NCBI GenBank assembly: GCA_042218325.1
Contig: JBDGRE010000010.1
Span: 1-64,000, forward strand
DNA length: 64,000 nt
Reading direction: 5' to 3'
Origin: Candidatus Nanohaloarchaea archaeon
Lineage (GTDB): Archaea; Nanohalarchaeota; Nanosalinia; Nanosalinales; Nanosalinaceae
Shown: one piece after another, positions 1 to 64,000 of the stretch
Position numbering within the stretch: position 1 is the first letter of the stretch
Layout: every line of letters begins with the position of its first letter
Translations under genes and position numbers: made by a program
The notes under the pieces: generated by a model
Seen by the model: only the letters and a program-made list of their open reading frames with translations
Database searches by the model: none
What the model was told of the DNA's origin: nothing

Positions 1-358
1 ACTGCTCCTGCGTAACTGTTCCTTCATCCCTCATCTCTTTAAGCCTCTTCCTGATAGCGCGGATTTTCTCCATCCATTCCTGCTTGGAGTCCTTTCTCGC
101 GGTCTTCTTTCCTTTCCGGGAACCGTGGCCTTTTCTGCGGCCCTTAACCTTCTGGTTCCTGTTCTCTCTGGCGCGTCCGCGGGAGTTGCCTTTCTCGTCC
201 TTCTTCTGGATGGTTCCGCTCTCTACAAGGTTGCGGATGTCCTGGCGTGTGATGGCCTCTTCTACCTTTTCTGTTTCATCAGGGTCTATCCATACACGGT
301 TCTTCCCGACGTCCAGTACTTCGGCCGCCATCCTCTTCTGGCTCTTCAGGTCACTCAT
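1..358 (-). CDS. rpl19e: 50S ribosomal protein L19e (3' end outside window)
   Basis: Not in ORF track; ATG at 358 gives MSDLKSQKRMAAEVLDVGKNRVWIDP; follows L32e as in the canonical order. Confidence 0.95.
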   Translation of the reverse strand, partial: MSDLKSQKRMAAEVLDVGKNRVWIDPDETEKVEEAITRQDIRNLVESGTIQKKDEKGNSRGRARENRNQKVKGRRKGHGSRKGKKTARKDSKQEWMEKIRAIRKRLKEMRDEGTVTQEQ

Positions 359-701
359 CTCTATCACCTGCGTTCAGGACTTTGATTCCCTGTTCATCTG
401 CTTCTTCGAGTATCTTTTCACGTTTCCTTCCGCCGACCTTCGAGGCGATCCTTGCCGCTTCAGTCTCCGGGTCGATGTCTTTAAGGTCCGCCGTGTTGTT
501 CACGAGGACCTCGTCGTAACCGGAAGGGTGCTTGCCGCGTACCTTTCTGGAAGTCCGGTATCCTGCTTTCGGAGTGTTCGGCGCCTCCTTCTTCTGGAGT
601 CGGGCCTTGTTGTGCGTGCCTCTCGGCCTTCTCCACGAGTTCGGGATGGACTTCTTCTTGTGACTATCGCTTCTCCTGAAACCTTTCTTTTCTTTACTCA
701 C
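351..701 (-). CDS. rpl32e: 50S ribosomal protein L32e
   Basis: WRRPRGTHNKAR, GYRTS...HPSGYDEVLV motifs; likely GTG start at 701 overlapping L6 end. Confidence 0.95.
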   Translation of the reverse strand: MSKEKKGFRRSDSHKKKSIPNSWRRPRGTHNKARLQKKEAPNTPKAGYRTSRKVRGKHPSGYDEVLVNNTADLKDIDPETEAARIASKVGGRKREKILEEADEQGIKVLNAGDRDE

Positions 702-1221
702 TCGTATCACCTTCCACGATGTAGACGCCGTCCTGGAATGTTCTCGGGTCCCTGTTGCCTTTCTTGCAAGCCTGCTCGACGCGGGCCGCTGTCTGTGACA
801 TGGCCTCCTTGTCAGGGCTCCTGAGTTCGAGGTCGTCCCCGTCTATCGATACTTCGACGTTATCCATCACGTCGATGATCCGTGGATGTCTTTCACCCAT
901 GAAGTTCTCGATGTGGATCTCGTCGCCCTGCTGCTTGATAGTCATAGGGAAGTGGGCGTAGACACCCTTCAGCCTGTAGACGTGGTCCTCCTCGAGGCCT
1001 TCAAGCATGTTCCGGAGATGGCTCCGGAACGTCCCTAATATACTCTTTATTTCTTTACGGTCGCTGTCCGTCGAGAACTTTACCTCGCCGTCCCCGACTT
1101 CTACTTTTACCTGTGCATGCTCGAGCTTCTTCTCTACTTCACGGTCGTCCTTCTCGACCTTCAGGACTCCATCTTCGTACTCGGCTTCTACGCCTTCTGG
1201 TATATCGACTGTTTCTTTCAT
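694..1221 (-). CDS. rpl6: 50S ribosomal protein L6 (uL6)
   Basis: YAHFPM, NFMGERHPR, RDPRTFQDGVYI. Confidence 0.97.
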   Translation of the reverse strand: MKETVDIPEGVEAEYEDGVLKVEKDDREVEKKLEHAQVKVEVGDGEVKFSTDSDRKEIKSILGTFRSHLRNMLEGLEEDHVYRLKGVYAHFPMTIKQQGDEIHIENFMGERHPRIIDVMDNVEVSIDGDDLELRSPDKEAMSQTAARVEQACKKGNRDPRTFQDGVYIVEGDTSE

Positions 1222-1226
1222 GTGAT

Positions 1227-1616
1227 TCAGTAGACGTATCCCAGGAGCTGTCCGCCGACGCCCTCTTCCCGGGCCTCGTCGTGTGTCATGACTCCCTGTG
1301 GGGTTGTTACGATGATTTTTCCGAAGTTCCTCGCGGGCAGGTAACGCTTCGCGTACTTGGTGTACTCGTCGTTGCCCACGTAGAAGCCCGGCTTGATTGA
1401 GCTACACTTGTTGATTTCGGGCTTGACTTCTACCTTGAACTTGCCGCCCTTTCCGTCTTTTACGAGTTCGAAGACGCCGATGTAGCCCTCCTCCTGCAGC
1501 TTCCTCAGTACGTTCTTGATGAGGTTGCTTGTGGGCGAGACCTTGGCGTACTGGTTGCCTGTCCTCGCCGCGTTGTTGATGGAGGAAAGTGCGTCGCTCA
1601 GTGTATCTTGCTGCAT
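1227..1616 (-). CDS. rps8: 30S ribosomal protein S8 (uS8)
   Basis: DTLSDALSSINNA, YLPARNFG, TTPQGVMTHDEA..GVGGQLLGYVY. Confidence 0.97.
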   Translation of the reverse strand: MQQDTLSDALSSINNAARTGNQYAKVSPTSNLIKNVLRKLQEEGYIGVFELVKDGKGGKFKVEVKPEINKCSSIKPGFYVGNDEYTKYAKRYLPARNFGKIIVTTPQGVMTHDEAREEGVGGQLLGYVY

Positions 1617-1626
1617 TTTATCTACC

Positions 1627-1857
1627 TCACTTCAGCTGCTTGAAGCCGAGCTCTTCCGCAACTTCACGGAAGCACTGCCGGCAGTAGTCTAGGCCGTACT
1701 TGGAGATAACGCCTCTTCCGGTCCTGCCGCAGCGCCTGCATTCCTTCTTGGATTTTCCGTAATCCCGCTCTTTCGGGGTATTATGCTTTTCGAAGGCCTT
1801 CCTGTCGCCTTCCTTGTGCTTTATCTGGTCGAGTATATCCTCGTATCCCATTATCAT
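1627..1857 (-). CDS. rps14: 30S ribosomal protein S14 (Zn-binding)
   Basis: CRRCG...[13 protein letters not shown]. Confidence 0.95.
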
Positions 1858-2372
1858 TTCACCTCGGCGCCGAGCTCTTCTTCCACGAATTTTTTTGCGT
1901 CCTCGTCGTCGACACGGTGTTCCTTTCCGATACTGGATGGTTTGTGGTCCCGCTTCTTGGTGCGGTAGCCAGGTCTTTCCAGGTTGACGACGACCTCGAA
2001 GCCCCTCATACCGATGTCGCTGTCGTAGTCCACGCCCGGTACGTCGATGTATTCCGAGATGCCGAAGGCGAAGTTGCCGTTGCCGTCGAACGCATCGCCG
2101 TCGAGCTCGTTGTCCGCCGCCGGGAATACCTTCTCGAGGAAATCGCGGGCCTCTTCTCCCCTGAGTGTTACCTTTGCGCCGATTTCCAGTCCACCACGGA
2201 GGCCGAAAGTCTTCGCTCTTTCCTCCGATTCAGTCCTTACCGGCTGCTTGCCCGTCAGCTTCTCAAGCAGGTTCACGGCTTTTTCGACCTCGTTGCCGAC
2301 CTCACCTGCTCCAGCGTTGACCACTATCTTGTCGATTTCTACCTTTTTCATCCCGTGCGCTTCTGCCATCAC
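1854..2372 (-). CDS. rpl5: 50S ribosomal protein L5 (uL5)
   Basis: [34 protein letters not shown]. Confidence 0.97.
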
Positions 2373-3028
2373 TGTTCACCTACCTGGAGATTTTCGATAG
2401 CTACCAGGTTTTCGAGCTGGGTCTCTATCTCGTGCTCGTTCGAGATTACTCCCGTATCGTTGTTCATCCCTCTACGGTTGACCTGTTTTAGCTCTGCTAC
2501 TTCACCGGCGTGCTTGCCCCTGATAACGAGGACATCTGTGCCCTCCTCCAGTTCCACTTCCTTGGTGGAGGAGTTGAAGACCAGTGTGTTGCCGGTCGAG
2601 TACTCTTCCTCGCTCCTGTAGTTTTCGCCGTTGTGGAGCCTGTAAACATACTCATCGTCTTCGATGGATTTGTCGACTATCTTCGCCGCGACCCTGTCAC
2701 CGTCGGTTACTGCGACGAACTTGAGGTCGCGCCCGTCACGCAGGACACGGTAGGCCTCCTCTGTCTCGGGGATCTCTACTACGTCGAGGACTCCAACGCC
2801 CTGCCTGATATCTGTCAGGGCCTCGCCGTTCCTGAGAACCGCTCGGTTCTTGATGATTTCCTTGGCATCTTTATCGTTGTCCGCGTAACCGAATACCTCT
2901 CTTAGCAGTACTACTGCCGGGATGGCGTCTTCCGAGCTCCTCGAACCTTCTATGGTGGAAACGTATTTCCTGCCCTTTCTCTCGATAGGGTAGTGCTTCG
3001 GTGCCGGAAGTCTTTTTTGATGAGTCAC
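2369..3028 (-). CDS. rps4e: 30S ribosomal protein S4e
   Basis: HQKRLPAPKHYPIERK N-terminus, GKHAG; position between L24 and L5. Confidence 0.95.
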   Translation of the reverse strand: MTHQKRLPAPKHYPIERKGRKYVSTIEGSRSSEDAIPAVVLLREVFGYADNDKDAKEIIKNRAVLRNGEALTDIRQGVGVLDVVEIPETEEAYRVLRDGRDLKFVAVTDGDRVAAKIVDKSIEDDEYVYRLHNGENYRSEEEYSTGNTLVFNSSTKEVELEEGTDVLVIRGKHAGEVAELKQVNRRGMNNDTGVISNEHEIETQLENLVAIENLQVGEQ

Positions 3029-3030
3029 TC

Positions 3031-3078
3031 GAAAATCACCTCGTGATTTTCTGCGAGTGCTGAAAATCTTCGATTTTC
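3031..3078. repeat. Two tandem short palindromes GAAAATCAC-CTC-GTGATTTTC and GAAAATC-TTC-GATTTTC
   Basis: Perfect inverted repeats read directly in the L24-S4e spacer; the first contains the S4e SD-like GAGGTGA on the minus strand. Confidence 0.75.
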
Positions 3079-3089
3079 GCTCATATTAT

Positions 3090-3827
3090 CTATTCCTCCT
3101 CCGCCTGGCTCTCAAGCCAGTCGATAAACGTAGTACGGTTTTTGTTCTTCTTCTCGGCCTCGAGAGCGGCGCTGTAATCCGGACTTTCGAGCTCTTGGAG
3201 CTGGTCCTTGGCGTCGCTGATTGTGCCGGAGACGATGTCGTCGTAGTCAGCCGTGGCTGCTTCGGCGGTTCCGTCCTCGCTGTCTTCTTCCTCTGCTTCA
3301 GTCTCCTCCTCTTCTACTTCTTCCGTCTCGATTTCCTCGGAGGCTTCTCCGCCCTGCATCTGCTGCATCATCTCGCCTTCCTCTTCTTCCTCGAGGGCTT
3401 CTTCCATCTCTTCTTCCTCGACGCCGATCTCTTCGACGTCCGATATCTCGTATTTCTCCAGCCTGCGCTCGTCCTCGATGTTGAGCGCCTGCACCTGCAG
3501 GTTGGAAGGCCTTAGAGCTTTCTCTCTCATGGTCCCGTCGACCTTCTCGTGCTCGATACCGTCGACGTAAACTTTCTCGGAGTCCCTGTCTATGTTGCTT
3601 ACGATCCCCGAGACACCGGAGTCGTCGCCGCGCATCACCTCGACGCGGTCCCCGGTCCTCAGTGAGATCGAGCGGGTGCCGAGCTCTTCTCTCAGCTCGG
3701 GCGAAACGTTCGCGGATAAAAGCTTATCTTTCACGTGCTGCGGAGCGTTATCCCTGTACTTCCTCTGCTTCGAAGGCTTCGTGGAAGAGTTCCAGTGCCT
3801 GCTCCAGTTATCAGTATCCTGCGTCAT
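3090..3827 (-). CDS. rpl24: 50S ribosomal protein L24 (uL24) with long acidic linker and extra C-terminal domain
   Basis: SKQRKYRDNAP, GDRVEVMRGD, RPSNL; about 120 aa longer than a typical uL24. Confidence 0.95.
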   Translation of the reverse strand: MTQDTDNWSRHWNSSTKPSKQRKYRDNAPQHVKDKLLSANVSPELREELGTRSISLRTGDRVEVMRGDDSGVSGIVSNIDRDSEKVYVDGIEHEKVDGTMREKALRPSNLQVQALNIEDERRLEKYEISDVEEIGVEEEEMEEALEEEEEGEMMQQMQGGEASEEIETEEVEEEETEAEEEDSEDGTAEAATADYDDIVSGTISDAKDQLQELESPDYSAALEAEKKNKNRTTFIDWLESQAEEE

Positions 3828-3831
3828 TATT

Positions 3832-4230
3832 TCAAACCACCTGCGATGCGATCTTGCCGATAGGGGAGAAGCGCTGGACGACCTCCTTTGCGATAGGCCC
3901 TCTGGTAACGCTTCCCTTCGGCAGCATGTTCTCCTCGACCAGTACAGCGGCGTTATCCTCGAACGCGATCCTCATGCCGTTCGGTCTCTGGTACTCCTTG
4001 GCCTGCCGAACGACGACGGCGTCGAACACCTGGTGCTTCACTTCCTGGTCTCCTTTCAGGACTTTTACAGTTACGATGTCGCCGACGCCAGCCGTTTCCC
4101 GGCGGCCCCTGCGACCTTTAGTATGTTTTACTCCGATAATCTCCAGCTTCTTCGCGCCGGAGTTGTCAGCGCACGTAAGCGATGCGCCCTTGTCGAGCGT
4201 CCGTGTGATGTTCGCTCCTACAGGTTTCAC
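3832..4230 (-). CDS. rpl14: 50S ribosomal protein L14 (uL14)
   Basis: CADNSGAK, FEDNAAVLV, GPIAKEV. Confidence 0.97.
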   Translation of the reverse strand: MKPVGANITRTLDKGASLTCADNSGAKKLEIIGVKHTKGRRGRRETAGVGDIVTVKVLKGDQEVKHQVFDAVVVRQAKEYQRPNGMRIAFEDNAAVLVEENMLPKGSVTRGPIAKEVVQRFSPIGKIASQVV

Positions 4231-4547
4231 TCAGGGTTCACCTCTACCACTACGGCGCTTTTCGTCTTGGAAATCGGCCGCGTCTCGACGACCTTCACCT
4301 GGTCTCCTTTTTTGATGTCGATACAGCCTGGTACATGCACTGAGATCTTCGTGTTACGCCGCTCGTAACGCTCGTACTTCGGAACGCTTTCCGAGTACTC
4401 CCATCGAACGGTCGCGGACTTCTCCATCTTCGTGGACTGTACCTCTCCGACGAAAGTGCTGCCTCTCACAGGTAGCTCTCCGTGGAAGGGACAGTTCTTG
4501 TCCTCGCATTCCTGTTCCGGTGCCTCGACTGCAAGTCCTGGTGACAT
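4227..4547 (-). CDS. rps17: 30S ribosomal protein S17 (uS17)
   Basis: CEDKNCPFHG, KYERYERR, ETRPISKTK; ATG at 4547 with TTTAAA about 30 nt upstream. Confidence 0.95.
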   Translation of the reverse strand: MSPGLAVEAPEQECEDKNCPFHGELPVRGSTFVGEVQSTKMEKSATVRWEYSESVPKYERYERRNTKISVHVPGCIDIKKGDQVKVVETRPISKTKSAVVVEVNPE

Positions 4548-4611
4548 CGTGTATTGATTCCTCGCGACGAACTCTTTTAAACCGACTGTAGCCAAGGCTT
4601 AACTCTTACGC

Positions 4612-4790
4612 GGACACGCGGGTTTTAGTATAGACTTGCGTGCCGCTCAGAGCCTGTACGAAAGATGTTTACTCCCTGCCGGGAGGTATGAACTTTCGTA
4701 CATGCTCTCCAGAGTATCGTTCTCGGGCCCGACACCGGGACAAATGGCGTCGAACCGTCGCCCGACTCCAGGCGGTCAAAGCTCGTATCC
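4612..4790 (-). ncRNA. Candidate structured ncRNA (~179 nt, three-way junction), identity unknown
   Basis: Ends pair (GGAUACG/CGUGUCC); two long internal arms; TTTTAAAG box at 4815-4808, 25 nt upstream. Confidence 0.6.
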
Positions 4791-4839
4791 CAAGAAGTAA
4801 AAACAAACTTTAAAACGGGTGCTGCCAACTTCTGTCCTT

Positions 4840-5448
4840 TCAACCTTCCAGTTTTTCGTCTTCGGGTTCTCCGGCCTGCCGTGAAAGCTCGTTTACCCTG
4901 TTCGCCACTTCTGCCGGGTCGGGGACGTACTCCAGTTCAGCGCTGGCGGAATGGATGCCGGTGTCGATGTCAACAGTTCCCACGTCGAACAGGTTGCCGA
5001 TGAAACCTTTGCTGTATTCCGCATCGCGGATGTCCTTGAGAAGGGTCGAGTCGACTTTCTCACCCATGAACTTCCTGTACTTGATTATCCTTTCATCAGT
5101 TCCGGAGTACTGGACAGTCATCGCGAACACGGCGAGACTGCTCAGAACCATGTAGAGGATGGGTAGTAGGAAACCCACTGCTGCGCCGAGGATCGCTGTG
5201 TTCCTGCTCTGTTCTATCAGCAAGAAGGCGCCTGCAGCCGTGAGGGGCGCTACGAAAATCCCGAACAGCAACCCTACCGGGCTCTTGACGATTCCAGAGG
5301 CCGCCATCGCAAGCTTGTCAGGATTTACAGTCCACTGTATCTCCTCATCGCCATGGACGCTGTTTTCCAGCCCTTCGGAAGCTTCCGATGTCTGCATACG
5401 TTCCAGCTCTCCGGAGAAGAATTCGTCTTTTGATAGCTTAATAACCAT
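4840..5448 (-). CDS. Membrane protein with bacterial-type PH (bPH_2-like) domain
   Basis: Two hydrophobic segments, then Y..TDERII..KFMG...GNLFDVGTVDIDT pattern. Confidence 0.7.
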   Translation of the reverse strand: MVIKLSKDEFFSGELERMQTSEASEGLENSVHGDEEIQWTVNPDKLAMAASGIVKSPVGLLFGIFVAPLTAAGAFLLIEQSRNTAILGAAVGFLLPILYMVLSSLAVFAMTVQYSGTDERIIKYRKFMGEKVDSTLLKDIRDAEYSKGFIGNLFDVGTVDIDTGIHSASAELEYVPDPAEVANRVNELSRQAGEPEDEKLEG

Positions 5449-5926
5449 GGTCTGGGCCGGTCTCTATAGAGTAGTCCCGGATTTCCTCTCCGTCTTCATC
5501 GAAGTAAAATTCGGCTCTCAGTCTCTTGCCATCCAGCACGTCCGGCAGCCAGTAGGGGTCGTCCGTCCACATCTGGTCGTATGGTATATCGTCTACATCG
5601 AACCATTCCGGCCTCACCTCCTCTGTCTCCTGATGTTCTCCCTGATGGTCGTCGGAGAGGAATACGTGGACTCTCTGGAACGGGTCGCCGCCGAAGAAGA
5701 ACTCCAGTTCGGCCACCTTCTCGGGTTCTACCGGTACCGTCTCTGTCTCTTCGCGGTGTTCCCGGATAGCGGCCTCCCGGATTGTTTCGCCGTCCTCGAC
5801 CTTTCATCCCGGGCCGTTGTACTTCCCTGCGCCGTGCCCCTGTTTCTTCTCTATGAGAAGGATCTCGTCGCCTTCCAGGACGTAAGAGAGTGTCACCTCT
5901 GTCCAGTCCCCGGTCATATCTTCCAT
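5438..5926 (-). pseudogene. NUDT1/MutT-like 8-oxo-dGTPase interrupted by in-frame TGA at 5804-5806
   Basis: MEDMTGDWTEVTLSYVLEGDEILLIEKKQGHGAGKYNGPG*KVEDGETIREAAIREHREE...IPYDQMWTDDPYWLP. Confidence 0.8.
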
Positions 5927-5951
5927 AAGGCGCTGAAATCTAAAGTATCTG

Positions 5952-6236
5952 TCAGTCGGCGTACTCCCACTTGCCGGGGAGCTTCATCCCGGCGCGTTCC
6001 TCGGGCCGCTTCGCGATGAGCTCGCCGTCGACTTTCACTTTTCCTCCCGAGGGCAGGGTGAATCTGAAGATAGCGGATTTTTTCTCGACCCGCCTGTCTT
6101 CTATCCTGAGCATCGAACGGGTCTCGTCGAGCACCTCTCCCGAGATGCCTACCTGGCCCTCGTCCTCCGCCTCTACGACCTCGCATTCGAGGCCTATGAG
6201 TTCGTGCTTCGGAAGGTTTTCGGGTGTTATAGGCAT
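5952..6236 (-). CDS. rnp1: RNase P protein component 1 (Rpp29/Pop4)
   Basis: HELIGL..V, G.VLDETR, VDGELIAKRPEER. Confidence 0.92.
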   Translation of the reverse strand: MPITPENLPKHELIGLECEVVEAEDEGQVGISGEVLDETRSMLRIEDRRVEKKSAIFRFTLPSGGKVKVDGELIAKRPEERAGMKLPGKWEYAD

Positions 6237-6239
6237 CTT

Positions 6240-6497
6240 TCAGTGCTTGAAGACCTGCTTTTTTTCTTCGAGGAGTTCTAAAGTTTCCTGGTGCATCGCT
6301 TCCGGGTCCTGGCCGTGCAGGAACTCTCCGACCGCATCTATAGCGGCGAAGGCCTCTTCTCTTTTCTGCCGCGGGACCTGGGTGTAGGGACGGTCTGGAA
6401 CTTTCTCCAGGAGCTGCTCGGCCCGGTCATACGGCTGGGGGCTTTGCTCCAGGCCCCTTACGTACTGTGTCTTCAGGTATGGTGGCATCAAGCTCAA
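6240..6497 (-). CDS. Hypothetical protein
   Basis: 85-aa ORF filling the SUI1-Rpp29 gap in the operon direction. Confidence 0.55.
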   Translation of the reverse strand: MSLMPPYLKTQYVRGLEQSPQPYDRAEQLLEKVPDRPYTQVPRQKREEAFAAIDAVGEFLHGQDPEAMHQETLELLEEKKQVFKH

Positions 6498-6531
6498 GAA
6501 GGCACGTAAAAGTTATTACATGTTCGCCATC

Positions 6532-6840
6532 TCAGGCGTTGATTTCTATCTGTGACTCATCGAATCCTTCCTCTACGAGTACATCCTTGATGCGCCGTGT
6601 GTGGTCGCCCTGGAGCTGTATCTGGCCGTTCTTCGCGGTCCCCCCGCATGCCAGCTTCGACTTGAGGGTGGACGCGAGTTCACTGAGGTCGACGTCGTCG
6701 CCGAGGCCTTCTACAACGGTCATCTCCTTGCCGAACGAGCGGGTGTCGAGCTTGACCTCGATCTTCTGCTCGCCCTTGGCGATAGAATCACATACGCAAA
6801 GGTCCTCGGGCATCCCGCACTTTGGACATGTCTCTGCCAT
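6532..6840 (-). CDS. Translation initiation factor aIF1 (SUI1)
   Basis: CPKCGMPEDLCVC, LKSKLACGGT, IQLQGDH. Confidence 0.95.
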   Translation of the reverse strand: MAETCPKCGMPEDLCVCDSIAKGEQKIEVKLDTRSFGKEMTVVEGLGDDVDLSELASTLKSKLACGGTAKNGQIQLQGDHTRRIKDVLVEEGFDESQIEINA

Positions 6841-6845
6841 TACAG

Positions 6846-7043
6846 TCAGTTACGCTCGTTAAGAACAGTTTTGATGCGTGCGATGGTTTTCTTCATCTCT
6901 TTTATGCGCCCGGGGTTGTCGGCGAATCCTCCGACCTCTATCTGTCCTCTCTCCTCTACGAGTTCCTTCTGGAGGTCGGTAAGCTGCTCCTTTAGCTCGC
7001 TGTCGTCCATGTCGCGTGCGTCTTCTGCCGTCAGTATCGCCAT
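6846..7043 (-). CDS. rpl29: 50S ribosomal protein L29 (uL29)
   Basis: NPGRIKEMKKTIARIKT. Confidence 0.95.
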   Translation of the reverse strand: MAILTAEDARDMDDSELKEQLTDLQKELVEERGQIEVGGFADNPGRIKEMKKTIARIKTVLNERN

Positions 7044-7081
7044 CTCAGTATGTCACCTTACTCTTCGACCGGTTTAAAGCT

Positions 7082-7564
7082 TTACTCGCGGTTCTCCAGC
7101 CATTCCTTGAAGGTTTTCCGGTCCTTGTTATCTTTCTCTGCCTCAAGCGCCGCGTCCCAGTCAGGGTTCTCGAGCTCTTGGAGCTGGTCCTTGGCGCCGC
7201 TGATGGTGCCCGAGACGATTTCCTCGTAATCAGCTTCCGCTGTCTCTGCTTCTGTCTCTTCCTCCTCTGTGTCGGTTTCCGGCCCCTCTACCTCGGTCTC
7301 TTCTTCAACGGTTTCTTCTTCCAGTTCCTCTTCGTATTCGAACTCTTCCGTTATCTTGAGCTCGGCGCGGGAGGTGTTTTTTCCGAAGCCGGTGTAGATA
7401 CCCTCGACCTCGATAGAGTTTTCGTCTAGGTTGTTCTCGGCCGCTATCCTTGATACCACGTCTTCTCTGCTCGGTGTCGGGCTGTCCTCGTGCGTGAGAA
7501 CCACCTCTGCCTCGAACCTGTCGAGCAGCGGGTTCTCCCGTACCGAAGTGATTTCAGCTTCCAT
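7082..7564 (-). CDS. rps24e: 30S ribosomal protein S24e with acidic linker and extra C-terminal domain
   Basis: RENPLLDR, H...TPSR, TGFG; follows Spt4. Confidence 0.93.
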   Translation of the reverse strand: MEAEITSVRENPLLDRFEAEVVLTHEDSPTPSREDVVSRIAAENNLDENSIEVEGIYTGFGKNTSRAELKITEEFEYEEELEEETVEEETEVEGPETDTEEEETEAETAEADYEEIVSGTISGAKDQLQELENPDWDAALEAEKDNKDRKTFKEWLENRE

Positions 7565-7597
7565 GTTATCGTATCCTTTGCCTCTCGGTAAACCTTT

Positions 7598-7783
7598 TTA
7601 TTTGACCCTTATCGCGTAACGGCCGGGTGTTTCGATTCCCAGCTTCTCCGCTATCTCGGATTCAGGGTCGTAGATGACGACGAGGCCGTTCCACGCGTCT
7701 GAAAGATCGTTGTTCTTGCAGACCGGACACTCGTCCGCGTCCTCCACGATACGGTTGCAGTTCTTGCAAGCTCTCTCTGCCAC
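7598..7783 (-). CDS. spt4: Transcription elongation factor Spt4 (RpoE2)
   Basis: ACKNC...CPVC...W.GLVVI.DPESEIA...PGRYAIRV. Confidence 0.95.
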   Translation of the reverse strand: MAERACKNCNRIVEDADECPVCKNNDLSDAWNGLVVIYDPESEIAEKLGIETPGRYAIRVK

Positions 7784-7788
7784 TTAAA

Positions 7789-8361
7789 TCATTCCTCCCT
7801 GTCTCCCTCTTCTTCCATCTGCTCTTCCTCGTACTGCTCTATCCATTCCTGCTTCCCGAGGCCGGGCTGGCGCATCGTAAGGTTTATCTTGTTGGTCTCC
7901 TGCTTCTCGAGCGATACCGCGATTATCCTCCCGGTCACGACGTCGCCGACCTCAAGAGAGAAGTCGCGCTCGTCGGAGGTCAGCATCTCGTTCTCCTCGT
8001 CGTAGTTGACGTACTCGTCCATTATCTGGCTGACATGGCATAAACCGTCGAACGGGCCGATACGGATGAATGCGCCGAAACCGGTAAGATCGACGACCTC
8101 TCCGTTGACCACCTCGTGCAGCTCGGGCTCGTAGACTATCGCCCGGTACTCGACGTCGTAGTGGACGCCCGCGTCCTCGGGCCTGATATCTCCGCCCTCG
8201 ATGCTGTTGACTTCTTCAACTGCGACGACCACTCCTATCTCCTCGAAGATCTTTCCTTCGACCTCTTCCTGGACGCCCGCGTGGACGGACTCCTCGAGAT
8301 CTTCTCCGAGGTGCTCGGGTGGTACCCTTACGGAATCTTCTACTGTCAGCCTCTTGTACAT
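7789..8361 (-). CDS. rpoE1: RNA polymerase subunit E' (Rpo7)
   Basis: S1 domain GFGAFIRIGPFDGLCHVSQI, LTMRQPGLGK. Confidence 0.96.
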   Translation of the reverse strand: MYKRLTVEDSVRVPPEHLGEDLEESVHAGVQEEVEGKIFEEIGVVVAVEEVNSIEGGDIRPEDAGVHYDVEYRAIVYEPELHEVVNGEVVDLTGFGAFIRIGPFDGLCHVSQIMDEYVNYDEENEMLTSDERDFSLEVGDVVTGRIIAVSLEKQETNKINLTMRQPGLGKQEWIEQYEEEQMEEEGDREE

Positions 8362-8426
8362 CGTTTTATCCTCTTAGAACAAGAAGAGGATTTAACGCAA
8401 GTTTTAAATGGTGTTTCCTGTCGCCG

Positions 8427-8807
8427 CTACTTCAGGCCGTGGCTGTTCTGGACTTCCAGCTTCTTCTTGCTGCGGATTATCACGGTCTCCGCGTCTGTCT
8501 CGTCCAGCCGCTCCCGCAGTTCTCTGTCGTTGGTGGCGATGACGTACTCGTCGCTGAGCTTCACGAGCAGATCATCGACGCTACCCTCGCCCTCCGTTTT
8601 GAGGACTTCGATGTCCTGGGTCTCCAGCAGTTTCTCCACCAGCGCGCGGTACTTCCCGGACTCGATGCTCTTCGCCTCCTGCACCGCATCATCCAGCGTG
8701 TATATCTCCGCATCCGGATACAGTTCTTCGAGCTGCTCGAAAAGGTCGAGCGAGAGCTGGAAAGGCGCCACCAGGAAGTTCGTGTCGAGAATCACTTTCT
8801 TCCTCAC
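8427..8807 (-). CDS. PIN-domain nuclease (Fcf1/Utp24-like)
   Basis: VILDTNFL, VDD, IATNDRELR; GTG at 8807 overlaps the upstream stop (GTGA). Confidence 0.88.
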   Translation of the reverse strand: MRKKVILDTNFLVAPFQLSLDLFEQLEELYPDAEIYTLDDAVQEAKSIESGKYRALVEKLLETQDIEVLKTEGEGSVDDLLVKLSDEYVIATNDRELRERLDETDAETVIIRSKKKLEVQNSHGLK

Positions 8808-10024
8808 TCCGGCCACCTCTCTTCGAACAGCTCCTCCGGTTCTATGTCCGGCTTCCGGAACATGCCGCCGGCCTCGGCCTCTTCCGCGAACTTTTCGGCC
8901 CACTCCGGGTTGAGCTTACCCATCAGCAGCGGCCATCTCTCGCCCTCGTAATCCTGCCATTCACGGTACCCGTTCTGGTAGATATGGTGTCTCAGCGCCT
9001 TCCGGTTCCTCGCGACCAGGTAGAAGCTCCGGTCGACACTACCGCCGAGCTCTATGAGCTCCTCGACGATATCCTGGAACTCACCCCGGTAGTCGTCGCT
9101 CTGCGCGATCCGGTACGCTGCTACAAGGCGCAGGTGGTAGTCGAAGTCCTGTCTCTCGAACGCCGCACCCGTTTTCCGCTCCCGGTACAGTGCGCCGCCC
9201 TCCTCAGTTGTCGTATAGAAAGGTGTGTGGACACCGGGCAGGTCCGGGAACTCGTTCCCCCCGGCCTTGAAACCGTTGTGCGCGCGGACGACGTGAAAGG
9301 TCTCGTGGATGGTGAGCATCCGTGCCTCCTCCTCCGAGTACTTCCTCTCCTCGTCGCGGCCTCTCGCCACCACCAGCGTCCGTTCCTCCGGTATGTTGAA
9401 GCAGCCCTTCACGTCCCGCACCTCGACGCTGTAGTCGATCCCCAGCCCTTCGAGTTCCTCGCGGAACATCTCCGCGAGCTGCTCCGCATCGGCCGTTTTC
9501 TGCTCTTCTACCGGGTCCAGCTCCTCCAGCCTCTCTATGGATTCCTGCAGCACTTCCTCACCGGGTAAAGGCCATATCTCCCGGGAGCACTTTTTCCAGG
9601 AGTCCTCGTCCTCTATGTTCGCCCCCAGCCGCGTGTAAAGCTTCAGCTCCGTGAAGATCTCCTGGAAGAACTGCTGCATATCCACAGGTTTCAAAGTCTC
9701 CGCGCCGTACCGGTCGAGGTGTATCTTTTCTATCCGTCCCGACGCCTCGATGCACTGGTCGAGAACGCCGAGCAGCTTCTCCTCGCTGTGCGGAAACTCG
9801 CTGAACTCGAACTTCGGCCGGAACTCCTCTCCTTCCCTGTATGCCTCCTTGAAGCGCTTTCTTTCCTCGCCACGATTCTCTATGGTTATGTTCTTTATCC
9901 AGGAAGTCCTGTCGACCAGCTTTCTGGCCGCGTCCGAGAGCTGCTGCACAAGGTGTTCCTGGTCGAAATCCAGCTCAGGTTCCGGTGTTTCTTCGAGTTT
10001 TTCTATCTGCTTGGCGGGTTCCAT
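8804..10024 (-). CDS. DUF1704/MATCAP-like zinc metallocarboxypeptidase
   Basis: IHETFHVVRAHNG (HExxH) plus downstream TEEGGALYRE; IYQNGY and LLMGKL near the C-terminus; likely ATG at 10024. Confidence 0.75.
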   Translation of the reverse strand: MEPAKQIEKLEETPEPELDFDQEHLVQQLSDAARKLVDRTSWIKNITIENRGEERKRFKEAYREGEEFRPKFEFSEFPHSEEKLLGVLDQCIEASGRIEKIHLDRYGAETLKPVDMQQFFQEIFTELKLYTRLGANIEDEDSWKKCSREIWPLPGEEVLQESIERLEELDPVEEQKTADAEQLAEMFREELEGLGIDYSVEVRDVKGCFNIPEERTLVVARGRDEERKYSEEEARMLTIHETFHVVRAHNGFKAGGNEFPDLPGVHTPFYTTTEEGGALYRERKTGAAFERQDFDYHLRLVAAYRIAQSDDYRGEFQDIVEELIELGGSVDRSFYLVARNRKALRHHIYQNGYREWQDYEGERWPLLMGKLNPEWAEKFAEEAEAGGMFRKPDIEPEELFEERWPE

Positions 10025-10070
10025 GGCTTTAAGAAGAGGTATAAAGCCGTAACTGTTTAAATCCAACATC
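10025..10070. promoter_or_regulatory. Divergent promoter pair in a 46-bp gap
   Basis: TATAAA 10040-10045 (+) about 30 nt before ATG 10071; TTTAAA 10055-10060 (-) about 30-35 nt before ATG 10024. Confidence 0.6.
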
Positions 10071-11000
10071 ATGATGGTCTCGATAGCAGTCCTCTGGGAC
10101 AGCGTCACCTGGGAAGGCAACGAACCCAGTGAATACGAACCTGTCAACCCGGCCTACAGGGTTTTCAGCCAGCTGGCCCGCGAGAAAGGTGGCAGGGTAT
10201 ACATGGCTCACTACAGCTGGTACCGGGATGGCGCTCTCGATAGAGCGTTCTGCTTCAGGGATGGCGAGTGGCGCAGGGTCGAGGAAGTCGATGTCGACGT
10301 AGTGTTCGACAAGTCGGACATGAGTGAAGACTCGCGGGAGGTAAAGAAACGTGTTTCTGAGGAGCTACCTGTGATAAACGACTACCGGCTGCAGGAGCTC
10401 GTGAACGACAAGCTCGAGAGCTACAGGAGTTTCCCGGATCACATCCCGGAGACCCGGGAGGCGGACAGGGAGGACGTGGAAGAGATGCTCGACGATTACG
10501 GCCGCGTGGTCCTCAAGCCGCGATCCGATTACGGGGGGACCGGTGTCGAGGTCATAAACAGCATCGACGATTTTGAGCCGCGGGAAGGATTGCTGGTCCA
10601 GAGGTTCGTGGACCCGACCGAAGGCCTTCCAGGCTTCGATGTCAGCGGGCCGCACGACCTGCGTATTCAGGTGCTCAGCGGCGATCCTGCAGGAGCGCAG
10701 GTCAGGGTTCCTGAATCAGGGTGGGTCAGCAACGTGCACCGTGGCGGGGAGACTTTCTTCGTCGAACTGGAGGATGTCCCGGACCGGGCGCTGGAGATAG
10801 TCGAGGAGGTCGCGGAAGTACTCTCTGCGCACGACCCGTCTTTCTACTCCGTGGACTTCGTATTCGACAGGGATGGCCGGCCGTGGATACTCGAGTTGAA
10901 CTCCAAGCCGGGGCTGGTTTTCTACGGCAGCGAAGAACTGGAGGAATCCAAGAAGAAGCTGATGGAAAAGGTCGTGGAAGAGCTGGTAGATGCCGTCTAA
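10071..11000 (+). CDS. ATP-grasp peptide ligase (RimK/YheCD-like)
   Basis: NDKLESY, VLKPRSDYGGTGV, LVQRFV, DLRI, SNVHRGG, SVDF, LELNSKPG. Confidence 0.85.
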   Translation: MMVSIAVLWDSVTWEGNEPSEYEPVNPAYRVFSQLAREKGGRVYMAHYSWYRDGALDRAFCFRDGEWRRVEEVDVDVVFDKSDMSEDSREVKKRVSEELPVINDYRLQELVNDKLESYRSFPDHIPETREADREDVEEMLDDYGRVVLKPRSDYGGTGVEVINSIDDFEPREGLLVQRFVDPTEGLPGFDVSGPHDLRIQVLSGDPAGAQVRVPESGWVSNVHRGGETFFVELEDVPDRALEIVEEVAEVLSAHDPSFYSVDFVFDRDGRPWILELNSKPGLVFYGSEELEESKKKLMEKVVEELVDAV

Positions 11001-11869
11001 GATCGCTTCATGGCTTTTTCGTGCATCCGCTCCACGAGCTGCAGGACGACGTCCTGGCCGATTATCTCGTTCATTGTCTCGTTCACGGCGAACGCGCCGT
11101 TGACCTCGATTATGTAGTAGTCGCCATCCACTTCTATCATGTCGCAGCCGCAGATATCGAAGCCCGTGGATCTCGCGGCTCTCAGCGCGATCTGCTCCAT
11201 CTTGTCGTTTACCTCCACGTCGATCCTTTCGCCCCCCGCGGAGATGTTCGAGCGCCAGTCCTCGCCTCCCGAGGTCCTGCCGTACGCGGTCACGTAGTCG
11301 CCTATCACGACCATTCGCGTGTCGCTGCCGCCGTGCTCTATGTACTCCTGGAGGCAGATGTCCTGCTCCAGTGACTTCATCGTATCCATGACCGGCTTCA
11401 GCTCGTTCTCGCTGCCAGCCCGCATGACGCCTGTACCGCCCGCGCCTCTCACAGTCTTCATTATGACCGGGTAGCCCAGTCTCTCCGCGGCGCTGACCGC
11501 CATACCTGGTGACAGGGTGTAGACGGAGTCAGGTACGTTGACTCCGTTCTCCGCGAGCACTTTCATGTTGTAGAACTTGTTTGAGTCGTATGCGAACGTG
11601 TCGTTCTCGGCCTGTGTTACAACGCCCTCGTTGTTCAGCACTTCCACGAGGTGCTCGGCGAATATGGCGTCACGGTCATCTATCCGGACGTAGACCGCAT
11701 CGAACTCTGTCAGGTCGATATCCTTGTAGAGAACTTTCTGTTCCTCCCCGTGGACGTACTTGAGGCCGTCGACCGGGGCCGCGAGCACGGAGTCGAATAT
11801 GTCTTCCGCCCTGTCGATTATCAGCTGGTGCTTTGTCGATATCTCGCCGTAGACTATCGCCAGCTTCAT
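10997..11869 (-). CDS. RimK/LysX-family alpha-L-glutamate ligase
   Basis: YPVIMKTVRGAGGTGVM, LQEYI, DTRMVVIG, WRSNISAGG, CGCDMI, IEVNG. Confidence 0.9.
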   Translation of the reverse strand: MKLAIVYGEISTKHQLIIDRAEDIFDSVLAAPVDGLKYVHGEEQKVLYKDIDLTEFDAVYVRIDDRDAIFAEHLVEVLNNEGVVTQAENDTFAYDSNKFYNMKVLAENGVNVPDSVYTLSPGMAVSAAERLGYPVIMKTVRGAGGTGVMRAGSENELKPVMDTMKSLEQDICLQEYIEHGGSDTRMVVIGDYVTAYGRTSGGEDWRSNISAGGERIDVEVNDKMEQIALRAARSTGFDICGCDMIEVDGDYYIIEVNGAFAVNETMNEIIGQDVVLQLVERMHEKAMKRS

Positions 11870-12676
11870 CTACGGGCCCTCCTTTAGGTGGTCTGCTACC
11901 ATCGAGTAAGCGTTTTTGCCGGAGACCTCTGTGTACATCTCAAGGTCAGGGTTGGGATTCAGGTCGAACACCTGTTCACCTCTCATGAGAACCTCGGCGA
12001 CCGGCGCCCCTATCGCGCGGGCTGTCTCCCTGACGGTCTCTTTCTTCTCATCCGATACGTTGGAGTATTTCAGGCTGTCCTTGCTGAAGCGCCAGCCGTC
12101 GGAGCTGTCTTCTATCGATATTATCCGGTCGCCCACTACGAGGCAGCGGTACTTCTCGCCATCCTTCAGCTCGTGGAAGAGCAGGACGTCCTCCTCGTAC
12201 TCGGAGCCCTGCACGAAGTCCTTGACCTCTTCTATCCCGTACATCTTCCTGCTCTCCGTCTCCTCGAGGTCCTCGAATCTCCTGCCGACCGCCGGTAGTT
12301 CCAGTTCCTGCTCTATGTTCCTTGCTGCTTTCTCCGTCGCCACCGCGACGGTCCTGGGGGCGGGAAGCCCTCTCTCGTTCAGGACGTAGTAGAGGTAGTT
12401 CTTCTTCGACATCACGAAGAACGCGGTGGACGGGTAGTTGGTGTGTACGCCGCGCTCCTGCATCGTCTCTATAAGAACCCGGCCGAATATAGCGTTTTTA
12501 GGCGGTAACCGGAGGAAGGCGGCGTCGAACTTCCCTACAGTGTCCTCGTCGGCCCGTACATCTGCTTTACCTTCGATTATCTCGGGTGAGAGGTTGTCTA
12601 TATCTTTATGTTCGACTTCCTCGAAGAACTCCTCGAACTCCGGTACATGGCTTTCAGCTGCTATCAGGAGCCTCAT
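11870..12676 (-). CDS. Degenerate RimK-like ATP-grasp protein (probably non-catalytic)
   Basis: Same fold pattern (GLPAPRT, YRCLVVGD, DLNPNP) but lacks the K-P..G..G.GV loop and the SN...GG motif. Confidence 0.7.
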   Translation of the reverse strand: MRLLIAAESHVPEFEEFFEEVEHKDIDNLSPEIIEGKADVRADEDTVGKFDAAFLRLPPKNAIFGRVLIETMQERGVHTNYPSTAFFVMSKKNYLYYVLNERGLPAPRTVAVATEKAARNIEQELELPAVGRRFEDLEETESRKMYGIEEVKDFVQGSEYEEDVLLFHELKDGEKYRCLVVGDRIISIEDSSDGWRFSKDSLKYSNVSDEKKETVRETARAIGAPVAEVLMRGEQVFDLNPNPDLEMYTEVSGKNAYSMVADHLKEGP

Positions 12677-14195
12677 CTTCTTCCTCCCCCTCCGGGTTCC
12701 AGAGCCTCGTGACCCTTTCGCCCGACCTCCAGTTCTCCATGTAGCTCTCCAGCGGTTCAGGCATCGCTTTCGTAAGCAGTCTTCCCTGCCGCAGTATCTT
12801 CCTGAGCCGGGTCTCCAGCGTCTTCGACAGTTCGTCGTAGTAAGTCTTCTCCGAGTACATGAGCTCGTTCTTCAGCCTCCAGTGGGCGGTGGTCCCTTCC
12901 GGCGCGATGACCATGTAACCGCCGTCAGGCAGCTTGTCCATGGCCTCGTAAAGGTCCTTCTGGTCGACGTAGTAGACGCCTCCCATCCTCCGGTTAGGAT
13001 CTATCACCAGTACCTCTTCTCCCTCCATGCCGACCGCGAGCACGTAGTTACCTTCCTCGGCCTCCGGGAACAGCTGTGACTTGTCGAAGTAAGGTATCGC
13101 GACCGCGCCGTCGTTGAACCAGGCCTTCAGCTCGTCGCCGAGCTCTGTTATCTTCTCTATCTCGACGAAGCCGGCTCTCGCGTCTTCCTCTGTCAGCTCC
13201 TCGACCGCCGCCATCAGCTCCGCGGGTTCTGTACCTTCTTCTGTAGTCCCTGCCTTCTCGCCGATCTCATCTTGATCGTACCGGTAGCCGAGGATGTCGA
13301 GAGCCATCTCGACCGAGGCAGGTCCGCAGTAGGACGGCTGCTGCGCAACGAAATGCTTCTTTATATCCTCGAGAGTGTCGATATCGCTCTTCGTCCTCTT
13401 GAACTTGACCTGTGAGTCCATGACCTCACTGTTCGGTGTGAGCAGGGTGTATCCGGTATCTGTTTCCACGGTAGTGCTGAAAAGAGAGATGTTCCTTATC
13501 TCGCCCTTGTCTTCCTCAAGCCTTACCTCTTCTCCCGGCCGGACAAGCCGCGAGTTCTTGAGGTATATGCCGGCCGCGAAGTTCTGGAACAGGTCCTTGA
13601 AGCCGTAGAAAAGAAGGCCTGCTACGAGGAACGCGGCAGCCCACGAGGAAGCGGTGACGAGCTGGTCGACGAACGTCTCCCCTATACCGAGCTGTCCCAG
13701 GGCTATCTGCAGCAGCAGTAGGTACAGGAAAGCCTTGAAAAGGCCGGCCGTGACCTCGAGTGCGCTGCCGGAAAGCCCTATCTCCTGGAAGTAACGTTTG
13801 ACTCCGAGCGCCTCGAGCAGCTCCGCCCCTATCTTTGTCGAAAGGTCGATAGCTATGATGCCCAGTATGCCGACAAGTGCGGCCGAGACCAGCCGGGGAA
13901 GGAACTCCACGAACTCGGTCGTTACCTGGGTGGTGATGCCTGTGTTGAGGTACAGTAGCGCCAGTATGACTACAGCACCGTCAAGCAGGTAGTTGAGGTA
14001 CTGGAGTGCCTCATGTCTCTCCTGTATATCTTTCTTCGAAAGGCCCTGCTTGCCGGATATCCATACTCTTCTCAGGAGCTTGTCGAACAGCTTGACGCCT
14101 ATGTGGCCGAATACAAGTATCAGCAGGGCGAAAAGCACCCTTACAAGGGCGTCCTCACCGCTCGCGGGTGCGAGCAGGGACGAGTTCAGGGCCAT
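12654..14195 (-). CDS. MscS-family channel fused to a C39/papain-like domain
   Basis: Multiple TMs, KDLFQNFAAGIYL..RPGEEV..ISLFSTT..PNS (MscS), then QQPSYCGPAS...GNYVLAVG...VIDP. Confidence 0.82.
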   Translation of the reverse strand: MALNSSLLAPASGEDALVRVLFALLILVFGHIGVKLFDKLLRRVWISGKQGLSKKDIQERHEALQYLNYLLDGAVVILALLYLNTGITTQVTTEFVEFLPRLVSAALVGILGIIAIDLSTKIGAELLEALGVKRYFQEIGLSGSALEVTAGLFKAFLYLLLLQIALGQLGIGETFVDQLVTASSWAAAFLVAGLLFYGFKDLFQNFAAGIYLKNSRLVRPGEEVRLEEDKGEIRNISLFSTTVETDTGYTLLTPNSEVMDSQVKFKRTKSDIDTLEDIKKHFVAQQPSYCGPASVEMALDILGYRYDQDEIGEKAGTTEEGTEPAELMAAVEELTEEDARAGFVEIEKITELGDELKAWFNDGAVAIPYFDKSQLFPEAEEGNYVLAVGMEGEEVLVIDPNRRMGGVYYVDQKDLYEAMDKLPDGGYMVIAPEGTTAHWRLKNELMYSEKTYYDELSKTLETRLRKILRQGRLLTKAMPEPLESYMENWRSGERVTRLWNPEGEEEDEAPDSS

Positions 14196-14235
14196 ACATC
14201 CCCAAGTGAGTCGCGGGTATTAAAAAACCGTGTGC

Positions 14236-15423
14236 TCATTCCAGACCTGTTATCTCTCCTTGACCGATTAAACGCCATCGAGAGCCTATCTGGCGGGAAA
14301 TCGCCACCCGGTCGCCCTCCTCCGCGCATACCGGGACCTTTAACTGGACTCTAACGTTCTCTCCAGCCTGTGTAACTGCTCCAGCGGATTTCTGGGTGCC
14401 GACGTTCAGCATCAGGGTTTCCTTCCCTTTCACGTTCTCTATCTCCTTTTCGTCCTCGGCGCCTACCAGCTGGTCCATCAGTTCGACCTTCATCTCTACG
14501 GTGCTGGTGGACTCGGGCAGCTGGCCCTCGAGCCCCAGAACGTTGCCCGCGAGGCCGTCAGACTTCGCCATGGCGGGGTCAAGATCTGTCTCGACTCCGA
14601 GAAGCCCTCCAGGCCTTCCCTCGTCCACCGGTTTCGATCCTTGCATTATGCCCTCTACCGTTGTCTTGACGGGTTCCCACTCGCCGTTCCTGCGGTTTCC
14701 GGGCCTGAGCTCGATTTCATCGCCTTCTTCGAGTTCGCCCTGGAACAAGCTTCCTCCGACGACTCCGCCGCGGATGTGCTCTGGCGGCGTTCCCGGCTTG
14801 TTTATGTCGAAAGACCGGGCCGCGAGCATCTTCGGCTCCGCGTCCGGGTCCCTGTCGGGAGTCGGGATCTCGCGGTCGATAGCCTCGAGCAGCGCGTCGA
14901 TGTTGACGCCGTGCTGCGCGCTTATCGGGACGATGGGGGCGTCTTCCGCGACGGTGCCCTCCACGAACTCCTTTATCTGCCTGTGGTTCTCCTTTACCTC
15001 TTCCTCGCTGACGAGGTCTATCTTGTTCTGTGCTATGACTATGTTGTCGATGCCAGTTAGGTCGAGCGCGGCGAGGTGCTCCCGGGTCTGGGGCTGTGGA
15101 CATTCTTCATCCGCCGCGATAAGGAGAACGGCGCCGTCCATTATGGCTGCGCCGGATAGCACGTTCGCCATCAGGGTCTCGTGGCCCGGTGCGTCGACGA
15201 GAGAGACTGTGCGTACTTCCTCGCCTTCACCGTCAACGTTGAGCTTCCCGTCGCTGTCGTAGTAAGTCACGTCGGCGTAACCGATACGGATGGTTATGCC
15301 TCGCCGCAGCTCCTCGGAGTGCTCGTCGGTCCATTTGCCGGACAGGGCCTGCGTCAGCGTCGTCTTCCCGTGGTCGACGTGACCTACGAGGCCTATGTTT
15401 GCTTCAGGTATGCCTTCCATCAT
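14236..15423 (-). CDS. eif2g: Translation initiation factor aIF2 gamma
   Basis: GHVDHGKTT, RGITIRIGYA, DAPGHE, QNKID, RSFDINKPG, RWRLIG. Confidence 0.97.
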   Translation of the reverse strand: MMEGIPEANIGLVGHVDHGKTTLTQALSGKWTDEHSEELRRGITIRIGYADVTYYDSDGKLNVDGEGEEVRTVSLVDAPGHETLMANVLSGAAIMDGAVLLIAADEECPQPQTREHLAALDLTGIDNIVIAQNKIDLVSEEEVKENHRQIKEFVEGTVAEDAPIVPISAQHGVNIDALLEAIDREIPTPDRDPDAEPKMLAARSFDINKPGTPPEHIRGGVVGGSLFQGELEEGDEIELRPGNRRNGEWEPVKTTVEGIMQGSKPVDEGRPGGLLGVETDLDPAMAKSDGLAGNVLGLEGQLPESTSTVEMKVELMDQLVGAEDEKEIENVKGKETLMLNVGTQKSAGAVTQAGENVRVQLKVPVCAEEGDRVAISRQIGSRWRLIGQGEITGLE

Positions 15424-15425
15424 TC

Positions 15426-15794
15426 TTAGTCTTCTTCACCGAGGAGTTCTTCCACACTTTTGCTTCCTTCCTCGGCGACTTGGGTGTTCAGCTGCTGGAT
15501 GTCTTCCGAGACAGTGTCGCCGCGGACGGATTTCCTTCTCCTGACTCCGTCCTCGTCCTCTTCGATTCCGGCGCCTTCCATGATCAGGACGCGCCTCCTG
15601 GCGCTGCCATCGATGCTTTCCCTCATGGGGAAGCCGTCGCGGTCGCTGCCGCCGGTGATTTCCAGCGTGTAGCCTTCAAGGCCGATAACCCCGCCCTCGA
15701 ACTCTTCCCCAAGGGTCTTGCCGACGAGCCGGGACGCATCCTCTATTTCGGTTTGAAACGTTTCACCATCTTTTGTTCCGATCGTTACCTGCAT
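15426..15794 (-). CDS. rps6e: 30S ribosomal protein S6e
   Basis: ITGGSDRDGFPM, RRRKSVRG, QLN. Confidence 0.95.
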   Translation of the reverse strand: MQVTIGTKDGETFQTEIEDASRLVGKTLGEEFEGGVIGLEGYTLEITGGSDRDGFPMRESIDGSARRRVLIMEGAGIEEDEDGVRRRKSVRGDTVSEDIQQLNTQVAEEGSKSVEELLGEED

Positions 15795-15902
15795 TAAGAT
15801 TCACCCGCTCAGTTGCCCGAGCATTGCAGTATCTGAAGACAAACTTTTTAACCCGAGAGGTCGCGACGAGCTTTTTATTCCAGCTCGACGCTTCTCAAAA
15901 CT

Positions 15903-17336
15903 ATGAGAACCTCGGTGGTGCTGCAGTTCGTAGGAAGGTTCCTGCAGATATTCTCCGTGACACTGGCGCTGCCGCTTCTCATAGCGATATACTACTCCGA
16001 GTCGCTCCTCGTATCCTCCGGTTTCATCATTGCCTCTCTTTCGGCCATGGTACTCGGTTACGCGGTCAAGATGGCGGGGGATACACATGACCCGACCACA
16101 GAGGAGGCGATGTTCGCGACCGTCCTCGGATGGACGCTGGCGATAGGTTTCGGGGCGATACCACTGATGGTACACATGAACATCTTCGATGCGTTCTTCG
16201 AGAGCGCCGCCGGCCTGACGACCACGGGCATCTCGATGTTCCTGGCACCGGAAAAACTGCCCCGCTCCATACTTTTCTGGCGCTCCTTCATGCAGTGGAT
16301 AGGCGGCCTCGGTATACTCACCTTCTTCATCGCGGTCATCAGGGAATCCGGAGGTGTATCACGGAGGCTGTTCTCTGCCGAGGCGCACAAAACCGATTCC
16401 GGCTCTATAAGACCTTCGCTCACGAAATCTATCATAGCGCTGGCAAAAGTATACGGCTTCCTGACCACAGTTATAGTCGTGGTCTACATGATGCTGGGTG
16501 TCAGCCCCTTCAATGCAGTGCTGCACTCGTTCTCCGCGATATCGACGGGAGGGTTCTCCACGATGGCCGCGAGCATAGGAGGTTTCTCGGTACCTGTCCA
16601 GGCCGCTACTGTTGCCTTCATGTTCATCGGAGGTGTCAACTTCGTGCTGCTCTACCGCGTTCTGAAGGCCGACGTATCCGCGCTTGCTCGTAACTCGGAG
16701 TTCCTGCTGTACTCCAAGATATTCCTGCTCGTCGCTGGCTTCGTCTCGCTCGAGCTGCTGATGAAGGGTTATTCGCCTTTTGACGCCGGACTCGAGGGCC
16801 TTTTCCAGTCTGCAGCCCTGATCTCGTCGACGGGGTACGGCACGATATCTCTGATGGGCTTCTCGGCGGTCATGCAGCTCATCTTCATCGCCGTTATGTT
16901 CGTCGGCGGCTCGCTAGGCTCGACATCTGGAGGCCTGAAGATATTCCGCCTGAAGACGTTGATGGAGCTACTGAGGACGAGGATACGCGCTTACTCGCTT
17001 CCCGAGACCGCGATCAACGAGGTGAAGATAGACGGGCAGATCCTGGAGAGCTCCACGGTCAGGACCATCTCGGTACTGTTCTTCATCTGGGCGGCGTCCA
17101 CGTTCCTGCTCGCCGCGTTCACCATGGCTTTAGAGGGTGTCGGGCTGATGGCCGCCATGTCCGGCAGCGTCTCGGCTATAGGCAATATGGGGCCCGTCTT
17201 CATGGAGGGTGAACGGATGGTGGCTCTGTCACCGCTTGTCAAGGTGGCGTGGATAATAGGGATGCTCGCCGGTCGACTGGAGATGCTGCCGCTGCTGGCA
17301 ATCTTTAATAGCGACCTGTTCAAAGACTTTTCCTGA
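15903..17336 (+). CDS. trkH: Trk potassium uptake membrane protein TrkH
   Basis: FESAAGLTTTG, QWIGGLG, ISTGGF, GGSLGSTSGGLK, GRLE. Confidence 0.95.
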   Translation: MRTSVVLQFVGRFLQIFSVTLALPLLIAIYYSESLLVSSGFIIASLSAMVLGYAVKMAGDTHDPTTEEAMFATVLGWTLAIGFGAIPLMVHMNIFDAFFESAAGLTTTGISMFLAPEKLPRSILFWRSFMQWIGGLGILTFFIAVIRESGGVSRRLFSAEAHKTDSGSIRPSLTKSIIALAKVYGFLTTVIVVVYMMLGVSPFNAVLHSFSAISTGGFSTMAASIGGFSVPVQAATVAFMFIGGVNFVLLYRVLKADVSALARNSEFLLYSKIFLLVAGFVSLELLMKGYSPFDAGLEGLFQSAALISSTGYGTISLMGFSAVMQLIFIAVMFVGGSLGSTSGGLKIFRLKTLMELLRTRIRAYSLPETAINEVKIDGQILESSTVRTISVLFFIWAASTFLLAAFTMALEGVGLMAAMSGSVSAIGNMGPVFMEGERMVALSPLVKVAWIIGMLAGRLEMLPLLAIFNSDLFKDFS

Positions 17337-17339
17337 AGG

Positions 17340-17999
17340 ATGTACGTAGTGATAGCAGGGATAAACACGTTATCCCGCAGGCTCGTAAACCGGCTGGAAG
17401 AAAGGCACGATGTCGTCATAATCGACGCGGACGAGGACAGGTGCAAGCGGCTGTACTCCTCATCCGGGGCGACGGTCATCAACAAGTCTCCCGCCACACT
17501 ATCTGCGCTCGAGGATGCGGGTATCACCGAGGCAGACGTGCTGATATCGACGTCGAAGGACGACAACGAGAACATGGTGATATGCTCTCTCGGCAAGAAG
17601 TACGGTGTCCCTAAAGTGGTCGCGCGGGTCGAGGACGACGAGTACTACGACGCTTTCCAGGTCATCGGCGCGGAAACCATCGGCCACACAGACATCCTGA
17701 TATCAGAGTTTCTATCTGCCGTGGAGCATCCGTACCTCGTGAAGCTCGCCAACCTCGAGAACGACCGCGAAGTCCTCAAGGCGTCGATCAACGAGGATTC
17801 CGACCTGATAGGCTCTACAGTCAAGGAGCTGCAGCAGGACGAAGAGTTCCCGGACAGGTTCAAGGTCTCGGCGGTAGTCCAGCCGGACAAGGTGCTGACG
17901 GGCGACATGAACATCCGCATAGATGAGGACGACCAGCTCGTCCTGATAGGCCCGGAGGAATCCAAGCCACAGCTCGACAACTTCTTCCAGAAACAGTGA
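17340..17999 (+). CDS. trkA: TrkA-type RCK regulatory subunit
   Basis: Rossmann-like N-terminus, LEDAGITEADV, DDNENM; adjacent to trkH. Confidence 0.9.
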   Translation: MYVVIAGINTLSRRLVNRLEERHDVVIIDADEDRCKRLYSSSGATVINKSPATLSALEDAGITEADVLISTSKDDNENMVICSLGKKYGVPKVVARVEDDEYYDAFQVIGAETIGHTDILISEFLSAVEHPYLVKLANLENDREVLKASINEDSDLIGSTVKELQQDEEFPDRFKVSAVVQPDKVLTGDMNIRIDEDDQLVLIGPEESKPQLDNFFQKQ

Positions 18000-18074
18000 A
18001 CCGGTTTAAAACAGTTTCTATGACTTCGGGGACAGTATCTGATTTTTAAGATTTTCTTGCAGGACTGGCTCAAC

Positions 18075-18320
18075 ATGTTCGGAAACCGTTTCGACGTACG
18101 TGAAGCACAGGAGTATTGGCAGGAGATAAAGGAGGAAGACTCCGAGTACGGTCATTTCCAGCTCTACAGGGACGGAAGGGACTCGGACAACATCTTCAAG
18201 CAGGCTCTCTCACTATACTGTAAGCGCAACACAGGCTTCGAGGAAGCCTCTGAACAGGGTTTGAGCGGAAGAGAACTTGAACCCGGAGAAACAGCGGCCT
18301 TCAACCGGCTTGACGACTGA
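18075..18320 (+). CDS. Hypothetical protein
   Basis: Acidic 81-aa ORF with upstream TTTTAAG. Confidence 0.5.
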   Translation: MFGNRFDVREAQEYWQEIKEEDSEYGHFQLYRDGRDSDNIFKQALSLYCKRNTGFEEASEQGLSGRELEPGETAAFNRLDD

Positions 18321-18362
18321 CCTCTCAGAACCTGTAAAAAAGCCGCGGAAGATAAATTTGAT

Positions 18363-19778
18363 ATGACAGCGATAGCGTGGCTCCGGCGGTCGATGCGCGT
18401 TCACGACAACACCGCTCTAATCAAGGCGGCAGAGGAACACAACCGTGTCATACCTTTCTACGTCATCGACGAGGACTACTTCTCCCGCACAGAGCTTGGA
18501 TATCCAAGGTTAAAATTCTGGCGCGACTCCCTGCTCGAACTCCGGGAAAAACTGGAGCAGCGGGGCAGCGACCTCGTGGTGAGGAATGGGTCGCCTGTCG
18601 AAAAGCTCAAGGAGATAAATAGAACTGCGGACGCGGACGCGGTCTACTTCAACCGCGACTACTCGCCATACTCGAGAAAGAGGGATGAAAAGGTGCGGGA
18701 GCTGGATGTCGAAGTGAACAACTTCAAGGACATCGTGATGTTCGAGAAGGAGGAGATAACAACTAACTCGGGCAGTCCTTACAAAGTTTACAGCTACTAC
18801 CGCGATAAGTGGTTTGAGAATGAGAAACCGCGGCCGCGGAAATTACCGGGGTTCGAAACACCTGAGATCGAGAGCGGCGAGATACCCTCCGTCGAAAAGC
18901 TCGGCTACGAGGAACCAGACGAACTCGAATGGACCTGGAACCCGGGAAGAGAAGCGGGTAGGAAGAAGCTGGAGGATTTCATGGACCGGATCGGCCGGTA
19001 TGATGAGGAGCGAGACCTCGCGCCGAAGGACTCGACTTCAAGGCTATCACCGCACCTCAAGTTTGGCACGGTATCGATCCGGGAAGCTTTCTGGGAGGCC
19101 GAGAGAGCGAAAGCAAGAGGTGCCGACGAGGACGGCGTGCGCGTATGGCAGGAGGAGCTTGCGTGGCGCGACTTCTACTTCCAGGTCATGTACAACTACC
19201 CGTACTGCGTCGAGAAGCCGTTCCTCGAGGAGTACGAGAGCATCGACTGGCGTGACGGTCAGGAGGCACGGGCCGACTGGGAGGCTCTGAAGCGAGGAAA
19301 GACAGGGTTCCCATTCGTCGACGCCGGCATGCGCCAGCTAAAACGCGAGGGCTGGATGCACAACCGTCTCAGGATGGTGGTTACCAGCTTCGCCGCAAAA
19401 GATCTCCACATCGACTGGAAGCTGCTCCACCGCTACTTCAAGAGGATGTTCGTCGACGCCGAACTCTCGGCGATGATAGGGGGTATCCAGTGGGCCTACT
19501 CGATAGGAACTGATGCGCAGCCGTATTTCCGCGTCTTCAACCCGTGGACACAGGGCGAGAAGTACGACCCGTCGGGAGGATACATCCGCGAGTACGTTCC
19601 CGAGCTCTCCGAGGTGCCGGACGAATACATCCATGAACCTCACAAGATGCCGGAGGAAGTCCAGGAGGAGACGGGCTGCATCATCGGCGATGATTACCCG
19701 GAGCCGGTGGTCGACCACCAGGAGGAGAAGCAGCGCGCGGTCGAGATGTTCGAAAAGGCCCGGGAAGCCAGCGATTAA
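18363..19778 (+). CDS. phr: CPD photolyase
   Basis: WLRRSMRVHDN, TSRLSPHLKFG, WRDFY, GWMHNRLRM, FRVFNP. Confidence 0.95.
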   Translation: MTAIAWLRRSMRVHDNTALIKAAEEHNRVIPFYVIDEDYFSRTELGYPRLKFWRDSLLELREKLEQRGSDLVVRNGSPVEKLKEINRTADADAVYFNRDYSPYSRKRDEKVRELDVEVNNFKDIVMFEKEEITTNSGSPYKVYSYYRDKWFENEKPRPRKLPGFETPEIESGEIPSVEKLGYEEPDELEWTWNPGREAGRKKLEDFMDRIGRYDEERDLAPKDSTSRLSPHLKFGTVSIREAFWEAERAKARGADEDGVRVWQEELAWRDFYFQVMYNYPYCVEKPFLEEYESIDWRDGQEARADWEALKRGKTGFPFVDAGMRQLKREGWMHNRLRMVVTSFAAKDLHIDWKLLHRYFKRMFVDAELSAMIGGIQWAYSIGTDAQPYFRVFNPWTQGEKYDPSGGYIREYVPELSEVPDEYIHEPHKMPEEVQEETGCIIGDDYPEPVVDHQEEKQRAVEMFEKAREASD

Positions 19779-19811
19779 TTTACTTAAACATACGCGAGGA
19801 AACCAACACCA

Positions 19812-21872
19812 GTGTTCCTCGATAAGAAACAGCCGGCCTCCAAGCTTCTCGCCCTCGGATTTACAGCAGCTCTACTCGCGGGGATGGCAGGGGCTATTAG
19901 TTTTGACAACCCTACCACTGGCACAACCCATGACTCGGATGTCTGGTTGAATGTATCTGGAGCAAGTTCTTCGTCGGGGAAAATAGATTTTCTCTATAAA
20001 AGGAGTTCGGACACAAGTTATCAGACCGTTTCGAACGGCGACAATGTTTCGACTTCGAGTGGTTCAGCGGAATTACTTTTCGAGCTTGGCAGCACGTCTT
20101 CAGGAGATTTTGATTTTAGGGTAGTGGAAGAGGATTCGGATGGAAGCGGTGCTAACGTTACCGGGGTGACCTTAGATGGAACCCCTCCCTCAGTTTCCAG
20201 CTTTTCCCCGTCGGACGATGGATATACGAAAGAAGGCGAAAATTTGGATGTATCGTTTTCGTCATCTGATTCGACTACTTCAATCTCGTATAACAACATA
20301 ACGATTCCGAGTGAAAGTCTGTCAAGTCTTTCCACGAGCTTGAATAGCGTTTCACTTTCAGAGGGCAGCTATGATGTTAATTACTATGTGAAAGATGATG
20401 TTGGTAATTGGGCAAATGGTTCGTGGTCGTTCACGGTCGACACGACGCAGGATTTCACGGTCGACCCGTCGTTCGATGATGGGCCGGGTGCGGTGAAGTG
20501 GAGTGAGGATTACAGTCTTGGATTCGATATCCAGGAGAACTCGGAGTCGGCGGATGTGACTGTGAGCTGTCTTGATTCTGGCGGGGATACTATCGATACC
20601 GATACTCTTTCCGATGGTGCGGTCACGGCCTCGTGCGATATCGATGACGAGTACGAGGACTCGACGGTAGATCTATCCGTGGAGGTGTGTGACCAGGCAG
20701 GTAACTGTGATACTTCGGGTGAGAGCACATTTACCTTCGATTCCTCACAGCCGAATGTATTCGAGTCGAACATCCCGGGGAGCGTGGTGAACAGCGATTT
20801 CCCGGTCGAGTTCACCGCTTCAGATGCGTCGGGTATCCAGGAGCTGGAGTACTTCTACGACGACTCTACGGTTAACGAGGGCTCAGGTACGTCGGTCGAC
20901 ATAGACGGCTCCTCGGGCGAGTTCACGGCCTCGGTCAATGGGCTCAGTGAGGGGCAGCACACTGTTTACTTCCGGGTGAAGGATGAGGCAGGCCGCTGGA
21001 GTTCCACAGAGTCCCTGGAGTTCGACTACAGGCCCGATGCGCAGCCGGAGATAACCATGGAGGCACCTTCAAGTATATCCGTCACCGCGGGCGACTCCAC
21101 GGGTTTCCAGGTGAACGTGAAGAACACCGGTGATATATTCATAGGCAGCAGCAATATCACCGCCTCGGCTGAAGGCGTTTTCTCCGATAGCAAGACGGTG
21201 GAAGAGCTGGCCCCCACGAACTCCACGACCGTCAGCTTCAGTGTAAGCACCGTGGCTGACGACCTCGGGAAGCATACTATAACTCTCTCCGTGTCGAACC
21301 CGGAGACGTCTAAGACCATCGGCCTGGTCGTAGAGGCCACTTCCCAGCAGGAATCCAGTCTCGACACGAAGCTGTCGGATTACGAGACCAAGCTCCAGCA
21401 GCTGCAACAGAAGGTCGAGGCCAAGAAAGGCGACTTACCGAAGGACCTGGAATCCCGGCTCGAGGCCAACCTGTCCGGGTTCAGGCAGAAGGTACAGGAT
21501 GCACGTCAGGCGAAGCAGAACGGTAACTACTACAGGGTCTCGTCCTCGCTTGAAGGTATAGAATCGGATTACCAGGCTGCACAATCGTCTTTCGAGAACG
21601 TCAAGAAGGCGGATAACCGCAGGGATACCCGCAGATGGATGATGATAGGGGGCGGCCTCGTGCTGCTCCTCGCTATCGCTGGAGGAGGCTTCTACTACTA
21701 CGAGAACGATAGGGAATTCGACTTCGATTTCGAACTCGACCTCGGCTCCGGCGATGAGGATTCCGATGAAGGCCCTGGATTCGTCAGCAACTTCATGGAC
21801 AGGCTCTCGGCGCTCACGAACAGCAAGGAGGAAGAGGCCGAGGAGTTCCAGTGGGACGGCTTCAAGAACTAG
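19812..21872 (+). CDS. Surface protein: signal peptide, S/T/D-rich Ig-like repeats, coiled coil, C-terminal TM anchor
   Basis: Hydrophobic N-terminus; DxTPP, DxxGN Ig-like motifs; TM WMMIGGGLVLLLAIAGGGFYYY. Confidence 0.75.
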   Translation: MFLDKKQPASKLLALGFTAALLAGMAGAISFDNPTTGTTHDSDVWLNVSGASSSSGKIDFLYKRSSDTSYQTVSNGDNVSTSSGSAELLFELGSTSSGDFDFRVVEEDSDGSGANVTGVTLDGTPPSVSSFSPSDDGYTKEGENLDVSFSSSDSTTSISYNNITIPSESLSSLSTSLNSVSLSEGSYDVNYYVKDDVGNWANGSWSFTVDTTQDFTVDPSFDDGPGAVKWSEDYSLGFDIQENSESADVTVSCLDSGGDTIDTDTLSDGAVTASCDIDDEYEDSTVDLSVEVCDQAGNCDTSGESTFTFDSSQPNVFESNIPGSVVNSDFPVEFTASDASGIQELEYFYDDSTVNEGSGTSVDIDGSSGEFTASVNGLSEGQHTVYFRVKDEAGRWSSTESLEFDYRPDAQPEITMEAPSSISVTAGDSTGFQVNVKNTGDIFIGSSNITASAEGVFSDSKTVEELAPTNSTTVSFSVSTVADDLGKHTITLSVSNPETSKTIGLVVEATSQQESSLDTKLSDYETKLQQLQQKVEAKKGDLPKDLESRLEANLSGFRQKVQDARQAKQNGNYYRVSSSLEGIESDYQAAQSSFENVKKADNRRDTRRWMMIGGGLVLLLAIAGGGFYYYENDREFDFDFELDLGSGDEDSDEGPGFVSNFMDRLSALTNSKEEEAEEFQWDGFKN

Positions 21873-22210
21873 AGCCGGCTCGTACCGTCGAAAAGTTCTT
21901 TTAGAAGGCCTTTATCTCTGACCGTTTCGACTATGTTCGCTACCTCGGCGGAGAAATCGTCATCCTTCGCGGCCTTCGATACCGCGTCGTCGAGCAGGAG
22001 GTCGACCTGCGGGTCATCTTTCAGGGTCTGTACGACATCCGGGTCCGCTCTTGACCGGTTCATGTACTGCGATACCGCTGGCTGGGTGACTTCCAGTTTC
22101 GCCGCTATCTCTTCCTGTGTGTATCCGTAGTCCTTCGAGAGTCTCGTCGCCATGATGCTGCGTACCGCGGGGAGCAGGTCGTCGCTTATGACCTCGATAT
22201 CGAACCGCAT
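21869..22210 (-). CDS. HTH transcriptional regulator (similar to the ThiR N-terminal HTH type)
   Basis: LLPAVRS..A..L..GYTQEEIAAKLEVTQPAVSQY. Confidence 0.8.
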   Translation of the reverse strand: MRFDIEVISDDLLPAVRSIMATRLSKDYGYTQEEIAAKLEVTQPAVSQYMNRSRADPDVVQTLKDDPQVDLLLDDAVSKAAKDDDFSAEVANIVETVRDKGLLKELFDGTSRL

Positions 22211-22215
22211 CAGGA

Positions 22216-22230
22216 TATAACAAGGTTATA
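22216..22230. promoter_or_regulatory. Palindromic operator TATAAC-AAG-GTTATA
   Basis: Perfect 6-3-6 palindrome 5 nt upstream of the HTH gene start codon. Confidence 0.55.
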
Positions 22231-22271
22231 AGATTCAAAAAGGTGATATAGCCAGGTCTCCAAGTTTACCC

Positions 22272-22628
22272 GTGGCAGGGAAGGAGAGGGCGGAACTTGT
22301 ATCCATCAGGAGGTCGCTGCAGGACAGGAAGGGCGAAGAGTCTTCCGGCCATGTACTCAACACAGGTAACTGGGAGGACTGCATAAAAGCCCTGAATAAG
22401 GCCAAGGACGAGGGAGAGGTCTATATCAAGACAACCGGGTTGCGAAAGCTGATAGGCAAGGAGGAGTCGGGGCTCGGATACATCATAAGCTTCCTGGATG
22501 AGGAAGGCTTCCTGGACTGCTGGAACGAGGCGGGACAGGTCCAGGAAAGATCGTACCGTGTCTCCCAGTACAGCCGGGAAGAGCTGGAAGATCTTGGTGC
22601 GGTATATATAGAAGTCCTGGATGAGTAG
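22272..22628 (+). CDS. Hypothetical protein
   Basis: 118-aa ORF divergent from the HTH gene. Confidence 0.55.
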   Translation: MAGKERAELVSIRRSLQDRKGEESSGHVLNTGNWEDCIKALNKAKDEGEVYIKTTGLRKLIGKEESGLGYIISFLDEEGFLDCWNEAGQVQERSYRVSQYSREELEDLGAVYIEVLDE

Positions 22629-22636
22629 AGAGGCCG

Positions 22637-22978
22637 TCAGTGGTCGGCCTGCTCTACTTCCCTGGAGAGACGCTCGATGTCCGAGGCAAGCGCATCGAGC
22701 TTCCTCGAGACCCGCTCCTTCTCCTTGATGATGTTCTCCACCTTCTCGTACTTCCGGGCCGCGTGGTCAAGGTGGTGTTTCTCGACGTATGCTGCCTCGG
22801 TTTCCATCATGTTGTCGATTATCTCTTCCGCTATCTCGCCGAGCAGAAGGTTGAGGCCGTAGTAAACGTTCGAGCGGACGTACTGGCCCTCGTCGGCCTT
22901 GTCTCTTATCATCCTTTTTATCCTGGCGTGTGTGAAAGGAAGGTCGGAAACATCGGTGTCTTCTGGGACTTCTACCAT
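22637..22978 (-). CDS. Histone-fold protein with C-terminal coiled coil
   Basis: LPFTHARIKRMIR (alpha1), long alpha2, VEKHHLD (loop2/alpha3), then heptad tail. Confidence 0.7.
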   Translation of the reverse strand: MVEVPEDTDVSDLPFTHARIKRMIRDKADEGQYVRSNVYYGLNLLLGEIAEEIIDNMMETEAAYVEKHHLDHAARKYEKVENIIKEKERVSRKLDALASDIERLSREVEQADH

Positions 22979-23066
22979 GTTATCACGTCAAAAATTTCCG
23001 TTCACAGGCTTTTAAGCCTTTCTGGCAGGTTTTCTTGAGTTCGAGGACTCCGGTAAGTATAAACCC

Positions 23067-23312
23067 GTGGCCCCGGAAAAATGGTACATGGTCGACCTTG
23101 TCACGTTGAACCAGGCGCTGGACGCGGCGATCAAGATACTTGTACTGGCAGGTTTCTTCTACCTGCTGCTTGTACTGAAGAACCTCGACAGGACCATACG
23201 CTCGGTCGAGCGCTCCGCGGAATCTATCGAGCGGACGTCGGAAAAGCTCGGCAAGTTATTCACGGTTTCTCGTTTCCTGCCGTTCGTCGGGAGGCGAAGA
23301 GATGATGGATGA
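23067..23312 (+). CDS. Small membrane protein
   Basis: One TM followed by a short coiled segment. Confidence 0.6.
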   Translation: MAPEKWYMVDLVTLNQALDAAIKILVLAGFFYLLLVLKNLDRTIRSVERSAESIERTSEKLGKLFTVSRFLPFVGRRRDDG

Positions 23313-23535
23313 GCTGATCGACAACCTCGGCGATGACAGCGACGGTGAAGAGGACTCCGAGGAGAGGTACAGCAAGCTGAAGAAGGAGGAGGCAGGGACG
23401 CAGCAGACAGAGGCCGAGAAAAGGTTCCAGGAGCTGAAGGATAAGGCGAAAGATGAGTTCATAGAGAAGCAGCGGAAACGGGAGCAGGAGGAAGACGAGG
23501 AAGACGACTCCGGCGACCCGTTCGTCACCCACTAG
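23302..23535 (+). CDS. Acidic hypothetical protein
   Basis: Overlaps previous stop; highly charged. Confidence 0.6.
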   Translation: MMDELIDNLGDDSDGEEDSEERYSKLKKEEAGTQQTEAEKRFQELKDKAKDEFIEKQRKREQEEDEEDDSGDPFVTH

Positions 23536-23582
23536 CGGGAAGTTTATAACCCGGGGTTTCCTGAAACATCCCATGGTTCCCG

Positions 23583-24764
23583 GTGGTAGGAGTGGAGCTT
23601 GATAGGATACCTGATATAGCCAAGCATCTTTCGCTCGTGTTCTTCCTGGCGTGGCTTGGCCGGTCGACAGCCTGGAACTTCCTGCCGATATTCATCGAAA
23701 GGCATATCGCCAGCGTGTTCCTTGTCGGGATCGTCACCTCGCTGCCCGCCGCGATTCCCGTAATACTTGACATACCTGTGGGCAACCTGGTGCAGCGCGC
23801 AGGCGAGAAGATAGTTATACTTTCCGGTCTTCTCGTGGCAGCTCTACCACCTCTTATGTACGTGACCGCGTTACCAGCCATGCTGGTCGTGGGAAAGATG
23901 CTGGAGGGCGTTGCGAAGGCGCTCGTGTTCAACGGCGGCTGGAGCATAACGATGCAGTCCTCCAACGACGACGTGGAGGCCGAATCCCTGTCAGTCTTCC
24001 TGCTCGGGCTTAACCTCGCGATAGTCATCGGCCCGATCATCGGCGGCTACCTCATAGATTCGTACGGCTTCCCTGTGACCTTCGGTCTCTGGGTCTTCAC
24101 CGCCTCGCTCGCGGTGCTCGTGTTTCTCAGCTACATAGGCCTCGAGAGGAAGCGAGGTTTCATAGAATCCATCGAGGAGCTCTTGCACCGTGACACCTAC
24201 GGTAACGACTGGAGACACCTCAAGCAGAACTGGGGAAGCATCCGGTTCCCGCTTGCCCTGATATTCCTTTACTCCATAATATTCTCGTTCTACTGGCTGG
24301 CCATACCGCTGCTCCTCGACAAGATGGGCGCAGGCTTCATCACCATGGGGCTGATATTCGGGGCCGCGGCGCTGCCGAAGGTGTTCCAGTTCATGTTCGG
24401 CGACCTTGCCGACAGGATAGGCGACCTCCGGGTCGTGGCGCTTACCTCGTTGCTGCTCACGCCGGTGCTGGTGTCGATGAACTTCCTCTCCGGCGCTTTC
24501 ATGATAGGTGCGATGTTCTTCGTTGCCCGGATATTCTCGGCCGGGATGTCGCCCGCGCTCCACTCCATATTCGACGCCCGCTGCCCGGAGGAGCATGAAT
24601 CGGAGCTGACAGGCTTCCTGGAGTTCTTCAAGCACTCGGGACAGGCTCTCGGTCCTGTGGTGGCGGGTACCGCGGCCTCGATATGGTCGCTCAACGCCAG
24701 CTTCCTGGTCGCGGCAGCGGTTTCCGCGGTGATATTCGCCTCCGCGATCTACAGTTTCCGCTAG
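23583..24764 (+). CDS. MFS transporter
   Basis: About 12 TMs, GDLADRIG motif, GPIIGG. Confidence 0.88.
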   Translation: MVGVELDRIPDIAKHLSLVFFLAWLGRSTAWNFLPIFIERHIASVFLVGIVTSLPAAIPVILDIPVGNLVQRAGEKIVILSGLLVAALPPLMYVTALPAMLVVGKMLEGVAKALVFNGGWSITMQSSNDDVEAESLSVFLLGLNLAIVIGPIIGGYLIDSYGFPVTFGLWVFTASLAVLVFLSYIGLERKRGFIESIEELLHRDTYGNDWRHLKQNWGSIRFPLALIFLYSIIFSFYWLAIPLLLDKMGAGFITMGLIFGAAALPKVFQFMFGDLADRIGDLRVVALTSLLLTPVLVSMNFLSGAFMIGAMFFVARIFSAGMSPALHSIFDARCPEEHESELTGFLEFFKHSGQALGPVVAGTAASIWSLNASFLVAAAVSAVIFASAIYSFR

Positions 24765-25498
24765 AACCTGCCGATCTCCGGGAACTCGAAAAGACCGGCC
24801 TCTCTCGAGACAGCTACCGCCTCCAGCCCTCCGACGTCCACACGGTTCCTCAGGATAGGTGAAAGAAGCTCACTCTGCGGCACCTGGTTGACCTTCGAGC
24901 CGCCCGATATCTTCGAGAAAGCCGGCATGACAACTATCTTCTTCCCCTCCCGGGTTTCGCCGTAGAGAAACGCGTCGACCTTCTCCTTCACACCTATCTC
25001 GTCCTCAAGGACCAGAGCAGGGTGCTCGTGGCCTATGACCACAGTCTTGTACTCCCCGTCGATATCCATGTCGTCAAGATCCCTGTGGCCGTGTACGAAA
25101 AGGATACCTTCTTCCATGTGGAAATCGCTGAGGGTGCCGTGTTTCTCCACGATGTTCTCTATGAACGTGTCGTGGTTGCCCTTCACCACGATGACCTCGT
25201 CGAACTCTCGGTCGAGGAACTCCATGAACTCCTCGATTTCTTTTTGCTCGGAGTAACGGGTCGTCGCGAACTCGTGCTTCAGGTCGCCGTTGACCAGTAT
25301 CCTTGAGGCGCCGGTCTCCTGCCTCGCGTCTTCTATGTCCTCTATGAGCTCCTCCAGCTGGAACTGTGGCACGTACCCGCCCTCCGAGGTCATCGAGCCC
25401 TCCAGGCCGAGGTGCAGGTCGCTGATGACGAGTAGGTCCATCCCCGGGTGGTAGAGCAGCGGAAGGCTGTCAACGGTTTCGAAGTCGAAGATTTTCAT
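24761..25498 (-). CDS. Calcineurin-like metallophosphoesterase (Lhr-associated type)
   Basis: SDLHLG, NGDLKH, GNHD, HGH, GHEHP, MPAFS. Confidence 0.9.
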   Translation of the reverse strand: MKIFDFETVDSLPLLYHPGMDLLVISDLHLGLEGSMTSEGGYVPQFQLEELIEDIEDARQETGASRILVNGDLKHEFATTRYSEQKEIEEFMEFLDREFDEVIVVKGNHDTFIENIVEKHGTLSDFHMEEGILFVHGHRDLDDMDIDGEYKTVVIGHEHPALVLEDEIGVKEKVDAFLYGETREGKKIVVMPAFSKISGGSKVNQVPQSELLSPILRNRVDVGGLEAVAVSREAGLFEFPEIGRF

Positions 25499-25577
25499 GG
25501 AGTGTTCGAGAAGAGCGAGATTTTAGTATCCGGAGGTCGGCCGGAACGGTTTTAAGCGTTGAGCAGAAAGGTAAGAT

Positions 25578-25799
25578 ATGGAGATTTCAACGGACGAAAG
25601 GGTTGTTAAGAACTCTCTCACGATTCTTCTTGGCGTTGCTGGGCTTTTATCCAGTATAGTAGGCGTAGGATTTCTTTCGGAGTGGCTAAAGTCGGCTTCA
25701 GGTTTCACCAGCAGCAGTTTTGCTCTGGGCGCGTTTCTCTTCCTGCTCGGGATGAGCATCGTGGTGGTCTTGCTTTCGCAGGTAATCGAAGGTGAGTAG
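25578..25799 (+). CDS. Small 2-TM membrane protein
   Basis: Two hydrophobic helices; TTTTAAG upstream. Confidence 0.55.
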   Translation: MEISTDERVVKNSLTILLGVAGLLSSIVGVGFLSEWLKSASGFTSSSFALGAFLFLLGMSIVVVLLSQVIEGE

Positions 25800-25801
25800 C
25801 T

Positions 25802-26077
25802 GTGGAAGAGGCGGAACTTGAGAAGAACCAGCTGGACCTCCAGTTTCAGAACTGGGTTTCCGTGAGCAACGTGCTCCTCGGAAGCGGTTTAACCGCTGTA
25901 ATTGCTGCCTGGCCTGTTCTGGATTCTTTCGGACTGAGCTTCCTGGAGAAGGTTTTTCTCGACCTTGCAGTTTCAGGCTCTCTTATGATGCTCGGAGTTC
26001 TGGCGAGAAACGGAGCTCATGACTACGCAGGAAGATACTGGAACTGGGTAAATAGGGCCGAGTCCTTCAGTCTCTAA
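25802..26077 (+). CDS. Small 2-TM membrane protein
   Basis: Two hydrophobic helices; 2 nt after previous stop. Confidence 0.5.
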   Translation: MEEAELEKNQLDLQFQNWVSVSNVLLGSGLTAVIAAWPVLDSFGLSFLEKVFLDLAVSGSLMMLGVLARNGAHDYAGRYWNWVNRAESFSL

Positions 26078-26720
26078 GATCGGAGTGGAGTGATTCTAGC
26101 TGTTGAGCATCGACACCAGCCAGGGAGAAAACTGTGTAGTGTGCATACTCTCCCCCGTTATCTGTGAGGCCGAGAACCAGCATACCGGCCTTTCTCGCTC
26201 CTTTCATGCCTGCCTGGCCGTCCTCGATAACGAGGCAGTCGGTAGGCGCGACTTCCAGCATTCGAGCCGCCTCGAGAAAAACATCGGGCGATGGTTTACC
26301 TTCTTCGACCTCTTCCGCGCTGACAACTGCATCGAAGTGCTCTAGTAGTTCGAGTTCCTCCAGCACGTCACGGATAAAATCAGGTTCTGAGGAGGAGGCA
26401 ACTGCCATCGAGTAACCTTCGCTTTAGGCATCTCTGATCAGGTTCAGAGCACCCTCTACGGGTTCGACGCCTCTCTCCTGGACAAGTTTGAAGAGCCGCT
26501 CCTGCTTCCGGGCTTAGGCCTCCATCGGGTCGGAAGCATTGGTTTCCTGCTCGAAGAGCGTTCCGGGCGGTTTGCCAGCGTACTTCTCTGTTATTTCTTC
26601 CTGATTCATATCAACATCGTAGTCGTCAAGTACCTCTGACTGTGCCTGTGCGTGGAGCTCCTGCGTCCGGGACATAACTCCGTCCATGTCGAAGATGATG
26701 GCTTCCAGCGGCATATACAC
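26067..26720 (-). pseudogene. HAD-family phosphatase (beta-PGM-like) with two in-frame TAA (26514-26516, 26424-26426)
   Basis: FDMDGV motif I, ASSS motif II, GKPSPDVF, IEDG all in one frame across the stops. Confidence 0.82.
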
Positions 26721-26753
26721 TCCAGTTCCTCCTGAAGCTTGAAGAAAGTTGAT

Positions 26754-27611
26754 TCAACGGTTCAGCTCCCGCCATACCTCAAGAAATGCCTCGAAGATAT
26801 CCTGCTCTGTCGATAGCTGGACGAAGTGCGCGTCGTTCTTGTCCGCGATGTGCTCGACCTGGGACAGGTGCTGCTGCAGCCGGTCCTTGTAACTGTTCTT
26901 CGTCTTCCTCGACAGGTAGGTCCTCAGCGTGGAGTCGCTCTCGGGGTCCTTCAGGATGGCGTCGCCGTCGAAATCCGGGTCGAGCTCGGTGGCGTCGAGC
27001 GTGTTCACCAGCACGAGATCCGTATCTCTTAACCTCTCCACACCCTCCTCGATACCTTCTATGTCGGTCAGGAAGTCGCTGATGACGACTACTGCGGACT
27101 TGTTCTGTATCCTGCCCGCGTACTCTGTAAGGCAGCGCTCCACCCGCGACTCCGGCGTCTTTCTCAACTGGTTCAGAGTCTCCACCAGCTCGCCCATGTT
27201 CGCGTTTCTCCTGCCCGACGAGATGTCAGTAACAGTTTCCGAGAACACGGAGAACCGGAACCGGTCGTTGGTATTCGACACCATATAGGCGATGGCCAGG
27301 CCGATCTTCGACGCGAATTCGTACTTGTTCACGTTTCCGTAATCCATCGAGCTGGAGCGGTCGACCAGCACGTGGACGGTAACGGATTTCTCCTCCTCGA
27401 ATCGCTTGATGAAAAGCTCTTCTGTACGGCCGTATACGTTCCAGTCCATCTTCCGTATATCGTCACCGGGCACGTACTTCTTGTGGTCCTCGAAGATCAT
27501 GCCCTGGCCTGTCCAACTCGATTGCTGCTCTCCCTGTCTTATCTCGGTGGAGTTCTTCTTCAGGGCGAGCTGGAACCTGTCAAGTTCGTCGAGGAAGTCG
27601 AGCTCTATCAT
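26754..27611 (-). CDS. DUF58 vWA-like protein
   Basis: G..FEDHKKYVPGDDIRKMDW, VDRSSSM, ISDF; downstream of MoxR. Confidence 0.9.
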   Translation of the reverse strand: MIELDFLDELDRFQLALKKNSTEIRQGEQQSSWTGQGMIFEDHKKYVPGDDIRKMDWNVYGRTEELFIKRFEEEKSVTVHVLVDRSSSMDYGNVNKYEFASKIGLAIAYMVSNTNDRFRFSVFSETVTDISSGRRNANMGELVETLNQLRKTPESRVERCLTEYAGRIQNKSAVVVISDFLTDIEGIEEGVERLRDTDLVLVNTLDATELDPDFDGDAILKDPESDSTLRTYLSRKTKNSYKDRLQQHLSQVEHIADKNDAHFVQLSTEQDIFEAFLEVWRELNR

Positions 27612-27615
27612 CGTC

Positions 27616-28581
27616 CTACGTCTCGTCGACTATCTCCTCTACCACGTCCTCCGGGGTCCTGCCTTTCTTCTCGGCCTGGAAGTTCAGGCCTATACGGTGC
27701 CGGAGGACTGCGAGGGCCATCTGGTCGATATCGGCCTCCGATACGTGGTTACGGCCCTCAAGAAGAGCGCGGGCTTTACCTGTCTTGACAAGCGCCAGCG
27801 AGGCTCTCGGTGACGCACCCCATTCGAGGTCCTCATGGGTCCGGGTCCTCTTGACTATCTTGACCGCCCGTCGCCTGATGTCGTCGGCGATGGGGACCTG
27901 TGTCGTGAACTCCTGCAGCTGTATGACAGAGCTCTTCGACAGCACCTCATCCAGCTCGGGCTCGTAGTTGAGCTCCTGCGTGAAGCGCTCCACTATCTGG
28001 TTCTCCTCTTCCTCCGCAGGGTAATCGACCTTTATCTTGATGAGGAACCGGTCGCTCTGCGCCTCGGGCAGCGGGTAGGTGCCTTCCTGGTCGATAGGGT
28101 TCTGTGTCGCCATCAGGAAGAACGGTTTGTCGAGCTGGTAGCTCTTGTTGCCCGCGGTCACCTGCTTCTCCTGCATCGCCTCCAGCAGCGCGGACTGCGT
28201 CTTCGGCGTCGCACGGTTTATCTCGTCGGCCAGTATCATGTTCGCGAAGATGGGGCCACGCTGGAAGATGAACTCCTTCTCGCCCTGGCTCTCGTCGATT
28301 ATGTGTGTGCCCGTGATGTCGGAGGGCATGAGGTCCGGTGTGTTCTGGATGCGCGAGAAATCCAGTCCCATGACCTCGGAGAGGGTGCGTACCATCTTGG
28401 TCTTGCCCAGGCCAGGGTAGGATTCGACGAGGACGTTGCCGTCGCACAGGATGGCCACGAGCATCTTTTCCAGTACTTCCTCCTGGCCGACAATCACCTT
28501 GCCGACCTCATCGAGCACCTTGTTGAGTTTCTTGGTCACTTCGCTGTAGTTCCCTGCCTCGTCAGCACCCTTTATCTTCAT
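27616..28581 (-). CDS. MoxR-family AAA+ ATPase
   Basis: PGLGKT, TPDLMPSDITG, DEINRATPKTQSALLEAMQE, ATQNP. Confidence 0.95.
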   Translation of the reverse strand: MKIKGADEAGNYSEVTKKLNKVLDEVGKVIVGQEEVLEKMLVAILCDGNVLVESYPGLGKTKMVRTLSEVMGLDFSRIQNTPDLMPSDITGTHIIDESQGEKEFIFQRGPIFANMILADEINRATPKTQSALLEAMQEKQVTAGNKSYQLDKPFFLMATQNPIDQEGTYPLPEAQSDRFLIKIKVDYPAEEEENQIVERFTQELNYEPELDEVLSKSSVIQLQEFTTQVPIADDIRRRAVKIVKRTRTHEDLEWGASPRASLALVKTGKARALLEGRNHVSEADIDQMALAVLRHRIGLNFQAEKKGRTPEDVVEEIVDET

Positions 28582-28660
28582 TCAGAATCCCCGGTGTTCC
28601 TGGCTGTCCAGAAAAATTCTTAGTTTTCGATTCATAGATAATACCTCTTGCTCTGGCCAT

Positions 28661-29422
28661 TTAACTATTATCGAGTTCCCTGATGGCGAGGCTGTACTGC
28701 TTCGCCAGCTGCATGTCTTCGCCCAGCATCTGGGCCGAAGTGTCAAGCCTGAGCTCCTGTTCCTGGCCTTTCCCGGGGCCGGCTTCCCGGTCGCCGCTCC
28801 TCCCTGACCCGGTGATGTTGAAGCCGATATCGATGTCGGAGGAGTCGATGTCGCTCTGCTCGCCGTATATCTTTGAGCTGTTCTTCAGCTCGAATCCCTG
28901 GTCCTCGCCCTGTATCCTCTGCTGTATCTCGTCGACGCCGGGGAACAGTTCTCCTGAGGTCTGCTGCAGCTGGAAGCTTGTTATACCCGACATGACGGTC
29001 AGGAAGCTCAGGACGCCGACGGCCAGTATCTTCTGGATTATCCTTTTGTTCGGGATTATGCTTTCCGACGTGACCTTGCGGGCCCTGTCGAGTAAATCGT
29101 CGAACAGCGCCTGCGAAACGATGTTCTGCCTGTCCAGGTTGTCGCGCGCGGTTCTCAGCACTTCCTCCAGCTGCGGGTTCTTCTCCTCGTATATCTCCAG
29201 TCGGTACTTCTCGGTCCTGTAAAGCATGTCTAGCAAAAGAAACACGAGGCTGAGAGTCCCGATGACGACCTCGTTCCTGAACGTCGGGGTCAGTCTCACG
29301 TCCAGGAGGAAAAGCACAAGGTTGACCGAGAGAAAGAACAGCAGCGAGTCGAGCACTGCCTGGAGGAAGTTGACCTTGACGAACTCTCTCTTGAGCCTCT
29401 TGAGAAGTTTTTCGACCCTCAT
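28661..29422 (-). CDS. Membrane protein of the MoxR/vWA cluster
   Basis: Three TMs; ATGA overlap with upstream gene. Confidence 0.7.
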   Translation of the reverse strand: MRVEKLLKRLKREFVKVNFLQAVLDSLLFFLSVNLVLFLLDVRLTPTFRNEVVIGTLSLVFLLLDMLYRTEKYRLEIYEEKNPQLEEVLRTARDNLDRQNIVSQALFDDLLDRARKVTSESIIPNKRIIQKILAVGVLSFLTVMSGITSFQLQQTSGELFPGVDEIQQRIQGEDQGFELKNSSKIYGEQSDIDSSDIDIGFNITGSGRSGDREAGPGKGQEQELRLDTSAQMLGEDMQLAKQYSLAIRELDNS

Positions 29423-29877
29423 CTTGTCTGGTGGCCCTCCGACTGGCACCAGGCCCTCGCCTGCGCGCTTAACTGTGTTTCCTCGTCGAAGCAGACCAGT
29501 GCGAACGTGTCATTTACGTCTCTCGTGGAAGAGGTGGTGTTCGAGGCCTGCAGGGTTCTCACCTGGTCCCGGAGGTTTTCGAGCTTGGCCCTGACCTTTT
29601 TCAGCTCTTCAAGCAGGGTGCTGGCGTTTTTCTCCTTGTTCTGGTACAGCTGCTGCATCCTCTGGAGGTCGGCGCTCAGGTTGGATTTTTCCTGCTGGAT
29701 CTTTGAGATTCGCCGGTCTTTCTGCTCTATCTGCTGTTTCAGGTCCTTCTTCTCCTCGACAAGGTTGTTTATCTGTCCCTGGTAGAGTACGGAGAGGCCG
29801 GCGAGCAGTGACAGTATCAGGACTGTCGATACCAGCAGGAAAGGATTCAACCTTCTTTTCAGCATCGGTGTCTTCAT
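29419..29877 (-). CDS. Membrane-anchored coiled-coil protein
   Basis: N-terminal TM and long heptad repeat. Confidence 0.7.
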   Translation of the reverse strand: MKTPMLKRRLNPFLLVSTVLILSLLAGLSVLYQGQINNLVEEKKDLKQQIEQKDRRISKIQQEKSNLSADLQRMQQLYQNKEKNASTLLEELKKVRAKLENLRDQVRTLQASNTTSSTRDVNDTFALVCFDEETQLSAQARAWCQSEGHQTR

Positions 29878-29896
29878 GTTTAAAGTTTCTACTCGC

Positions 29897-32086
29897 TCAC
29901 TTTTTACCGTTCATCTTCCGGAACCCGACCTCGCCTATGAATACCAGGAGGGCGAGCACGAGCACGTGGACGGAAAGGTTTTTCTTAGACACCACTTTTT
30001 TCTCGTTGAAACTCTTCAGTTCCTCGACCATCTCTTCTTTATCCCCGGGCCGGTAGACCTCTCCACCGGTCGCCCTTACCACTTCCCGCATATCACCGCT
30101 GTAGCCGACTTGCTGTAGCTCCGGGTCGTAGTTGTAACCGTAGGTCTTGTTCCGGACAGAGTGGAAACCCAGCCTTCCAGGATCCATGCTCATAGTGTAA
30201 AGGTTCCTGCCTTCTCTCTGGAAGCCCTGCAGCCTGTAGGACGCCTGGAGCTCGACTTCTCCAGGCCTGCGACCGTTCTCGACGCGTAGCCACCGCTCCT
30301 GTTTCCGTTTCGGGCTGCCGACCGCCCAGCTGACCGTTCTCGTCAGGAGGAGGGGGTCGAGACGGGAGACCTCTGTGAGCTCCTTGTCTCCTCCAGAGAA
30401 GGCTGCTACCCGGCCGAGACCGTATCTCCACGAGGTGAGGAAAGGTCTTCCGCCGGTCCCTGTCGCCAGCAGTTTCGCTCCTCTTCTCGGCTCTACAGGG
30501 TCGAAGAAGGTGGCGGCGGAGGAAAGCTCTATGCCCTCCGTTATGAAGTGTTCGGTGTTCACGACCACGAGCGGAACGGTCTGTCCGGATGCCCCTCCGG
30601 ACTCGAACCTGAACTGCAGCTTGCTGGAGTCCTGTGCGTCGAGGTAGACCCCGTTACCCCGGTCCGCGATCTCCTTCAGGAACTTTTCGTCCCTGTTCTC
30701 TCCTACCCCGACAGTTATCAGCTGCACCTGGAGCCGGTCCGCAAGCCTCTTGGTCTTGGCCTTCACGTTCCGGTTGCTGGCGAGTCCTCCAGTCCTGCCG
30801 TCGGTCACGAGTATCACGTTGCCCACGCCCTCGAGCGGTATCCTCGCACCTTTTATACCGTTGTTGTGGAAGGAGGGCCCGGAGGGCGAGAGACTGGCTA
30901 TCTTCTGCTTCAGGGCTTCACGGTTCTGGGAGAGCGGCTTCGGGGTGGAGAGGAGGTACGCGTCACGGTTGTAGGCCACGGCCCCGACACGGTTGTTGTA
31001 AGGGAGTTTCTCCACGAGGTTGTATGCTATCCTCTTTATCATTCCGGCGGTACCTCCCTCTGTTCCCTCGGAGATATCGATCGCCAGCATTATCTTCGCG
31101 CCGCGGTTCTGCTGTCGTTCCGGTATCTTCTTGACCGGCAGTATATCCATCTCCCTCTCGTAGCTGCCCGTGTATACCACTCCGTTACCCCTGGAGACGT
31201 AGTTGACCGGCTCCTGCACCGGGTCCTTCTTCATGATGATGGCGTAGTAGGGTGACAGGTCCTCCGGCAGCTGCGAGCGGTGGTCGACCCTGTAGAACTT
31301 CTCCAGCCTGCCAGTAAGAGTGCCTTTTTCGCCGAGTACGAGCACACGGGGTTTCTCGGTGACCTCTATGCCGTGGTAGTACCTGTCGTTGACATCATAG
31401 CTGTCGTTGACGCCTATCTCCGCTCTCACGGTGTGGCTTCCCTGGCCGGGGAAACTCCTGGTGAAACTCCAGGTCCGGTTCCCTGAGCGGTCGACCGGTA
31501 TCCTGCTACCGTCGAGATAGACCTTTGGCCTCGGGGCCTTGCCACGTGTCGCGTGGACCTTTATATCGAAGCTGTTCCTTGCACCCGGGACCGTCGAACC
31601 CGGGCCCTCTATCGTGACCGATACCTCTCTTTCCATACGGGTCTTCAGCGCGTTCAGGGTGGAGTTCTTCTGCTGGAACTTCTTCGCGATACCCTGCAGG
31701 GACGTATCCGACTGGAAGTCACTGACCACCACGTAGGCAGTGTCCGGCTCGAGGTTGCGCAGTATCCCGTGCCGGAGGTCGGAGCTGTTGCCGGAGGCTA
31801 CCAGTTTCTCTCGCACCTTGACATCCCTGAGCTCCAGCTCTGTGTTCTGCATGAGTTCCGCGGACGTCGAGCTGTCCTTCAAAACCACTATCTCCTGCTG
31901 CTCCTGCGTCGACTGGTCGACGTTGATGAAAGGCGACGCCGCCGCGACCACGAGCAGGGCGATGAGAGCAGTATGCATGAGGCCGACAACCCGGCCGTAC
32001 CTTTCATTCGCCCTGAAGACGAACAGCAGCCCCGGGAGCGTGAGCGCGAGCAACGCGAGCAACTGCGGGTTCTCGAAGCCTACCAC
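29897..32086 (-). CDS. Membrane-anchored vWA-domain protein
   Basis: DISEGT MIDAS-like, ILVTDG, GLGRVAAF; N- and C-terminal TMs. Confidence 0.82.
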   Translation of the reverse strand: MVGFENPQLLALLALTLPGLLFVFRANERYGRVVGLMHTALIALLVVAAASPFINVDQSTQEQQEIVVLKDSSTSAELMQNTELELRDVKVREKLVASGNSSDLRHGILRNLEPDTAYVVVSDFQSDTSLQGIAKKFQQKNSTLNALKTRMEREVSVTIEGPGSTVPGARNSFDIKVHATRGKAPRPKVYLDGSRIPVDRSGNRTWSFTRSFPGQGSHTVRAEIGVNDSYDVNDRYYHGIEVTEKPRVLVLGEKGTLTGRLEKFYRVDHRSQLPEDLSPYYAIIMKKDPVQEPVNYVSRGNGVVYTGSYEREMDILPVKKIPERQQNRGAKIMLAIDISEGTEGGTAGMIKRIAYNLVEKLPYNNRVGAVAYNRDAYLLSTPKPLSQNREALKQKIASLSPSGPSFHNNGIKGARIPLEGVGNVILVTDGRTGGLASNRNVKAKTKRLADRLQVQLITVGVGENRDEKFLKEIADRGNGVYLDAQDSSKLQFRFESGGASGQTVPLVVVNTEHFITEGIELSSAATFFDPVEPRRGAKLLATGTGGRPFLTSWRYGLGRVAAFSGGDKELTEVSRLDPLLLTRTVSWAVGSPKRKQERWLRVENGRRPGEVELQASYRLQGFQREGRNLYTMSMDPGRLGFHSVRNKTYGYNYDPELQQVGYSGDMREVVRATGGEVYRPGDKEEMVEELKSFNEKKVVSKKNLSVHVLVLALLVFIGEVGFRKMNGKK

Positions 32087-32117
32087 TTTTTACACCCCGT
32101 TCCGGTTTTTCCCATTT

Positions 32118-33809
32118 TCATACGTCTCCGTTCCTCCGCAGGTATACCAGTTCCCCGGCCGCTACCCCGGCTAAAAGCAATACTATGAGGGTCCTGAAAG
32201 CCCGGTTCGACGAACCTCCCGTGTTGCCGGGTTCCAGGCTGTTTTCCTCCGTGTATGATTCCTCCACGCTCGCGAGGTTGGCGGCGTAGACGCTGCCGGA
32301 AGTGTTGTAGAACCCGGCCTGTGTGGCGGTCACCTCTCCCTTCTTTTTCTCGTCTCCAGGGGTTTTGACCCACGACTCGTTTGTGGTATCACCTGTTTTT
32401 ACGTTAAGCTGCTGTAGAGATGGCCGGTCTGTGAGGTCCGCCATCATGCCCTTCCAGAAAACCGGGTAAAGGAAATCGAACCGGAAGTCGCTGTCGCGGA
32501 CGTTGTACACAAGTAGCTCTCCTCTTCCCACGTTCTTCCGTACGAGGGCATGGCCCGGGTCGGAGAGAGTCCCCCCTGAGTAGTTCATCCGGTGGACTTT
32601 GGTTCCTCCCACGTTGATCCTTCTCGGCTCAAGTATCTCTACTGAAGTATTGACCGGGCTGCCGAGCGCCGGCACCGTAGAGAACTTTTTCTCTATACCG
32701 GGCTGTGCGAAGACAACGAGAGAGGCCCCGTTCTCCACGCGTTTCTCTATCTTTTCGGCTGTCTCCAGCAGCAACCTGTCTGTCTTACCTACTATGTAGA
32801 CATCGGCGTCGAGCCCGGATCCGACGGGCGGTGATACCTGTTCCACCGATGTGAAGCCTATGAGCTCCAGGGCCTTTGCAAGGTACGGGTTTCCATCGTC
32901 AGAAATCAGCATGACCTCGAACTTCTTCTCGGGTGGCACGCTGATATATGCGGTGTTGTCGGACCTCAGGGAATCCGTTTCCAGCCTTACCCTGTTCAGC
33001 CTTGACGACGAGAACTTTACAGGTTCTGTCTCGCCGGGGCCTACGACCTTTTGCCGGCTCTTACCGTTGACCGATACCCTTATCGATTCGCGGGTGTCCA
33101 TGAAGTTCTTCACCTCGACCGTTGTGTTGGCCTTGCCAGGGTTCACGCCTACTATCCCCCAGGAGTTGGACTTGCTGGTATCCATGAGTCTTACCTCTCT
33201 GCCGCCGGAGGTCATCTCCTTCAGTACCTGCGGCGCGGAGCGCTGGCTCAGGGACTGGTCCAGATCGCTGGCAACCACTACGGCGCCACGGTAATCCCGT
33301 GCAGCGGATAACCCGCCCGCGATATCGGTCTCCACATCCCGGACCTCCATCTTTCGCAGGTACTGCCTCACTTTCCCGCTCGACGCGCTTTCAAGCGGGA
33401 CCTCGACGTCCTCGCCGACTGCGATGAGAGTGTTCTCGTTGCCGAGGTTGCTCTTCACGAACTTCTTCGCCTCCGGCATGTCATCGGCCATCGACGCTGA
33501 ACGGTCGAAAACTACGACTGCCTGGTCCGGTCTTCCCGCGCCCTCTGTGTAAAAGTTCGCGATAGCGGCCGCGAGCCCCATGATGACGAGGATGTGGAGC
33601 AGCAGCAGGAAGTTCCTCTTCAGTTTCTCGAACGCCTTCTCGAGGTTCCCGGAGTTCTTGTCCTCCATGAAGAACGCCATTGAGGGCATGACCTTTTCCT
33701 CCGGCTCCGGCCGGAAGAAGTAGAAGGCGAGCAACGGTACGAGGCCCAGCAACGCGAGCAGACCCAGGGGATTGAGAAAGTTCTGTGACAGTATGCCCGC
33801 CAGCGCCAT
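32118..33809 (-). CDS. BatA-domain/vWA protein
   Basis: FLNPLGLLALLGLVPL BatA start, DRSASM, SD; C-terminal TM. Confidence 0.85.
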   Translation of the reverse strand: MALAGILSQNFLNPLGLLALLGLVPLLAFYFFRPEPEEKVMPSMAFFMEDKNSGNLEKAFEKLKRNFLLLLHILVIMGLAAAIANFYTEGAGRPDQAVVVFDRSASMADDMPEAKKFVKSNLGNENTLIAVGEDVEVPLESASSGKVRQYLRKMEVRDVETDIAGGLSAARDYRGAVVVASDLDQSLSQRSAPQVLKEMTSGGREVRLMDTSKSNSWGIVGVNPGKANTTVEVKNFMDTRESIRVSVNGKSRQKVVGPGETEPVKFSSSRLNRVRLETDSLRSDNTAYISVPPEKKFEVMLISDDGNPYLAKALELIGFTSVEQVSPPVGSGLDADVYIVGKTDRLLLETAEKIEKRVENGASLVVFAQPGIEKKFSTVPALGSPVNTSVEILEPRRINVGGTKVHRMNYSGGTLSDPGHALVRKNVGRGELLVYNVRDSDFRFDFLYPVFWKGMMADLTDRPSLQQLNVKTGDTTNESWVKTPGDEKKKGEVTATQAGFYNTSGSVYAANLASVEESYTEENSLEPGNTGGSSNRAFRTLIVLLLAGVAAGELVYLRRNGDV

Positions 33810-33848
33810 GTTTAACCTTTCGTGCGACAGTATTTCATTGCCCGGGGT

Positions 33849-36533
33849 TCAGTTCTCGATGCGCTCCATGACCTGCTCGTGAAGCTTCTGCAACCGCTCC
33901 TTGCGGTCCTCCATCTTCACAACGTCGGTCGAGCCCTGCAGCAGCAGGTTGTGGCTGAAAGGCGACGGAACGCTGGAATCCCTTGTCTCAAGCGTTATGT
34001 CGCCGGACTCGATGCCGTCGACCACCTCCTTCACGTGCCTGATGTCCATCGCGTCCTCCATTATCTCACGGTAGGTCTCCTTTATCATCGGGAAGTCCTC
34101 GCCGTAACGGTTCCGTATCACCGATATCAGGAAATGAGACTTCATCTGCTGCTGCCCGACTGTCTTCGAGTTGCCCGCATAGTTCCGCAGCACCATGAGG
34201 CTTCTCCCCGCAACGTGCCTGAACCGGCGCTTCATCAGCTCGGTCTTTTTCACCGCCTCCTTCAGCTCTTCTTCCAGGTCGCAGCCGGTGAGCTCGTCCA
34301 TCAAAGTGTCGAGGTCGACAGGTCTTCTTGGTGTGATCAGGATGAATCCGTTGTCGTCTATCACCATGCCGACGTTGCTCCCGATGCGCTTCTGCAGCAG
34401 GTGGGCCAGGATCCGGGCGAGTGCGTCGTGCGTCCGCCGGCCGTAGATGGTGTGGAATATCAGGTTCTGCCTGTCATCCTCGTCCACGTAACGCTCCACG
34501 GTTATGTCCTCATGCGTCGACACCTCGCCAAGGAACTCCTTCTGCTCCCTGACGTACTGGTATATCGAGTTCGCGGTGTTCTCGTCCAGGTAGTAGTTGT
34601 GCATAATCCACCGGATGATGGCGTCGTCACCGGCTCCCATCTCTATCTGCTGCTCAACCTGGTCGCGGAACTCGCCGATGCGGACACCGAGGTCGTATGA
34701 AAGAGGAAGGCGTTCGGAGTACCAGGAGGGGACGGTCGGCTGCTTCTGCGGCTTGGGATCGACGTACACGTTCATGCCCTTGGCGTACCTGAACTCGTAG
34801 GTCTTGCCGCCGAGCGTGAATATGTCGCCCTTCGTCAAACGGTCCATGAACTCCTCCTCTAGCTGCCCGACGTACTCGTCGTTCCGGGTCTTCACGTCGT
34901 AACCGGTCTCGTCGGGAATCGTACCGATATTGGTCATGTAGATGACCCGGGTCATCTTGCCTGAGCGGCCGAAAAGGTCCTCGTCGTGATCCATCCAGAT
35001 TTTCCTATAGACGTTCTGGTCCTCCAACTCGTACTCGCCCGACAGGTACTTCAGCACGTTGTCGTAATCCTCTCGGGAAAGTCCCTGGAAGCAGTAAGAT
35101 TTCCTGATGACGTTGAACGCGTGGCCCACATCCCAGCGATGGTTGCACGCCATGCCGACGATGTGCTGAGCGAGCACGTCAAGCGAGTTCGTCGGTATCT
35201 GTATCCTGTCAAGGTCGTCCTCCTTGGCGCACTTCGTCAATACGGAGCACTCCATCGCATCGTCCCTGTCAGTAACTATCATCTTGCCCTTCGCGACCTC
35301 GCCTATCTGGTGGCCCGAGCGGCCGACACGCTGGATAGCACGGGCGACACCCTTCGGAGAACCCAGCTGCAGCACAAGGTCGACCGAGCCGATGTCGACG
35401 CCGAGTTCCAGCGACGTGGAGGTCACGGCGACCTTCATCTCCCCGCGCTTTAGCGCCTCTTCGGTCTCGAGCCGGACTTCTCGGGACATGGAGGAGTGGT
35501 GCGCGCCTATGTTCTCGTCGTACGAGTCGGGGAACCGCTCCTTCAGGTTGTTCACGACCCTCTCGGTCGCGGACCGGGTGTTGGTGAATACCAGCGTGGT
35601 GTCGTGCTGCTGTATCATGTCGTGCATCCGGTCGTACATCGCCTCCCGTATCTCCTCCGGCGGCGTGTTTATCAGGTCTCTTACGGGGGAAACCGTCTCG
35701 AGTTCGATCTCCTTCGAGGCGGCGACGTCGACTATCTTGCAGCCCCGCGTCGTGTAATCCTCCTGCTCCACGGGCTCGCTGGCCTTCACCTTGCTGCCGT
35801 CCTGCGCCTCCTTCTCGCCCACGTCTGTATCTGCCTCGTAGCCGACCAGGTACTTCGCTATCTCGTCTATCGGTGCCTGTGTCGCGGAGAGGCCTATCCG
35901 GGTCGGCGAGCCGTTGACCATCTCCTCCAGTCTTTCGAGCGACAGCGACAGGTGGACGCCACGCTTGTTCTCGCTCAGTGAGTGTATCTCGTCGACTATG
36001 ACGTACTTCAGGTTCTCCAGCTTCTGCTTGAACTTCGGCGAGTCCAGGATGATGCCGAGCGACTCCGGCGTGGTTATGAGTATGTGGGGCGGCTTCTCCA
36101 GCATCCTCGACTTCTCTGAATCCGAGGTGTCGCCAGTCCTGACCGCGCTCCTGACCTCCGGCAGCTCGATGTCCATGCTGGCTGCGGTCTCACGTATACC
36201 CTCCAGCGGGGCCTCGAGGTTCCTGTCGATGTCATTGGAGAGGGCTCTCAGTGGCGATATGTAGAGGATGTAGACCTCATCGTCCAGCTCGTCCTGGTCT
36301 CCCATCATGAACAGCTCGTTGAGGCCGGATAGGAACGCGGAGAGCGTCTTGCCTGAACCTGTGGGAGCAGATATAAGCGAGTTCTCACCCTCGTGTATAA
36401 GGTCGAAGGCGTGCTTCTGCGGCTCTGACAGCGATGGGAACTCGTCGTTGAACCATTCCGTGACGTACGGTTCGAAGTCGTCCGGCAGCGATTCCGAGGC
36501 GTCCTGCTCCTCCACGAATTTTATCTCTGGCAT
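33849..36533 (-). CDS. lhr: Lhr-family SF2 helicase
   Basis: APTGSGKT, ISPLRAL, TTPESL, DEIH, SAT, QRVGRSGH. Confidence 0.93.
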   Translation of the reverse strand: MPEIKFVEEQDASESLPDDFEPYVTEWFNDEFPSLSEPQKHAFDLIHEGENSLISAPTGSGKTLSAFLSGLNELFMMGDQDELDDEVYILYISPLRALSNDIDRNLEAPLEGIRETAASMDIELPEVRSAVRTGDTSDSEKSRMLEKPPHILITTPESLGIILDSPKFKQKLENLKYVIVDEIHSLSENKRGVHLSLSLERLEEMVNGSPTRIGLSATQAPIDEIAKYLVGYEADTDVGEKEAQDGSKVKASEPVEQEDYTTRGCKIVDVAASKEIELETVSPVRDLINTPPEEIREAMYDRMHDMIQQHDTTLVFTNTRSATERVVNNLKERFPDSYDENIGAHHSSMSREVRLETEEALKRGEMKVAVTSTSLELGVDIGSVDLVLQLGSPKGVARAIQRVGRSGHQIGEVAKGKMIVTDRDDAMECSVLTKCAKEDDLDRIQIPTNSLDVLAQHIVGMACNHRWDVGHAFNVIRKSYCFQGLSREDYDNVLKYLSGEYELEDQNVYRKIWMDHDEDLFGRSGKMTRVIYMTNIGTIPDETGYDVKTRNDEYVGQLEEEFMDRLTKGDIFTLGGKTYEFRYAKGMNVYVDPKPQKQPTVPSWYSERLPLSYDLGVRIGEFRDQVEQQIEMGAGDDAIIRWIMHNYYLDENTANSIYQYVREQKEFLGEVSTHEDITVERYVDEDDRQNLIFHTIYGRRTHDALARILAHLLQKRIGSNVGMVIDDNGFILITPRRPVDLDTLMDELTGCDLEEELKEAVKKTELMKRRFRHVAGRSLMVLRNYAGNSKTVGQQQMKSHFLISVIRNRYGEDFPMIKETYREIMEDAMDIRHVKEVVDGIESGDITLETRDSSVPSPFSHNLLLQGSTDVVKMEDRKERLQKLHEQVMERIEN

Positions 36534-36569
36534 GGGTCTTCGAGGATGTCCAAACTTTAAGAATAGCCC

Positions 36570-37421
36570 TTAATCGTCCCAGGTCATCATCATTGAGAAC
36601 GCGGTGGCCGAGAAAGCCGTGAGGAAGCCTATCACCGGCTGGAGGCTGTACACCAGGAGCGTTATGACGGGCACCAGCAAGAGCAGGGCCTTCCCGTCGA
36701 GGTTGGAGGATACGAGGTTCTTTGTTGTCTTCGAGATGTCGACAGAAGAGGCGTTGATCTGCTGGCCTGCTTCAATGGCGAACCTCTCCGGTACCTCTTG
36801 CTGCGCCGAATCGAATGCACCGGCCACGGCCTGCTGGTCCTGCAGGGAGAGCTGGTCCCGGGTCTGGTTCAGGACGTACGCACGTGTCGCCGTGACTGTC
36901 GCGGCGCTGCTCTGTCTTACCACCTGTGACTGCATCTCTTTCTGCTGCTGGAGCAGATTCGCGTCCTCTACCGCGTTCTCGACGTTCTCGCCCATGACGC
37001 TTCCTGCCCGGTTCCTGATATCCTGCGCCACCGAGGGGTCGTTGCTGGCCACGAAGAACAGGCCTGCGCCTATGAAAGCCCCGGTCAGCAGGAGCGGCAG
37101 CGTGGTGGAGCTGTAGTAATCCCTGAACCTTTCGCCGCCCGCGAAAAGCGACACGAGGATGTTACCGACGGATGTGAAGACCGCGACGGCGGCTATAGTC
37201 GGACCCAGTGGCACGAATATCAACGCTATGAGGCCGAGGAAAGTGGAAACCGAAAAAGACTCCCTGGAGATATACGCCGTGTAACCGAATAGCAGCGGCA
37301 CCAGAAGCAGGACGAGGTATGAAGCTGGTGTCGACGACTCGAAGAAGTACGCTGCTGACGCCGCGAAGAGCGCGAGCGAGAACTCAAGCACGTACTCCAC
37401 GTAGTCCTGCTCGATGTCCAT
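36570..37421 (-). CDS. Multi-pass membrane protein
   Basis: Hydrophobic segments; ATG at 37421 with TTTAAA about 25-30 nt upstream. Confidence 0.7.
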   Translation of the reverse strand: MDIEQDYVEYVLEFSLALFAASAAYFFESSTPASYLVLLLVPLLFGYTAYISRESFSVSTFLGLIALIFVPLGPTIAAVAVFTSVGNILVSLFAGGERFRDYYSSTTLPLLLTGAFIGAGLFFVASNDPSVAQDIRNRAGSVMGENVENAVEDANLLQQQKEMQSQVVRQSSAATVTATRAYVLNQTRDQLSLQDQQAVAGAFDSAQQEVPERFAIEAGQQINASSVDISKTTKNLVSSNLDGKALLLLVPVITLLVYSLQPVIGFLTAFSATAFSMMMTWDD

Positions 37422-37455
37422 AGGTAGAGCTTGTGAACGGCCGGATTTAAATCCT

Positions 37456-38400
37456 TCAACGCCCGACCAGCTCGTCGAAAACCGCCTCCGCGTGTCCACG
37501 GTCCCGGGCCTCGACTATGGCGCGGCCGGAACGGAACAGCGCGAAGCCCCGGCCGTCGATCTCCACACGGGTAAGATAGTCATTGTCCGCGACCACCTTG
37601 CCCTGCTGCCGCAGCCTCTGGAACGCCTCTTCGCCGACATCGCGTTCCAGCTCGTACTTGTTCTCGCCGCAGACAGATACTGTGTCATCCGTCTCGTCCA
37701 GTCGGCGGTATTCCCCCTCCTCGCACACCTCGCAGCCTTCGCTCCGCACCTCGAGACTTTCCCCGGATGGAACGACGTCGAGCTTCTCCTCTACTTCTTT
37801 TCCCGCGAGGTATCGCACGGCCTTAAGTGCGCTTCGCGACGCCGCGATGGTCGAGACCTCCCGCATCACGCCGTCGGTCTCGCAGGTGCCGAGAGAACCG
37901 GCTTTTACGTCCTCGAAGACGCAGCTGAAGCACTTGCCGTCGAACAGCATCGAGTAACCTTTCTCCGCTATCGCCGCGGTGTAGACCCACGGAACTTTTT
38001 CCCGGTGCGAGTACTCATCCAGAAGGAAACGGGTCTCGAGGTTGTCGGTCCCGTCCATGACTATATCCGCGGGCCCGAGAAGCTCGGTTTTATCACCGGA
38101 CAGGCTCTCGACGTGTGCCTCTATAGTCGCGTCCGAGAACCCCTCAAGTCTTCGCCGTGCGGCCTCCGCCTTCGGGAGTCCCTGTTCGACCTGTTCCGTG
38201 CTGTAGAGGCTGCTGGAGTAGAGGTCGTTCTCCTCGAGGTAGTCCCGGTCCACAAGCATGAGGTTCATACCATGCCGCGCCAGGTGCTCCGTGATGACGC
38301 TCCCGGTCGCGCCGAGCCCCACGACTGCAGCGGTAGAGCTCTTTAACCTTTCAAGCTCTTCCTCGCCGAAACTGTCGAGGGCGGTGAAGCGTGAGCGCAT
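37456..38400 (-). CDS. ThiF/MoeB/E1-like adenylyltransferase
   Basis: VGLGATG, DRDYLEENDL, DGTDNLETR, CFSC, GTCET, CEVC; ATG at 38400. Confidence 0.88.
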   Translation of the reverse strand: MRSRFTALDSFGEEELERLKSSTAAVVGLGATGSVITEHLARHGMNLMLVDRDYLEENDLYSSSLYSTEQVEQGLPKAEAARRRLEGFSDATIEAHVESLSGDKTELLGPADIVMDGTDNLETRFLLDEYSHREKVPWVYTAAIAEKGYSMLFDGKCFSCVFEDVKAGSLGTCETDGVMREVSTIAASRSALKAVRYLAGKEVEEKLDVVPSGESLEVRSEGCEVCEEGEYRRLDETDDTVSVCGENKYELERDVGEEAFQRLRQQGKVVADNDYLTRVEIDGRGFALFRSGRAIVEARDRGHAEAVFDELVGR

Positions 38401-38454
38401 GCTGTTCTTTAGAATGCGAAAAGATTTATGAAAATCCCTCGCGCGACTGATGCT

Positions 38455-39288
38455 ATGAGTTTCCACTTCCGGTTTCTGGCCGCTGCCACGAAGGCGCTCG
38501 CGGAGTACAGCATAACCACTACCGACTTCATAACGGCCGTGGTGGTAGCAGTCGTGGGATACACGGTGAACGAGGCCTCCAACTACCTCGTCGACCGGGA
38601 GGTCGAGCGGAGAGGGGGCGACGAGCACGCGGCCAAGTCCGCGAAACGGGTTACCGCGTACGTCATCTACCCTCTCACATTTGTCATCATCCTCGGCGTC
38701 TTCGGCGTCCCGCTTTCCGGGCTCGGAACCGCGGTAGGACTCATCGGCCTCGGGATCTCGTTCGCGCTGAAAGATATGATAGCCAACTTCATCTCCGGCA
38801 TCCTGATACTGATTAACCGTCCGTTCAAGATAGGCGACCAGATCAAGGTGGCCGGGGAGGAGGGAACCCTGCGGGACATCAAGCTCCGGGCGTCGGAGAT
38901 AAAGACGTACGACGGCAGGAAGGTGATAGTCCCGAACTCCGACCTGTACAACAAGGTGGTCATCAACAACACGGCGTACGACGAGCGCCGGTTCGAGGTC
39001 ATAGTCGGGATGGGCTACGACGATGATATCAAGAAGGCCCGCGAGCTCGGGTTCGAGGCACTTGACGAGGCGGAAGGCGTCGAGGATACGCCGGATTCTC
39101 AGGTGCTGGTCAACGAGCTCGGGGATTCAAGCGTCAACCTGAAGCTGCGCGGCTGGACGAAGCCTTCGAAGGCCAACATGGTGAAGAGCTCGAGCGAGGT
39201 CGCGGAACTCGTCAAGAACAAGTACGACGAGGCCGGTATCGACATCCCGTATCCCATCAGGACGGTCTTCATGCACGAAGAGGCCTGA
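38455..39288 (+). CDS. mscS: Small-conductance mechanosensitive channel
   Basis: ISFALKDMIANFISG..RPFKIGDQI, IVPNS, GIDIPYP. Confidence 0.92.
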   Translation: MSFHFRFLAAATKALAEYSITTTDFITAVVVAVVGYTVNEASNYLVDREVERRGGDEHAAKSAKRVTAYVIYPLTFVIILGVFGVPLSGLGTAVGLIGLGISFALKDMIANFISGILILINRPFKIGDQIKVAGEEGTLRDIKLRASEIKTYDGRKVIVPNSDLYNKVVINNTAYDERRFEVIVGMGYDDDIKKARELGFEALDEAEGVEDTPDSQVLVNELGDSSVNLKLRGWTKPSKANMVKSSSEVAELVKNKYDEAGIDIPYPIRTVFMHEEA

Positions 39289-39390
39289 TTGTAATACGAA
39301 ACAGCCGATTTACACTTTTACAGAGCCATTTGTAATACGTTTGCGGGATAGACCGTTTTCTTCTTAAGGCTTCGTACCACGGGTTTCGGT

Positions 39391-39702
39391 ATGCCAACCG
39401 ATATCGACGAGGACAGGATGGAAGAGATACAGAACTCTGACGAAGTATGGGTCATAGATTTCTGGGCGGAATGGTGCAAACCGTGCGAGAAGTACGGCCC
39501 GATCTTCGAAGAGGTCTCGGAAAAGGTCGACGGCGTTAACTTCGGCAAGGTCGACATGGAGGAGCATTCCCAGCTTGGGCAGAACCTCGGGGTGCGCGCT
39601 CTTCCGACAACGCTTATCCTGAAAGGTGGTGAAGAGGTCGACAGGAACGCAGGCGTTATGCAGGCCGACGAGCTCGAGGACTGGATAGAGGATAAAGTCT
39701 AG
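39391..39702 (+). CDS. trxA: Thioredoxin
   Basis: DFWAEWCKPC, VRALPT. Confidence 0.92.
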   Translation: MPTDIDEDRMEEIQNSDEVWVIDFWAEWCKPCEKYGPIFEEVSEKVDGVNFGKVDMEEHSQLGQNLGVRALPTTLILKGGEEVDRNAGVMQADELEDWIEDKV

Positions 39703-40196
39703 AGGTACTCGCTCCAGTCGATATCGCCGTAACCTGCTTCTTCTTTTTCTATCCTTCTCTCTATCTCGCCTGCGACATCCTTAGGTTCCCTGCCGGTCGT
39801 GTCGACCTCAATGATATCCTCCTGTTTCTGGACTGCCTCCTGGAGACCCACGTCAAGGGCCTCTGATTCGACGTTCTCGTCGATTTTCTCTTCGCTGTAT
39901 TCCCGCTGTTCCAGCCGCTCGCGCAGGACGTCCGGCCGCGTTCTGAGAACGATGCAGTAGTCCGCCGGGAAGTGGTGCGCGAGATGGCCTTCGATGACAG
40001 TATCTCCGGTTCCGGGTTCCTGCTCCAGGGCATTGACCATCTCGGGGACATCGACCTCGAACTCCTCGCCGGGCGTGCCGAGGTCTTTTTCTTTCACGTA
40101 CTCGGTCAGGTCTACGACCTCGAAACCTCTCTCCTTCAGCTCCCTGGCGACGGAGGTCTTGCCGGTTCCGGGCGTGCCTGTAAGGGCTATTTTCAC
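39699..40196 (-). CDS. Adenylate kinase, AK6/Fap7 type
   Basis: TGTPGTGKT, EGHLAH, RLEQREYSEEKIDEN. Confidence 0.88.
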   Translation of the reverse strand: MKIALTGTPGTGKTSVARELKERGFEVVDLTEYVKEKDLGTPGEEFEVDVPEMVNALEQEPGTGDTVIEGHLAHHFPADYCIVLRTRPDVLRERLEQREYSEEKIDENVESEALDVGLQEAVQKQEDIIEVDTTGREPKDVAGEIERRIEKEEAGYGDIDWSEYL

Positions 40197-40260
40197 ACCG
40201 AGAAAGTTTTCTGAAAGCATAAAAGCTTGATTTCCGCCTTAAGCTATAGGTAGGGTAGAT

Positions 40261-41217
40261 ATGCCAGAAGACGAGATAGCGGTGTGGACGGAGAAGTACA
40301 GGCCGGATTCTCTTGAAGAGCTGATAAACCACGATGAGATATGTTCCCGGCTGGAGGCGTTCGTCGAGGAGAACGAGGTGCCGCACATGCTCTTCGCGGG
40401 GCCCGCGGGCACAGGCAAGACCACCAGCGCTATAGCGCTGGCGAAGGATCTCTACGGCGACGACTGGAAGCAGAACTTCATGGAGACCAACGCCTCGGAT
40501 GAAAGAGGCATCGACGTCGTGAGAGACCAGATAAAGAACTTCGCCCGCACAAAATCTGTAAACGCTGACTACAAGATAATGTTCCTCGACGAAGCAGATG
40601 CGCTGACTGCCGACGCCCAGCAGGCCCTGAGGCGTACGATGGAGCAGTTCTCCGAAAATACGCGGTTCATCATGTCATGCAACTACTCGTCGAAGATAAT
40701 CGACCCTATCCAGTCCCGCACCGCCGTTTTCAGGTTCAACCGGCTTGACGACGAGGATGTGAAGGAGTACATCAAGCGGGTCGCATCAGGCGAGGAGTTC
40801 AAGATAACTGAAGGTGCGGTTGACGCGGTTATAAGGGTCGCCGGCGGCGATTTAAGGCGGGTGACTAACATACTCCAGACCGCGGCCATCCAGCGCGACA
40901 AAATCGAAGAAGAGGATATCTACGACTCCGCCGCTTCTCTCCGCCCTGACGAGATAAACGAGGTGCTGGAGCTGGCGCTCGCGGGCGATTTCATGGACTC
41001 CCGGGACATGCTCTCTGAACTCATGATAGAGCGCGGGCTCGGCGGTCGCGACGTCATAAACTCAATCCACCGCGAGGTGTTCGACCTCGATATCTCCGAG
41101 GACCAGAAGCTGGAGGTCATCGAAAACCTGGGAGAGTTCGAGTTCCGTATCGCGGAGGGCGGCTCTGCCGACATCCAGATAGAGGCGCTGCTGGCGAAGA
41201 TCGCCGACCTGAAGTGA
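40261..41217 (+). CDS. rfcS: Replication factor C small subunit
   Basis: WTEKYRP, GPAGTGKT, NASDERGID, DEAD; no intein. Confidence 0.97.
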   Translation: MPEDEIAVWTEKYRPDSLEELINHDEICSRLEAFVEENEVPHMLFAGPAGTGKTTSAIALAKDLYGDDWKQNFMETNASDERGIDVVRDQIKNFARTKSVNADYKIMFLDEADALTADAQQALRRTMEQFSENTRFIMSCNYSSKIIDPIQSRTAVFRFNRLDDEDVKEYIKRVASGEEFKITEGAVDAVIRVAGGDLRRVTNILQTAAIQRDKIEEEDIYDSAASLRPDEINEVLELALAGDFMDSRDMLSELMIERGLGGRDVINSIHREVFDLDISEDQKLEVIENLGEFEFRIAEGGSADIQIEALLAKIADLK

Positions 41218-41242
41218 TGGAACCGACAGGTGCGTCTGCGAG

Positions 41243-42430
41243 ATGATGTGGGCCCAGAAGTACCGGCCGGAGAATCTTGAAGAGTACCGTGGCGCGTCTA
41301 GCCAGAGGAAGGAGCTGAAGGAATGGGCCGAGAACTGGGAGCAGGGCGATTCGCCAGTACTTTTGCACGGCCAGGCGGGGACCGGCAAGACCTCGCTGGT
41401 GGAGGCGCTTGCGAACGACCTAGGCTACGAGCTGGTGGAGACGAATGCGAGCGATGTCCGCACCAAGTCGAAACTTAAAACAGAGCTGAAGGAGGCCAGC
41501 CGCCAGGCGTCGTTCTTAGGCAGCCAGAAACTGATACTGATAGACGAGGTCGACGGCATGGGCCGTTCGGACCGCGGCGGGACGCAGGAACTGAATGAGA
41601 TAGTCGACGAATCCCGGTTCCCCGTGGTGATGACCGCGAACGATGCGTATGACTCGAAGATACGGGCGCTGCGGAACAAGTCGAAGATGATAGAGATCGG
41701 CTCGGTCCACACCAACTCCATCAACGCGCACCTGAAGCAGATACTGGAAGAGGAAGGTATCGAGTACGAGGAAAAGGCCGTGAAGCGTATCGCGCGTCAG
41801 GCCGGCGGCCAGATGAGGTCCGCCATCAACGACCTTGAGTCGGTCGCGCGCGGCAGGGACGAGCTTACAGTGGATGACCTCGGCTCTCTCGGCTACCGTG
41901 ACTCGGAGAAGGATGTCTTCGAGGCGCTGAAGATGGTTTTCAAGACGGAGACCGCAGAGACCGCGAACCAGGCGACTGACAACCTTGACGAGGACGCGGA
42001 GACGTTCATGCAGTGGCTGCGGGAGAACGTTCCGAGGGAGTACAAGAAGAGCGGCGATGTCTCCGGGGCTTACGACTGGCTGTCGAAGGCGGATATCTTC
42101 AATGGCCGTATCCGGAGGACGCAGAACTGGAAGCTGCTGAAATACGTCTATCTTCTATCGACCGTTGGCGTGGCGCTGTCGAAGCAGGAGAAGTACTCGG
42201 GGTGGACCAAGTACCAGTACCCTTCGAAGATACAGAGGATGGGCTCGTCGCGGGCGGCCCGGAACAGGCTGGAGTCGATAGGGAAGAAGGTCGGCGAAAA
42301 GCTACATGTTTCAGTGCAGGAGTCGAAGCAGATGATGCCGTTCCTGGCGGTCATGCTGGATAAGCATCCCGCGCTGCAGAGACATCTACGGCTTTCTGAT
42401 GACGAGGTCGAGTTCATAGAAGAGTTCTAG
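41243..42430 (+). CDS. rfcL: Replication factor C large subunit
   Basis: WAQKYRP, GTGKT, NASD, DEVD; follows rfcS. Confidence 0.93.
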   Translation: MMWAQKYRPENLEEYRGASSQRKELKEWAENWEQGDSPVLLHGQAGTGKTSLVEALANDLGYELVETNASDVRTKSKLKTELKEASRQASFLGSQKLILIDEVDGMGRSDRGGTQELNEIVDESRFPVVMTANDAYDSKIRALRNKSKMIEIGSVHTNSINAHLKQILEEEGIEYEEKAVKRIARQAGGQMRSAINDLESVARGRDELTVDDLGSLGYRDSEKDVFEALKMVFKTETAETANQATDNLDEDAETFMQWLRENVPREYKKSGDVSGAYDWLSKADIFNGRIRRTQNWKLLKYVYLLSTVGVALSKQEKYSGWTKYQYPSKIQRMGSSRAARNRLESIGKKVGEKLHVSVQESKQMMPFLAVMLDKHPALQRHLRLSDDEVEFIEEF

Positions 42431-42765
42431 CTGACGCATTCCAGCTGGTACCGGTCGCCCGGCTGCACGAGCGTGACGTTGAAACAGTCGTAGTCGCCGT
42501 CGCTGTTCCGGTCCCAGGCCCGGGTTTCGGAACTGTAACCTGCCAAACGGCTGACCATCTGCCCGAATTTCTCCCTCTCCTTCTCTGAACTCATATCTAT
42601 CTTATCAGCCTCTAACTTTATCCTGTTGACATCGTATATCGCGGAGTCGTGGTGGAACTGCTGGGACTGTACCTCGGCTATGGTCGAAGAGGTCGTTATC
42701 AGCATCAGGCCGATTACGATAGCGGATATCAGCAGGAACTGTCCTTTCCTCCTCACTGCTCCCAC
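42427..42765 (-). CDS. Pilin-like protein (class III signal peptide)
   Basis: RRKG/QFLLISAIVI. Confidence 0.75.
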   Translation of the reverse strand: MGAVRRKGQFLLISAIVIGLMLITTSSTIAEVQSQQFHHDSAIYDVNRIKLEADKIDMSSEKEREKFGQMVSRLAGYSSETRAWDRNSDGDYDCFNVTLVQPGDRYQLECVS

Positions 42766-44477
42766 CTCATGTCTATCCTGTAGGGCATGTAGACCTGGTT
42801 CTTTATCCCTCCTACAGAGGTCGTGGATATCCTGCCGTTGACCTGCCCGAAGCTGTTCTGCTCGCCGTTAAGCCAGTAAAGAACAGAGGTCAGCAGTTTC
42901 CTGTCCTCCTCGCTGTAGCTTGTCTCGTAGCCTGCCCTAGCGAAACGCTCGATGTTGGTGTCTTCGAACTCTGTCCGGGAGTTGACTATCTCTATCCTGT
43001 CGCTGCCTGCGTAGACGAACTCCGCACATTCTCCGGGAGAACAGCTGCCGGAGGCCGGGTATATCTTCGCGGTGTACTTCCGGTCCTCGACCGTGAGCGT
43101 GTCGCCGTTCGCGTAGGTCTTCTCATCCTGCTCTATGCGGCCGTTGCCGCTCGTGTCAAGGCTCAGGGCCCATACTTCTTCCGCGTCGCTGCAGTCCCCG
43201 AGTTCGGAGCTCCATCCGTCGTAGGTGCTGCCCGGGAACGGGAAGCTACCCTGCCTGTAGTTCCCGCAGCCGCTCTCCGGTACGCCGGGCGGCGGGGCGC
43301 TGTCTGTCGTCATCGACATGTCTGTTGCGTTCCAGTTATCAGTTCTTAGTCTCGCGCTCCGGGCGTAGGCCAGTCCCTGTCCCGATGTTATGTTGCCGCC
43401 GGGAAGCATGTCGACGGCGTTTTTAGAGCCGGACTGCCCCAGGAACAGGTTCTCTGCTCTCCGGGATCTCGGTGTCTCGGAGAAACTTGCACCGAAGGGC
43501 CTGAGCGTCCAGCCGGGGTCCTTCCATCTCAATCCTGTTCTCGCCATGAAGCCGCTGGAGAGGTCGCTTTCTTCCAGGTCGACGAGGAACAGCGCGGAGC
43601 CGTCGTCGAGGTATTCCATGACCCTCTGCTCCCTGTCGCTGTCCGCGTTTATCAGGTCGAGTGAGGCCTCCCTCCGGAAGACGAGTGTGTCGTAGTCCGA
43701 GAGATCGGTCGTCGAGAAGTTGAAGGTGTCTACACCTGTGTCGGTCCTGATGCCGTTGATGTTCTTTCTGATGGTCGTCCTGAAACGTGCGGGTTGTTCG
43801 GCCTCGTATACAAGAAGTTTTTCGCCGTCCTTCGAGATATCTTTGAGGTCGTAGTGAAGGTCGGTTTCCGCGTCCGACCTGTTACCCCACCAGTAGAACC
43901 TGTCCTCCAGTATCGGTCCTTCTGCGGCGGAGAACTGGCATCTTGTCCCGTTGTCCACCCATACTGCGTCGTAGTCTTCCTCGCCGTTGAAGCCGCCGGG
44001 AACGCTGGGGTCGATATCGGCCACGTAGAGGTGTACCCCGTGTCTCTCGCTCACAGTCCTCATCACGTCGTTCTCGGAGTTTATCTCCTCGAGGTCGTTG
44101 CTTGTGGCGCAGCGGTCGCCGAGAGATGTGGCGGTCCTGGCCCTGATATCGTGTATGCCGGTCTGCAGTACGTGGAACCCTACCACTTTCTCACCTATCG
44201 GGAGGTTCTGTACGCTGCCGGAGGCTTCCAGCCGTCCCTGTGCAAGCGTCGAGGCCGCGGTCCTCAGCGACCCGGTCTCTCCTCTTTGCAGGAAGGCGTC
44301 CATGTTACCTGTTTTCTGCAGCACGTATGTGATGTCCTTGGCGGCTACCTCGCCCTGGAAACGGCTCCAGTCGTGTGAAGGCGGGGACTGCAGGCTTCCT
44401 ATCGCGAAAACGAAGAGCGTGAGTATGGCGACGAAGGCCTCTACGCTGTAGCCTATCCCTTTACTGCGGTCTACCAT
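42753..44477 (-). CDS. Large pilin-like/adhesin protein
   Basis: SKG/IGYSVEAFVAIL; Cys pairs. Confidence 0.72.
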   Translation of the reverse strand: MVDRSKGIGYSVEAFVAILTLFVFAIGSLQSPPSHDWSRFQGEVAAKDITYVLQKTGNMDAFLQRGETGSLRTAASTLAQGRLEASGSVQNLPIGEKVVGFHVLQTGIHDIRARTATSLGDRCATSNDLEEINSENDVMRTVSERHGVHLYVADIDPSVPGGFNGEEDYDAVWVDNGTRCQFSAAEGPILEDRFYWWGNRSDAETDLHYDLKDISKDGEKLLVYEAEQPARFRTTIRKNINGIRTDTGVDTFNFSTTDLSDYDTLVFRREASLDLINADSDREQRVMEYLDDGSALFLVDLEESDLSSGFMARTGLRWKDPGWTLRPFGASFSETPRSRRAENLFLGQSGSKNAVDMLPGGNITSGQGLAYARSARLRTDNWNATDMSMTTDSAPPPGVPESGCGNYRQGSFPFPGSTYDGWSSELGDCSDAEEVWALSLDTSGNGRIEQDEKTYANGDTLTVEDRKYTAKIYPASGSCSPGECAEFVYAGSDRIEIVNSRTEFEDTNIERFARAGYETSYSEEDRKLLTSVLYWLNGEQNSFGQVNGRISTTSVGGIKNQVYMPYRIDMRWEQ

Positions 44478-45325
44478 GCCAGTACTTTCACCCTCAGGGG
44501 TTCGTCTTCCATCACCGCGTACCGTTGCATGCTTATGACCCGCGAGTCAGAGTCGACGCTTGCACCGAAGGTTTTGAGCTGCTGCGATACGATTACGAGA
44601 GCTCCTGGGTCGTTCTCCCTGTTCTGGAACCTCTGTATCTTGAACTCGTCGCCTTTCCTGCCGAAGACGTCTCCGGTCCCGAGAGGAGGGTAGCCGCGGA
44701 AGTTCCAGTTTCTCGAGACGTAGGTCGTGTTGTAGACGCCATCGTGGGAAGTCGTGAGGAAGTGATAATCGGTCCCGTTCAGCGTCTCGCTGCCATAGTG
44801 GACCGTGTTACCGGCGGAGCTGTAGTAACCCGTTACAGGTTCGGTTATAGACGGTGTCTGGCTGCTTCCCTGCCCTCGCGTGAAGCTTTCCGGTGTCTCT
44901 ATCAGCGGCATCCACGTGAACGTGAACTGGTACTGGTTGTCGGCACCTGAGATTTCCTTGAACTGGGAGTAGTTGAGGTAGTTGAAGCCGCTGCCACGCG
45001 GATCCGCTGTACGGAGACGCATGAGCTTGTCTCTTTCCACCTGCTTGAAGCTGGATGCCAGCCCGACCGCGGACGCGTGTTCCACGGTCGTGTTATTCTT
45101 CTCCCAGTTCGTGCTTCCGCTGTAAGACTGCCATCCGGGGTTGGAGAGTATCTGTGTCGATATCTGTCTTGCCTCAAGGTTGAGAGAGGCCTCCTGTGCA
45201 TCGGAAGTGAACTCCGGTAGTATGCCCTGTCCCGCAGTCACGAGTGCACCGAGAGCACCTATGTATATCAGTGCGGCTGCGAGGAACTCTATGTTTATCT
45301 GCGCTTTCCTGTTCATCCTATACAC
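44471..45325 (-). CDS. Pilin-like protein
   Basis: RKA/QINIEFLAAALI. Confidence 0.75.
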   Translation of the reverse strand: MYRMNRKAQINIEFLAAALIYIGALGALVTAGQGILPEFTSDAQEASLNLEARQISTQILSNPGWQSYSGSTNWEKNNTTVEHASAVGLASSFKQVERDKLMRLRTADPRGSGFNYLNYSQFKEISGADNQYQFTFTWMPLIETPESFTRGQGSSQTPSITEPVTGYYSSAGNTVHYGSETLNGTDYHFLTTSHDGVYNTTYVSRNWNFRGYPPLGTGDVFGRKGDEFKIQRFQNRENDPGALVIVSQQLKTFGASVDSDSRVISMQRYAVMEDEPLRVKVLAW

Positions 45326-46340
45326 CCGCCAGCCCTACCGCGTACATGAAAGCGGTGAAAGCTATCGGTAGCAGTATCAGGGCGTGCTTGACCCCTGCGC
45401 TCGGTGAGCCCTCGGATATCTGGCCGGCAACTGCGCCGGTGGCGGCTCCCTGTACCATGAGCATTGCGAACAGCAGCGACTTGTAGTAGGCCATGTTGCC
45501 GTAGCTGAACCGGGTCGCGTACTCCGAGGTGAACGAGGTGACGTTCCCGGGCACGAAACCGAACAGCTTGGCTGTCTCGCAGAGAGGAGTCGCCACAGCG
45601 ATATCGCCGCTGCAGTAGTTGATGCTGCGACCGCCGCTACCCATGAACTCGAGGCCCTGCAGTGCTCCCCCTTCCGGGCTCCCGAGGCCGAGAAGCTGGG
45701 CAAGCATCGTGTATATACCGATAGTTATGCCGATGAAGAGGAAGTATATCACATACATGATGAAGACCTGCTGCTTGATCTTGGAGTCCTTCTTCTGCAG
45801 TGTCTCCTTGAGCTGGGCCGCGTCCTCGGCGATGGCCTCTATGGTCTTGGTTATGTCTCCGCCGCTCCGGAAGCTCTGCAACAGGATGGACACGGATTCC
45901 TGGATGACGGAGGAATCCTTCATCCGGCGGGAGAACCTTTCCATGACCTTCGGGAACGGTATCCCCCAGGTGAGCTCGTTGTGGATCCTCTCGATCTCGT
46001 TGTTGAGCCTGCCGTACTCGGTGTCTTTCGCGGACTCGAACGCCTGCAGTATCGTCATGCCGCCCCGTTTCGACTCTGCGAGATCCTTCAGGAAAGACGG
46101 GAACTGGTCCTCCATCTCTCTTATAGCCCGGTTCTTAAGGAATGAGATTATACCGTACGGGAGCACACCGACTATCAGGCCGAGAAGCAGCAGGGCGCCC
46201 CCGAGCTGCCTCGATACGGATATGTAAGATAATATGCCTGTCAGTATCAGCAGGGCTCCTACCGCTACCGAGCCTATAACGGCCTTGTCTTCGGTGGAGT
46301 ATCCCTGCTGGTACTCCTCCTCCCTGAAGAAGTCGATCAC
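45318..46340 (-). CDS. Type IV pilus platform protein (TadC/PilC, T2SSF domain)
   Basis: FPSFLKDLAESKRGGM, YGRLN.EI, SGGDI. Confidence 0.88.
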   Translation of the reverse strand: MIDFFREEEYQQGYSTEDKAVIGSVAVGALLILTGILSYISVSRQLGGALLLLGLIVGVLPYGIISFLKNRAIREMEDQFPSFLKDLAESKRGGMTILQAFESAKDTEYGRLNNEIERIHNELTWGIPFPKVMERFSRRMKDSSVIQESVSILLQSFRSGGDITKTIEAIAEDAAQLKETLQKKDSKIKQQVFIMYVIYFLFIGITIGIYTMLAQLLGLGSPEGGALQGLEFMGSGGRSINYCSGDIAVATPLCETAKLFGFVPGNVTSFTSEYATRFSYGNMAYYKSLLFAMLMVQGAATGAVAGQISEGSPSAGVKHALILLPIAFTAFMYAVGLAGV

Positions 46341-46407
46341 GGGATACCACCTTCCCGTTCATGGTGGGCAGCGGGCAGGTGTCTGGCACGGGAAATATTT
46401 CGAGGCA

Positions 46408-47295
46408 TTACCGGACACCTCCAGGTGCGAGGCCCCGGACAAGCAGGATGAACATGCCGGAGATTAGCGGCAGGACTATGAATATCGCAAGTATCTGTAC
46501 CGTGACGATCAGGCTGCCGGAGTAAGACGTGAACGAGCTCATCACCGCGCTCATGGAAGTGAATATTATGGAGCCGACGATGACCACTGTGATGTACATC
46601 TCAACGAGCAGCGAGAGCTGGTCCGCGAACTCCTCGACGCGCCGCTGATAGTCGTTCATAAGCGTTCTGGCGCGCTCCTGCAGAAAATCTCTCAGTGAAC
46701 CGCCTGACGTTATGACGTGGTTCATCCCCCACATCAGTTCCTGGAAGTCTTTGCTGGGGGTCCTGTCAGCCGCGTTTTTCAGGGCCTCGCTCAGGTCCAT
46801 GCCGAACGTCTCTATATCCCTTGAGATCTTTTCCGCCTCTTCCGATACCTCTCCGTATTCCTCCTGTTCTGCGAGTACGGCGAAAAGCTCGGGGATGGAC
46901 GTTCCTGTTCCTGCAAGCGTCGACATGTACATGGTCGCGAACGGCAGCTTGTCACGTATCTTGGAGGCCCGGTCCCTTATCAGTAGAAAAGGGTACAGGT
47001 AGAAGCCGAGCATCGTCGAGGCGCCGGTGACCAGCGACGCTGTTATGCCGAGAAGTATGCCTGTAAGGCCCGAGCCCATAACGAAGATAGAGCCGAGAAC
47101 AAACAGGCTGAACACCGATGCAAGCAGGGCGGAGAAAACGAGCATGGCGACGTATTCCGGTAGTGACACCTCTATATTGGCCTTGGAAAGCTGCGGCCGG
47201 AGATCCTCGAAGTACTCGATGTAGTCGAGGACGTAGCTGCCTATCTGGTTGTAGCAGAACTCGGAATACTTCTCAAGCATTCTCTTGTAGTTCAA
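46408..47295 (-). CDS. Type IV pilus platform protein (TadC/PilC, T2SSF domain)
   Basis: LPFATMYMSTLA, YGEVSEE, RTPS, SGGSL. Confidence 0.88.
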   Translation of the reverse strand: MNYKRMLEKYSEFCYNQIGSYVLDYIEYFEDLRPQLSKANIEVSLPEYVAMLVFSALLASVFSLFVLGSIFVMGSGLTGILLGITASLVTGASTMLGFYLYPFLLIRDRASKIRDKLPFATMYMSTLAGTGTSIPELFAVLAEQEEYGEVSEEAEKISRDIETFGMDLSEALKNAADRTPSKDFQELMWGMNHVITSGGSLRDFLQERARTLMNDYQRRVEEFADQLSLLVEMYITVVIVGSIIFTSMSAVMSSFTSYSGSLIVTVQILAIFIVLPLISGMFILLVRGLAPGGVR

Positions 47296-48985
47296 TCTGG
47301 TCCTGTTCCGAGTTAAAGCTTTGCCCCGCCTCTTCCAGGATCGCCTCGGGGTCCGAGTAGTACCGCGAGATTATGTCGCCGACCTTCCGGTAATGCTTGT
47401 GCTGCTCGTCCTGCATCCATTTCAGTACGTGCTGCCGGTTCACGAGTTCGCGCTGTATCTCCTCCTCGTCCATACCGGTCTCTTCCACTATCTGCTTCAG
47501 CAGCATGGAGTTGTTCTCCACGTAGTAGCTGTCGTCGCTCGCGTCCCATCCGAACACCTTGTTCGCATCGATCCCCTTCCGCTTGTCGTATCCCTCGACC
47601 TCGAAGATTCCCTTCACCCTCCTGACGTACGTGTCTCCCCGTCTTATCCTTGAGATAAGCATTATGGCGTCGAGGGTCTCTATTAGTGAGGGAGAGAGGT
47701 TGATAGGCTGGGTGGTAAGCCGGTCCATAAGCATGTCGAGCGAGTCGGCGTGGATGGTCGAGAGGCCTGTGTGGCCCGTGGCCATCTGCTGGAACAGGAT
47801 GTAGGCCTCCTCGCCACGGACCTCGCCGACTATGATGTACTCCGGCCGCTGGCGCAGCGACTCCTTAAGCAGGTCGTCCATCGAAACTTCGCCTCCCTCC
47901 TCGGCAGATGAGCCGAAGCCTGAACGGGCGACCTCTGGCACCCAGTGGTCGTGCGGCAGCCGCAGCTCCGGCGTGTCCTCGATGGACACTATCTTCTTTT
48001 CCGGCCTGATGAACAGGGATAGCGCGTTCAGCTGCGATGTCTTTCCTGCTCCCGTCGTACCGGCGACAAGTATGGATTTTCCGTGCTCCACGAGCGTCCA
48101 GAGGTAGCTCATCATCTGGGCGTTCTCGGTCTCGAAGTCGAGCATGTGTATGGGTGTCAGCGGGTCCTCGGTGAACCGCCTGATGGTGAAATTGGAACCC
48201 TTCCGGGCGATGTCGGTGGCGAGCGTGGCCTGTACGCGTGAGCCATCGGGCAGGGCACCGTCAAGCAATGGCTTTGAAACGCTTATCGAGCGGCCGCACC
48301 GCTGCGCCAGCTTCATAACGAAGCTATCCAGCTCTTCCTCTTCTTCCCACATCACGTTCGTCTTCACAGAGCCGAACCGGGGGTTCCGGTGGTATACGTA
48401 TACCGGGATGTCGATGCCGTCGCAGGAGATGTCCTCGACCTCCTTGTCGTTCATCAGCGGCTGCAGCTTGCCGAGACCCGCGAAGTCCCGGTAGGTGTAG
48501 TAACGTATGGTATCCCGCTGCTTCTCGTTGAGAGAGATGTTGTACTTGTCGACTATCATATCTATCTTCTCGGTGAGGTAATCATCGGCCTCGTCGGCCT
48601 CAAGTTCCTGGAAGTTGATGTCGAAGCTTCTCTCCAGTATCTGCTTTATCTTCTCGAGTATCCTCTCTGTTTCCGGCGTCAGCTCCGGCTCTATAACCCT
48701 GTAGACCAGCTCGCCCTCTTCCTCGCTGTAGGTTATGTGGCCCCAGGCGTAGACTATCTCGCCGGGTTCGGGGTCCTTGGGTACCAGCGGGTAGGTCACG
48801 TCTATCTCGGTGAGTTTCTCCTCTTCCTCTTCCTCTTCCGATACCATCCCCGGCTCGAAGCTTCCAGGCGCAGGAAGCTCGACGCCTTCAGACACTGTTT
48901 CCTGCTCTTCCTCTTCTTCCTCGTAGTACTCCGGGTGCTTCGCTTTCCTAAGTTTTTCTACCAGTCCTGTAAAGTTCGGGCTCAT
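47273..48985 (-). CDS. Type IV pilus assembly ATPase (VirB11/PilB/ArlI family)
   Basis: GTTGAGKT, IEDTPEL, LRQRPEYIIVGEVRG, TGH...STIHA. Confidence 0.95.
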   Translation of the reverse strand: MSPNFTGLVEKLRKAKHPEYYEEEEEEQETVSEGVELPAPGSFEPGMVSEEEEEEEKLTEIDVTYPLVPKDPEPGEIVYAWGHITYSEEEGELVYRVIEPELTPETERILEKIKQILERSFDINFQELEADEADDYLTEKIDMIVDKYNISLNEKQRDTIRYYTYRDFAGLGKLQPLMNDKEVEDISCDGIDIPVYVYHRNPRFGSVKTNVMWEEEEELDSFVMKLAQRCGRSISVSKPLLDGALPDGSRVQATLATDIARKGSNFTIRRFTEDPLTPIHMLDFETENAQMMSYLWTLVEHGKSILVAGTTGAGKTSQLNALSLFIRPEKKIVSIEDTPELRLPHDHWVPEVARSGFGSSAEEGGEVSMDDLLKESLRQRPEYIIVGEVRGEEAYILFQQMATGHTGLSTIHADSLDMLMDRLTTQPINLSPSLIETLDAIMLISRIRRGDTYVRRVKGIFEVEGYDKRKGIDANKVFGWDASDDSYYVENNSMLLKQIVEETGMDEEEIQRELVNRQHVLKWMQDEQHKHYRKVGDIISRYYSDPEAILEEAGQSFNSEQDQIELQENA

Positions 48986-49393
48986 TCATCCACCTCTCAG
49001 GGTAAACGTTTTCTCGTCCTTGTATATTTTTGCTGTCCCTCCTTCCACGGACCCCTGGAATTCGTAGTTCGGGAAGTTTTTCAGGCTGCTGCGGTAGTCT
49101 TTTCCGGTCTCGGTGGCTATCCTGACCTCGCTTCCCAGCACCAGCTCGTAAGACGTGCTGCCCACCTTTTCCGGTAGCTGGACGGTCACGGAACCGGAAT
49201 CTGTCTCTTCGAGCGTCTGTATGGCCTGCATCACGCGTGACTCCACCACGTTGGCCTGCCGGTTTTCCGCCCTGTCCACGACCTGGTCCCGGTAGGAGTG
49301 GAACGCGGAGATGGTCCCTATAGCTATAAGTAGGCCCAGCCCGAAGCTCGCGACACTCTCGATAGCGAGGTACTGGCCCGGTCTCCTGTTCAC
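48986..49393 (-). CDS. Pilin-like protein
   Basis: RRPG/QYLAIESVASFGLGLLI. Confidence 0.7.
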   Translation of the reverse strand: MNRRPGQYLAIESVASFGLGLLIAIGTISAFHSYRDQVVDRAENRQANVVESRVMQAIQTLEETDSGSVTVQLPEKVGSTSYELVLGSEVRIATETGKDYRSSLKNFPNYEFQGSVEGGTAKIYKDEKTFTLRGG

Positions 49394-50034
49394 TGGATAT
49401 CCACCGAAACCTGTCTTCTCGTCCTTTCCAGGTTTTCCCCGGTTCCGACTTCTACCCTGTCCGTTACCGCCCCCTCGTTCGAGATTAGCAGGGTGGTATC
49501 ACCGGTCGCTGTCTTCCTGCCCACGGAGGTCAGGTCTATCTTCCGCAGTCTCGCGCCAGATGGTGTGTCAGCATAAAGGTTCCTGAACTCTATCCTGTAG
49601 GTTATGGAAGAAGATCCGGGCCCCGAGGCTGCCCTGACCGCCACTACGCCGGGAAGGTCGCTGCCGAGCACACCGTAGCTCCCTGTCCCTATGGTAAGAT
49701 TCTGTCTGTTTTTGCCTTTGATAAGCGTCCAGGTACCCGCTGGGTAGGGAGGAGCTTGGGCCTGTGTGTTGACCTCGATATAGTCCTTGCCGGGGAAGAC
49801 CTCCAGGCGGCCGTCCATCTGGAGCTGGATCTCAGAAGTTGTGCCCTGACCACCGCGTGAGACTGAAACTATCTCGTCCCTCAGGTTCAGGATGTCGTTC
49901 TCAAGACTGTCAAGCTGTGCCTTGCTCTGCCGTTTCTCGAGAAGAGGTGTACCCCAGACATATGCGGTCGCCACGGTCCCGATTGTGACGGCCGTGATAA
50001 GAACAGCGGTCAATGCCTGGGTCTGCCCTTTCAT
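49390..50034 (-). CDS. Pilin-like protein
   Basis: MKG/QTQALTAVLI..YVWGTPL; ATG at 50034. Confidence 0.78.
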   Translation of the reverse strand: MKGQTQALTAVLITAVTIGTVATAYVWGTPLLEKRQSKAQLDSLENDILNLRDEIVSVSRGGQGTTSEIQLQMDGRLEVFPGKDYIEVNTQAQAPPYPAGTWTLIKGKNRQNLTIGTGSYGVLGSDLPGVVAVRAASGPGSSSITYRIEFRNLYADTPSGARLRKIDLTSVGRKTATGDTTLLISNEGAVTDRVEVGTGENLERTRRQVSVDIQ

Positions 50035-50075
50035 ACGAGAAAAAGGATTGCGGCGGAATATAAAACGAACGGGAG

Positions 50076-50609
50076 TTAGCAGACAAGCGCCCCGCTCGTG
50101 CTTGGTGAGCACGAGTAGCTCCAGGACTTGTCCGCCGTCTTGAACGACACCTCTATCCCGACGGTGTCGGTCGGGCCAGGCCAAGAGACGCCTGTCTTGC
50201 ACGTGTAGCTTTCACCTGGTTCGAGGAGTTCGTCACCGTTCTGAGGCTTGAAGCACCAGCTCTCGTCCTGGGCCTTGTCAGGGTAGTTGGTGAATCCAAG
50301 GCTGCCGTCTGCTCCGTCAGGTGAGAAAGCGATGTCGAACTGCTCTGTAACGTTGACAGTGACGTCGTCACCCGTGTTCCGCAGTGTTATGTTGATAGCA
50401 TCGTTGTTAGAGTTCGAGTCAGTATCGTTGTTGTACACTGAGCTGAACGTAAGCTCCGTGTTCTGCACCTTCTGCTGCTGGCTTAGCTGCTTGCTCGGGT
50501 TGCCCACGATGTTCTGGAACTGTGTGTAGACTACACCTACTGCACCGATAGTTATCAGCAGCAGGAGTACGATGGCGATCACCGGTGTGATACCTTTCTT
50601 GACTTTCAT
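50076..50609 (-). CDS. Archaeal type IV pilin (candidate major pilin)
   Basis: KKG/ITPVIAIVLLLLITI; own TTTAAA box. Confidence 0.88.
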   Translation of the reverse strand: MKVKKGITPVIAIVLLLLITIGAVGVVYTQFQNIVGNPSKQLSQQQKVQNTELTFSSVYNNDTDSNSNNDAINITLRNTGDDVTVNVTEQFDIAFSPDGADGSLGFTNYPDKAQDESWCFKPQNGDELLEPGESYTCKTGVSWPGPTDTVGIEVSFKTADKSWSYSCSPSTSGALVC

Positions 50610-50654
50610 TTCCTGCGGACCTATCCCTTGGTTTTCCTCGGCGGTTTAAATAAC

Positions 50655-51176
50655 TTAACAGGATGCTGTTCCCGAGTTGAAGCAGACGTGCGAGTCGGAC
50701 GTGCGGTATGGCCCGACCAGCTTGAAAGATTTCCTGCTGTCCGGGGCCGGGAACCTGACCGTGGTGTTTATGCTCAGTACCTCAGACTGGTCCAGTAAGA
50801 CCTGCGAGGCCGGGGCCTGCGCCATGTCGGTGTACTTCCAGCCCTTGCCGTTAGACCCTGCGTCTGAACTTACTGGCCTGCCGTCAGCGTACAGGCTGAA
50901 AAGCTTCCTTCCGCTCCTGTTCACGGGTATGGTTATGCTGCCGGTGTTCCTGACGTTCATGAACACGAAGCCGCCGGTCGACTCGTAGACGTATTCTATG
51001 TTTATGTTCGATTTCTGCCTCCTCTCCTGCTGCCGCAGGTTGTCCTCGATGTTGTTCGCGACATCTTTCTGGGCACTGGTAACGAACGTGTACGCAGAGG
51101 CCGTGGCTGCTATGCTGATAGTTATCAGTAGAACCGTGGCGACTACGGGCGTGATGCCCTTCTTACTCCCGTTCAC
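50655..51176 (-). CDS. Archaeal type IV pilin
   Basis: KKG/ITPVVATVLLITISI. Confidence 0.88.
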   Translation of the reverse strand: MNGSKKGITPVVATVLLITISIAATASAYTFVTSAQKDVANNIEDNLRQQERRQKSNINIEYVYESTGGFVFMNVRNTGSITIPVNRSGRKLFSLYADGRPVSSDAGSNGKGWKYTDMAQAPASQVLLDQSEVLSINTTVRFPAPDSRKSFKLVGPYRTSDSHVCFNSGTASC

Positions 51177-51858
51177 TATCCTGGTCCATCTTGTCGAAAC
51201 GGTTGCGGAGTTTTCTCATCCTGTCATCGCGGCCGCCTCCACTCCCGGAGCCGTTATCATCTCCCTGGGCCTGGTTCTGCCCCTGCTGTTGCCTTTCCCT
51301 GCTCCTGTCCGTGAGCCCTCTTCGGCCCCCGGAACGACCCTGGCGCCTGCCGCCGCTGTCAGAATCGTTCAGGATCTCGTCCTTGTTCTGGGCCGCGTAG
51401 GACCTCTTGAGGCTCTGGTTTATCTCCTCAAGCGACTCCACGACCTGCTGGTTGGTCTGCTGCATATCCCCTACGACCTGCTCCATCCGGTCGCCCACTG
51501 CATCCGCGATACGGGACCGCATATCGTTCACCATCTCGCCCTCCATATCCATCTCGGAGGCCTCCTTGAGAAGGTCCATGAACTCGTTCATGTTGTCCAC
51601 GACCTCGTCCATCTTGTACGTCAGGTCCTCTACCTCGTTCTTAAGCTCGTGGGTGGACTCGGTCATGTCGTTGACTATCTTCTGGTTCGACTTCATGATG
51701 TCCAGGACATCACGGACGACCTCGTCACTCGGGCCTGCGCCGCCCTGGGCGTTGGTCTCTATATTATCGATCCTTTTCTCCAGCCGCCTGATAGGGCCGA
51801 CCGGCACGACCTCGTAATCCTCCGTTTCCTCACCTAAATCGACTTCTTCCTCGGGCAT
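51163..51858 (-). CDS. Cytoplasmic coiled-coil protein heading the pilus locus
   Basis: Heptad-rich; overlaps pilin start. Confidence 0.7.
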   Translation of the reverse strand: MPEEEVDLGEETEDYEVVPVGPIRRLEKRIDNIETNAQGGAGPSDEVVRDVLDIMKSNQKIVNDMTESTHELKNEVEDLTYKMDEVVDNMNEFMDLLKEASEMDMEGEMVNDMRSRIADAVGDRMEQVVGDMQQTNQQVVESLEEINQSLKRSYAAQNKDEILNDSDSGGRRQGRSGGRRGLTDRSRERQQQGQNQAQGDDNGSGSGGGRDDRMRKLRNRFDKMDQDSERE

Positions 51859-51918
51859 AGTTAATACACCTTATACAACTCAAAATTTGCTTGGCCCGTA
51901 TTTATAAGGCGTGGTCGC

Positions 51919-52603
51919 CTACCACTCTGTCTGTTGTTCTGGAGATTCTTCCCGGGCGGAGAGCAGTTCCCTGACGAGTTGCAAGGGGTTCGATACCGCT
52001 TTCTCCCAGGTGTCAGGGTTGACGGCTTTCAGTCTCCCTTTCTCGTAATCGAGACCTGTTTCCTCCAGAGTGCTTTCAAGCCTGCTGGCCGTTTCTCTAC
52101 GGTTCCTGCTGGAATACGGATGGCCTGAGAAACGGAACGTTTCATCGCTGTAGTTTACCTGTACAGCATCTGCCGCAACGGGTAAGGAGTCGTCGCGTGA
52201 GACGTGGAATATCAATACAGGTTTGTTTCTCTCAAGCTCTTCGATGGCTTCATGAGCGCTCTGCGGGAATTCTGTTTCACTGGTGAACGGAAGACTATTG
52301 CTTTCGCTTTCTGCTACAAGTCTATACCCGTAGACATCCATCTCACCTTCCCAGTTCTCCATAAGAGAGGAGAGATTTTCCCTGTCCCCCGCAGTATTTT
52401 CGAACTCTACATCCTCCTGATTTATGTTGTAAGCAAGACCTCTCTGGCGCGTTTTTACATCTGCTGAGAACCTATCCGGGTTTTCGAACAGGTCGAAGGG
52501 GGTCCTGTAATTTGCTTCCAGCCGTACGAAGATATCAGTTTTGTCTCCGTACAGCTCCTCGTTCAGTTCGCGGATCGCGTCCCGGTCAGTTTTTAACGTC
52601 CAT
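51919..52603 (-). pseudogene. Hypothetical protein, probably frameshifted just after ATG 52603
   Basis: The frame of ORF 51919-52362 stays open about 80 codons upstream; ATG 52603 joins it if one A is removed from the A5 run near 52590-52594. Confidence 0.5.
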
Positions 52604-52667
52604 ACAGAGAATAATCCGACGGAATAAAGTAAAGAAGATAATGGGAGGATTAGTAGAGCTTAAGACT

Positions 52668-52697
52668 CTACATCATTCCTCCCATGCCGCCCGCTCC
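52668..52697 (-). repeat. Second copy of a thermosome-like 3' end (GAGGMGGMM*)
   Basis: GGAGCGGGCGGCATGGGAGGAATGATGTAG about 60 nt downstream of the real stop. Confidence 0.6.
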
Positions 52698-52753
52698 AAA
52701 ATCGGAGATTTTATGCGTGCGCAGAAACCGCGGAGCGGTTTCGAGTGGCGGGA

Positions 52754-54406
52754 TTACATCATCCCGCCTGGCATTCCGCCGCCGGGCATACCTCCGCCGC
52801 CGGCAGGTGGGCCTCCAGCGCCTTCGTCGTCGCTGTCGAAGCCGGACGCGGAGATGACGTCGTCGATGCGGAGGATCATCTCCGCGGCTTCAGACGCTGA
52901 CTGTACGGCCTGTGTCTTGGTCTGCTTCGGCTCGACGACCCCCTGTTCGTACAGGGTCTCGCTCTTCCCGGAGGTTACATCGATACCGGCCCACTTGTCG
53001 CCTTCCTCGTGCCTGTTCCTCAGGCCGACGAGGGTGTCGATGGGGTCGAAGCCAGCGTTCTCGGCGAGTGTCCGCGGGATGACTTCCAGAGCGTCCGCGA
53101 AGGAGTTGATGGCGAGCTGTTCGCGCCCGCCTACGGAGTCAGCGTAGTCACGGAGGTTCTGGGCCAGCTCGACTTCCGTGGCACCTCCGCCTCCTACTAC
53201 GCGGCCGCTTCTCAGCGCCGAGGAAACGGAGCCGAGCGCGTCTTCCATCGCTCTTTCGATTTCATCTACTACGTGCTCCGTTCCGCCGCGGATGAGGATG
53301 CTTACGGACTTGGCCTCGGGGCAGTCCTGGACGAAGGTCATGGCGTCTCCGCCTACGTGTCTCTGTTCTACGCTGCCTGCGCTTCCAAGGTTGCTGCTGG
53401 AGATGTCGTCGATGCTCGTGACGATGTTCGCTCCCGTGGCCTTCGCCAGCTTCTCGATGTCGCTGCTGGAAACTCTTCTTGCGGCGAAGATGCCTTCCTT
53501 GGCGAGGTAGTGCTGTGCGATGTCGTCCATGCCTTTCTGGCAGAATACGACGTTCGCGCCGCTCTGCTTGATGGATTCTACCATCTCCTTCAGCTGCTCT
53601 TCCTCCTGCTCGACGAAGTTCTTCATCTGGGAGGGGTCGGAGATGTTGATCTCCGCGTCTGTTTCTGTCTCCCTGACCTCGATAGGTGAGTCGATGACCG
53701 CGACCTTGGCATCATCGATGCTGCCGGGCATGCCGGAGTGGACCTTCTCCTTGTCGAGGATCACTCCCTTCACGAGCTCTGTATCCTCGGCGCTTGCGCC
53801 CTGCTTCTTCTCGACCTTGATGAGGTCCCTGTTGACGTGGCCGTCTTCCGCGACAGAACTTACGGCCTCGACCGCTATCTCCGCGAGGTTGTCCCGCGCA
53901 GCTTCCGCGCTTTTACCAGTCATCGCGGTCATCGCGACCTTCTGGAGCGCCTCCTCGTCATCGAGGGCGACCTCCTCGGAGAGGTCGTCGAGAACTTCGG
54001 TGGCCCGCTCCTTCGCGAGCCGGAATCCCTTCGTTATTATAGTAGGGTGGATCTCCTGGTCGAGCAGGTCCTCCGCTTGCTTGAGCAGTTCGCCCGCCAG
54101 GACTACCGCCGTGGTAGTCCCGTCGCCGACCTCTTCTTCCTGGGTCTGTGCGACCTCGACCATCATCTTGGCCGCGGGGTGCTCGAGGTCCATCTCTTCG
54201 AGTATGGTTACGCCGTCGTTCGTGACGACGATATCGCCGACTGAGTCGACCATCATCTTGTCCATCCCCTTCGGACCGAGCGTCGTCCTCACGGCCTTGG
54301 AGACAGTCTTGCACGCGTCGATATTGTTCTCCTGTGCGTCTTCTCCGGTTTGCCGCTGTGCGTCCTCCGACATGATAAATACTGGTTGTCCTCCTAGTCC
54401 TGGCAT
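52754..54406 (-). CDS. ths: Thermosome (group II chaperonin) subunit
   Basis: [25 protein letters not shown] tail. Confidence 0.98.
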
Positions 54407-54475
54407 GATTGATTCACCTTAGAAACATGTACGGCATATAAGCCAAACTATAAAAACAGTTAGCACCTGTCTGGC

Positions 54476-56332
54476 CTATCCGGTCCTTTTCTCCAGCTCT
54501 TCCTGCAGTATCTTTGAGACCTTGTCGCCGGGCGCGTCGACTCGCTGCATTACCACGCCCATCAGGGCGCCCTGGGCCCGCATGCCTTCTTCCTCGACCA
54601 TGTCTTGCTTCTCGTTGAGCACGTCCTTCACGGCTTCACGTATCTCCTCCTCGCCCGCCTTGCCTGCAAGGGCCTCTTCTACGGCCTCCTCTTTTTCACC
54701 GGGGTTCTCGGTCATGCGGGAGAGCACGTCTTCTATGTGGCCTTTCTCCAGTTCTCCTGATCTCAGCGCGTCGAACAGTGCCTCGAAGTGGCCTTTCGCG
54801 AGATTCTCGACCTTCCTGCCCTCAGATTCGAGCCGGGCGTAGATGTTGGTGAATACGTTGGCGGCCAGCCTCGCATCGACCCGGTCCTTGAACTCTTCGA
54901 ACAGCGGGAGCATGGGGGAGCTGACTATCTGCGACGCCAGTTCCTCGCCGATCTCTTCCGCGTATTTTTTCTCCCGCTGTTTCAGGGTCTCGGGCAGGTT
55001 GTCGTCTATCTCCTTGATTTTCTCTTCCGGTACCCTGATGGGTGGTATGTCGGTCTCCGGGTACATCCTCGCCGAGCCAGGTAGAGGGCGAGAGTAGCTG
55101 GTGGTGAAGTCCTGCTTGGCGTTCCGCGTCTCTTCAGGGACCTCGCCCGCGTAGATCTGCCTTGCGCGCTGCTTCACGGCTTTCGCGGCTTCTTCTGCCT
55201 TCCCGGAGGATCCTGCGAGTATCGCCAGCACGTCACCGGGTTCCGAGTCCATCTCCCCGGCCAGCTCGTCGAACTCGTCGTCCAGGTTGTAGTTCTTGAG
55301 GTCCTCGTCAGTATGTATCATGCCTCTCAGGCCGCGACTCCTGGCGTAGTCGACCAGCTCCAGCGCGAGGTACCTGTCTCCCGCGATCTCCTCTTTCATC
55401 TTTCCTGCCAGCCCGGGCAGTTTCAGTGCGTGTACGGAGCCGTCGTTCTCGACAACTGTCGAGACTATCTGGTTGTTCGAGCCCTCGAACAGGCCGGTCA
55501 CATCCCGTGTCTCTACTTCAGGGTTGCCGAGTTCTTCTCCGAGCTCGACAAGGTTCTTCTGCCGTTCGACCTCCAGCTCGATAAGTTTATCGATGTTCTC
55601 CACGTCCTGGAAGCCCTTGATCTCTACTCTCGCGCCGTCCTCTATCGATACGTTGACGTCCTGTCTGATGGTTCCCAGGCCTCTCCGGGCTTTACCTGTT
55701 GACCGGAGCAGCATACCGATCTCCATCGCGACCTCCCGTGCGTGCTCCGGGTTCTGGATCGACGCGTCGGTCCCGACCTCTACGAGAGGGATGCCGAGCC
55801 GGTTCAGGTCGTATACCGCTTTATCTTCCTCTCTACTATGTATGCCGGCTGACTCTTCCTCGAGCTCGATATCCTCTATGGCAACGGTTCCTGTATCTGT
55901 CTCCAGTTCTCCCGAGAGGCCTACCATAGCGGTCCTCTGGAAGCCCGAAGTGTTCGACCCGTCGACTACCAGCTTCCGCATCACCTGTATCTCCTCCGGC
56001 ACCTCGGCGTCGACCATCCTCGCGAACGTCAGCGCCGTCTCCAGTGCCTCGCTGTCGAGCTCGTGCGGCGGCTCCTCGTCCAGCTCGACCAGGCAGTTGC
56101 AGTCCTCGTAGTAATTGTATACGAACTTCCGGGACTTCATCTCCTCGACCCTCGCCGCGACATCTTTTTCACCTGTCTCGCCGGCGACAGCCTTCAGGAA
56201 CCGCTCGACTTGCGCATCGGGCGCTGTATCCTCCAGCTCTACCGGGCAGCTGCAGAAAAGTTTTTGCGAGGTCGCGAGCTGCTGGTGTATCTCTATCCCG
56301 CACCTGAATCCGAGCTCGTCGTAGTCAGTCAT
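54476..56332 (-). CDS. gatE: Glu-tRNA(Gln) amidotransferase subunit E
   Basis: GIEIHQQL, VDGSNTSGFQRT, RGLGTIRQDVNVS, PGSARMYPETD. Confidence 0.97.
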   Translation of the reverse strand: MTDYDELGFRCGIEIHQQLATSQKLFCSCPVELEDTAPDAQVERFLKAVAGETGEKDVAARVEEMKSRKFVYNYYEDCNCLVELDEEPPHELDSEALETALTFARMVDAEVPEEIQVMRKLVVDGSNTSGFQRTAMVGLSGELETDTGTVAIEDIELEEESAGIHSREEDKAVYDLNRLGIPLVEVGTDASIQNPEHAREVAMEIGMLLRSTGKARRGLGTIRQDVNVSIEDGARVEIKGFQDVENIDKLIELEVERQKNLVELGEELGNPEVETRDVTGLFEGSNNQIVSTVVENDGSVHALKLPGLAGKMKEEIAGDRYLALELVDYARSRGLRGMIHTDEDLKNYNLDDEFDELAGEMDSEPGDVLAILAGSSGKAEEAAKAVKQRARQIYAGEVPEETRNAKQDFTTSYSRPLPGSARMYPETDIPPIRVPEEKIKEIDDNLPETLKQREKKYAEEIGEELASQIVSSPMLPLFEEFKDRVDARLAANVFTNIYARLESEGRKVENLAKGHFEALFDALRSGELEKGHIEDVLSRMTENPGEKEEAVEEALAGKAGEEEIREAVKDVLNEKQDMVEEEGMRAQGALMGVVMQRVDAPGDKVSKILQEELEKRTG

Positions 56333-56607
56333 GTTAGCTCCTCCTCTATGACTTCGGCAGGCTCCCCGGCTGTGAGCATATCTGCCATCTCCTCAGCGGT
56401 ATCGGCGTAGCCGGGCTCCACGTAAAGCTTTCTGAGCCCGTCTATGTCCGCGACCTCCCGGCCCGCGATGCTGTTGATGCCCTCGTAGATGTCTTCGGCC
56501 GCAAGCGCGTTTTCGAAGGTAAACGTGATCCTCTGGGCCAGTACACTCATACCCCGGCTGTATTCATAGCTTTCTGCTTCACCGGTTATCCTGTGTTCAA
56601 GAGACAA
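56329..56607 (-). CDS. Hypothetical protein
   Basis: Overlaps both neighbours in the operon. Confidence 0.55.
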   Translation of the reverse strand: MSLEHRITGEAESYEYSRGMSVLAQRITFTFENALAAEDIYEGINSIAGREVADIDGLRKLYVEPGYADTAEEMADMLTAGEPAEVIEEELT

Positions 56608-57133
56608 CTTGCTTCACCTCTTCCCGCAGTTCTTCTTTCGAGATACCATCGTTTTTAATCATGTGGTCAGAAAGCGCGAGCAGCTTTCCGACACCGTTGT
56701 CGATCTCGCGGAGGTCCCGCTCGTGGAAATCCTGGCCTTTGACGTCCTCCTCCCGGTTCCTGTCCTCCCTGCGCTGCTTCCGGGTTTCACGGGAGGCCCA
56801 GACGGCGACGACTTCTATCTCCTCGTCCAGCTCTTTCTCGAACCGCTCTTTCTCGCTCCAGCCGCGCATACCGGTGATAACTATCTTTTCCTTTTCGTCC
56901 GCCACCTCCTGCAGGTAAGGCGTGGAAAGCTGCGCGATGGCGTCCATCCCGTGCTCGTCACGAAGCGAGTTCACGAAATCGCCCTCGTTTCCCGGTTCGA
57001 TACCCCTTCTTTCCATCTCTATCCTGACCACGTCCCCCATATCGAGCAAGGTGTAGCCCTGGTTCTCCATGAACTCTGCGACTAATGTCTTGCCGGAGAG
57101 CGGCATCCCTGTGACCCCGTATATCTCAGTCAT
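56597..57133 (-). CDS. P-loop kinase (dephospho-CoA-kinase-like archaeal family)
   Basis: TGMPLSGKT, MGDVVR, GMR..E, RDLRE..GV. Confidence 0.8.
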   Translation of the reverse strand: MTEIYGVTGMPLSGKTLVAEFMENQGYTLLDMGDVVRIEMERRGIEPGNEGDFVNSLRDEHGMDAIAQLSTPYLQEVADEKEKIVITGMRGWSEKERFEKELDEEIEVVAVWASRETRKQRREDRNREEDVKGQDFHERDLREIDNGVGKLLALSDHMIKNDGISKEELREEVKQVVS

Positions 57134-57386
57134 CCATCAACGCCCCCATCGCTATGTAGTCGAGAGCTTCCCTGAAACGCTGTAATCCTTTCTCGCCCTG
57201 CAGATAGAATCTTTCCTCCTGTTCCTCCAGATTCTCCGGGAAGTCGGTACCTATATCTTCCGAGTACCTGTGAAGGAGCTCTACCGGGTCCTTGGTATCT
57301 TCTGTCGGGTCGAGATAGTAGGACCTGGCCTCATCCATCAACTCCTCCTTCTTCAGGACCGCTTCCACGTATTCAAGGGAGCCCAT
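57126..57386 (-). CDS. Hypothetical protein
   Basis: Acidic 86-aa ORF in operon orientation. Confidence 0.55.
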   Translation of the reverse strand: MGSLEYVEAVLKKEELMDEARSYYLDPTEDTKDPVELLHRYSEDIGTDFPENLEEQEERFYLQGEKGLQRFREALDYIAMGALMDD

Positions 57387-57391
57387 GACAC

Positions 57392-58684
57392 TCAGTTCCC
57401 GTAGAGAGACCTCTCGCTGATCTCCACGTTCACGTTTTTCCGGAACAGTTCCTCCGCATCCTCACCCGAGGCCTGGCCGAGCGCCCACATCATCTTGACG
57501 TACGCCAGCTCCGGGTGCATATCCCGGGCGCCGATTACTCCCTCGTTTTTTACCCGGAGCTGGTTGGCGTATACGTTCATGTCCACGCGGCCGTTGACAC
57601 ACTGGGAGGTCATGACTGTCAGAGCGTCGTCGGCTATCTCTGATACTCTTTCCAGCATATCCTGGTGGTGTTCTGTATGCTCGTCCTGCGGTCGCGATGG
57701 CATGTGGCCGAGCCCTGTCCCCTCTATAATCAGGCCGCTGGGTTCGTGGTCGAGCACGGTTTCGAACTCCTCGACCTTCATCCCTGGCCGAGTCTTCAAG
57801 TAGGCGACATCGGTATCCAGCTCCGGCCTGAACTCGTACTCGTCGTTTCTTTCCTCGAAGTCCGTTTCGATTTCACCAGTCTGGTAGTTGACCTTTCCCA
57901 GAGGTTTCGAGTTAATCGGCTGGAACGCGTCTCTCCGCGAAGTGTGCATCTTCCGTGCCTTTGCCGAATTCAGTATGTGGCATTCGTCGTCGCTGGAGGA
58001 CCCGTGCATGCAGATGCCGACTCCCTTAAAATCGGTCTCTGCCAGGAACTTGCCAGCGCAGTACAGGTTCATGGTCGCATCCGTTGAAGGCCTATCGCTC
58101 GACCGCTGTGCCCCTACCAGCAGCACACCTGTATCGATTCCTTTCAGCATGAGCCTCAACGCAGCCCCTGTATACGCCATCGTGTCGGTTCCATGGCCGA
58201 TGATGATGCCATCGTAATCATCTTTTACCTCGTCTATCTTCCTGGCGATATCCTGCCAGTGTCCTGGCTCCATGTCCTCAGACATTATCTGGGCTGCGAC
58301 CTCTGAATGCAGGTTGACTTCCTCGTCGAGTTCAGGATACATCTGGACAAGGTCTTCCGGCTCGTAGGACGCTTTCACACCGCCTTCCTCGTAGGATACC
58401 CGGGAGGCGATCGTTCCGCCGGTGTGCAGCACCAGGATATCCGGCCTGTCTTCTTCATGCTCTATATCCGGCTTCTCCCTCTCGCTGCTTTCCTGTTTCT
58501 CCACCAGCTCAGGCTCGCCCCTGACGCCGATGTTGTAGCCGCTTTCAAGCTTTATCACGAAGGTCTCCGGGTCGCCGCTCTCGGGCTTCGGCATCAGCCT
58601 TCCCTCGTGGCCGTCGACACTGACACGGTCGCCGACCTCTATACCTTCCTCCTCGAGCTGCTGCTGTATTTCTCCAGAATACAT
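57392..58684 (-). CDS. gatD: Glu-tRNA(Gln) amidotransferase subunit D
   Basis: KLESGYNIG, TGGTIAS, HGTDT, QRSSDRPS, KMHTSRRDAF; ATG at 58684. Confidence 0.96.
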   Translation of the reverse strand: MYSGEIQQQLEEEGIEVGDRVSVDGHEGRLMPKPESGDPETFVIKLESGYNIGVRGEPELVEKQESSEREKPDIEHEEDRPDILVLHTGGTIASRVSYEEGGVKASYEPEDLVQMYPELDEEVNLHSEVAAQIMSEDMEPGHWQDIARKIDEVKDDYDGIIIGHGTDTMAYTGAALRLMLKGIDTGVLLVGAQRSSDRPSTDATMNLYCAGKFLAETDFKGVGICMHGSSSDDECHILNSAKARKMHTSRRDAFQPINSKPLGKVNYQTGEIETDFEERNDEYEFRPELDTDVAYLKTRPGMKVEEFETVLDHEPSGLIIEGTGLGHMPSRPQDEHTEHHQDMLERVSEIADDALTVMTSQCVNGRVDMNVYANQLRVKNEGVIGARDMHPELAYVKMMWALGQASGEDAEELFRKNVNVEISERSLYGN

Positions 58685-58850
58685 ACAGTTTCCCGCGGTT
58701 TCAAACCTTAATAAACTATAGAGAACCGGTAGTATGTAATACATGAAAGGTCTGAAAGGTGTTATAGCGCACTCTTGTATTACATTGCTGGGACTGTCCC
58801 GGGAGCCGAGTTTAAAAGAATGACAGGGAATCTTGGATTTATCACTTAAC

Positions 58851-58925
58851 GGCGGGGTGGTGTAGCTCGGACTATCATCGTGCCTTTGGGAGGCATGGAC
58901 CCCGGTTCAAATCCGGGCCCTGCCA
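58851..58925 (+). tRNA. tRNA-Pro (UGG)
   Basis: Acceptor GGCGGGG/CCCTGCC, anticodon arm GTGCC-TTTGGGA-GGCAT, T arm CCCGG-TTCAAAT-CCGGG. Confidence 0.95.
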
Positions 58926-58997
58926 ATTGCAAATCTCCACAATTCTAAGGGATGACGAAACTGCCAGAAACTTTTGAAGTGGTTGAAAAGTTTCCAG

Positions 58998-59681
58998 TCA
59001 AAATTCGAATTGATTGTCTCTTTTTGCTCTCCAGTACTCCATCCTTGCATCTAAATTTGAATAATTTTCATCAGTTATCTCAGCTTCCTCAAAACTATCC
59101 AAAGCGTGAGCACTTATTCCGCCCTCAGTATTTGAATCTTCAACAAAAATTAGCTTGCCTCTGTATCCTGGTAATCTCCGTAGATATTTCTGATTAGAGT
59201 TCCTATCTGCTTCTGATGGATTGGGATTGCCAGCCGGATGGTTATGACCGAGATACCAGTCCCCCTCAATTTCGGTGGCCATGTCAGCTAAAGCATCTAT
59301 TTTATGCCCAGGATGGTCTACAGACATTGAATCTCCAACATTTATTCTAAATATATCGGAGATACAGACCTCTCTTTCTTCCTGCCCCTCTAATCCATGA
59401 CTCATATCTGAAAATCTATAATCTGAGAACTGATACTCTGAATCCGCCTTGACGAGAGCAAATAGATGCTCCACGCCCTCTTCAATAGCTTCATAAACCG
59501 GGCCAAGTTCTTCTTCAGGTAATTTGATTACCGTATGTGTCTCTTCGGCTCTATGGTCTGCCTTCTTAGGAGAATTTTTACTACTAGAACCCTCATCAGT
59601 ATCTGATAAAATGTCCTCTCTCTTAAATCGGCCTAAGTTATCGGAATTGATTTCAAGAAGTTTCTGGACTTCCTTTCTCAT
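58998..59681 (-). CDS. Low-GC JAB/MPN (RadC-like motif) protein in tRNA-linked islet
   Basis: GHNHPAGNPNPSEAD matches HxHx7Sx2D; visibly AT-richer than flanks. Confidence 0.72.
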   Translation of the reverse strand: MRKEVQKLLEINSDNLGRFKREDILSDTDEGSSSKNSPKKADHRAEETHTVIKLPEEELGPVYEAIEEGVEHLFALVKADSEYQFSDYRFSDMSHGLEGQEEREVCISDIFRINVGDSMSVDHPGHKIDALADMATEIEGDWYLGHNHPAGNPNPSEADRNSNQKYLRRLPGYRGKLIFVEDSNTEGGISAHALDSFEEAEITDENYSNLDARMEYWRAKRDNQFEF

Positions 59682-59764
59682 ATGTTGTTATTGTTTAGTG
59701 GTATTTTAATGGCTTTTGGCCGAGTTTGGGTTCCGGAAACTTCCAATTGCATATGCCCGAATAT

Positions 59765-59960
59765 CGGTTCAAATCCGGGCCCTGCCATCACTTCGTGATG
59801 CCGAAGCCCGAGAAAACTTGTTTTCGATGTTCAGATCCGGGCCTGCCAATCGCCTGATATGGCGCAGTGCGGCGCGCCTGACCAGCTCCGCTGGTCGACG
59901 GGTGGAACCGGTCATAGTGATGAAACTTCTAGAAGTTTCGTTCAAATTCGGGCCCTGCCA
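59765..59960 (+). repeat. Three copies of the tRNA-Pro 3' end (att-like)
   Basis: 59765-59787 identical to 58903-58925; degenerate copies at 59829-59848 and 59940-59960. Confidence 0.85.
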
Positions 59961-59967
59961 CCGTTTT

Positions 59968-60612
59968 TCAGTCCTTTCCGATGTTAAGGTCGTGTCTCCT
60001 TGTATCGTATGCTATCTTCGATGCTGTCATGCCTCTCCCTTTCTGGTTCATGAAATACGGCTTCCCGGGTCCGCCGTAGACAACTTTCAACCGGTTCTTC
60101 GATATGTTTCCTGCCCGCAGCATGAGCTTCACTGTGTTTTCGAAGGTGCCGGGATCAGGGTCGTCTCCTACCGCTATGACTGCGTTCAGTCTTGAAGGCC
60201 TGTAATCGGCGTCGAGTTCCTTTATCATGGTGGAGACAAGCCCTGATTCTGTGGGCATGACGTGCGCCAGTCCTGCCACAGCTTTCTGGCCGGATTCCTC
60301 GAACAGGAGTACTCCGAGACAGGACGAGAGACTCTCTGTATAGACGGCGTACCGTTCTTGATGTGAGTCCGTTATGACGTATCTTGGTTTGTCACTAACG
60401 TCGGTAGAGCAGACCTTCGTGTCTCCTTCACTGAATCTAGTAGACCAGTTGTTGACGGTCCTGCAATCTGACAGAGTTACTGGGAGTTTTCCCCCGCTTC
60501 CGAGTATATCCTTGATCAGAGAGAACACTGCTATCCGCTTCCTGTCGCCTTTTTGGCGACCTGGAATAAAAAATCTCTTGGATGTATCGGGCTCTGTTGA
60601 CCTCCTCCACAA
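59968..60612 (-). CDS. CheD-like cysteine deamidase-fold protein (start uncertain, possibly GTG 60528)
   Basis: TESLSSCLGVLLF...AGLAHVMP resembles CheD LGSC...GxxHxMLP. Confidence 0.6.
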   Translation of the reverse strand: MWRRSTEPDTSKRFFIPGRQKGDRKRIAVFSLIKDILGSGGKLPVTLSDCRTVNNWSTRFSEGDTKVCSTDVSDKPRYVITDSHQERYAVYTESLSSCLGVLLFEESGQKAVAGLAHVMPTESGLVSTMIKELDADYRPSRLNAVIAVGDDPDPGTFENTVKLMLRAGNISKNRLKVVYGGPGKPYFMNQKGRGMTASKIAYDTRRHDLNIGKD

Positions 60613-60658
60613 TCCTGTTTATATGTTGTAACTGACAGATAGTAAAATATGGTTCGAT

Positions 60659-61342
60659 ATGACGGATGACCTGAGGAAGCTCCCGTCCGCGGAAGAAGAA
60701 GAGCAGGTAGAGGTCACCGTGAGTTCGCATTTCGGCTACGGCCCGTTCGATGATGAAGAAGGCAGGTGCGAAATCCGGGCCCGGGGCGACAAAGAGCTGT
60801 ATCTCTCGATGCCGACCGCAGGTGAGGACGAGTTCGTGACCGGTGGTGTCGAGTGCTACGAGTCCCTGGTAAAGATGACGGCCCCGGACTTCGAGGAAAG
60901 ACACTGGGAGCCCGGCAGGGAGGGCTGCGAGAATCTCTCACAGGTCCCTTCGCCGGGTTACAGCGAGATGGAAGAGCTCAAGCAGGATTACATGGAACGC
61001 CTTGAAGCCGCCTCGACCGACCGGGCGGAGAGGAGTGTGCTTGCGGAGATGTGGTACGAGGCCGGAGAGATGGAGCTTGACGGTCCTGCACCACGGACCG
61101 CCGGTGATCAGAGGTCGAAGACGTCGAGTCCGGTTCTCTCGTCAAGCTCGTGCTCCAGCGGTGTCTCGCCGAGGAAGATTATGATTTCGAAGGTTCCCGA
61201 GACCTTTGCCGAGGAGCAGTGGCCGCCGATGCTGCTGAAGTCCCGTTTGCCGAGCTGGATGTGCGCGTGGACCTTGTCCGGGCTGATGTTGCCTGAGAAC
61301 GAGGTGACCTCGAACTGCTGCTCGAACTCTTTCTCTCTGTAG
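60659..61342 (+). CDS. Acidic hypothetical protein (3' end doubtful; overlaps opposite gene)
   Basis: First ~145 aa look like a halophilic protein; the rest is antisense to the DUF296 gene. Confidence 0.45.
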   Translation: MTDDLRKLPSAEEEEQVEVTVSSHFGYGPFDDEEGRCEIRARGDKELYLSMPTAGEDEFVTGGVECYESLVKMTAPDFEERHWEPGREGCENLSQVPSPGYSEMEELKQDYMERLEAASTDRAERSVLAEMWYEAGEMELDGPAPRTAGDQRSKTSSPVLSSSSCSSGVSPRKIMISKVPETFAEEQWPPMLLKSRLPSWMCAWTLSGLMLPENEVTSNCCSNSFSL

Positions 61343-61515
61343 TCCTGCTCTTCGACGTCGTAGTGGCCGAGCGTGACCTCGTCGACCGCGCCTATACCGT
61401 AGAAGAACCCGTTCTCGATATCTTCCTTTTCTCGCAGCTCCCTGATTTTCTTGATGACCTTGTCGCCCGGGTCGAGCCGGGCTATTATCCTGCCGTCCTT
61501 GTGTACGTAGTCCAT
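61108..61515 (-). CDS. PPC/DUF296 domain protein
   Basis: RLDPGD, GIGAV, FEVTSFSGNI, HAHIQLG, GGH. Confidence 0.88.
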   Translation of the reverse strand: MDYVHKDGRIIARLDPGDKVIKKIRELREKEDIENGFFYGIGAVDEVTLGHYDVEEQDYREKEFEQQFEVTSFSGNISPDKVHAHIQLGKRDFSSIGGHCSSAKVSGTFEIIIFLGETPLEHELDERTGLDVFDL

Positions 61516-61540
61516 GTACGGCAATCTATCTTGAACGTTT

Positions 61541-62092
61541 TTATCTGAGCAGGATGTCGGGGAATATCCGTTCAACGTCCTCTCTTATCAGGTTGTAAAC
61601 CGCTCCTAGGGCGAAGGCCGCTGGTCCCAGGTACACGAGGGGAGGCTCGGCGTACAGGAGGTGGAGTAGGACAAGAGAGGCAAGCATCCCGAGGTCTCTG
61701 GCGCCGCCATCTATTTTGACGAGATATCTGCCGTCGATCCACTTCTGGGTCAGGTGGTTGAAGACGGCACCTTTCTCACTGTCTTCTCTGCCTTCTCCCG
61801 TATATACGTCAACGTCGTTTCCGAGTATATCCATCAGGCAGTGAGCGGATGCGGCTAGGAAGAAAGCCTTGGCGACCGCGTTTCCTGCCAGGAATGAGAA
61901 GGCTGTCAGCACCGGGTAAATAACTGGGTAGTGTAGGTCTCTCCGGTGTCTTCTCTTCATGTCCAGGTCGGGAAACAGGCTTCCGGTTATCAGCGCGGTC
62001 AGAACAGGTATCCCTGCCCCGGCGACAGGAAACCATTCGTAAAGCAGGAGAGAAACCATCAGGTGGGTGAAGACCATCATCGGCTGGGTCAA
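61541..62092 (-). CDS. Membrane-bound metal-dependent hydrolase (YdjM/DUF457-like)
   Basis: FTH, GSLFPDLD, HRRDLH, AHCLMD. Confidence 0.8.
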   Translation of the reverse strand: MTQPMMVFTHLMVSLLLYEWFPVAGAGIPVLTALITGSLFPDLDMKRRHRRDLHYPVIYPVLTAFSFLAGNAVAKAFFLAASAHCLMDILGNDVDVYTGEGREDSEKGAVFNHLTQKWIDGRYLVKIDGGARDLGMLASLVLLHLLYAEPPLVYLGPAAFALGAVYNLIREDVERIFPDILLR

Positions 62093-62138
62093 GATTCCGG
62101 GCCAGATTTAATATTTCCTGCTGCGAAGCTTTCCTACT

Positions 62139-63254
62139 GTGTCCCGGAAAAGCGTCAACGGCCTTTTAATATACGAGTTTCTGAAAAATTCCGCTATATC
62201 GCTCATCGGGGTTTTCATACCGGTCTACATCCTGTCGCAGGGCCATGGGCTCGGCCTGGCGGCTCTTTTCATAGGTGTATCCGGTCTTACAGGCGTCCTT
62301 CTCTCGCTACCCGTATCCCGGGTCATCCACTCGAAGGGGCTCAGGAGCAGCCTTTTCGCGTCGTATATCTTTCTGGTTCCCGGGCTTCTTCTGGTCAGGA
62401 GTTTCGAGCTTTCTCTCCTCGTGGTTGTGACCTCCGGATTACTTTACGGCATCGGAAACCTCTTCCACTGGATAGGGCTTGACGCGGCTTTCGCCGCGGA
62501 TTCTGATGGCGACCGGAGGTCGATGGCCTCGGGGAAGATTCTGAGCCTTCCGAAAGTATCGAGAATCCTGGGCCCTCTGGCTGGAGGCGTGGTGTTCGCG
62601 AGCCTTGGATTTGCCGTGCTAGTTTCGGTGTCGGTGGTGCTGCTCCTTCTCTCTGGAGTGCCGCTACTCTGGGTGAATAGAGGTACAGGTAAGAGCTACC
62701 GTTTTGGAGAAATACTCTCGCGGGAGAAACGCCGCATGGTGCCTGTTTTCGTAATAAGAGGTGTCCAGGCTGCCTCGAGTGTGGGGGTCTTCGGCATGTT
62801 CGTTTTCCTGCTTGTGGGCGGAGCCCTCGACGTGGGAGCGGCGAACGCGCTGGGAAGCCTTGGATTCGTGCTCACCGGACTCCTGGCTGGAAAGGCTGAT
62901 TCGAACGGGGAGCGAAACCTGCTGGTGTCTGCTGGAGGTCTTGGCGCAGCCGCCATGTACGTCGCGAGAGGCCTGGTAGTCACTCCATTCCAGGCTTTTG
63001 CGGTATCCTTTATCTCCGGTATATTTTTTCAGGTGTACCATGTACCGGTCTACGCCCGGTTCGCGGACGAGGCGGAGATGTACGGGTCGCTGGCTTTCAA
63101 CACTCTCAAGAGGATTTGCTTTTCGCTGGGCACATTGGTGACTATCTTGCTGCTTCTATGCTCCCGGTACTTTTTCAGCCTGAGAAGTTCTTTCATCGCT
63201 GTCTTCTTAGCTGCTTCCGTTGGGAGTCTGTTGATGGTCAGGATTCTGAGCTGA
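62139..63254 (+). CDS. MFS-like transporter
   Basis: About 12 TMs, LGPLAGG, AGKAD. Confidence 0.78.
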   Translation: MSRKSVNGLLIYEFLKNSAISLIGVFIPVYILSQGHGLGLAALFIGVSGLTGVLLSLPVSRVIHSKGLRSSLFASYIFLVPGLLLVRSFELSLLVVVTSGLLYGIGNLFHWIGLDAAFAADSDGDRRSMASGKILSLPKVSRILGPLAGGVVFASLGFAVLVSVSVVLLLLSGVPLLWVNRGTGKSYRFGEILSREKRRMVPVFVIRGVQAASSVGVFGMFVFLLVGGALDVGAANALGSLGFVLTGLLAGKADSNGERNLLVSAGGLGAAAMYVARGLVVTPFQAFAVSFISGIFFQVYHVPVYARFADEAEMYGSLAFNTLKRICFSLGTLVTILLLLCSRYFFSLRSSFIAVFLAASVGSLLMVRILS

Positions 63255-63529
63255 AGGCGCCCCACATCGCGGATACGAGAAAACCCATTGTCAGGGCTTC
63301 GAACCAGACCTGCAGCGGCGGAATGTATACGCCGAGCAGCCGTTAGGCCTGTCTGGTGGTGGCAGGTATAAGCAGGGCGAAAAGTGAAAGCGTGTAGAAA
63401 CTTAGACAGCCCATCAGCTTGGCTCTCGTTCTACCAGGTTCCTGGGGTGTCGAGGGAGTCGGCGAAGTAATACAGGAAGCCGAGGCCGCAGAATGCTATG
63501 GCCAGCTGGAACACCGCGGGCTGCACCAT
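63238..63529 (-). pseudogene. Disrupted small membrane protein
   Basis: MVQPAVFQLAIAFCGLGFLYYF..., +1 shift near the C4 run 63444-63447, then ...TTRQA*RLLGVYIPPLQVWFEAL... with TAA at 63343-63345. Confidence 0.5.
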
Positions 63530-63586
63530 GATAACTGCGAGCTGTTTGATTTCCTGATGTTAAGTCAGTTTCGCCTCCTGGAAGGG

Positions 63587-64000
63587 TCACCGGAAGTTCT
63601 GGACGTCGACCTTGAGGAAGTCGGAGCCTGTCGGCAGCGAGAAGATGATGTCGTAGGTGTATCCGTAGTCGGACACTATCGTGGCCCTGACCCGGCCCGT
63701 TCCTATGAAGCTCCCATAGGTTTCGGGGGTGGTGTAGCCATCACCCCACCCGGTGGACTTGACGCCGTTCAGCTTCACGAACATGTCGGCGTTCAGGGAT
63801 TTATCGGGTGAGGGTTCGGTGAAGTTGTACTCCACCAGCAGCTCCGAGGTGTTGATGGACTTGTAGCTGTCCGGGCTGCCGATCTTCTTTATGCAGGCCT
63901 CGATGTGCTCGTTCTCCATCATGTAGCAGTCGGTGCCGCCGATAGTCGCGTTTTTCACGGTCACGTCGGCGTTGGAGCTGAGTATCACGTTTCCCGTTCT
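63587..64000 (-). CDS. C-terminal part of an uncharacterised, probably extracellular protein
   Basis: Open frame running off the window end; beta-rich, N-x-S/T sequons. Confidence 0.6.
   Translation of the reverse strand, partial: RTGNVILSSNADVTVKNATIGGTDCYMMENEHIEACIKKIGSPDSYKSINTSELLVEYNFTEPSPDKSLNADMFVKLNGVKSTGWGDGYTTPETYGSFIGTGRVRATIVSDYGYTYDIIFSLPTGSDFLKVDVQNFR

Follow-up and report, generated by a model that had tools for sequence, protein, structure and literature searches.

Few proteins are as strongly conserved as those of the ribosome, and lineage-specific extensions usually differ from one ribosomal protein to the next. The locus analyzed here raises the question why a large-subunit and a small-subunit ribosomal protein, uL24 and eS24, end in the same domain, and what such a domain might do. 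Both genes lie in the window, that is, the whole stretch of 64,000 nucleotides that was analyzed, which comes from a 1.07-Mb Nanohaloarchaeota genome (a metagenome-type assembly of 35 contigs). The parts of the two genes are the following:

3090..3827, minus strand: uL24 gene, 245 aa with the tail, stop codon at 3090-3092 (open reading frame, Pfam, NCBIfam)
3456..3827, minus strand: canonical core of uL24, residues 1-124 (Pfam and NCBIfam matches over residues 15-124)
3261..3455, minus strand: Glu-rich linker of uL24, residues 125-189, 31 Glu in 65 residues (composition)
3348-3374, minus strand: Met/Gln-rich motif within the uL24 linker, also present in orthologous tails
3093..3260, minus strand: C-terminal module of uL24, residues 190-245 (profile match and AF2 model)
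7082..7564, minus strand: eS24 gene, 160 aa with the tail (open reading frame, Pfam Ribosomal_S24e)
7310..7564, minus strand: canonical core of eS24, residues 1-85 (Pfam S24e match over residues 4-85)
7244..7309, minus strand: Glu/Thr-rich linker of eS24, residues 86-107, 12 Glu in 22 residues (composition)
7085..7243, minus strand: C-terminal module of eS24, residues 108-160 (profile match)
3187..3213 and 7170..7196: identical 27-nt stretches encoding the second helix of the module (exact DNA match)

The module shared by uL24 and eS24

The uL24 core was identified by matches to Pfam PF16906 Ribosomal_L26 (66 bits, cut-off 28.8, E = 4e-18, residues 15-124), KOW (25 bits, cut-off 22.3) and NCBIfam TIGR01080 (99.5 bits, cut-off 47.65). 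The gene belongs to a conserved ribosomal-protein cluster, with the Pfam-based order uS17-uL14-uL24-eS4-uL5-uS14-uS8-uL6-eL32-eL19, in which it adjoins uL14 and eS4. The eS24 core matches PF01282 Ribosomal_S24e (52.6 bits, cut-off 24.5, residues 4-85), and its gene lies upstream of uL29 and SUI1 and downstream of Spt4 and RpoE' (Pfam names throughout). In both fusions, the open reading frame runs unbroken from core to module, and no stop codon intervenes.

A BLASTP comparison of uL24 with eS24 aligns the tails only (E = 4e-13), which bears out the preliminary description of this DNA in its central claim that the same module sits at the end of a protein of each subunit; the module has ~53 residues. 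The details given there hold as well: both quoted tail sequences are present, 36 of 47 residues are identical, the module starts at about residue 193 in uL24 (position 3251) and residue 111 in eS24 (7234), the linkers are Glu-rich by composition, and the 27-nt match is exact. This 27-mer occurs at these two sites only in the 1.07-Mb genome, and a run of at least 27 nt arose in 0.16% of 20,000 simulations in which the proteins were fixed and codons were drawn from the genome usage. Overall, the two modules share 19 of 35 codons, which does not differ notably from the 15.4 +/- 2.7 expected (P = 0.13).

The prediction that the module is a small, autonomously folding helical unit is likewise upheld by AF2 modeling from an alignment of 36 copies, which yields a four-helix bundle (pLDDT 89.6, pTM 0.70) with helices at module positions 6-11, 14-23, 29-38 and 43-55 and no strands. 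Across these 36 copies, which come from many genomes and have a mean column identity of 54%, E36, R42 and T44 are invariant and Y6, V10, T13, K18, D28, L33, A35 and K40 nearly so; most of the conserved residues could be explained structurally, as hydrophobic core, helix N-caps and a salt bridge. In overall composition the module is markedly acidic (15-16 Asp and Glu, 5-7 Lys and Arg). The natural two-module protein P0127 was modeled from a three-row alignment with pLDDT 66 and pTM 0.37, showing the four-helix pattern in each half.

Neither the isolated modules nor related two-module proteins matched a Pfam family, even at E up to 10, and the local copies of Pfam and NCBIfam contain no family that the module matches. 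One candidate, NCBIfam NF033649 (lipid droplet-associated protein of the Rv1109c type), was rejected, with scores of 21.1 bits for eS24 plus linker and 13.5 for the module against a cut-off of 110. A Foldseek search of the PDB with the module model gave no match at E <= 1e-3. The best matches in a wide VIA search, namely, the Ctf4 C-terminal helical domain (Z = 6.5), IFT80 (6.2) and INTS3 (6.0), fall below the noise bar for helical proteins; since the nearest solved folds are thus within helical-bundle noise, the fold offers no functional lead.

Carriers of the module

The module is not a feature of uL24 and eS24 alone. A profile scan for all carriers found it in the same genome at the ends of eL31 and uS3 as well, which makes two large-subunit (uL24, eL31) and two small-subunit (uS3, eS24) proteins, all four of them solvent-exposed, and additionally in three non-ribosomal proteins: a winged-helix/coiled-coil protein, a single-pass membrane protein with the module at its presumably cytoplasmic N-terminus, and a 563-aa acidic protein with two copies. 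The linkers are 22-124 residues long. Among the best 120 matches in a set of 5.8 billion proteins, 48 were uS3, 27 eS24, 21 uL24 and 15 eL31, and 9 had no Pfam family. Among 150 representatives, the carriers further include uL22, RNA polymerase A'' (Rpb1_5), a KaiC-like ATPase, a MoxR AAA protein, Gins51_C proteins and C2H2 zinc fingers, along with dozens of proteins of 190-256 aa with the module at residues ~3-56; membrane proteins are also found among the carriers elsewhere. In GINS51, the module lies inside the protein, between domains. Tandem arrays comprise up to 4-5 copies (P0121, P0122), and two-copy versions of uL24, uL22 and RNA polymerase A'' exist (P0125, P0126, P0129).

Within the phylum, the module was detected in 69 of 70 Nanohaloarchaeota genomes, with 1-12 matches each, and in 40 of the 41 nearest relatives; such presence suggests that the module is under selection across the phylum. 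The membrane-anchored carrier is kept in 43 of the 49 genomes of the family to which the window belongs. Of 48 uL24 genes examined, 30 carry the module, namely, 21 of 30 in the window's family, 2 of 10 in family f3, 7 of 7 in f4 and 0 of 1 in f5. On eS24, it is present in all 29 complete genes of the window's family and in 1 of 19 in the other families. The module is, then, facultative on any one ribosomal protein, where it comes and goes.

Evolution of the copies

The copies of the module cluster mainly by carrier, with some swaps, and the uL24 module of the window groups with the uL24 modules of other genomes rather than with its eS24 neighbor. Of the two origins proposed for the high identity of the two copies, this grouping rules out recent duplication, whereas gene conversion stands in part. 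In a genome of the same genus (G001), the uL24, eS24 and uS3 copies have in common a derived two-residue change that is lacking in the eL31, membrane and winged-helix copies, so that local concerted evolution among the former three is indicated in this genus. The identity between the uL24 and eS24 modules is nevertheless mostly family-wide conservation, given the mean column identity of 54% across many genomes and the grouping mainly by carrier.

Relatives outside the phylum

Significant relatives of the module were detected in (pro)phages of actinobacteria, where hypothetical proteins of ~100 aa, whose genes adjoin capsid genes, match the profile with their C-termini. The profile matches, with E-values scaled to 1.84 billion sequences, are to a viral contig (L137, E = 1.8e-5) and a locus in an Acidimicrobiia genome (L155, E = 1.3e-4); a third case, in Ilumatobacter (L157), reaches an E of 0.63 only. 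The L137 protein also matches hypothetical proteins of Microbacterium phages (13 records representing 7 phages, E = 5e-4 to 8e-4). In PHROGs, the best E was 0.0076, and the modules of the window itself gave none better than 0.04. The phage proteins share with the module the conserved helix 3-loop-helix 4 motif and adjoin the major capsid gene; they differ in the carriers, in the non-halophile hosts and in an N-terminal part that is rich in Pro and Asp instead of a Glu-rich linker.

Another possible relative is Pfam DUF8129 (PF26450), an uncharacterized domain of archaea (Methanobacteriota according to the ESM Atlas labels) and viruses; ESM Atlas clusters that carry it are among those closest to the module in feature space (cosine 0.79) and in predicted structure (TM score 0.63-0.64 over 52-53 residues), values below the bar of the tool that make it a lead only. 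In ESM Atlas clusters, DUF8129 is likewise fused to other proteins, for example, the ETF alpha subunit. A search of openly available full-text literature returned no mention of DUF8129 and no description of the module. PMC7203096 is silent on such tails, and a preprint (bioRxiv 10.64898/2026.06.17.729505) goes no further than to remark that insertions and deletions at either terminus of the universal proteins of nanohaloarchaea are difficult to interpret.

Possible functions

The reading that we tentatively prefer, and that could well prove wrong, is that of a tethered protein-docking module. A lineage-wide, promiscuous four-helix bundle of ~53 residues would be held on a long Glu-rich, probably disordered linker, and multiple copies of it, like identical "hooks" on pliable acidic lines, would catch a single shared partner or partner modules. 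The local concentration of the partner would thereby rise at ribosomes and RNA polymerase, at the replisome and at the membrane. Counting for docking are the promiscuity of the carriers, which is typical of interaction modules, and the terminal position on flexible linkers combined with multivalency. The predicted autonomous fold, the invariant residues, the phylum-wide presence, the kept membrane carrier and the phage relatives point the same way, as does the co-variation of copies within a genome, which is to be expected if the copies serve one partner or undergo conversion. Against docking stand the facultative presence of the module on any one ribosomal protein, with acidic tails that persist in its absence, the structural role that could account for most conserved residues, the markedly acidic composition and the lack of a functional lead from the fold.

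Alternatively, the module could be a passive element of halophilic adaptation, a possibility that deserves weight but that we consider rather doubtful. The acidic tail would then do the work, for example, by shielding charges of basic ribosomal proteins in cis or keeping these proteins soluble, or as an entropic bristle in molar KCl, and the module, devoid of a specific partner, would merely cap or stabilize it, perhaps by protecting the disordered end from proteases. Throughout almost the whole phylum, uL24 and eS24 indeed have acidic tails, whether or not the module is attached, and the module is gained and lost on a given carrier; because the tail persists where the module is absent, it may be the main functional element. 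In G028, a genome 93% complete and the sole one to lack the module, the tails are not acidic, that of uL24 being rich in Lys (D+E 0.20) and that of eS24 mixed in charge (0.31), so that the module tracks acidic-proteome lineages. Residues invariant throughout the phylum would not, however, be needed for a mere cap, and a passive element is unexpected at the N-termini of membrane proteins, inside GINS51, in arrays of up to 5 copies, or in (pro)phage proteins of non-halophile actinobacteria.

A more far-reaching version of docking, which we regard as unlikely, would make the module the "sticker" of a phylum-specific sticker-and-spacer network, in which the modules bind to one another or to a single hub protein. 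If such a network exists, it would mark ribosomes (with four modules each in this genome), RNA polymerase, the GINS replisome, KaiC-like and MoxR ATPases, scaffolds with 2-5 copies and a membrane anchor, and would organize the information-processing machinery of ultra-small cells or tether it to the membrane; tailed phages with the module would gain a handle on such networks. Complex prediction for two copies gave a score of 0.00 against a mark of 0.42, which is evidence neither for nor against pairing.

It is distinctly unlikely that the module binds nucleic acids, with the conserved Lys/Arg loop that joins helix 3 to helix 4 touching rRNA, mRNA or DNA and thereby adding contacts to ribosomal proteins, RNA polymerase A'', GINS, zinc-finger and winged-helix proteins. 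Most identifiable carriers act on nucleic acids, and K40 and R42 stand in this loop within an otherwise acidic proteome, but the net charge is strongly negative, the linker is polyanionic, and such a role does not suit the membrane-anchored, KaiC-like and MoxR carriers. An iterated profile search of the own genome pulled in two archaeal histones at the region of the loop and the last helix, which we treated as drift; in the direct comparison with these histones (helix 2-loop 2-helix 3), hhalign gave a probability of 24% only, over 39 columns with 18% identity. No nucleic-acid-binding family of Pfam matched at E up to 10, and small helical DNA/RNA-binding motifs such as SAP, HeH/LEM and Rho_N were absent from the top fold matches as well; a remote relation to such motifs may exist.

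The preliminary description had proposed that the modules of the two subunits bind each other, bridging 30S to 50S or pairing dormant ribosomes between hosts, a speculation that we now consider improbable. The presence of the module on both subunits, the co-variation of copies within a genome and linkers that are long enough in principle are compatible with bridging. However, many carriers are non-ribosomal, and nothing ties the module to dormancy; the set of carriers varies by family (in f4, uL24 has the module in all 7 genes examined and eS24 in none of 7), and there is therefore no conserved, fixed geometry of small-to-large subunit pairing. Because the carriers include RNA polymerase A'', GINS51, ATPases, zinc-finger and membrane proteins, a role confined to contacts between ribosomes is unlikely to explain the module in full.

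Finally, we give practically no credence to an artefact of assembly (chimeric contigs) or of annotation (a separate small gene read as part of the fusion), despite the metagenome-type assembly of 35 contigs and the fact that the run covering the whole region may be the source of that assembly: the frames are continuous, the fusions recur on the uL24 and eS24 of relatives in many independent assemblies, including the single-contig genomes G001, G011 and G020, and in 21 uL24 and 27 eS24 clusters among the best 120 from several data sources, a contig from a second study spans the junction of uL24 core and linker (3417-3654) with no differences, and another covers the eS24 module and uL29 (6754-7236) with 1 difference, which answers the concern about misassembly.

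Comparison with known systems and implications

Among known systems, the closest in principle to the proposed docking module would be the flexible acidic stalk proteins, which recruit translation factors and serve as a model for tethered recruitment of soluble partners. In the archaeal/eukaryotic P-type stalk and bacterial bL12, the ribosome surface displays several copies of a small terminal element, each on a flexible acidic linker. The likeness consists in the repeated small terminal element on a flexible acidic linker; unlike the stalk, the module is a four-helix domain with no detectable similarity to it, borne by four unrelated ribosomal and many non-ribosomal proteins. An ordinary stalk protein is encoded in the genome as well (C1:8451-8765).

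In eukaryotes, ubiquitin, a beta-grasp protein, is fused N-terminally to eS31 and eL40 and is cleaved off. Here, too, one small domain is attached to a small-subunit and a large-subunit protein; the module differs in being C-terminal, on a long linker and predicted to be all-helical. Homology to ubiquitin was rejected: a single ubiquitin gave an E of ~0.3-0.6 over residues 20-59, significance arising only from the summed repeats of polyubiquitin, and a beta-grasp fold is contradicted by the strand-free AF2 model. The module profile picks up polyubiquitin as a false positive.

Throughout one archaeal phylum, a single folded domain has been attached by flexible acidic lines to several proteins of the large and the small ribosomal subunit, to RNA polymerase and to proteins of the replisome, ATPases and membrane proteins. 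Should this domain serve for docking, it would define a partner or a network that reaches into translation, transcription and replication of obligate symbionts whose genomes measure ~1 Mb, and would offer a handle to pull down nanohaloarchaeal ribosomes and their partners. On the practical side, the tails inflate and confuse the ribosomal-protein alignments used for DPANN phylogeny.

The uL24 and eS24 proteins share a C-terminal module

The first 8.4 kb of the window is a minus-strand ribosomal-protein gene cluster that runs eL19, eL32, uL6, uS8, uS14, uL5, eS4, uL24, uL14, uS17 and continues with a bPH_2-domain protein, a 92-aa ORF, RNase P p29, an 85-aa ORF, SUI1, uL29, eS24, Spt4, and RpoE'. 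Two of the products extend beyond their family match:

3090-3827, minus strand: uL24, 245 aa; family match (Pfam, NCBIfam) confined to residues 15-124
7082-7564, minus strand: eS24, 160 aa; family match confined to residues 4-85

When the two proteins are compared with each other, the tails alone align (BLASTP, E = 4e-13), with 36 of 47 residues identical, about 75-80% identity of the tail DNA, and an exact 27-nt match, a 27-mer that has no further copy in the genome. The preliminary description had reported this shared tail, and its sequences, coordinates, residue count, and exact match were all reproduced, as was the glutamate-rich character of the linkers that precede the module. The uL24 linker has 31 E among its 65 residues and leads to a module at residues 190-245; the eS24 linker has 12 E among 22, with the module at residues 108-160. 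The uS17-RNase P p29 interval of the cluster (4840-5716, minus strand) encodes a 202-aa bPH_2 (bacterial-PH) protein with hydrophobic stretches and the 92-aa ORF, which belongs to no family.

The uL24 and eS24 fusions are not assembly artefacts. Dozens of other assemblies, including single-contig ones, contain the same fusions of core and module; one contig of a second study runs across the junction of uL24 core and linker (3417-3654), and a further contig extends from uL29 through the eS24 module (6754-7236) with one difference. Contigs of one run span both genes without a difference, but this run may be the source of the window itself and so is not independent. In one study, contigs from two runs (X2 and X5; depths of 49 and 41) connect position 3079 to 3831 with 7 other letters between, skipping exactly the uL24 gene; the shorter side of the join comprises only 30-33 letters, and a related organism or similar intergenic sequence may account for it rather than a real deletion.

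A compact helical domain

The isolated module matched no family in the local Pfam or NCBIfam collections, even at E up to 10, the sole hit being a sub-threshold one to the C-terminus of NF033649 (NCBIfam). When 36 copies drawn from many genomes are aligned, E36, R42, and T44 are invariant and eight positions nearly so, with a mean column identity of 54%. From this alignment, AlphaFold2 produced a confident compact model (pLDDT 89.6, pTM 0.70) with helices at 6-11, 14-23, 29-38, and 43-55. A Foldseek search with the model retrieved no solved structure at E ≤ 1e-3; the best matches in an exhaustive VIA search were unrelated helical domains with Z scores of 6.5, 6.2, and 6.0, values that are ordinary for helical bundles by the calibration of the tool.

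Among PDB sequences, a profile search retrieved polyubiquitin, and module profiles generally pull in polyubiquitins, with E-values down to 3e-20, through weak per-repeat matches to ubiquitin residues 20-59; the E-values are this small because the per-repeat matches are summed. Single ubiquitin reaches only E ~0.3-0.6, the all-helical model rules out a beta-grasp fold, and polyubiquitin is a false positive to be expected with any HMM of the module. An iterated profile built from the window's genome drifted onto the two histones of that genome, but a comparison with hhalign gave a probability of just 24%.

Carriers across the phylum

The genome that contains the window (1.07 Mb, 35 contigs, 96% complete) encodes the module eight times, in seven proteins:

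uL24 and eS24: one C-terminal module each
eL31 (contig C8, 20670-21146): C-terminal module
uS3 (contig C1, 94906-96012): C-terminal module
299-aa winged-helix and coiled-coil protein: C-terminal module
213-aa protein with one hydrophobic span: N-terminal module
563-aa acidic protein: two N-terminal modules

The presence of the module on uL24 and eS24 as originally described stands, but it is not confined to them. Within the cluster, eS24 lies directly upstream of uL29 (6846-7043), the place usually held by uS3 in archaeal clusters; here, the module-bearing uS3 is on another contig.

A scan for the module found it in 40 of the 41 nearest relatives and in 69 of the 70 genomes searched from the phylum Nanohaloarchaeota, with 1-12 matches each; the sole genome without it (G028, family f5) is 93% complete. 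In a collection of 5.8 billion proteins, 173 longer proteins matched at E ≤ 1e-3, and a hand tally of the 120 listed comprises 48 uS3, 27 eS24, 21 uL24, 15 eL31, and 9 proteins without a Pfam family. A set of 1.84 billion representatives gave 478 matches at the same threshold; among 146 that were re-scanned, 7 lacked an individually significant module, six of these being polyubiquitins. Pfam annotation of 150 listed representatives added uL22, RNA polymerase A'' (Rpb1 domain 5), a KaiC-like ATPase, a MoxR AAA ATPase, C2H2 zinc-finger proteins, GINS51, where the module sits between the two domains, and dozens of 190-256-aa proteins of the membrane-anchored type with the module at residues ~3-56. 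Tandem arrays of 4-5 copies occur in two representatives (P0121 and P0122), and uL24, uL22, and RNA polymerase A'' carry two copies in some lineages. Within the window's family, 43 of 49 genomes yielded the non-module part of the membrane-anchored carrier; outside that family, this query hardly matched. In the window's genome this carrier is encoded at C31:52935-53576, and a weak relative of its non-module part (E = 2e-4) at C2:69686-69952, on the window's own contig just past the window.

Acidic tails are constant, the module is variable

We examined 48 of the 65 uL24 matches (the 30 best loci and 18 fetched from other families) and 49 of the 66 eS24 matches. In the window's family, uL24 carries the module in 21 of 30 cases (one of the nine without it adjoins a contig end), compared with 2 of 10 in family f3, 7 of 7 in f4, and 0 of 1 in f5; uL24 proteins without the module keep an acidic tail of 13-125 residues with a D+E fraction of about 0.5-0.6. 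For eS24, the module is present in all 29 complete genes of the window's family (one further gene runs off its contig) and in 1 of 19 from other families, with a short or long acidic tail alone elsewhere. The combination in which both proteins are capped is therefore a feature of part of one family; the module as such spans the phylum and shifts from carrier to carrier.

Among the 48 uL24 proteins, a lysine-rich tail occurs in G028 only; in this genome (loci L083 and L129) the D+E fraction is 0.20 for the uL24 tail and 0.31 for the mixed-charge eS24 tail, and the lineage may differ from the other families in lacking an acidic, salt-in proteome. The uL24 linker contains a Met/Gln-rich motif followed by Gly-Gly (3348-3374, minus strand; residues 152-160), which recurs in uL24 tails of the window's family with or without the module, including all nine module-less ones, and may represent an additional conserved element close to the exit of the tunnel. 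Module-less uL24 tails often end in Lys/Glu, then Gly, Asp/Glu, and Asn/Lys/Gln/Ser (for example, L053, L055, L060, L062, L063, L072-L075, L078, and L082), possibly an alternative terminal signal.

Relatives outside the phylum

Viral contigs and one genome per species were scanned with a divergent two-module alignment. The scans matched other nanohaloarchaeal lineages, including Ca. Asbonarchaeaceae and Ca. Nanohalalkaliarchaeum, and three ~100-aa proteins with a C-terminal module (E-values scaled to 1.84 billion sequences):

L137, 2839-3144: high-GC viral contig, E = 1.8e-5
L155, 1393-1692: actinobacterial genome (Acidimicrobiia), E = 1.3e-4
L157, 1372-1683: actinobacterial genome (Ilumatobacter), E = 0.63

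Directly upstream of each is a large ORF (324, 430, and 288 aa, respectively), which we read as putative capsid genes. Further matches to the viral protein are 'hypothetical proteins' of Microbacterium phages, in 13 records from 7 phages. The nearest ESM Atlas neighbours, clusters of DUF8129 (PF26450; Methanobacteriota-labelled archaea and viruses) and an actinobacterial cluster of DUF5872 (PF19197), have a cosine of 0.79 and TM scores of 0.63-0.64, a lead only by the grading of the tool.

Evolution of the module copies

In a quick maximum-likelihood tree of 112 modules from 111 ribosomal proteins, of low resolution with its 53 columns, modules cluster by carrier (18 label changes against 54.6 in shuffles; 0 of 200 shuffles were as low), but the modules of each carrier fall into more than one clade, and at least 2-3 changes per carrier are needed to fit the well-supported branches. 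The uL24 module of the window groups with other uL24 modules, apart from its eS24 counterpart, so that recent duplication, one of the two origins initially proposed, is rejected for the pair. The other, gene conversion, is partly supported, as the copies show local homogenisation. In 9 of 11 genomes with both modules, uL24 and eS24 modules are more similar to each other than the between-genome cross-carrier mean, with the highest identity in the window's genome (0.73) and its congener G001 (0.71); in the latter, a derived change of two residues is common to the copies on uL24, eS24, and uS3 and absent from the eL31, membrane, and wHTH copies. The 27-nt identity has a probability of 0.16% under a codon-usage null, but this is a post hoc observation, and overall the two tails do not share more codons than expected. 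We read these sequence patterns as suggesting strong purifying selection with occasional short-tract conversion or module replacement among uL24, eS24, and uS3 in the genus.

Possible functions of the module

Lineage-specific extensions of ribosomal proteins are common, and textbooks describe both tethered acidic stalks and fusions of ubiquitin to ribosomal proteins. In kind, the module is such an extension, a promiscuous tethered domain. The unusual aspect is that, throughout a phylum, one and the same folded domain sits on four or five ribosomal proteins from both subunits, on RNA polymerase, GINS, and ATPases, and on a membrane anchor; a search of the main texts of openly accessible papers found no description of it.

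The carriers are many and unrelated, mostly large cytoplasmic machines plus the membrane anchor. Together with the conserved, predicted autonomous fold, the terminal position on a long Glu-rich tether, multivalency, and co-variation within genomes, this is what a protein-protein docking module usually looks like. The polypeptide exit is ringed by uL24, eL31, and uL22, and on the small subunit uS3 and eS24 face the solvent, so that the modules would project into the cytoplasm. There, we tentatively propose, they might recruit a common partner by tether, in a manner analogous to the acidic stalk, or bind one another.

The principal competing explanation, that in a salt-in cytoplasm the acidic tail does the work and the module only caps it, would account for the dispensability of the module on any single protein and its absence from the one non-acidic lineage; we consider it rather unlikely given the invariant residues, the N-terminal and internal placements, the tandem arrays, and the phage homologues, all of which fit a cap poorly. 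Nucleic-acid binding, suggested by the nature of the carriers and a conserved Lys/Arg loop, is improbable for a module with a net charge of about -9 to -10 on a polyanionic tether. Least probable is the subunit bridging or dormancy role first proposed, which explains neither the non-ribosomal carriers nor the change of ribosomal carriers from family to family.

Follow-up and report, generated by a model that had tools for sequence, protein, structure and literature searches.

The minus-strand element at positions 4612-4790 of the window, i.e. the whole 64,000-nucleotide stretch of DNA that was analysed, is probably (at roughly 65%) a cis-regulatory leader by which the archaeal ribosomal protein S8 would regulate its own operon, rps17-rpl14-rpl24-rps4e-rpl5-rps14-rps8-rpl6 and the genes that follow. 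S8 is proposed as the ligand, since the letters of the invariant core of the element are those of helix 21 of 16S rRNA, rps8 is located in the operon and minimal forms of the element keep the core alone. This assignment is deduced from sequence comparison.

Fold and strand of the element

The original prediction of a structured minus-strand RNA at 4612-4790 was borne out. The minimum-energy structure calculated by RNAfold has an energy of -74.8 kcal/mol with a z of -4.47, which was matched by none of 200 shuffles, and all stems that had been listed are present in the minus-strand sequence. The plus strand yields a z of -4.26, about equal to that of the minus strand. Since the folding energy is nearly the same for both strands, the choice of the strand rests on the gene context and on G-U pairs in the homologues. 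Such pairs had been taken to favour the minus strand, and the homologue alignment agrees: they are abundant there (one pair, for example, is U-G in 17 of 23 sequences), the folding energy itself being neutral.

The minimum-energy fold recovers the terminal stem, arm 2 and the upper hairpin of arm 1. According to the sequence and to RNAfold, the terminal stem of 7 bp is formed by GGAUACG (4790-4784) and CGUGUCC (4618-4612). The latter strand is part of a lineage-specific 3' extension (4612-4642, minus strand), which can pair with GGAUACG and is not conserved in relatives; terminal stem and 3' extension (4648-4612) are not kept even in a genome of the same genus. In the junction-closing helix the 5' strand CCGC (4772-4775, minus strand) belongs to the conserved block ACCGCYUGRAG, and the 3' strand GCGG (4643-4646, minus strand) corresponds to the distal elements CAAGYGG / CURGCGG that relatives contain. 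Arm 2 (4649-4708, minus strand) is a long hairpin composed of AGAGC, UGUACGAAAG and a CUCCC-GGCA-GGGAG tip. Its position is kept in relatives but its sequence is not, and a GAAAACC motif is found there instead. Across relatives, conservation is limited to arm 1 and the GAAAACC hairpin.

Arm 1 (4709-4771, minus strand) is the conserved hairpin, matched by the covariance model R1 at 4709-4779 with 87.1 bits. It consists of a lower stem, the S8-like core, a tandem G-A internal loop, an 11-bp upper stem and a 9-nt loop, AUUUGUCCC (4745-4737). A stem UCGGGC/GCCCGA had been assigned to this arm. It can form here, but the covariation of the relatives favours UCG/CGA plus the 11-bp upper stem.

Distribution and operon context

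The element is present in 36 of the 50 genomes of the window's family; rps17 was located in 42 of the 50, all 36 among them. According to the covariance model and inspection of the upstream regions, all 37 copies are located directly upstream of rps17, with one copy per rps17 locus. For the four remaining families of the order (order and phylum coincide in the genome collection searched), the covariance model found it in none of 20 genomes. For families f2, f4 and f5 the model without filters and the pattern likewise gave no element in 18 rps17 upstream regions; in these families the end of rpp29 lies 20-60 nt ahead of the S17 match. A pattern scan of the whole collection returned, among the matches listed, mostly chance bacterial ones and at least four with titles naming nanohaloarchaea, and it says nothing about the distribution.

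In the window, rps17 (4227-4547, minus strand; Pfam Ribosomal_S17, E 2.5e-22) is the first operon gene behind the leader and opens a same-strand cluster S17-L14-L24-S4e-L5-S14-S8-L6-L32e-L19e. The gene of the proposed ligand, rps8 (1227-1616, minus strand; Pfam Ribosomal_S8, E 1.7e-25), is the seventh. It encodes a protein of 129 aa whose nearest solved chain is S8 from M. jannaschii (1i6u_A, E 4.9e-39), with an end-to-end alignment in which Q takes the place of R124 of M. jannaschii. A second S8-like site, for example at the start of rpl5, does not occur in the operon; on the operon strand of the window the core is found in exact form only once, at 4768-4713 upstream of rps17.

Promoters and continuity with rps17

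Both TATA boxes of the original prediction, one belonging to the element and a separate one for rps17, were located on the minus strand. The upstream TATA-like box TTTTAAAG, with CCC before it, is at 4808-4815, and relatives contain a CCCTTTTAAAG block at the same distance. The second TATA-like box, TTTAAAAG, is at 4574-4581, i.e. 27 nt before the ATG of rps17 at 4547. TTTWAAAR sites are scarce, with three in the 64-kb window: 4815-4808, 4581-4574 and a third ahead of tRNA-Pro. We infer that the box at 4815-4808 is the promoter driving the leader. Based on the usual archaeal spacing between TATA box and start, transcription would begin near 4786-4783 (minus strand) in the ATACGAG block. Relatives possess a conserved TTAC/ATAC block about 20 nt past the TATA box, with TWAC[AG] at the same distance as here. 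With a start at this position, the RNA would lack the greater part of the terminal stem's 5' strand.

The second promoter (4581-4574) probably gives a nearly leaderless rps17 mRNA in this genome. Since it is placed between the element and rps17 both here and in many relatives, much of the rps17 mRNA may be free of the leader. The GGTTTAAAAG block of the second box is kept in many relatives and is missing in genera g3, g14, g15, g17 and g18 and in genome G019. In all of these, which lack the second TATA box, the element leads on to the Shine-Dalgarno sequence (AGGUGA in the five genera) and the start of rps17. Because of this continuity in several genera, the element is regarded as a 5' UTR leader, and the leader presumably is continuous with the rps17 mRNA in this genome as well, despite the second TATA box.

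The promoter arrangement has a bearing on two other readings. In the lineages which, as in this genome, have gained a second promoter for a leaderless or short-leader rps17 mRNA, a former leader might have been cut loose from the mRNA and now be a stand-alone S8-sensing RNA, for which we see a small but real chance. Such an RNA might buffer free S8 as a decoy, or its S8-dependent read-through might occlude the downstream promoter. Within one genus the second TATA box is present in G020 and G021 and absent in G019, so that a transition of this kind would be recent and repeated. If true, this would be a cis leader caught on its way to becoming an RNA that acts in trans or by interference.

Somewhat less probable still is a stand-alone small RNA with a promoter of its own, either trans-acting or belonging to a new class, that would end before the rps17 promoter and be located in the operon by chance. 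The two strong TATA-like boxes that flank the element here and in many relatives, the downstream one giving leaderless rps17 mRNA, would suit such an RNA, as would the lack of a matching Rfam family. However, in the five genera and in G019 that have no second TATA box the element runs into the rps17 start, sequence inspection revealed no T-run terminator between 4612 and 4581, and the place directly upstream of rps17 is fixed in 37 of 37 copies. A cis-acting leader is the preferred reading.

The invariant core of arm 1 and the proposed ligand

The homologue search and covariation check that had been suggested along with the prediction were carried out; homologues were found, and arm 1 is supported by compensatory changes. 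In an alignment of 23 sequences, which was fitted to the covariance model, such changes occur in 16 of 22 pairs. The arm-1 positions are 91.6% paired versus 75.3% in shuffles, and the observed scores were reached by none of 500 shuffles. Slid controls of the same test were at most 50% paired.

Exactly five pairs never vary in this alignment (A-U, G-C, U-A, C-G and G-C). They are arranged around an invariant bulged U-A, and the 16 pairs with compensatory changes are all among the remaining 17. The invariant letters make up the S8-like core on the minus strand. Its 5' half is G4768 A4767 G4766 U4765 C4764 G4763 (4763-4768), with AGUCG invariant in 23/23 covariance-model hits, and its 3' half is C4719 G4718 A4717 U4716 A4715 C4714 U4713 C4712 (4712-4719), with CGAUACU invariant in the same 23/23 hits. 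U4716 and A4715 form the bulge.

Long forms of the element also carry a conserved internal loop (5' YGAN / 3' NGAG) and a conserved 9-nt loop (UUGU). These two loops and the GAAAACC motif of arm 2 are not explained by S8 and could speak for binding of the leader by another protein of the operon (S17, L14, L24, S4e, L5, S14 and others), or by L7Ae at the G-A loop. We consider such a ligand improbable. The minimal forms found in genera g3, g14, g15, g17 and g18, hairpins of about 25-40 nt, have lost both the G-A loop and the loop of 9 nt yet retain the S8-like core, the only part that they keep. Allowing for 2 mismatches at most, no rRNA counterpart of GAAAACC(GCUUGU) was found in the 16S or 23S of the same-genus genome, and L7Ae is disfavoured by a G-A loop that lacks the 3-nt bulge. 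S8 is favoured as the ligand of the leader.

Resemblance to helix 21 of 16S rRNA

The base of arm 1 most likely imitates the S8 binding site in helix 21 of 16S rRNA and is thus a predicted S8 site. Since the 16S and 23S rRNA of this genome were not found in its assembly, those of a same-genus genome were used for comparison. We take positions 4768-4764 to be the equivalents of 16S A595 A596 G597 U598 C599, with one pair (4763) in addition, and the 3' half of the core (4712-4719) to be that of G639 A640 U641 A642 C643 U644. The invariant AGUC...GAUACU consists of the same letters as helix 21 in the same-genus 16S (UAAGUCUG...CGGAUACUG).

In the S8 core of the rRNA, G597-C643, U598-A640 and A596-U644 are paired and U641 and A642 are bulged (PMC4176348); the structure of this site has been solved with S8 of M. 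jannaschii (PDB 1I6U). Helix 21 and the leader share A-U and G-C pairs below a two-base N-A bulge and U-A and C-G pairs above it, and in both the bulged A is invariant. Equivalents of A596-U644, G597-C643, U598-A640 and C599-G639 together with a bulged N641-A642 were found in 23 of 23 model hits. In the full set of 37 leaders (the 23 hits plus 14 minimal copies) the A642 equivalent is A in 37/37 and the U641 equivalent is U in 32, A in three, G in one and C in one, counts that are partly circular for the minimal copies, ten of which came from the model combined with a motif pattern and four from visual inspection plus pattern. The leaders vary at 641, where the literature allows variation, and are constant at 642. 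In six of the 37 leaders (genera g3 and g14) the G597 equivalent is C, resulting in C.C instead of the G-C pair of the rRNA.

The likeness does not extend to A595. In helix 21 this base is unpaired and part of the triple A595-(A596-U644), within an odd-numbered loop of seven nucleotides which is reported to help A642 to stack (PMC4176348). In the leader, by contrast, the equivalent base is Watson-Crick paired; the pair covaries (G-C in 14, A-U in seven and A.C in two of the 23 sequences), and the unpaired A595 is lacking. Consequently, six of the seven conserved loop nucleotides are kept, the odd-numbered loop is lost and the mimic is incomplete. Above the core, the sequence of the helix bears no relation to that of helix 21.

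The possibility of a structured 5' UTR without any protein ligand, serving stability, processing or transcript folding and resembling helix 21 by coincidence, has to be weighed at this point. The motif is short and by itself not rare: in the 2.15 Mb of this genome (both strands), 190 cases of AGUC...GAUACU spanning no more than 100 nt were counted, eight of them with loose flanking helices. When the R1 model was run on the same-genus 16S and 23S, helix 21 scored 5.9 bits (E 3.9) and ranked seventh of 12, so that the model provides no statistical support for mimicry. This insignificant match and the missing A595 feature would suit a chance resemblance. On the other hand, it is exactly the S8-core letters that are strictly invariant over 21 genera while the adjacent pairs covary freely, the minimal forms retain nothing else, and S8 itself is encoded in the operon where the site is found. 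A coincidental likeness thus appears improbable, to about the same degree as a different protein ligand, and the S8 leader remains the preferred interpretation.

Other RNA classes and coding potential

Rfam contains no match for the element, in line with its description as unannotated. At gathering thresholds Rfam 15 gave no hit in the whole window; with E up to 10 the region 4400-5000 had only two chance hits, both outside the element, and with E up to 1 the leaders of six relatives had none. The suggestion of a new RNA class stands insofar as no Rfam match and no published description was found. As regards the kind of RNA, the evidence points to a cis-acting leader of a ribosomal-protein operon, which is a known kind, and away from a stand-alone RNA of a novel class.

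A highly diverged SRP RNA or an aberrant 5S rRNA, both previously suggested, or a diverged RNase P RNA can practically be dismissed. The three-way-junction shape and a tip recalling SRP helix 8 had spoken for them. This tip, however, is part of arm 2, the sequence of which differs among relatives, and model matches for all three RNAs occur elsewhere in the genome and not here. As had been advised, SRP and 5S RNA were looked for in the remainder of the genome, and matches to both models were found on C1. The SRP model (RF01857) has a full-length match with a normal helix 8 (GGCCAGGCCCUGACGGGAGCAGCC) at C1:175410-175678 (94.3 bits versus a cut-off of 96.5 bits), and 5S rRNA (RF00001) is at C1:198881-198996 (68.8 bits, over the cut-off). 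The hallmarks of RNase P had been described as not evident in the element, and in fact RF00373 does not match it; a full-length match with the conserved P4 blocks GAGGAAAGUCC and ACAGAA is found at C24:14570-14927 (48.6-55.2 bits, under the cut-off of 84 bits).

Further candidates were rejected. For a tRNA, including split or intron-containing ones, ARAGORN finds only tRNA-Pro in the window, and the 7-bp stem is not kept in relatives. Guide RNAs are characterized by ACA/ANA after a pocketed hairpin (H/ACA) or by C (RUGAUGA) and D (CUGA) boxes, and a K-turn by a 3-nt bulge next to tandem G-A pairs. No conserved ANA follows arm 1, no C box was seen by eye and no Rfam snoRNA model matches. Inspected by eye in both orientations, the tandem G-A loop lacks a 3-nt bulge, which speaks against a K-turn (L7Ae) site.

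A small protein-coding gene is as implausible as a diverged SRP, 5S or RNase P RNA: ORFs of 45-72 aa do overlap the element, but the longest (72 aa, 4625-4843) begins upstream of the TATA box, no frame anchored at the core is open in more than eight of 23 homologues (one of the 23 rows, the empty L041, being counted as open by artefact), the lengths of the homologue hits fall into all three classes modulo 3, and the substitutions in the helices are compensatory.

Competing folds and a possible mechanism

In relatives the ACCGCYUGRAG block pairs with a distal complementary element. The distal complement of the 5' strand is stronger than in 95% of shuffles in 13 of 37 leaders, the sequences differing between genera; in this genome (row L035) the distal complementarity is short and no better than in shuffles. 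In the leaders without a second TATA box, forcing the hairpin costs 0.6-8.5 kcal/mol compared with the free minimum-energy fold in 16 of 17. The forced hairpin shifts the unpaired probability of the Shine-Dalgarno sequence by more than 0.15 in three of the 17, in opposite directions. A switch that sequesters the Shine-Dalgarno sequence is unsupported, as the changes in accessibility are inconsistent across these 17 leaders.

For the S8 leader we propose the following mechanism. The leader would be transcribed from its own promoter (TATA box 4815-4808) into the rps17 operon. S8 in excess over free 16S rRNA would bind to the arm-1 hairpin, and binding would pay the cost of folding this hairpin against the long-range pairing of ACCGCYUGRAG with the distal element near the rps17 start. 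The refolded leader would then lower the expression of rps17 and of the coupled downstream genes, including rps8. Translation initiation, premature termination at U-tracts past arm 2 or mRNA decay may be the route of repression. If the second promoter adds unregulated rps17 mRNA, control by S8 would be limited to transcripts from the upstream promoter.

Comparison with known systems and implications

In bacteria, feedback on operons of ribosomal proteins through mimicry of rRNA is a textbook mechanism, and to our knowledge it is little documented in archaea. The archaeal cases on record in the sources consulted are L1, established by experiment, and the leaders predicted for S15, eL15 and L4 (PMC3616713, PMC10931766, PMC7247131). 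The MvaL1 operator of Methanococcus vannielii resembles the proposed one in that an archaeal ribosomal protein represses its own operon via an rRNA-like site in the mRNA (PMC3616713, PMC10931766). It differs in the protein, the rRNA site (in 23S rRNA) and the operon. The predicted S15, eL15 and L4 leaders of Eckert and Weinberg (2020) are likewise conserved structures that comparative genomics detected upstream of archaeal genes for ribosomal proteins; none is reported for S8 or before rps17, 'S17' occurs zero times in the main text and 'protein S8' appears in the reference list alone (PMC7247131). A 2024 review names regulation by S8 for E. coli and Vibrio only and describes the phylogenetic study of spc regulation as stalled (PMC10931766). 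We found no description of an archaeal S8 leader, or of a nanohaloarchaeal non-coding RNA, in the open-access literature searched.

The S8 operator in the spc operon of E. coli (Gammaproteobacteria) is also a look-alike of helix 21 in the mRNA of an S8 operon, with a conserved core and a variable distal stem (PMC3616713, PMC10931766). That operator overlaps the start codon of rplE (L5), the third cistron, and blocks initiation directly. The nanohaloarchaeal site does not overlap this codon; it precedes the first cistron, rps17, by 80-240 nt and is part of a separate leader that has a promoter of its own. Since there is no homology with the bacterial operator beyond the core, an independent invention is most likely. 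The bacterial S8 operator keeps a triple of the A595 type (PMC4176348), unlike the nanohaloarchaeal leader. In E. coli the mRNA site is reported to bind S8 more weakly than the rRNA does (PMC3616713). Imperfect mimicry is therefore to be expected of such operators.

If S8 binds to the leader, archaea would have their first S8 operator, placed before rps17 unlike the bacterial site. Its origin would be an independent one inside a single nanohaloarchaeal family, where a leader with a new promoter would have split the S10-spc supercluster. The natural series from a 65-nt arm down to a hairpin of about 25 nt, with A595 paired and with G597 changed to C in two genera, would constitute a mutational data set, already at hand, on the recognition of RNA by S8. 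Finally, control of this kind would have a bearing on how the components of the ribosome are kept in balance in the very small genomes of DPANN archaea.

Genomic context, strand and fold

The element (4612–4790, minus strand) lies within a minus-strand cluster of ribosomal-protein genes identified with Pfam. The cluster is headed by L29 and SUI1, followed by the RNase P protein p29 (rpp29, 5952–6236). Downstream of the element are S17 (rps17, 4227–4547), L14, L24, S4e, L5 and S14, then S8 (rps8, 1227–1616) in the same operon, and finally L6, L32e and L19e. Two ORFs are inserted between rpp29 and the leader promoter, one of 92 aa with no Pfam family (5438–5716, minus) and one for a bPH_2-domain protein with hydrophobic stretches (4840–5448, minus), whereas this promoter follows closely on the end of rpp29 in the five nearest relatives that BLAST identified. 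At 245 aa, the product of rpl24 (3090–3827, minus) is roughly double the usual size, and its long C-terminal extension is strongly acidic, with runs of Glu and Asp.

Every stem of the original prediction was found in the minus-strand sequence. The terminal stem and the segment 4648–4612, however, are specific to this genome. The 179 nt fold with −74.8 kcal/mol (z = −4.47), which none of 200 shuffles equals. Since the opposite strand folds almost as well (z = −4.26), the strand was assigned from the context and the G-U pairs. The TATA-like consensus TTTWAAAR occurs three times in the 64 kb versus 2.46 expected, so the count is not above chance and the placement of the boxes carries the weight. 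One box is upstream of the element (4815–4808, minus), and another between the element and rps17 (4581–4574, minus) ends 27 nt before the rps17 ATG. The third, TTTAAAAG (58811–58818, plus), stands 33 nt before tRNA-Pro (58851–58925). Apart from the leader and rps17, this tRNA gene is the only place in the window marked by the exact TTTAAAAG box.

Distribution and conserved structure

A BLASTN search of 50 genomes of the family matched the 5' half (arm 1, 4709–4771, and promoter) in five other genomes; arm 2 (4649–4708) and the 3' extension were unmatched. R1, a covariance model built on the 71-nt arm 1, gave a single full-length match per genome in 21 genomes (E = 7.5e-20 to 8.8e-6). Partial matches, in which a GCGA loop replaces the upper arm, were found in genome G038 and at a second locus of genome G037. 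The order's four other families, represented by 20 genomes, gave no match; in this genome collection the order makes up the entire phylum.

We located rps17 in 60 of 70 genomes. From genomes without an R1 match, 38 rps17 upstream regions, three of them interrupted by contig ends, were examined by filter-free R1 scoring, a motif pattern and reading of the sequences. This yielded 14 more copies, namely minimal hairpins in genera g3, g10, g14, g17 and g18 and a variant in g15. No copy was seen in the three complete upstream regions of g11, g16 and g19, or in 18 regions of families f2, f4 and f5. In these three families only 20–60 nt separate the end of rpp29 from the S17 match, too little to accommodate a leader. 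Altogether, 36 of the 50 family genomes (36 of the 42 with rps17 located) carry 37 copies, all directly upstream of rps17. In a public collection, the titles of at least four records among the listed matches to the motif pattern name nanohaloarchaea. G037 has two rps17 loci (L046 and L056, on its contigs C53 and C1), one with a long and one with a minimal leader; this could reflect the binning of two strains into one genome or a true duplication.

The homologues also bear out the pairing: compensatory changes occur at 16 of 22 pairs in a 23-row alignment. Pairing is found in 91.6% of cells compared to 75.3% in shuffles, although the alignment was fitted to R1, which favours these figures. None of 500 shuffles attains any of the observed pairing or covariation measures, and slid partners pair in at most 50%. 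Five base pairs (A-U, G-C, U-A, C-G and G-C) around a bulged U-A are invariant in the 23 rows, and the minimal forms retain precisely this part. The long forms additionally conserve an internal loop with tandem G-A and a 9-nt loop in which UUGU occurs. Arm 2 of nearly all copies holds a conserved GAAAACC motif, often as GAAAACCGCUUGU, which has diverged in this genome; a 3' GUUUUUC U-tract is its pairing partner in many copies.

Similarity to the S8 binding site

In the primary S8 site, seven conserved nucleotides form an internal loop within a helix, with the triples (G597-C643)-U641 and A595-(A596-U644), and the E. coli spc mRNA carries the same S8-binding element (PMC4176348). The invariant leader letters, 5'-(R)AGUCG...CGAUACU(Y)-3', recur in helix 21 of 16S rRNA of the same genus (GUAAGUCUGCUG...CAGCGGAUACUGCAUGG). 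This 16S was taken from another genome; the 35 contigs of our assembly contain 5S and lack 16S and 23S rRNA genes. In our alignment the minus-strand pairs A4767-U4713, G4766-C4714, U4765-A4717 and C4764-G4718 correspond to A596-U644, G597-C643, U598-A640 and C599-G639, and U4716 and A4715 to U641 and A642. The A642 equivalent is A in all 37 copies and the U641 equivalent is U in 32 (A in 3, G and C in one each), counts that are partly circular for the 14 copies located with a pattern. The S8 product aligns end to end with M. jannaschii S8 (PDB 1I6U). Arg124 of the latter contacts G597 and U598 (PMC4176348); the aligned residue 123 is Gln in this genome.

The likeness has failures. The A595 equivalent is not unpaired, but forms a covarying Watson-Crick pair (G-C 14, A-U 7, A·C 2; n = 23), and the G597 position is C in six of the 37 copies (g3 and g14). 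R1 run on 16S and 23S rRNA did not single out helix 21, which scored 5.9 bits and ranked 7 of 12. The genome contains 190 instances of AGUC...GAUACU spanning at most 100 nt, and loose helices flank 8 of these. Since the motif is not rare, the S8 argument draws instead on its selective invariance, its position and the genes of the operon. Autoregulation requires a site weaker than that of the rRNA, as is reported for E. coli (PMC3616713). The tandem G-A loop, the UUGU loop and the GAAAACC motif are left unexplained by S8 binding, and no counterpart of the last was found in same-genus 16S or 23S rRNA.

Possible mode of regulation

When 17 contiguous leaders were folded at full length, the hairpin's 5' strand (ACCGCYUGRAG) formed a long-range helix with a distal element close to the Shine-Dalgarno sequence, and forming the S8-like hairpin costs 0.6–8.5 kcal/mol in 16 of them. 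In 13 of the 37 leaders the distal complement outscores 95% of shuffles, and the paired sequences vary by genus: CCGCUUGGAG/CUUCAAGYGG in one set, and CCGCUGGAAG/UUCURGCGG, GCUGAGAC/GUCUCRGC and CCUGCUGAAAG/UUUUCAGCAGG in others. In this genome the complement is reduced to CCGC/GCGG. These folds fit a protein-driven refolding of the leader, in which the long-range helix would compete with the hairpin. Forcing the hairpin in the 17 leaders caused no consistent shift in Shine-Dalgarno accessibility. Many copies have U-tracts after arm 2; the regulated step may be translation, termination at these tracts, or decay.

Alternative identities

A free RNA was considered besides a leader. In g3, g14, g15, g17, g18 and genome G019 a second TATA box is missing and the element continues through an AGGUGA Shine-Dalgarno sequence to the start of rps17, and is thus a 5' UTR. 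Many genomes, this one included, have a GGTTTAAAAG box between the element and rps17. Judged by the usual archaeal spacing, we infer that it gives a nearly leaderless rps17 mRNA here. No T-run is present between 4612 and 4581, so transcripts from the upstream promoter are expected to read through. This would provide the operon with two mRNAs, a regulated one with the long leader and an unregulated, leaderless one.

The readings as a diverged SRP-like RNA, an aberrant 5S or RNase P RNA are refuted, because model matches to all three sit elsewhere in the genome (1.07 Mb, 35 contigs). The SRP RNA match is full-length with a normal helix 8 (contig C1, 175410–175678; 94.3 bits, just below the 96.5-bit cut-off), that to RNase P RNA is full-length with the conserved blocks present (contig C24, 14570–14927; 48.6–55.2 bits, cut-off 84), and 5S rRNA scores 68.8 bits, above its cut-off. 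Rfam had no match in the whole window at gathering thresholds, and relaxing to E = 10 left the element unmatched. Standard annotation would overlook both the SRP RNA and the RNase P RNA, the latter with large insertions. Contig C24 also carries a tRNA gene whose anticodon loop holds a 95-nt insertion (L002, 2109–2276; Rfam tRNA, 48.5 bits), some 260 nt downstream of RNase P RNA.

A protein-coding element was rejected, as the best frame is open in at most 8 of 23 homologues, one of them an empty row that was scored open by artefact, and all three classes modulo 3 are found among the lengths.

Comparison with known S8 operators

S8 operators mimicking helix 21 are documented at the rplE start in E. 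coli and Vibrio (PMC3616713; PMC10931766). Our element would share this mimicry, with common sequence only in the core. In contrast to the bacterial operators, it is archaeal, is located in a leader that has its own promoter and precedes rps17, forms a three-way junction or a minimal hairpin, and is paired at position 595. Among the 20 new r-leaders of Eckert and Weinberg, which include archaeal S15, eL15 and L4 motifs, the main text gives none for S8 or before rps17 (PMC7247131), and no archaeal S8 leader or such nanohaloarchaeal RNA was found described in the open-access literature searched. The suggested new RNA class holds in the narrow sense that the element is undescribed and lacks an Rfam match; its kind, however, is known.

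The best-supported reading, with a probability of roughly 0.65, is an archaeal S8 autoregulatory leader that has not been described before and is limited to a single nanohaloarchaeal family. Should the element work as a free S8-sensing RNA in those lineages that have a second promoter, the finding would be of greater interest.

Follow-up and report, generated by a model that had tools for sequence, protein, structure and literature searches.

A conserved MscS-C39/RimK gene core with exchangeable ligase and peptidase genes in Nanohaloarchaeota: a candidate system for glutamate chains

RimK produces poly-alpha-Glu and also glutamylates RpsF, with RimB as the trimming enzyme; RloABC of Pseudomonas aeruginosa is required under hypo-osmotic stress (both from the available part of PMC11957051). 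Enzymes of the MATCAP family cut C-terminal residues and polyglutamylation (PMC10499314, available part). At low salt, Photobacterium damselae induces RimK 52-fold, a 'GshB' gene 38-fold and a QEGLA gene at the next locus tag 27.5-fold (PMC10308900, available part).

The window, a 64,000-nucleotide stretch of DNA from a salt-loving nanohaloarchaeon, links conserved peptide-building and peptide-trimming enzymes to a predicted pressure-sensing channel amid translation genes. An earlier note had described them as a five-gene cassette. The cassette was found to consist of a three-gene core (MscS-C39, dead RimK and RimK) and an exchangeable accessory slot and is not one five-gene unit: the core part of that description held, whereas the fourth and fifth genes, for the YheCD ligase and the peptidase, vary among relatives.

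Gene order and conservation of the core

The five genes were all present as open reading frames where they had been reported (Table 1), and all five family assignments were upheld by profile, alignment and fold comparisons. The junctions also agreed with the earlier description: the MscS-C39 stop and the dead-RimK start overlap by 23 nt (12654/12676), dead RimK and RimK abut (11870/11869), the two accessory genes diverge from a spacer with two TATA-like boxes, and the peptidase TGA (8806-8804) overlaps the GTG (8807-8805) at which the alignment of PIN homologues begins. RimK and the YheCD ligase are convergent, with a 4-nt overlap. Homologues of the peptidase begin at ATG 10024, giving 8804..10024 (-) and 406 aa. 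The two boxes, GGTATAAAG about 27 nt 5' of the + strand ATG of the ligase and GTTTAAAT about 30 nt 5' of the - strand ATG of the peptidase, are putative promoters.

Table 1. Genes and spacer of the cassette and its flanks
Feature	Position	Strand	Remark
PIN_9 gene, flank	8427-8903	-	profile match
MATCAP-like peptidase gene	8804-10147	-	447 aa counted from TTG
Divergent spacer, 46 bp	10025-10070	.	two A/T-rich TATA-like boxes, one per accessory gene
YheCD-type ATP-grasp ligase	10071-11000	+	309 aa
Intact RimK	10997-11869	-	290 aa
Dead-RimK paralogue	11870-12676	-	268 aa
MscS-C39 fusion	12654-14195	-	513 aa
aIF2-gamma, flank	14236-15423	-	TIGR03680, 560.8 bits

The core genes co-occur in related genomes, which the earlier note had named as a test of its cassette. 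They were adjacent in 29/29 loci examined, always with dead RimK between MscS-C39 and RimK, the median distances between them being -18 nt and +2 nt. The core directly follows aIF2-gamma in 27/29 loci, in the setting rps6e-aIF2g-[...]-PIN-rpoE1-spt4-rps24e. The complete cassette recurred in 9/16 fetched loci and the three-gene core in 20/20 further loci. The C39-like region was detected in 64/70 genomes of the phylum Nanohaloarchaeota; the core is near-universal and single-copy in this reduced symbiont phylum. In both core-less genomes examined the site is empty and aIF2-gamma lies directly beside PIN, in accordance with the claim that the cassette fills the gap between these two genes.

The flanking genes TrkH, rps6e, aIF2g, PIN and rpoE1 keep an order as conserved as that of the cassette, which indicates low rearrangement in general, and in a phylum with such synteny the constant place behind aIF2-gamma may simply have been inherited. 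The same equality would be expected if the cassette genes had no joint function and were kept as neighbours by inheritance only. This explanation is very improbable, as the core genes overlap or abut in the 29 loci, and the set of a membrane protein, dead RimK and RimK has been re-created independently with other partners and in other gene order: a Nanoarchaeota locus reads MgtC, dead RimK, RimK, and a locus of the nanohaloarchaeon GLR72 reads dead RimK, RimK, plain MscS. It is also contradicted by the accessory slot, where all the genes found encode amide ligases or a peptidase, and by the bacterial association of MATCAP-like and ATP-grasp genes. On a Shinella plasmid FGase, QEGLA/MATCAP and a GshB-like ATP-grasp gene stand in a row; however, an ATP-grasp gene was adjacent in only 1/2 annotated bacterial QEGLA loci examined, which weakens this argument.

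Proteins of the core

The product of 10997..11869 is a predicted intact alpha-L-glutamate ligase of the RimK family. It matched PF08443 with E 1.9e-31 and scored 141.8 bits with TIGR00768, just under the cut-off of 143.4; its nearest solved structures were RimK 7qyr, 5zct and 4iwx (E ~2.5e-23), above LysX/ArgX. K138, G142/144/145/147, R206-S207-N208, D243, E255 and N257 were invariant in 26 sequences. Roles in F420, lysine (LysW) or methanopterin synthesis were considered and rejected: searches of the genome, which is 96% complete, gave no CofE, LysW, beta-RFAP synthase or GCS2. With none of these genes found, and with true RimK proteins as the nearest solved relatives, the enzyme is unlikely to serve cofactor or lysine synthesis.

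Dead RimK gave weak matches to LysX/MptN/rimK_fam (E 7.6e-7 to 5.3e-5) and E 0.11 to PF08443. In its alignment to RimK the Gly-rich loop, the R-x-N and GG motifs and the first Mg-binding Asp are missing in 20/20 rows. It is a pseudo-enzyme in every lineage examined, and probably assists RimK as a scaffold or regulator.

The MscS part of the MscS-C39 fusion comprises about five hydrophobic segments, a pore helix and a beta-domain; on the C-terminal side follow a papain-like domain resembling C39 and phytochelatin synthase (~270-435) and a strongly conserved helical tail (~436-500). Pfam matches were MS_channel_2nd (2.6e-8), MS_channel_1st_1 (2.6e-5), Peptidase_C39 (2.3e-6) and Peptidase_C39_2 (6.4e-6). 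In the predicted structure of residues 266-513 (pLDDT 85.3), the papain-like domain gave by VIA a Z of 17.2 to PeiR 8z4n_A (147 aa, rmsd 2.3) and of 15.2 to both Alr0975 6th5_B and ComA 3k8u, while the best Foldseek match was the primitive phytochelatin synthase Alr0975 (2bu3_A, E 8.2e-8). The fold thus matches gamma-glutamyl and isopeptide-bond enzymes as well as C39 peptidases, and some homologues carry a precomputed PF05023 match. The full Cys-His-Asp triad is present in 110/160 MscS-C39 homologues, and the dyad is lost in 50/160. In the window Cys290 and Asp399 are present and the column of the catalytic His holds Asn383; because of this loss the domain probably has no peptidase activity.

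Structural matches of the papain-like domain include C39 domains of ABC exporters, and graspetide ligases are ATP-grasp enzymes (available part of PMC8939145). A graspetide-like ribosomal peptide, with a precursor cyclised by the ATP-grasp enzymes and a leader removed by the C39-like domain during export, can accordingly be imagined, but it is the least credible of the readings considered. A precursor gene would not fit into the cassette, the gaps in the window being 46 bp and 40 bp and the medians between core genes -18 to +48 nt, and an ABC transporter is missing. Neither the near-universal, single-copy occurrence in a reduced symbiont phylum nor the repeated loss of the C39 dyad fits such a peptide.

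Accessory ligases and the MATCAP-like peptidase

Across relatives the accessory slot contains a YheCD ATP-grasp gene (0-3 copies), a YbdK/GCS2 ligase, extra RimK copies or the MATCAP-like peptidase. From its profiles, the product of 10071..11000 is assigned to the YheC/D-type ATP-grasp ligases of the RimK/GshB/TTL group: it matched PF14398 (YheCD) with E 7.9e-16 (58.5 bits, cut-off 26.8) and TTL with 8.4e-7, and the family profile matched ArgX-type 3vpb (7.1e-10), GshB 1gsa (1.2e-7), RimK and TTLL7 (3.3e-5). All ATP-grasp catalytic residues were invariant in 23 sequences. The ligase occurs in 20/41 relatives, with 1-3 tandem copies where present. The YbdK/GCS2 ligase follows RimK in 7/41 relatives, all seven with the Cys/His dyad intact.

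This GCS2 neighbour, the GshB match of the YheCD profile and the Alr0975 and PF05023 matches of the papain-like domain could together indicate a glutathione- or phytochelatin-like pathway for a small gamma-glutamyl or thiol peptide, with a short non-ribosomal peptide made by the ligases and the papain-like domain as a transpeptidase at the membrane. Such a pathway is improbable, since GCS2 is absent from the window genome and from 34/41 relatives while the core persists, phytochelatin synthase by VIA only ties with C39 domains and ranks below PeiR, and the nearest relatives of RimK are true alpha-Glu ligases.

The window peptidase matched PF08014 with E 0.00099 and 18.6 bits, under the cut-off of 27, and TIGR02421 with E 2.7e-6 over residues 106-399; PF08014 matched 16/16 members of the peptidase family, with a best E of 2.9e-52. 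H240-E241-x-x-H244 and E275-G276 were invariant in 16 sequences. The predicted structure (pLDDT 94.2) aligned to human MATCAP 7z5g_A with VIA Z 18.8 and rmsd 3.4 over 270 aa (Foldseek E 9.5e-5). Through its relatives and by its modelled fold, the protein is classed as a divergent gluzincin metallopeptidase of the MATCAP/QEGLA (former DUF1704) family.

Within the family to which the window belongs, 15 genomes have a close form of the peptidase. The YheCD-type ligase is present in 15/15 of them, including 4 in which the peptidase is located elsewhere, which is consistent with the ligase/peptidase writer-eraser logic put forward in the earlier note. Outside the cassette the peptidase always lay in the region of the ribosomal stalk proteins (L11-L1-P0-P1-AlaRS; 7/7 loci, six of them Pfam-checked and L027 read by the P1 tail only). 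It shifted between the two places at least 3 times, and its link to the core rests on few events.

In a 26-genome set the peptidase was present in 13/14 genomes with a lost Cys/His dyad and absent in 10/12 with an intact one. This pattern stems from only 2 dyad-state changes on the tree, which puts significance out of reach of any test. It suggests that trimming may have been handed over to the MATCAP-like carboxypeptidase in the window lineage.

Proposed function and comparison with known systems

The preferred reading, tentative at a probability of roughly 45 %, is by analogy with bacterial RimK/RimB and RloABC: the cassette would encode a membrane-associated system that extends alpha-L-glutamate chains by ATP-dependent ligation and trims them. 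The active RimK would pair with its dead paralogue and act in a complex with the MscS-type membrane protein, whose cytoplasmic side would be formed by the papain-like domain and the helical tail. RimK would add Glu to a carboxyl end, be it free Glu, oligo-Glu or an acidic C-terminus. The product would then be cut or transferred, in most Nanohaloarchaeota, by the papain-like domain with its Cys-His-Asp triad. In the window the MATCAP-like carboxypeptidase would replace the His-less domain in trimming and act as eraser to the YheCD-type ligase as writer. The membrane partner suggests a role in the ionic or osmotic balance of a cell with a salt-in strategy. Free or loosely bound oligo- or poly-Glu is the favoured main product, ahead of protein tails; the earlier note had put forward a poly-Glu store or osmolyte, and glutamate export through the channel, as candidate roles.

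The position of the peptidase in the stalk-protein region points instead to protein targets. According to a rather doubtful alternative, the ligases extend and the peptidases trim acidic C-termini of translation or transcription proteins (for example P0/P1, eS6 or RpoE1), with the MscS-type protein as a membrane-tension sensor that tunes the tails, as an archaeal counterpart of RimK/RimB acting on RpsF. In the available parts of the sources, the sole known physiological RimK target is a ribosomal protein (PMC11957051) and characterised MATCAP enzymes work on protein C-termini (PMC10499314). The conserved setting among translation and transcription genes, the Nanoarchaeota RimK pair that also lies beside rpoE1-spt4, and the movement of the peptidase between just these two places agree with a code of this kind; however, translation genes make up a large share of 1-Mb genomes, so adjacency is weak evidence. 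The earlier note had named nearby acidic-tailed products as candidate substrates. The ends it gave for RpoE1 (...DREE) and eS6 (...GEED) match the window translations, and Glu runs end both proteins in most loci, but acidic C-termini are common throughout these acidic proteomes, also in a core-less genome, and no tail correlates with the system, so that no substrate is singled out. The stalk proteins end in ...GLGxLF and not in Glu. Protein tailing also leaves unexplained the constant membrane protein and its replacement by MgtC or plain MscS.

For the preferred glutamate-chain reading, RimK/RimB(/RimA) of Pseudomonas and E. coli RimK provide the combination proposed here, an alpha-L-glutamate ATP-grasp ligase with a Glu-removing peptidase and a possible dual product, poly-alpha-Glu and a protein tail (PMC11957051, available part). 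Their eraser is a retropepsin, whereas that of the cassette would be a gluzincin or the papain-like domain; the cassette adds an obligatory dead-RimK partner and a membrane MscS-type partner and has no c-di-GMP regulator, and bS6 is absent from Archaea. RloABC resembles the cassette as a three-part system of a membrane protein with a papain-like-fold domain, a RimK-like ATP-grasp enzyme and a peptidase (same source, available part). This domain is always inactive in RloB, but only in a minority of lineages for the cassette. The membrane part of RloABC is 7TM with a periplasmic transglutaminase-like domain, in contrast to MscS with a cytoplasmic C39-like domain, and its peptidase is secreted and no dead RimK is present; the two systems are alike in architecture only, and their membrane and peptidase parts are not claimed to be homologous.

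Tubulin TTL/TTLL and MATCAP/TMCP likewise combine an ATP-grasp ligase with a gluzincin that trims acidic C-termini (available part of PMC10499314). Fold, HExxH and the downstream Glu are common to MATCAP and the window peptidase, although the latter by itself stays below the Pfam cut-off; there is no tubulin, and the accessory ligase, despite its weak TTL/TTLL signal, is YheCD/GshB-like rather than TTL-family. Bacterial QEGLA proteins (TIGR02421) belong to the same peptidase family and stand beside a GshB-like ATP-grasp gene (Shinella; P. damselae, PMC10308900, available part). They are ~630-660 aa long and include, or lie next to, an N-formylglutamate-amidohydrolase-like part, in comparison to ~360-410 aa in the archaeal forms.

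The Q...C, H, D arrangement of the clan-CA papain-like fold (C39, phytochelatin synthase, PeiR) is common to the cassette family, as are the pore-helix and beta-domain signatures of the MscS family to the predicted channel of the window. The usual C-terminal cytoplasmic domain of MscS is replaced in MscS-C39 by a papain-like domain and tail found nowhere else, nearly all of the 86 matches among 1.84 billion representatives being this same fusion.

Gene layout: a conserved core and a modular slot

The five genes between aIF2-gamma and PIN_9 were present in the layout described in the earlier note, down to the junctions. The MscS-C39 and dead RimK genes overlap by 23 nt (12654/12676), dead RimK and RimK abut (11870/11869), the divergently oriented ligase and peptidase are separated by a 46-bp spacer in which two TATA-like boxes can be read, and the stop codon of the peptidase gene overlaps the start of PIN_9 (GTGA). 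The genome is ~1.07 Mb in size and 96% complete. Two genes away from the cassette is a gene for TrkH-type K+ uptake, whose position is the same in most loci.

Genes of the cassette, its flanks and two further genes of the window
Feature	Coordinates	Strand	Basis
PIN_9 gene, flank	8427-8903	-	
Metallopeptidase, MATCAP/QEGLA-type	8804-10024	-	family searches
YheC/D-type ATP-grasp ligase	10071-11000	+	family searches
RimK	10997-11869	-	family searches
RimK-like protein scoring very weakly in family searches (dead RimK)	11870-12676	-	family searches
MscS-type membrane protein fused to a C39-like domain (MscS-C39)	12654-14195	-	family searches
aIF2-gamma, flank	14236-15423	-	
TrkH-type K+ uptake gene	15903-17336	+	
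Second MscS-type paralogue, inside a 291-aa frame	38731-38961	+	

The genes and their arrangement thus stand as first described, but the unit is not one of five genes: it consists of a three-gene core (MscS-C39, dead RimK, RimK) and a modular slot between RimK and PIN. The core genes follow each other in this order in all 29 loci holding the three of them, with median gaps of -18 nt and +2 nt, and aIF2-gamma is situated directly upstream in 27 of these loci, the remaining two ending at contig edges. In two core-less genomes aIF2-gamma adjoins PIN. The C39-tail region was found in 64 of 70 genomes of the phylum and RimK in 38 of 41 relatives; the corresponding numbers for the slot genes were 24/41 (MATCAP-like peptidase), 20/41 (YheCD-type ligase) and 7/41 (YbdK/GCS2-type ligase). 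A contig scan with a single narrow motif returned 16 loci, mostly from Nanohaloarchaea, and so says little about the wider distribution.

The slot contents differ between loci and are drawn from YheCD ligases (0-3 copies in tandem), additional RimK copies, a carboxylate-amine ligase of the YbdK/GCS2 type, the MATCAP-like peptidase and a gene for a 344-364 aa protein. No genome (0/41) contains both the peptidase and GCS2. In the window's own family all 15 genomes with a close-form peptidase also have a YheCD ligase, the peptidase being placed elsewhere in four of them. The 344-364 aa gene lies after RimK on the opposite strand (L037:10595-11644(-), L039:10999-12033(-) and L040:10079-11173(-), from the three genomes G016, G002 and G022), and its product in these three genomes fell into no Pfam or NCBIfam family. 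In the tree of dead RimK plus RimK (26 genomes), G002 and G016, both from the window's family, group with two other families of the order, reflecting either two deep core types or lateral replacement.

One of the two core-less genomes, G028 (93% complete; L069 = G028:C13:1-16000), comes from another family of the order and is the only genome sampled from it. The orthologous proteins lack the acidic composition (D+E 0.135, K+R 0.140, versus 0.220 and 0.099 in the window), and G028 may not be a salt-in halophile.

The MscS-papain fusion and the paired RimK proteins

The N-terminal half of the MscS-C39 protein matches PF00924 (2.6e-8) and PF05552 (2.6e-5) and has the pore-lining TM3 helix and the beta-domain of MscS channels; in the alignment of homologues this part includes the conserved block ...FQNFAAGIYLKNSR.VRPGE.... 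It is followed by a papain-like domain modelled with a clan-CA fold (pLDDT 85.3), which resembles several structures about equally: PeiR (Z 17.2), the phytochelatin synthase Alr0975 (Z 15.2) and the C39 domains of ComA/PCAT1 (Z 14.5-15.2). The production of a small gamma-glutamyl or thiol peptide by the cassette is improbable, and that of a ribosomal peptide natural product extremely so. The catalytic columns of the window's protein are occupied by Cys290, Asn383 and Asp399, so the His has been lost and the Cys-His(-Asp) triad is broken. Cys, His and Asp are all present in 110 of 160 full-length homologues and the Asp is kept in 158. Judged from these residues, the C39-like domain of the window is probably inactive.

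The best-conserved part of the protein is the C-terminal tail, made up of the ~65 residues that follow the papain-like domain. No solved structure matches this tail, and a profile of the C39-tail region searched against the PDB by sequence gave nothing meaningful. A search of 1.84 billion representatives with the domain-plus-tail module gave 86 matches (E <= 0.001), almost all of them in the C-terminal half of proteins of 480-545 aa; the module is essentially confined to the MscS-papain fusion. The second MscS-type paralogue in the window is plain, without a C39-like domain.

The RimK protein possesses the complete set of ATP-grasp residues for its family (PF08443, E 1.9e-31), with K138, G142/144/145/147, R206-S207-N208, D243, E255 and N257 invariant in 26 sequences. 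Its score against TIGR00768 is 141.8 bits at a cut-off of 143.4; MptN (119), LysX (111.5), PRK10446 (95.5) and CofF (80.4) all remain far under their own cut-offs. The earlier note had named assignment to LysX, CofF or MptN as an outcome that would overturn its proposal. This is unlikely, since the nearest solved structures are RimK proteins and the window's genome yielded none of the partner pathways in searches for CofE, LysW, beta-RFAP synthase and GCS2, each of which had a positive control.

None of the 20 aligned dead RimK sequences retains the Gly-rich loop, the R-x-N/GG motifs or the first Mg-binding Asp, these features being either absent or substituted, because of which the protein is predicted to be a conserved pseudo-enzyme. 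The residues of an active ATP-grasp enzyme are likewise not retained in its counterparts from a Nanoarchaeota genome and from the divergent nanohaloarchaeon GLR72. In the former (Nanoarchaeota archaeon SZUA-1535, L070:8180-8635(-) to 6399-7286(-)) a gene for an MgtC-family membrane protein is followed by dead RimK, RimK and TBP, the locus lying beside, and divergent from, rpoE1-spt4; the arrangement thereby extends to another DPANN phylum. In GLR72 dead RimK and RimK are followed by a plain 266-aa MscS with no C39 domain. From these two arrangements the recurring unit is a membrane protein, a dead RimK and a RimK; a mere neighbourhood of genes with no joint function is very improbable.

The accessory ligase and metallopeptidase

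The YheCD-type ligase matches PF14398 with 58.5 bits (gathering score 26.8), and K149, Q177, D196, R198, R212, N221, D262, E275 and N277 show little or no variation among 23 sequences. Its profile comes nearest to the ArgX/LysX, GshB and RimK families and also picks up TTLL faintly; as a single sequence it had no match in the PDB. A CDC123-like role, in which the dead ATP-grasp protein beside aIF2-gamma would act as an assembly factor (PMC4431377), was also considered and is not supported: the R2K_2/R2K_3 matches are weak, below cut-off and fall on the other ligase.

The metallopeptidase found no match in the PDB by sequence, either as a single query or as a profile. Its scores were E 0.00099 and 18.6 bits (cut-off 27) against the MATCAP family PF08014, and E 2.7e-6 and 26.9 bits (cut-off 338.65) over residues 106-399 against the QEGLA family TIGR02421. 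As these curated cut-offs are not reached, membership of the window protein in the MATCAP/QEGLA family is through its relatives only; each of the 16 homologues in the alignment gives a PF08014 match (E <= 1), the more canonical ones down to 2.9e-52. The gluzincin site, defined as HExxH and, ~30-35 residues further on, a Glu within an E-G-(L/G)-A motif, is present, and H240, E241, H244, E275 and G276 are invariant. For TMCP1/2, the catalytic residues named in PMC10499314 are E281, E329 and E364. The model (pLDDT 94.2) has human MATCAP as its best match (Foldseek E 9.5e-5) and superimposes on 7z5g_A with a VIA Z of 18.8 and an rmsd of 3.4 Å over 270 residues, the MATCAP fold, followed by DUF885 (Z 16.4) and the M32 carboxypeptidases (Z ~10). 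We file the protein as a putative divergent member of the MATCAP/QEGLA family whose own profile score is below cut-off.

Where the peptidase gene lies outside the cassette, it was found in the L11-L1-P0-P1-AlaRS (ribosomal stalk) region in seven of seven loci, and its tree requires at least three changes between cassette and stalk-gene region, with no third place. This recurrent tie is the best argument for the possible but doubtful reading in which the substrates are C-terminal tails of proteins of the translation apparatus. Unrelated genes are interspersed in the stalk-gene region as well, and a comparison of acidic eS6 and RpoE1 tails with presence of the core was uninformative with two core-less genomes, one of which (G033) has acidic tails and the other (G028) not. 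Proteins of 74-87 aa are also encoded beside the peptidase in the stalk-gene region (L019:3833-4066(-) and 5361-5585(-); L027:9545-9781(-) and 11050-11313(-); L022:12601-12852(+)), each with one N-terminal hydrophobic helix and conserved Cys residues.

The state of the catalytic Cys/His dyad of the papain-like domain was compared with the occurrence of the peptidase in 26 genomes. Cys and/or His is lost in 14, of which 13 have the peptidase; the dyad is kept in 12, of which 10 are without the peptidase and the other two have only the canonical, stalk-located form. It looks as if the gluzincin may have taken over trimming from the papain-like domain, a pattern that permits no significance test because the dyad state changes just twice on the tree of dead RimK plus RimK. 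Tests on independent pairs gave p = 1 for the associations of dyad loss with the peptidase, of GCS2 with an intact dyad and of the peptidase with the ligase, the pairs being too few.

Beyond the phylum, MATCAP-like genes in one Nanoarchaeota and one Woesearchaeota genome have no adjoining RimK. A Shinella plasmid (L073:4412-8174(+)) encodes FGase, QEGLA/MATCAP and a GshB-like ATP-grasp protein in a row, followed by an Mrp cation/H+ antiporter. A Vibrio plasmid (L072:5071-7062(+)) carries an FGase-MATCAP fusion, next to which an ATP-grasp gene was looked for and not found. In both plasmids the QEGLA/MATCAP protein is thus accompanied by an N-formylglutamate-amidohydrolase-like part, fused to it in Vibrio and preceding it in Shinella.

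Possible product and relation to known systems

The reversible glutamylation or poly-Glu system proposed in the earlier note was right in kind, in that glutamate-type ligation and trimming and a link to the membrane are retained; the C39-like domain is probably inactive here. We consider free or loosely bound oligo- or poly-Glu, tied to ionic or osmotic homeostasis, as the leading candidate for the product, with a probability of about 0.45.

RimK is described to synthesize poly-alpha-Glu and to glutamylate RpsF, with trimming by RimB, and rloABC is required under hypo-osmotic stress (PMC11957051). Induction at low salt in Photobacterium damselae amounted to 52x for RimK, 38x for a 'GshB' gene and 27.5x for the QEGLA gene that bears the next locus tag (PMC10308900).

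Taken jointly, the data could be accommodated by a broader, rather unlikely scheme. An ancient, membrane-docked RimK/pseudo-RimK machine of DPANN archaea would interconvert free glutamate and its chains upon changes in membrane tension or ion status, buffering osmolarity and K+/Mg2+ counter-charge in very small cells. In Nanohaloarchaeota, the tubulin tail writer and eraser would have a prokaryotic forerunner in the accessory pair of a TTL/GshB-like ligase and a MATCAP-like carboxypeptidase, a pair that perhaps also acts on acidic tails of the ribosomal stalk or other translation proteins.

The unusual parts are the MscS-papain fusion, the obligate pseudo-RimK and the archaeal pair of MATCAP-like peptidase and ATP-grasp ligase. 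Near-universal and lineage-specific, the cassette is a candidate lineage-defining system, and its retention in ~1 Mb genomes suggests importance for salt-in symbiont life. It would represent a new type of control of glutamate ligation, with a RimK-type enzyme, known from ribosome modification and poly-Glu synthesis, coupled by a physical or genetic link to a membrane protein of the mechanosensitive type. For the biology of pseudo-enzymes, clear and assayable cases are offered by the dead RimK partner and by the active site of the papain-like domain, which has decayed repeatedly.

No description of the archaeal cassette or of a prokaryotic pairing of MATCAP with ATP-grasp enzymes was found in the literature searched; the work of Iyer et al. 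2009 (Mol Biosyst), which reportedly treats gene links between ATP-grasp proteins and peptidases, may cover part of it. To our knowledge, these enzymes have so far been known from the eukaryotic tubulin tail only. Trimming of tubulin tails and removal of polyglutamylation are described for the MATCAP family (PMC10499314), and the occurrence of one of its peptidases next to ATP-grasp ligases, in archaeal as well as bacterial DNA, provides a testable prokaryotic context for these tubulin-tail enzymes.
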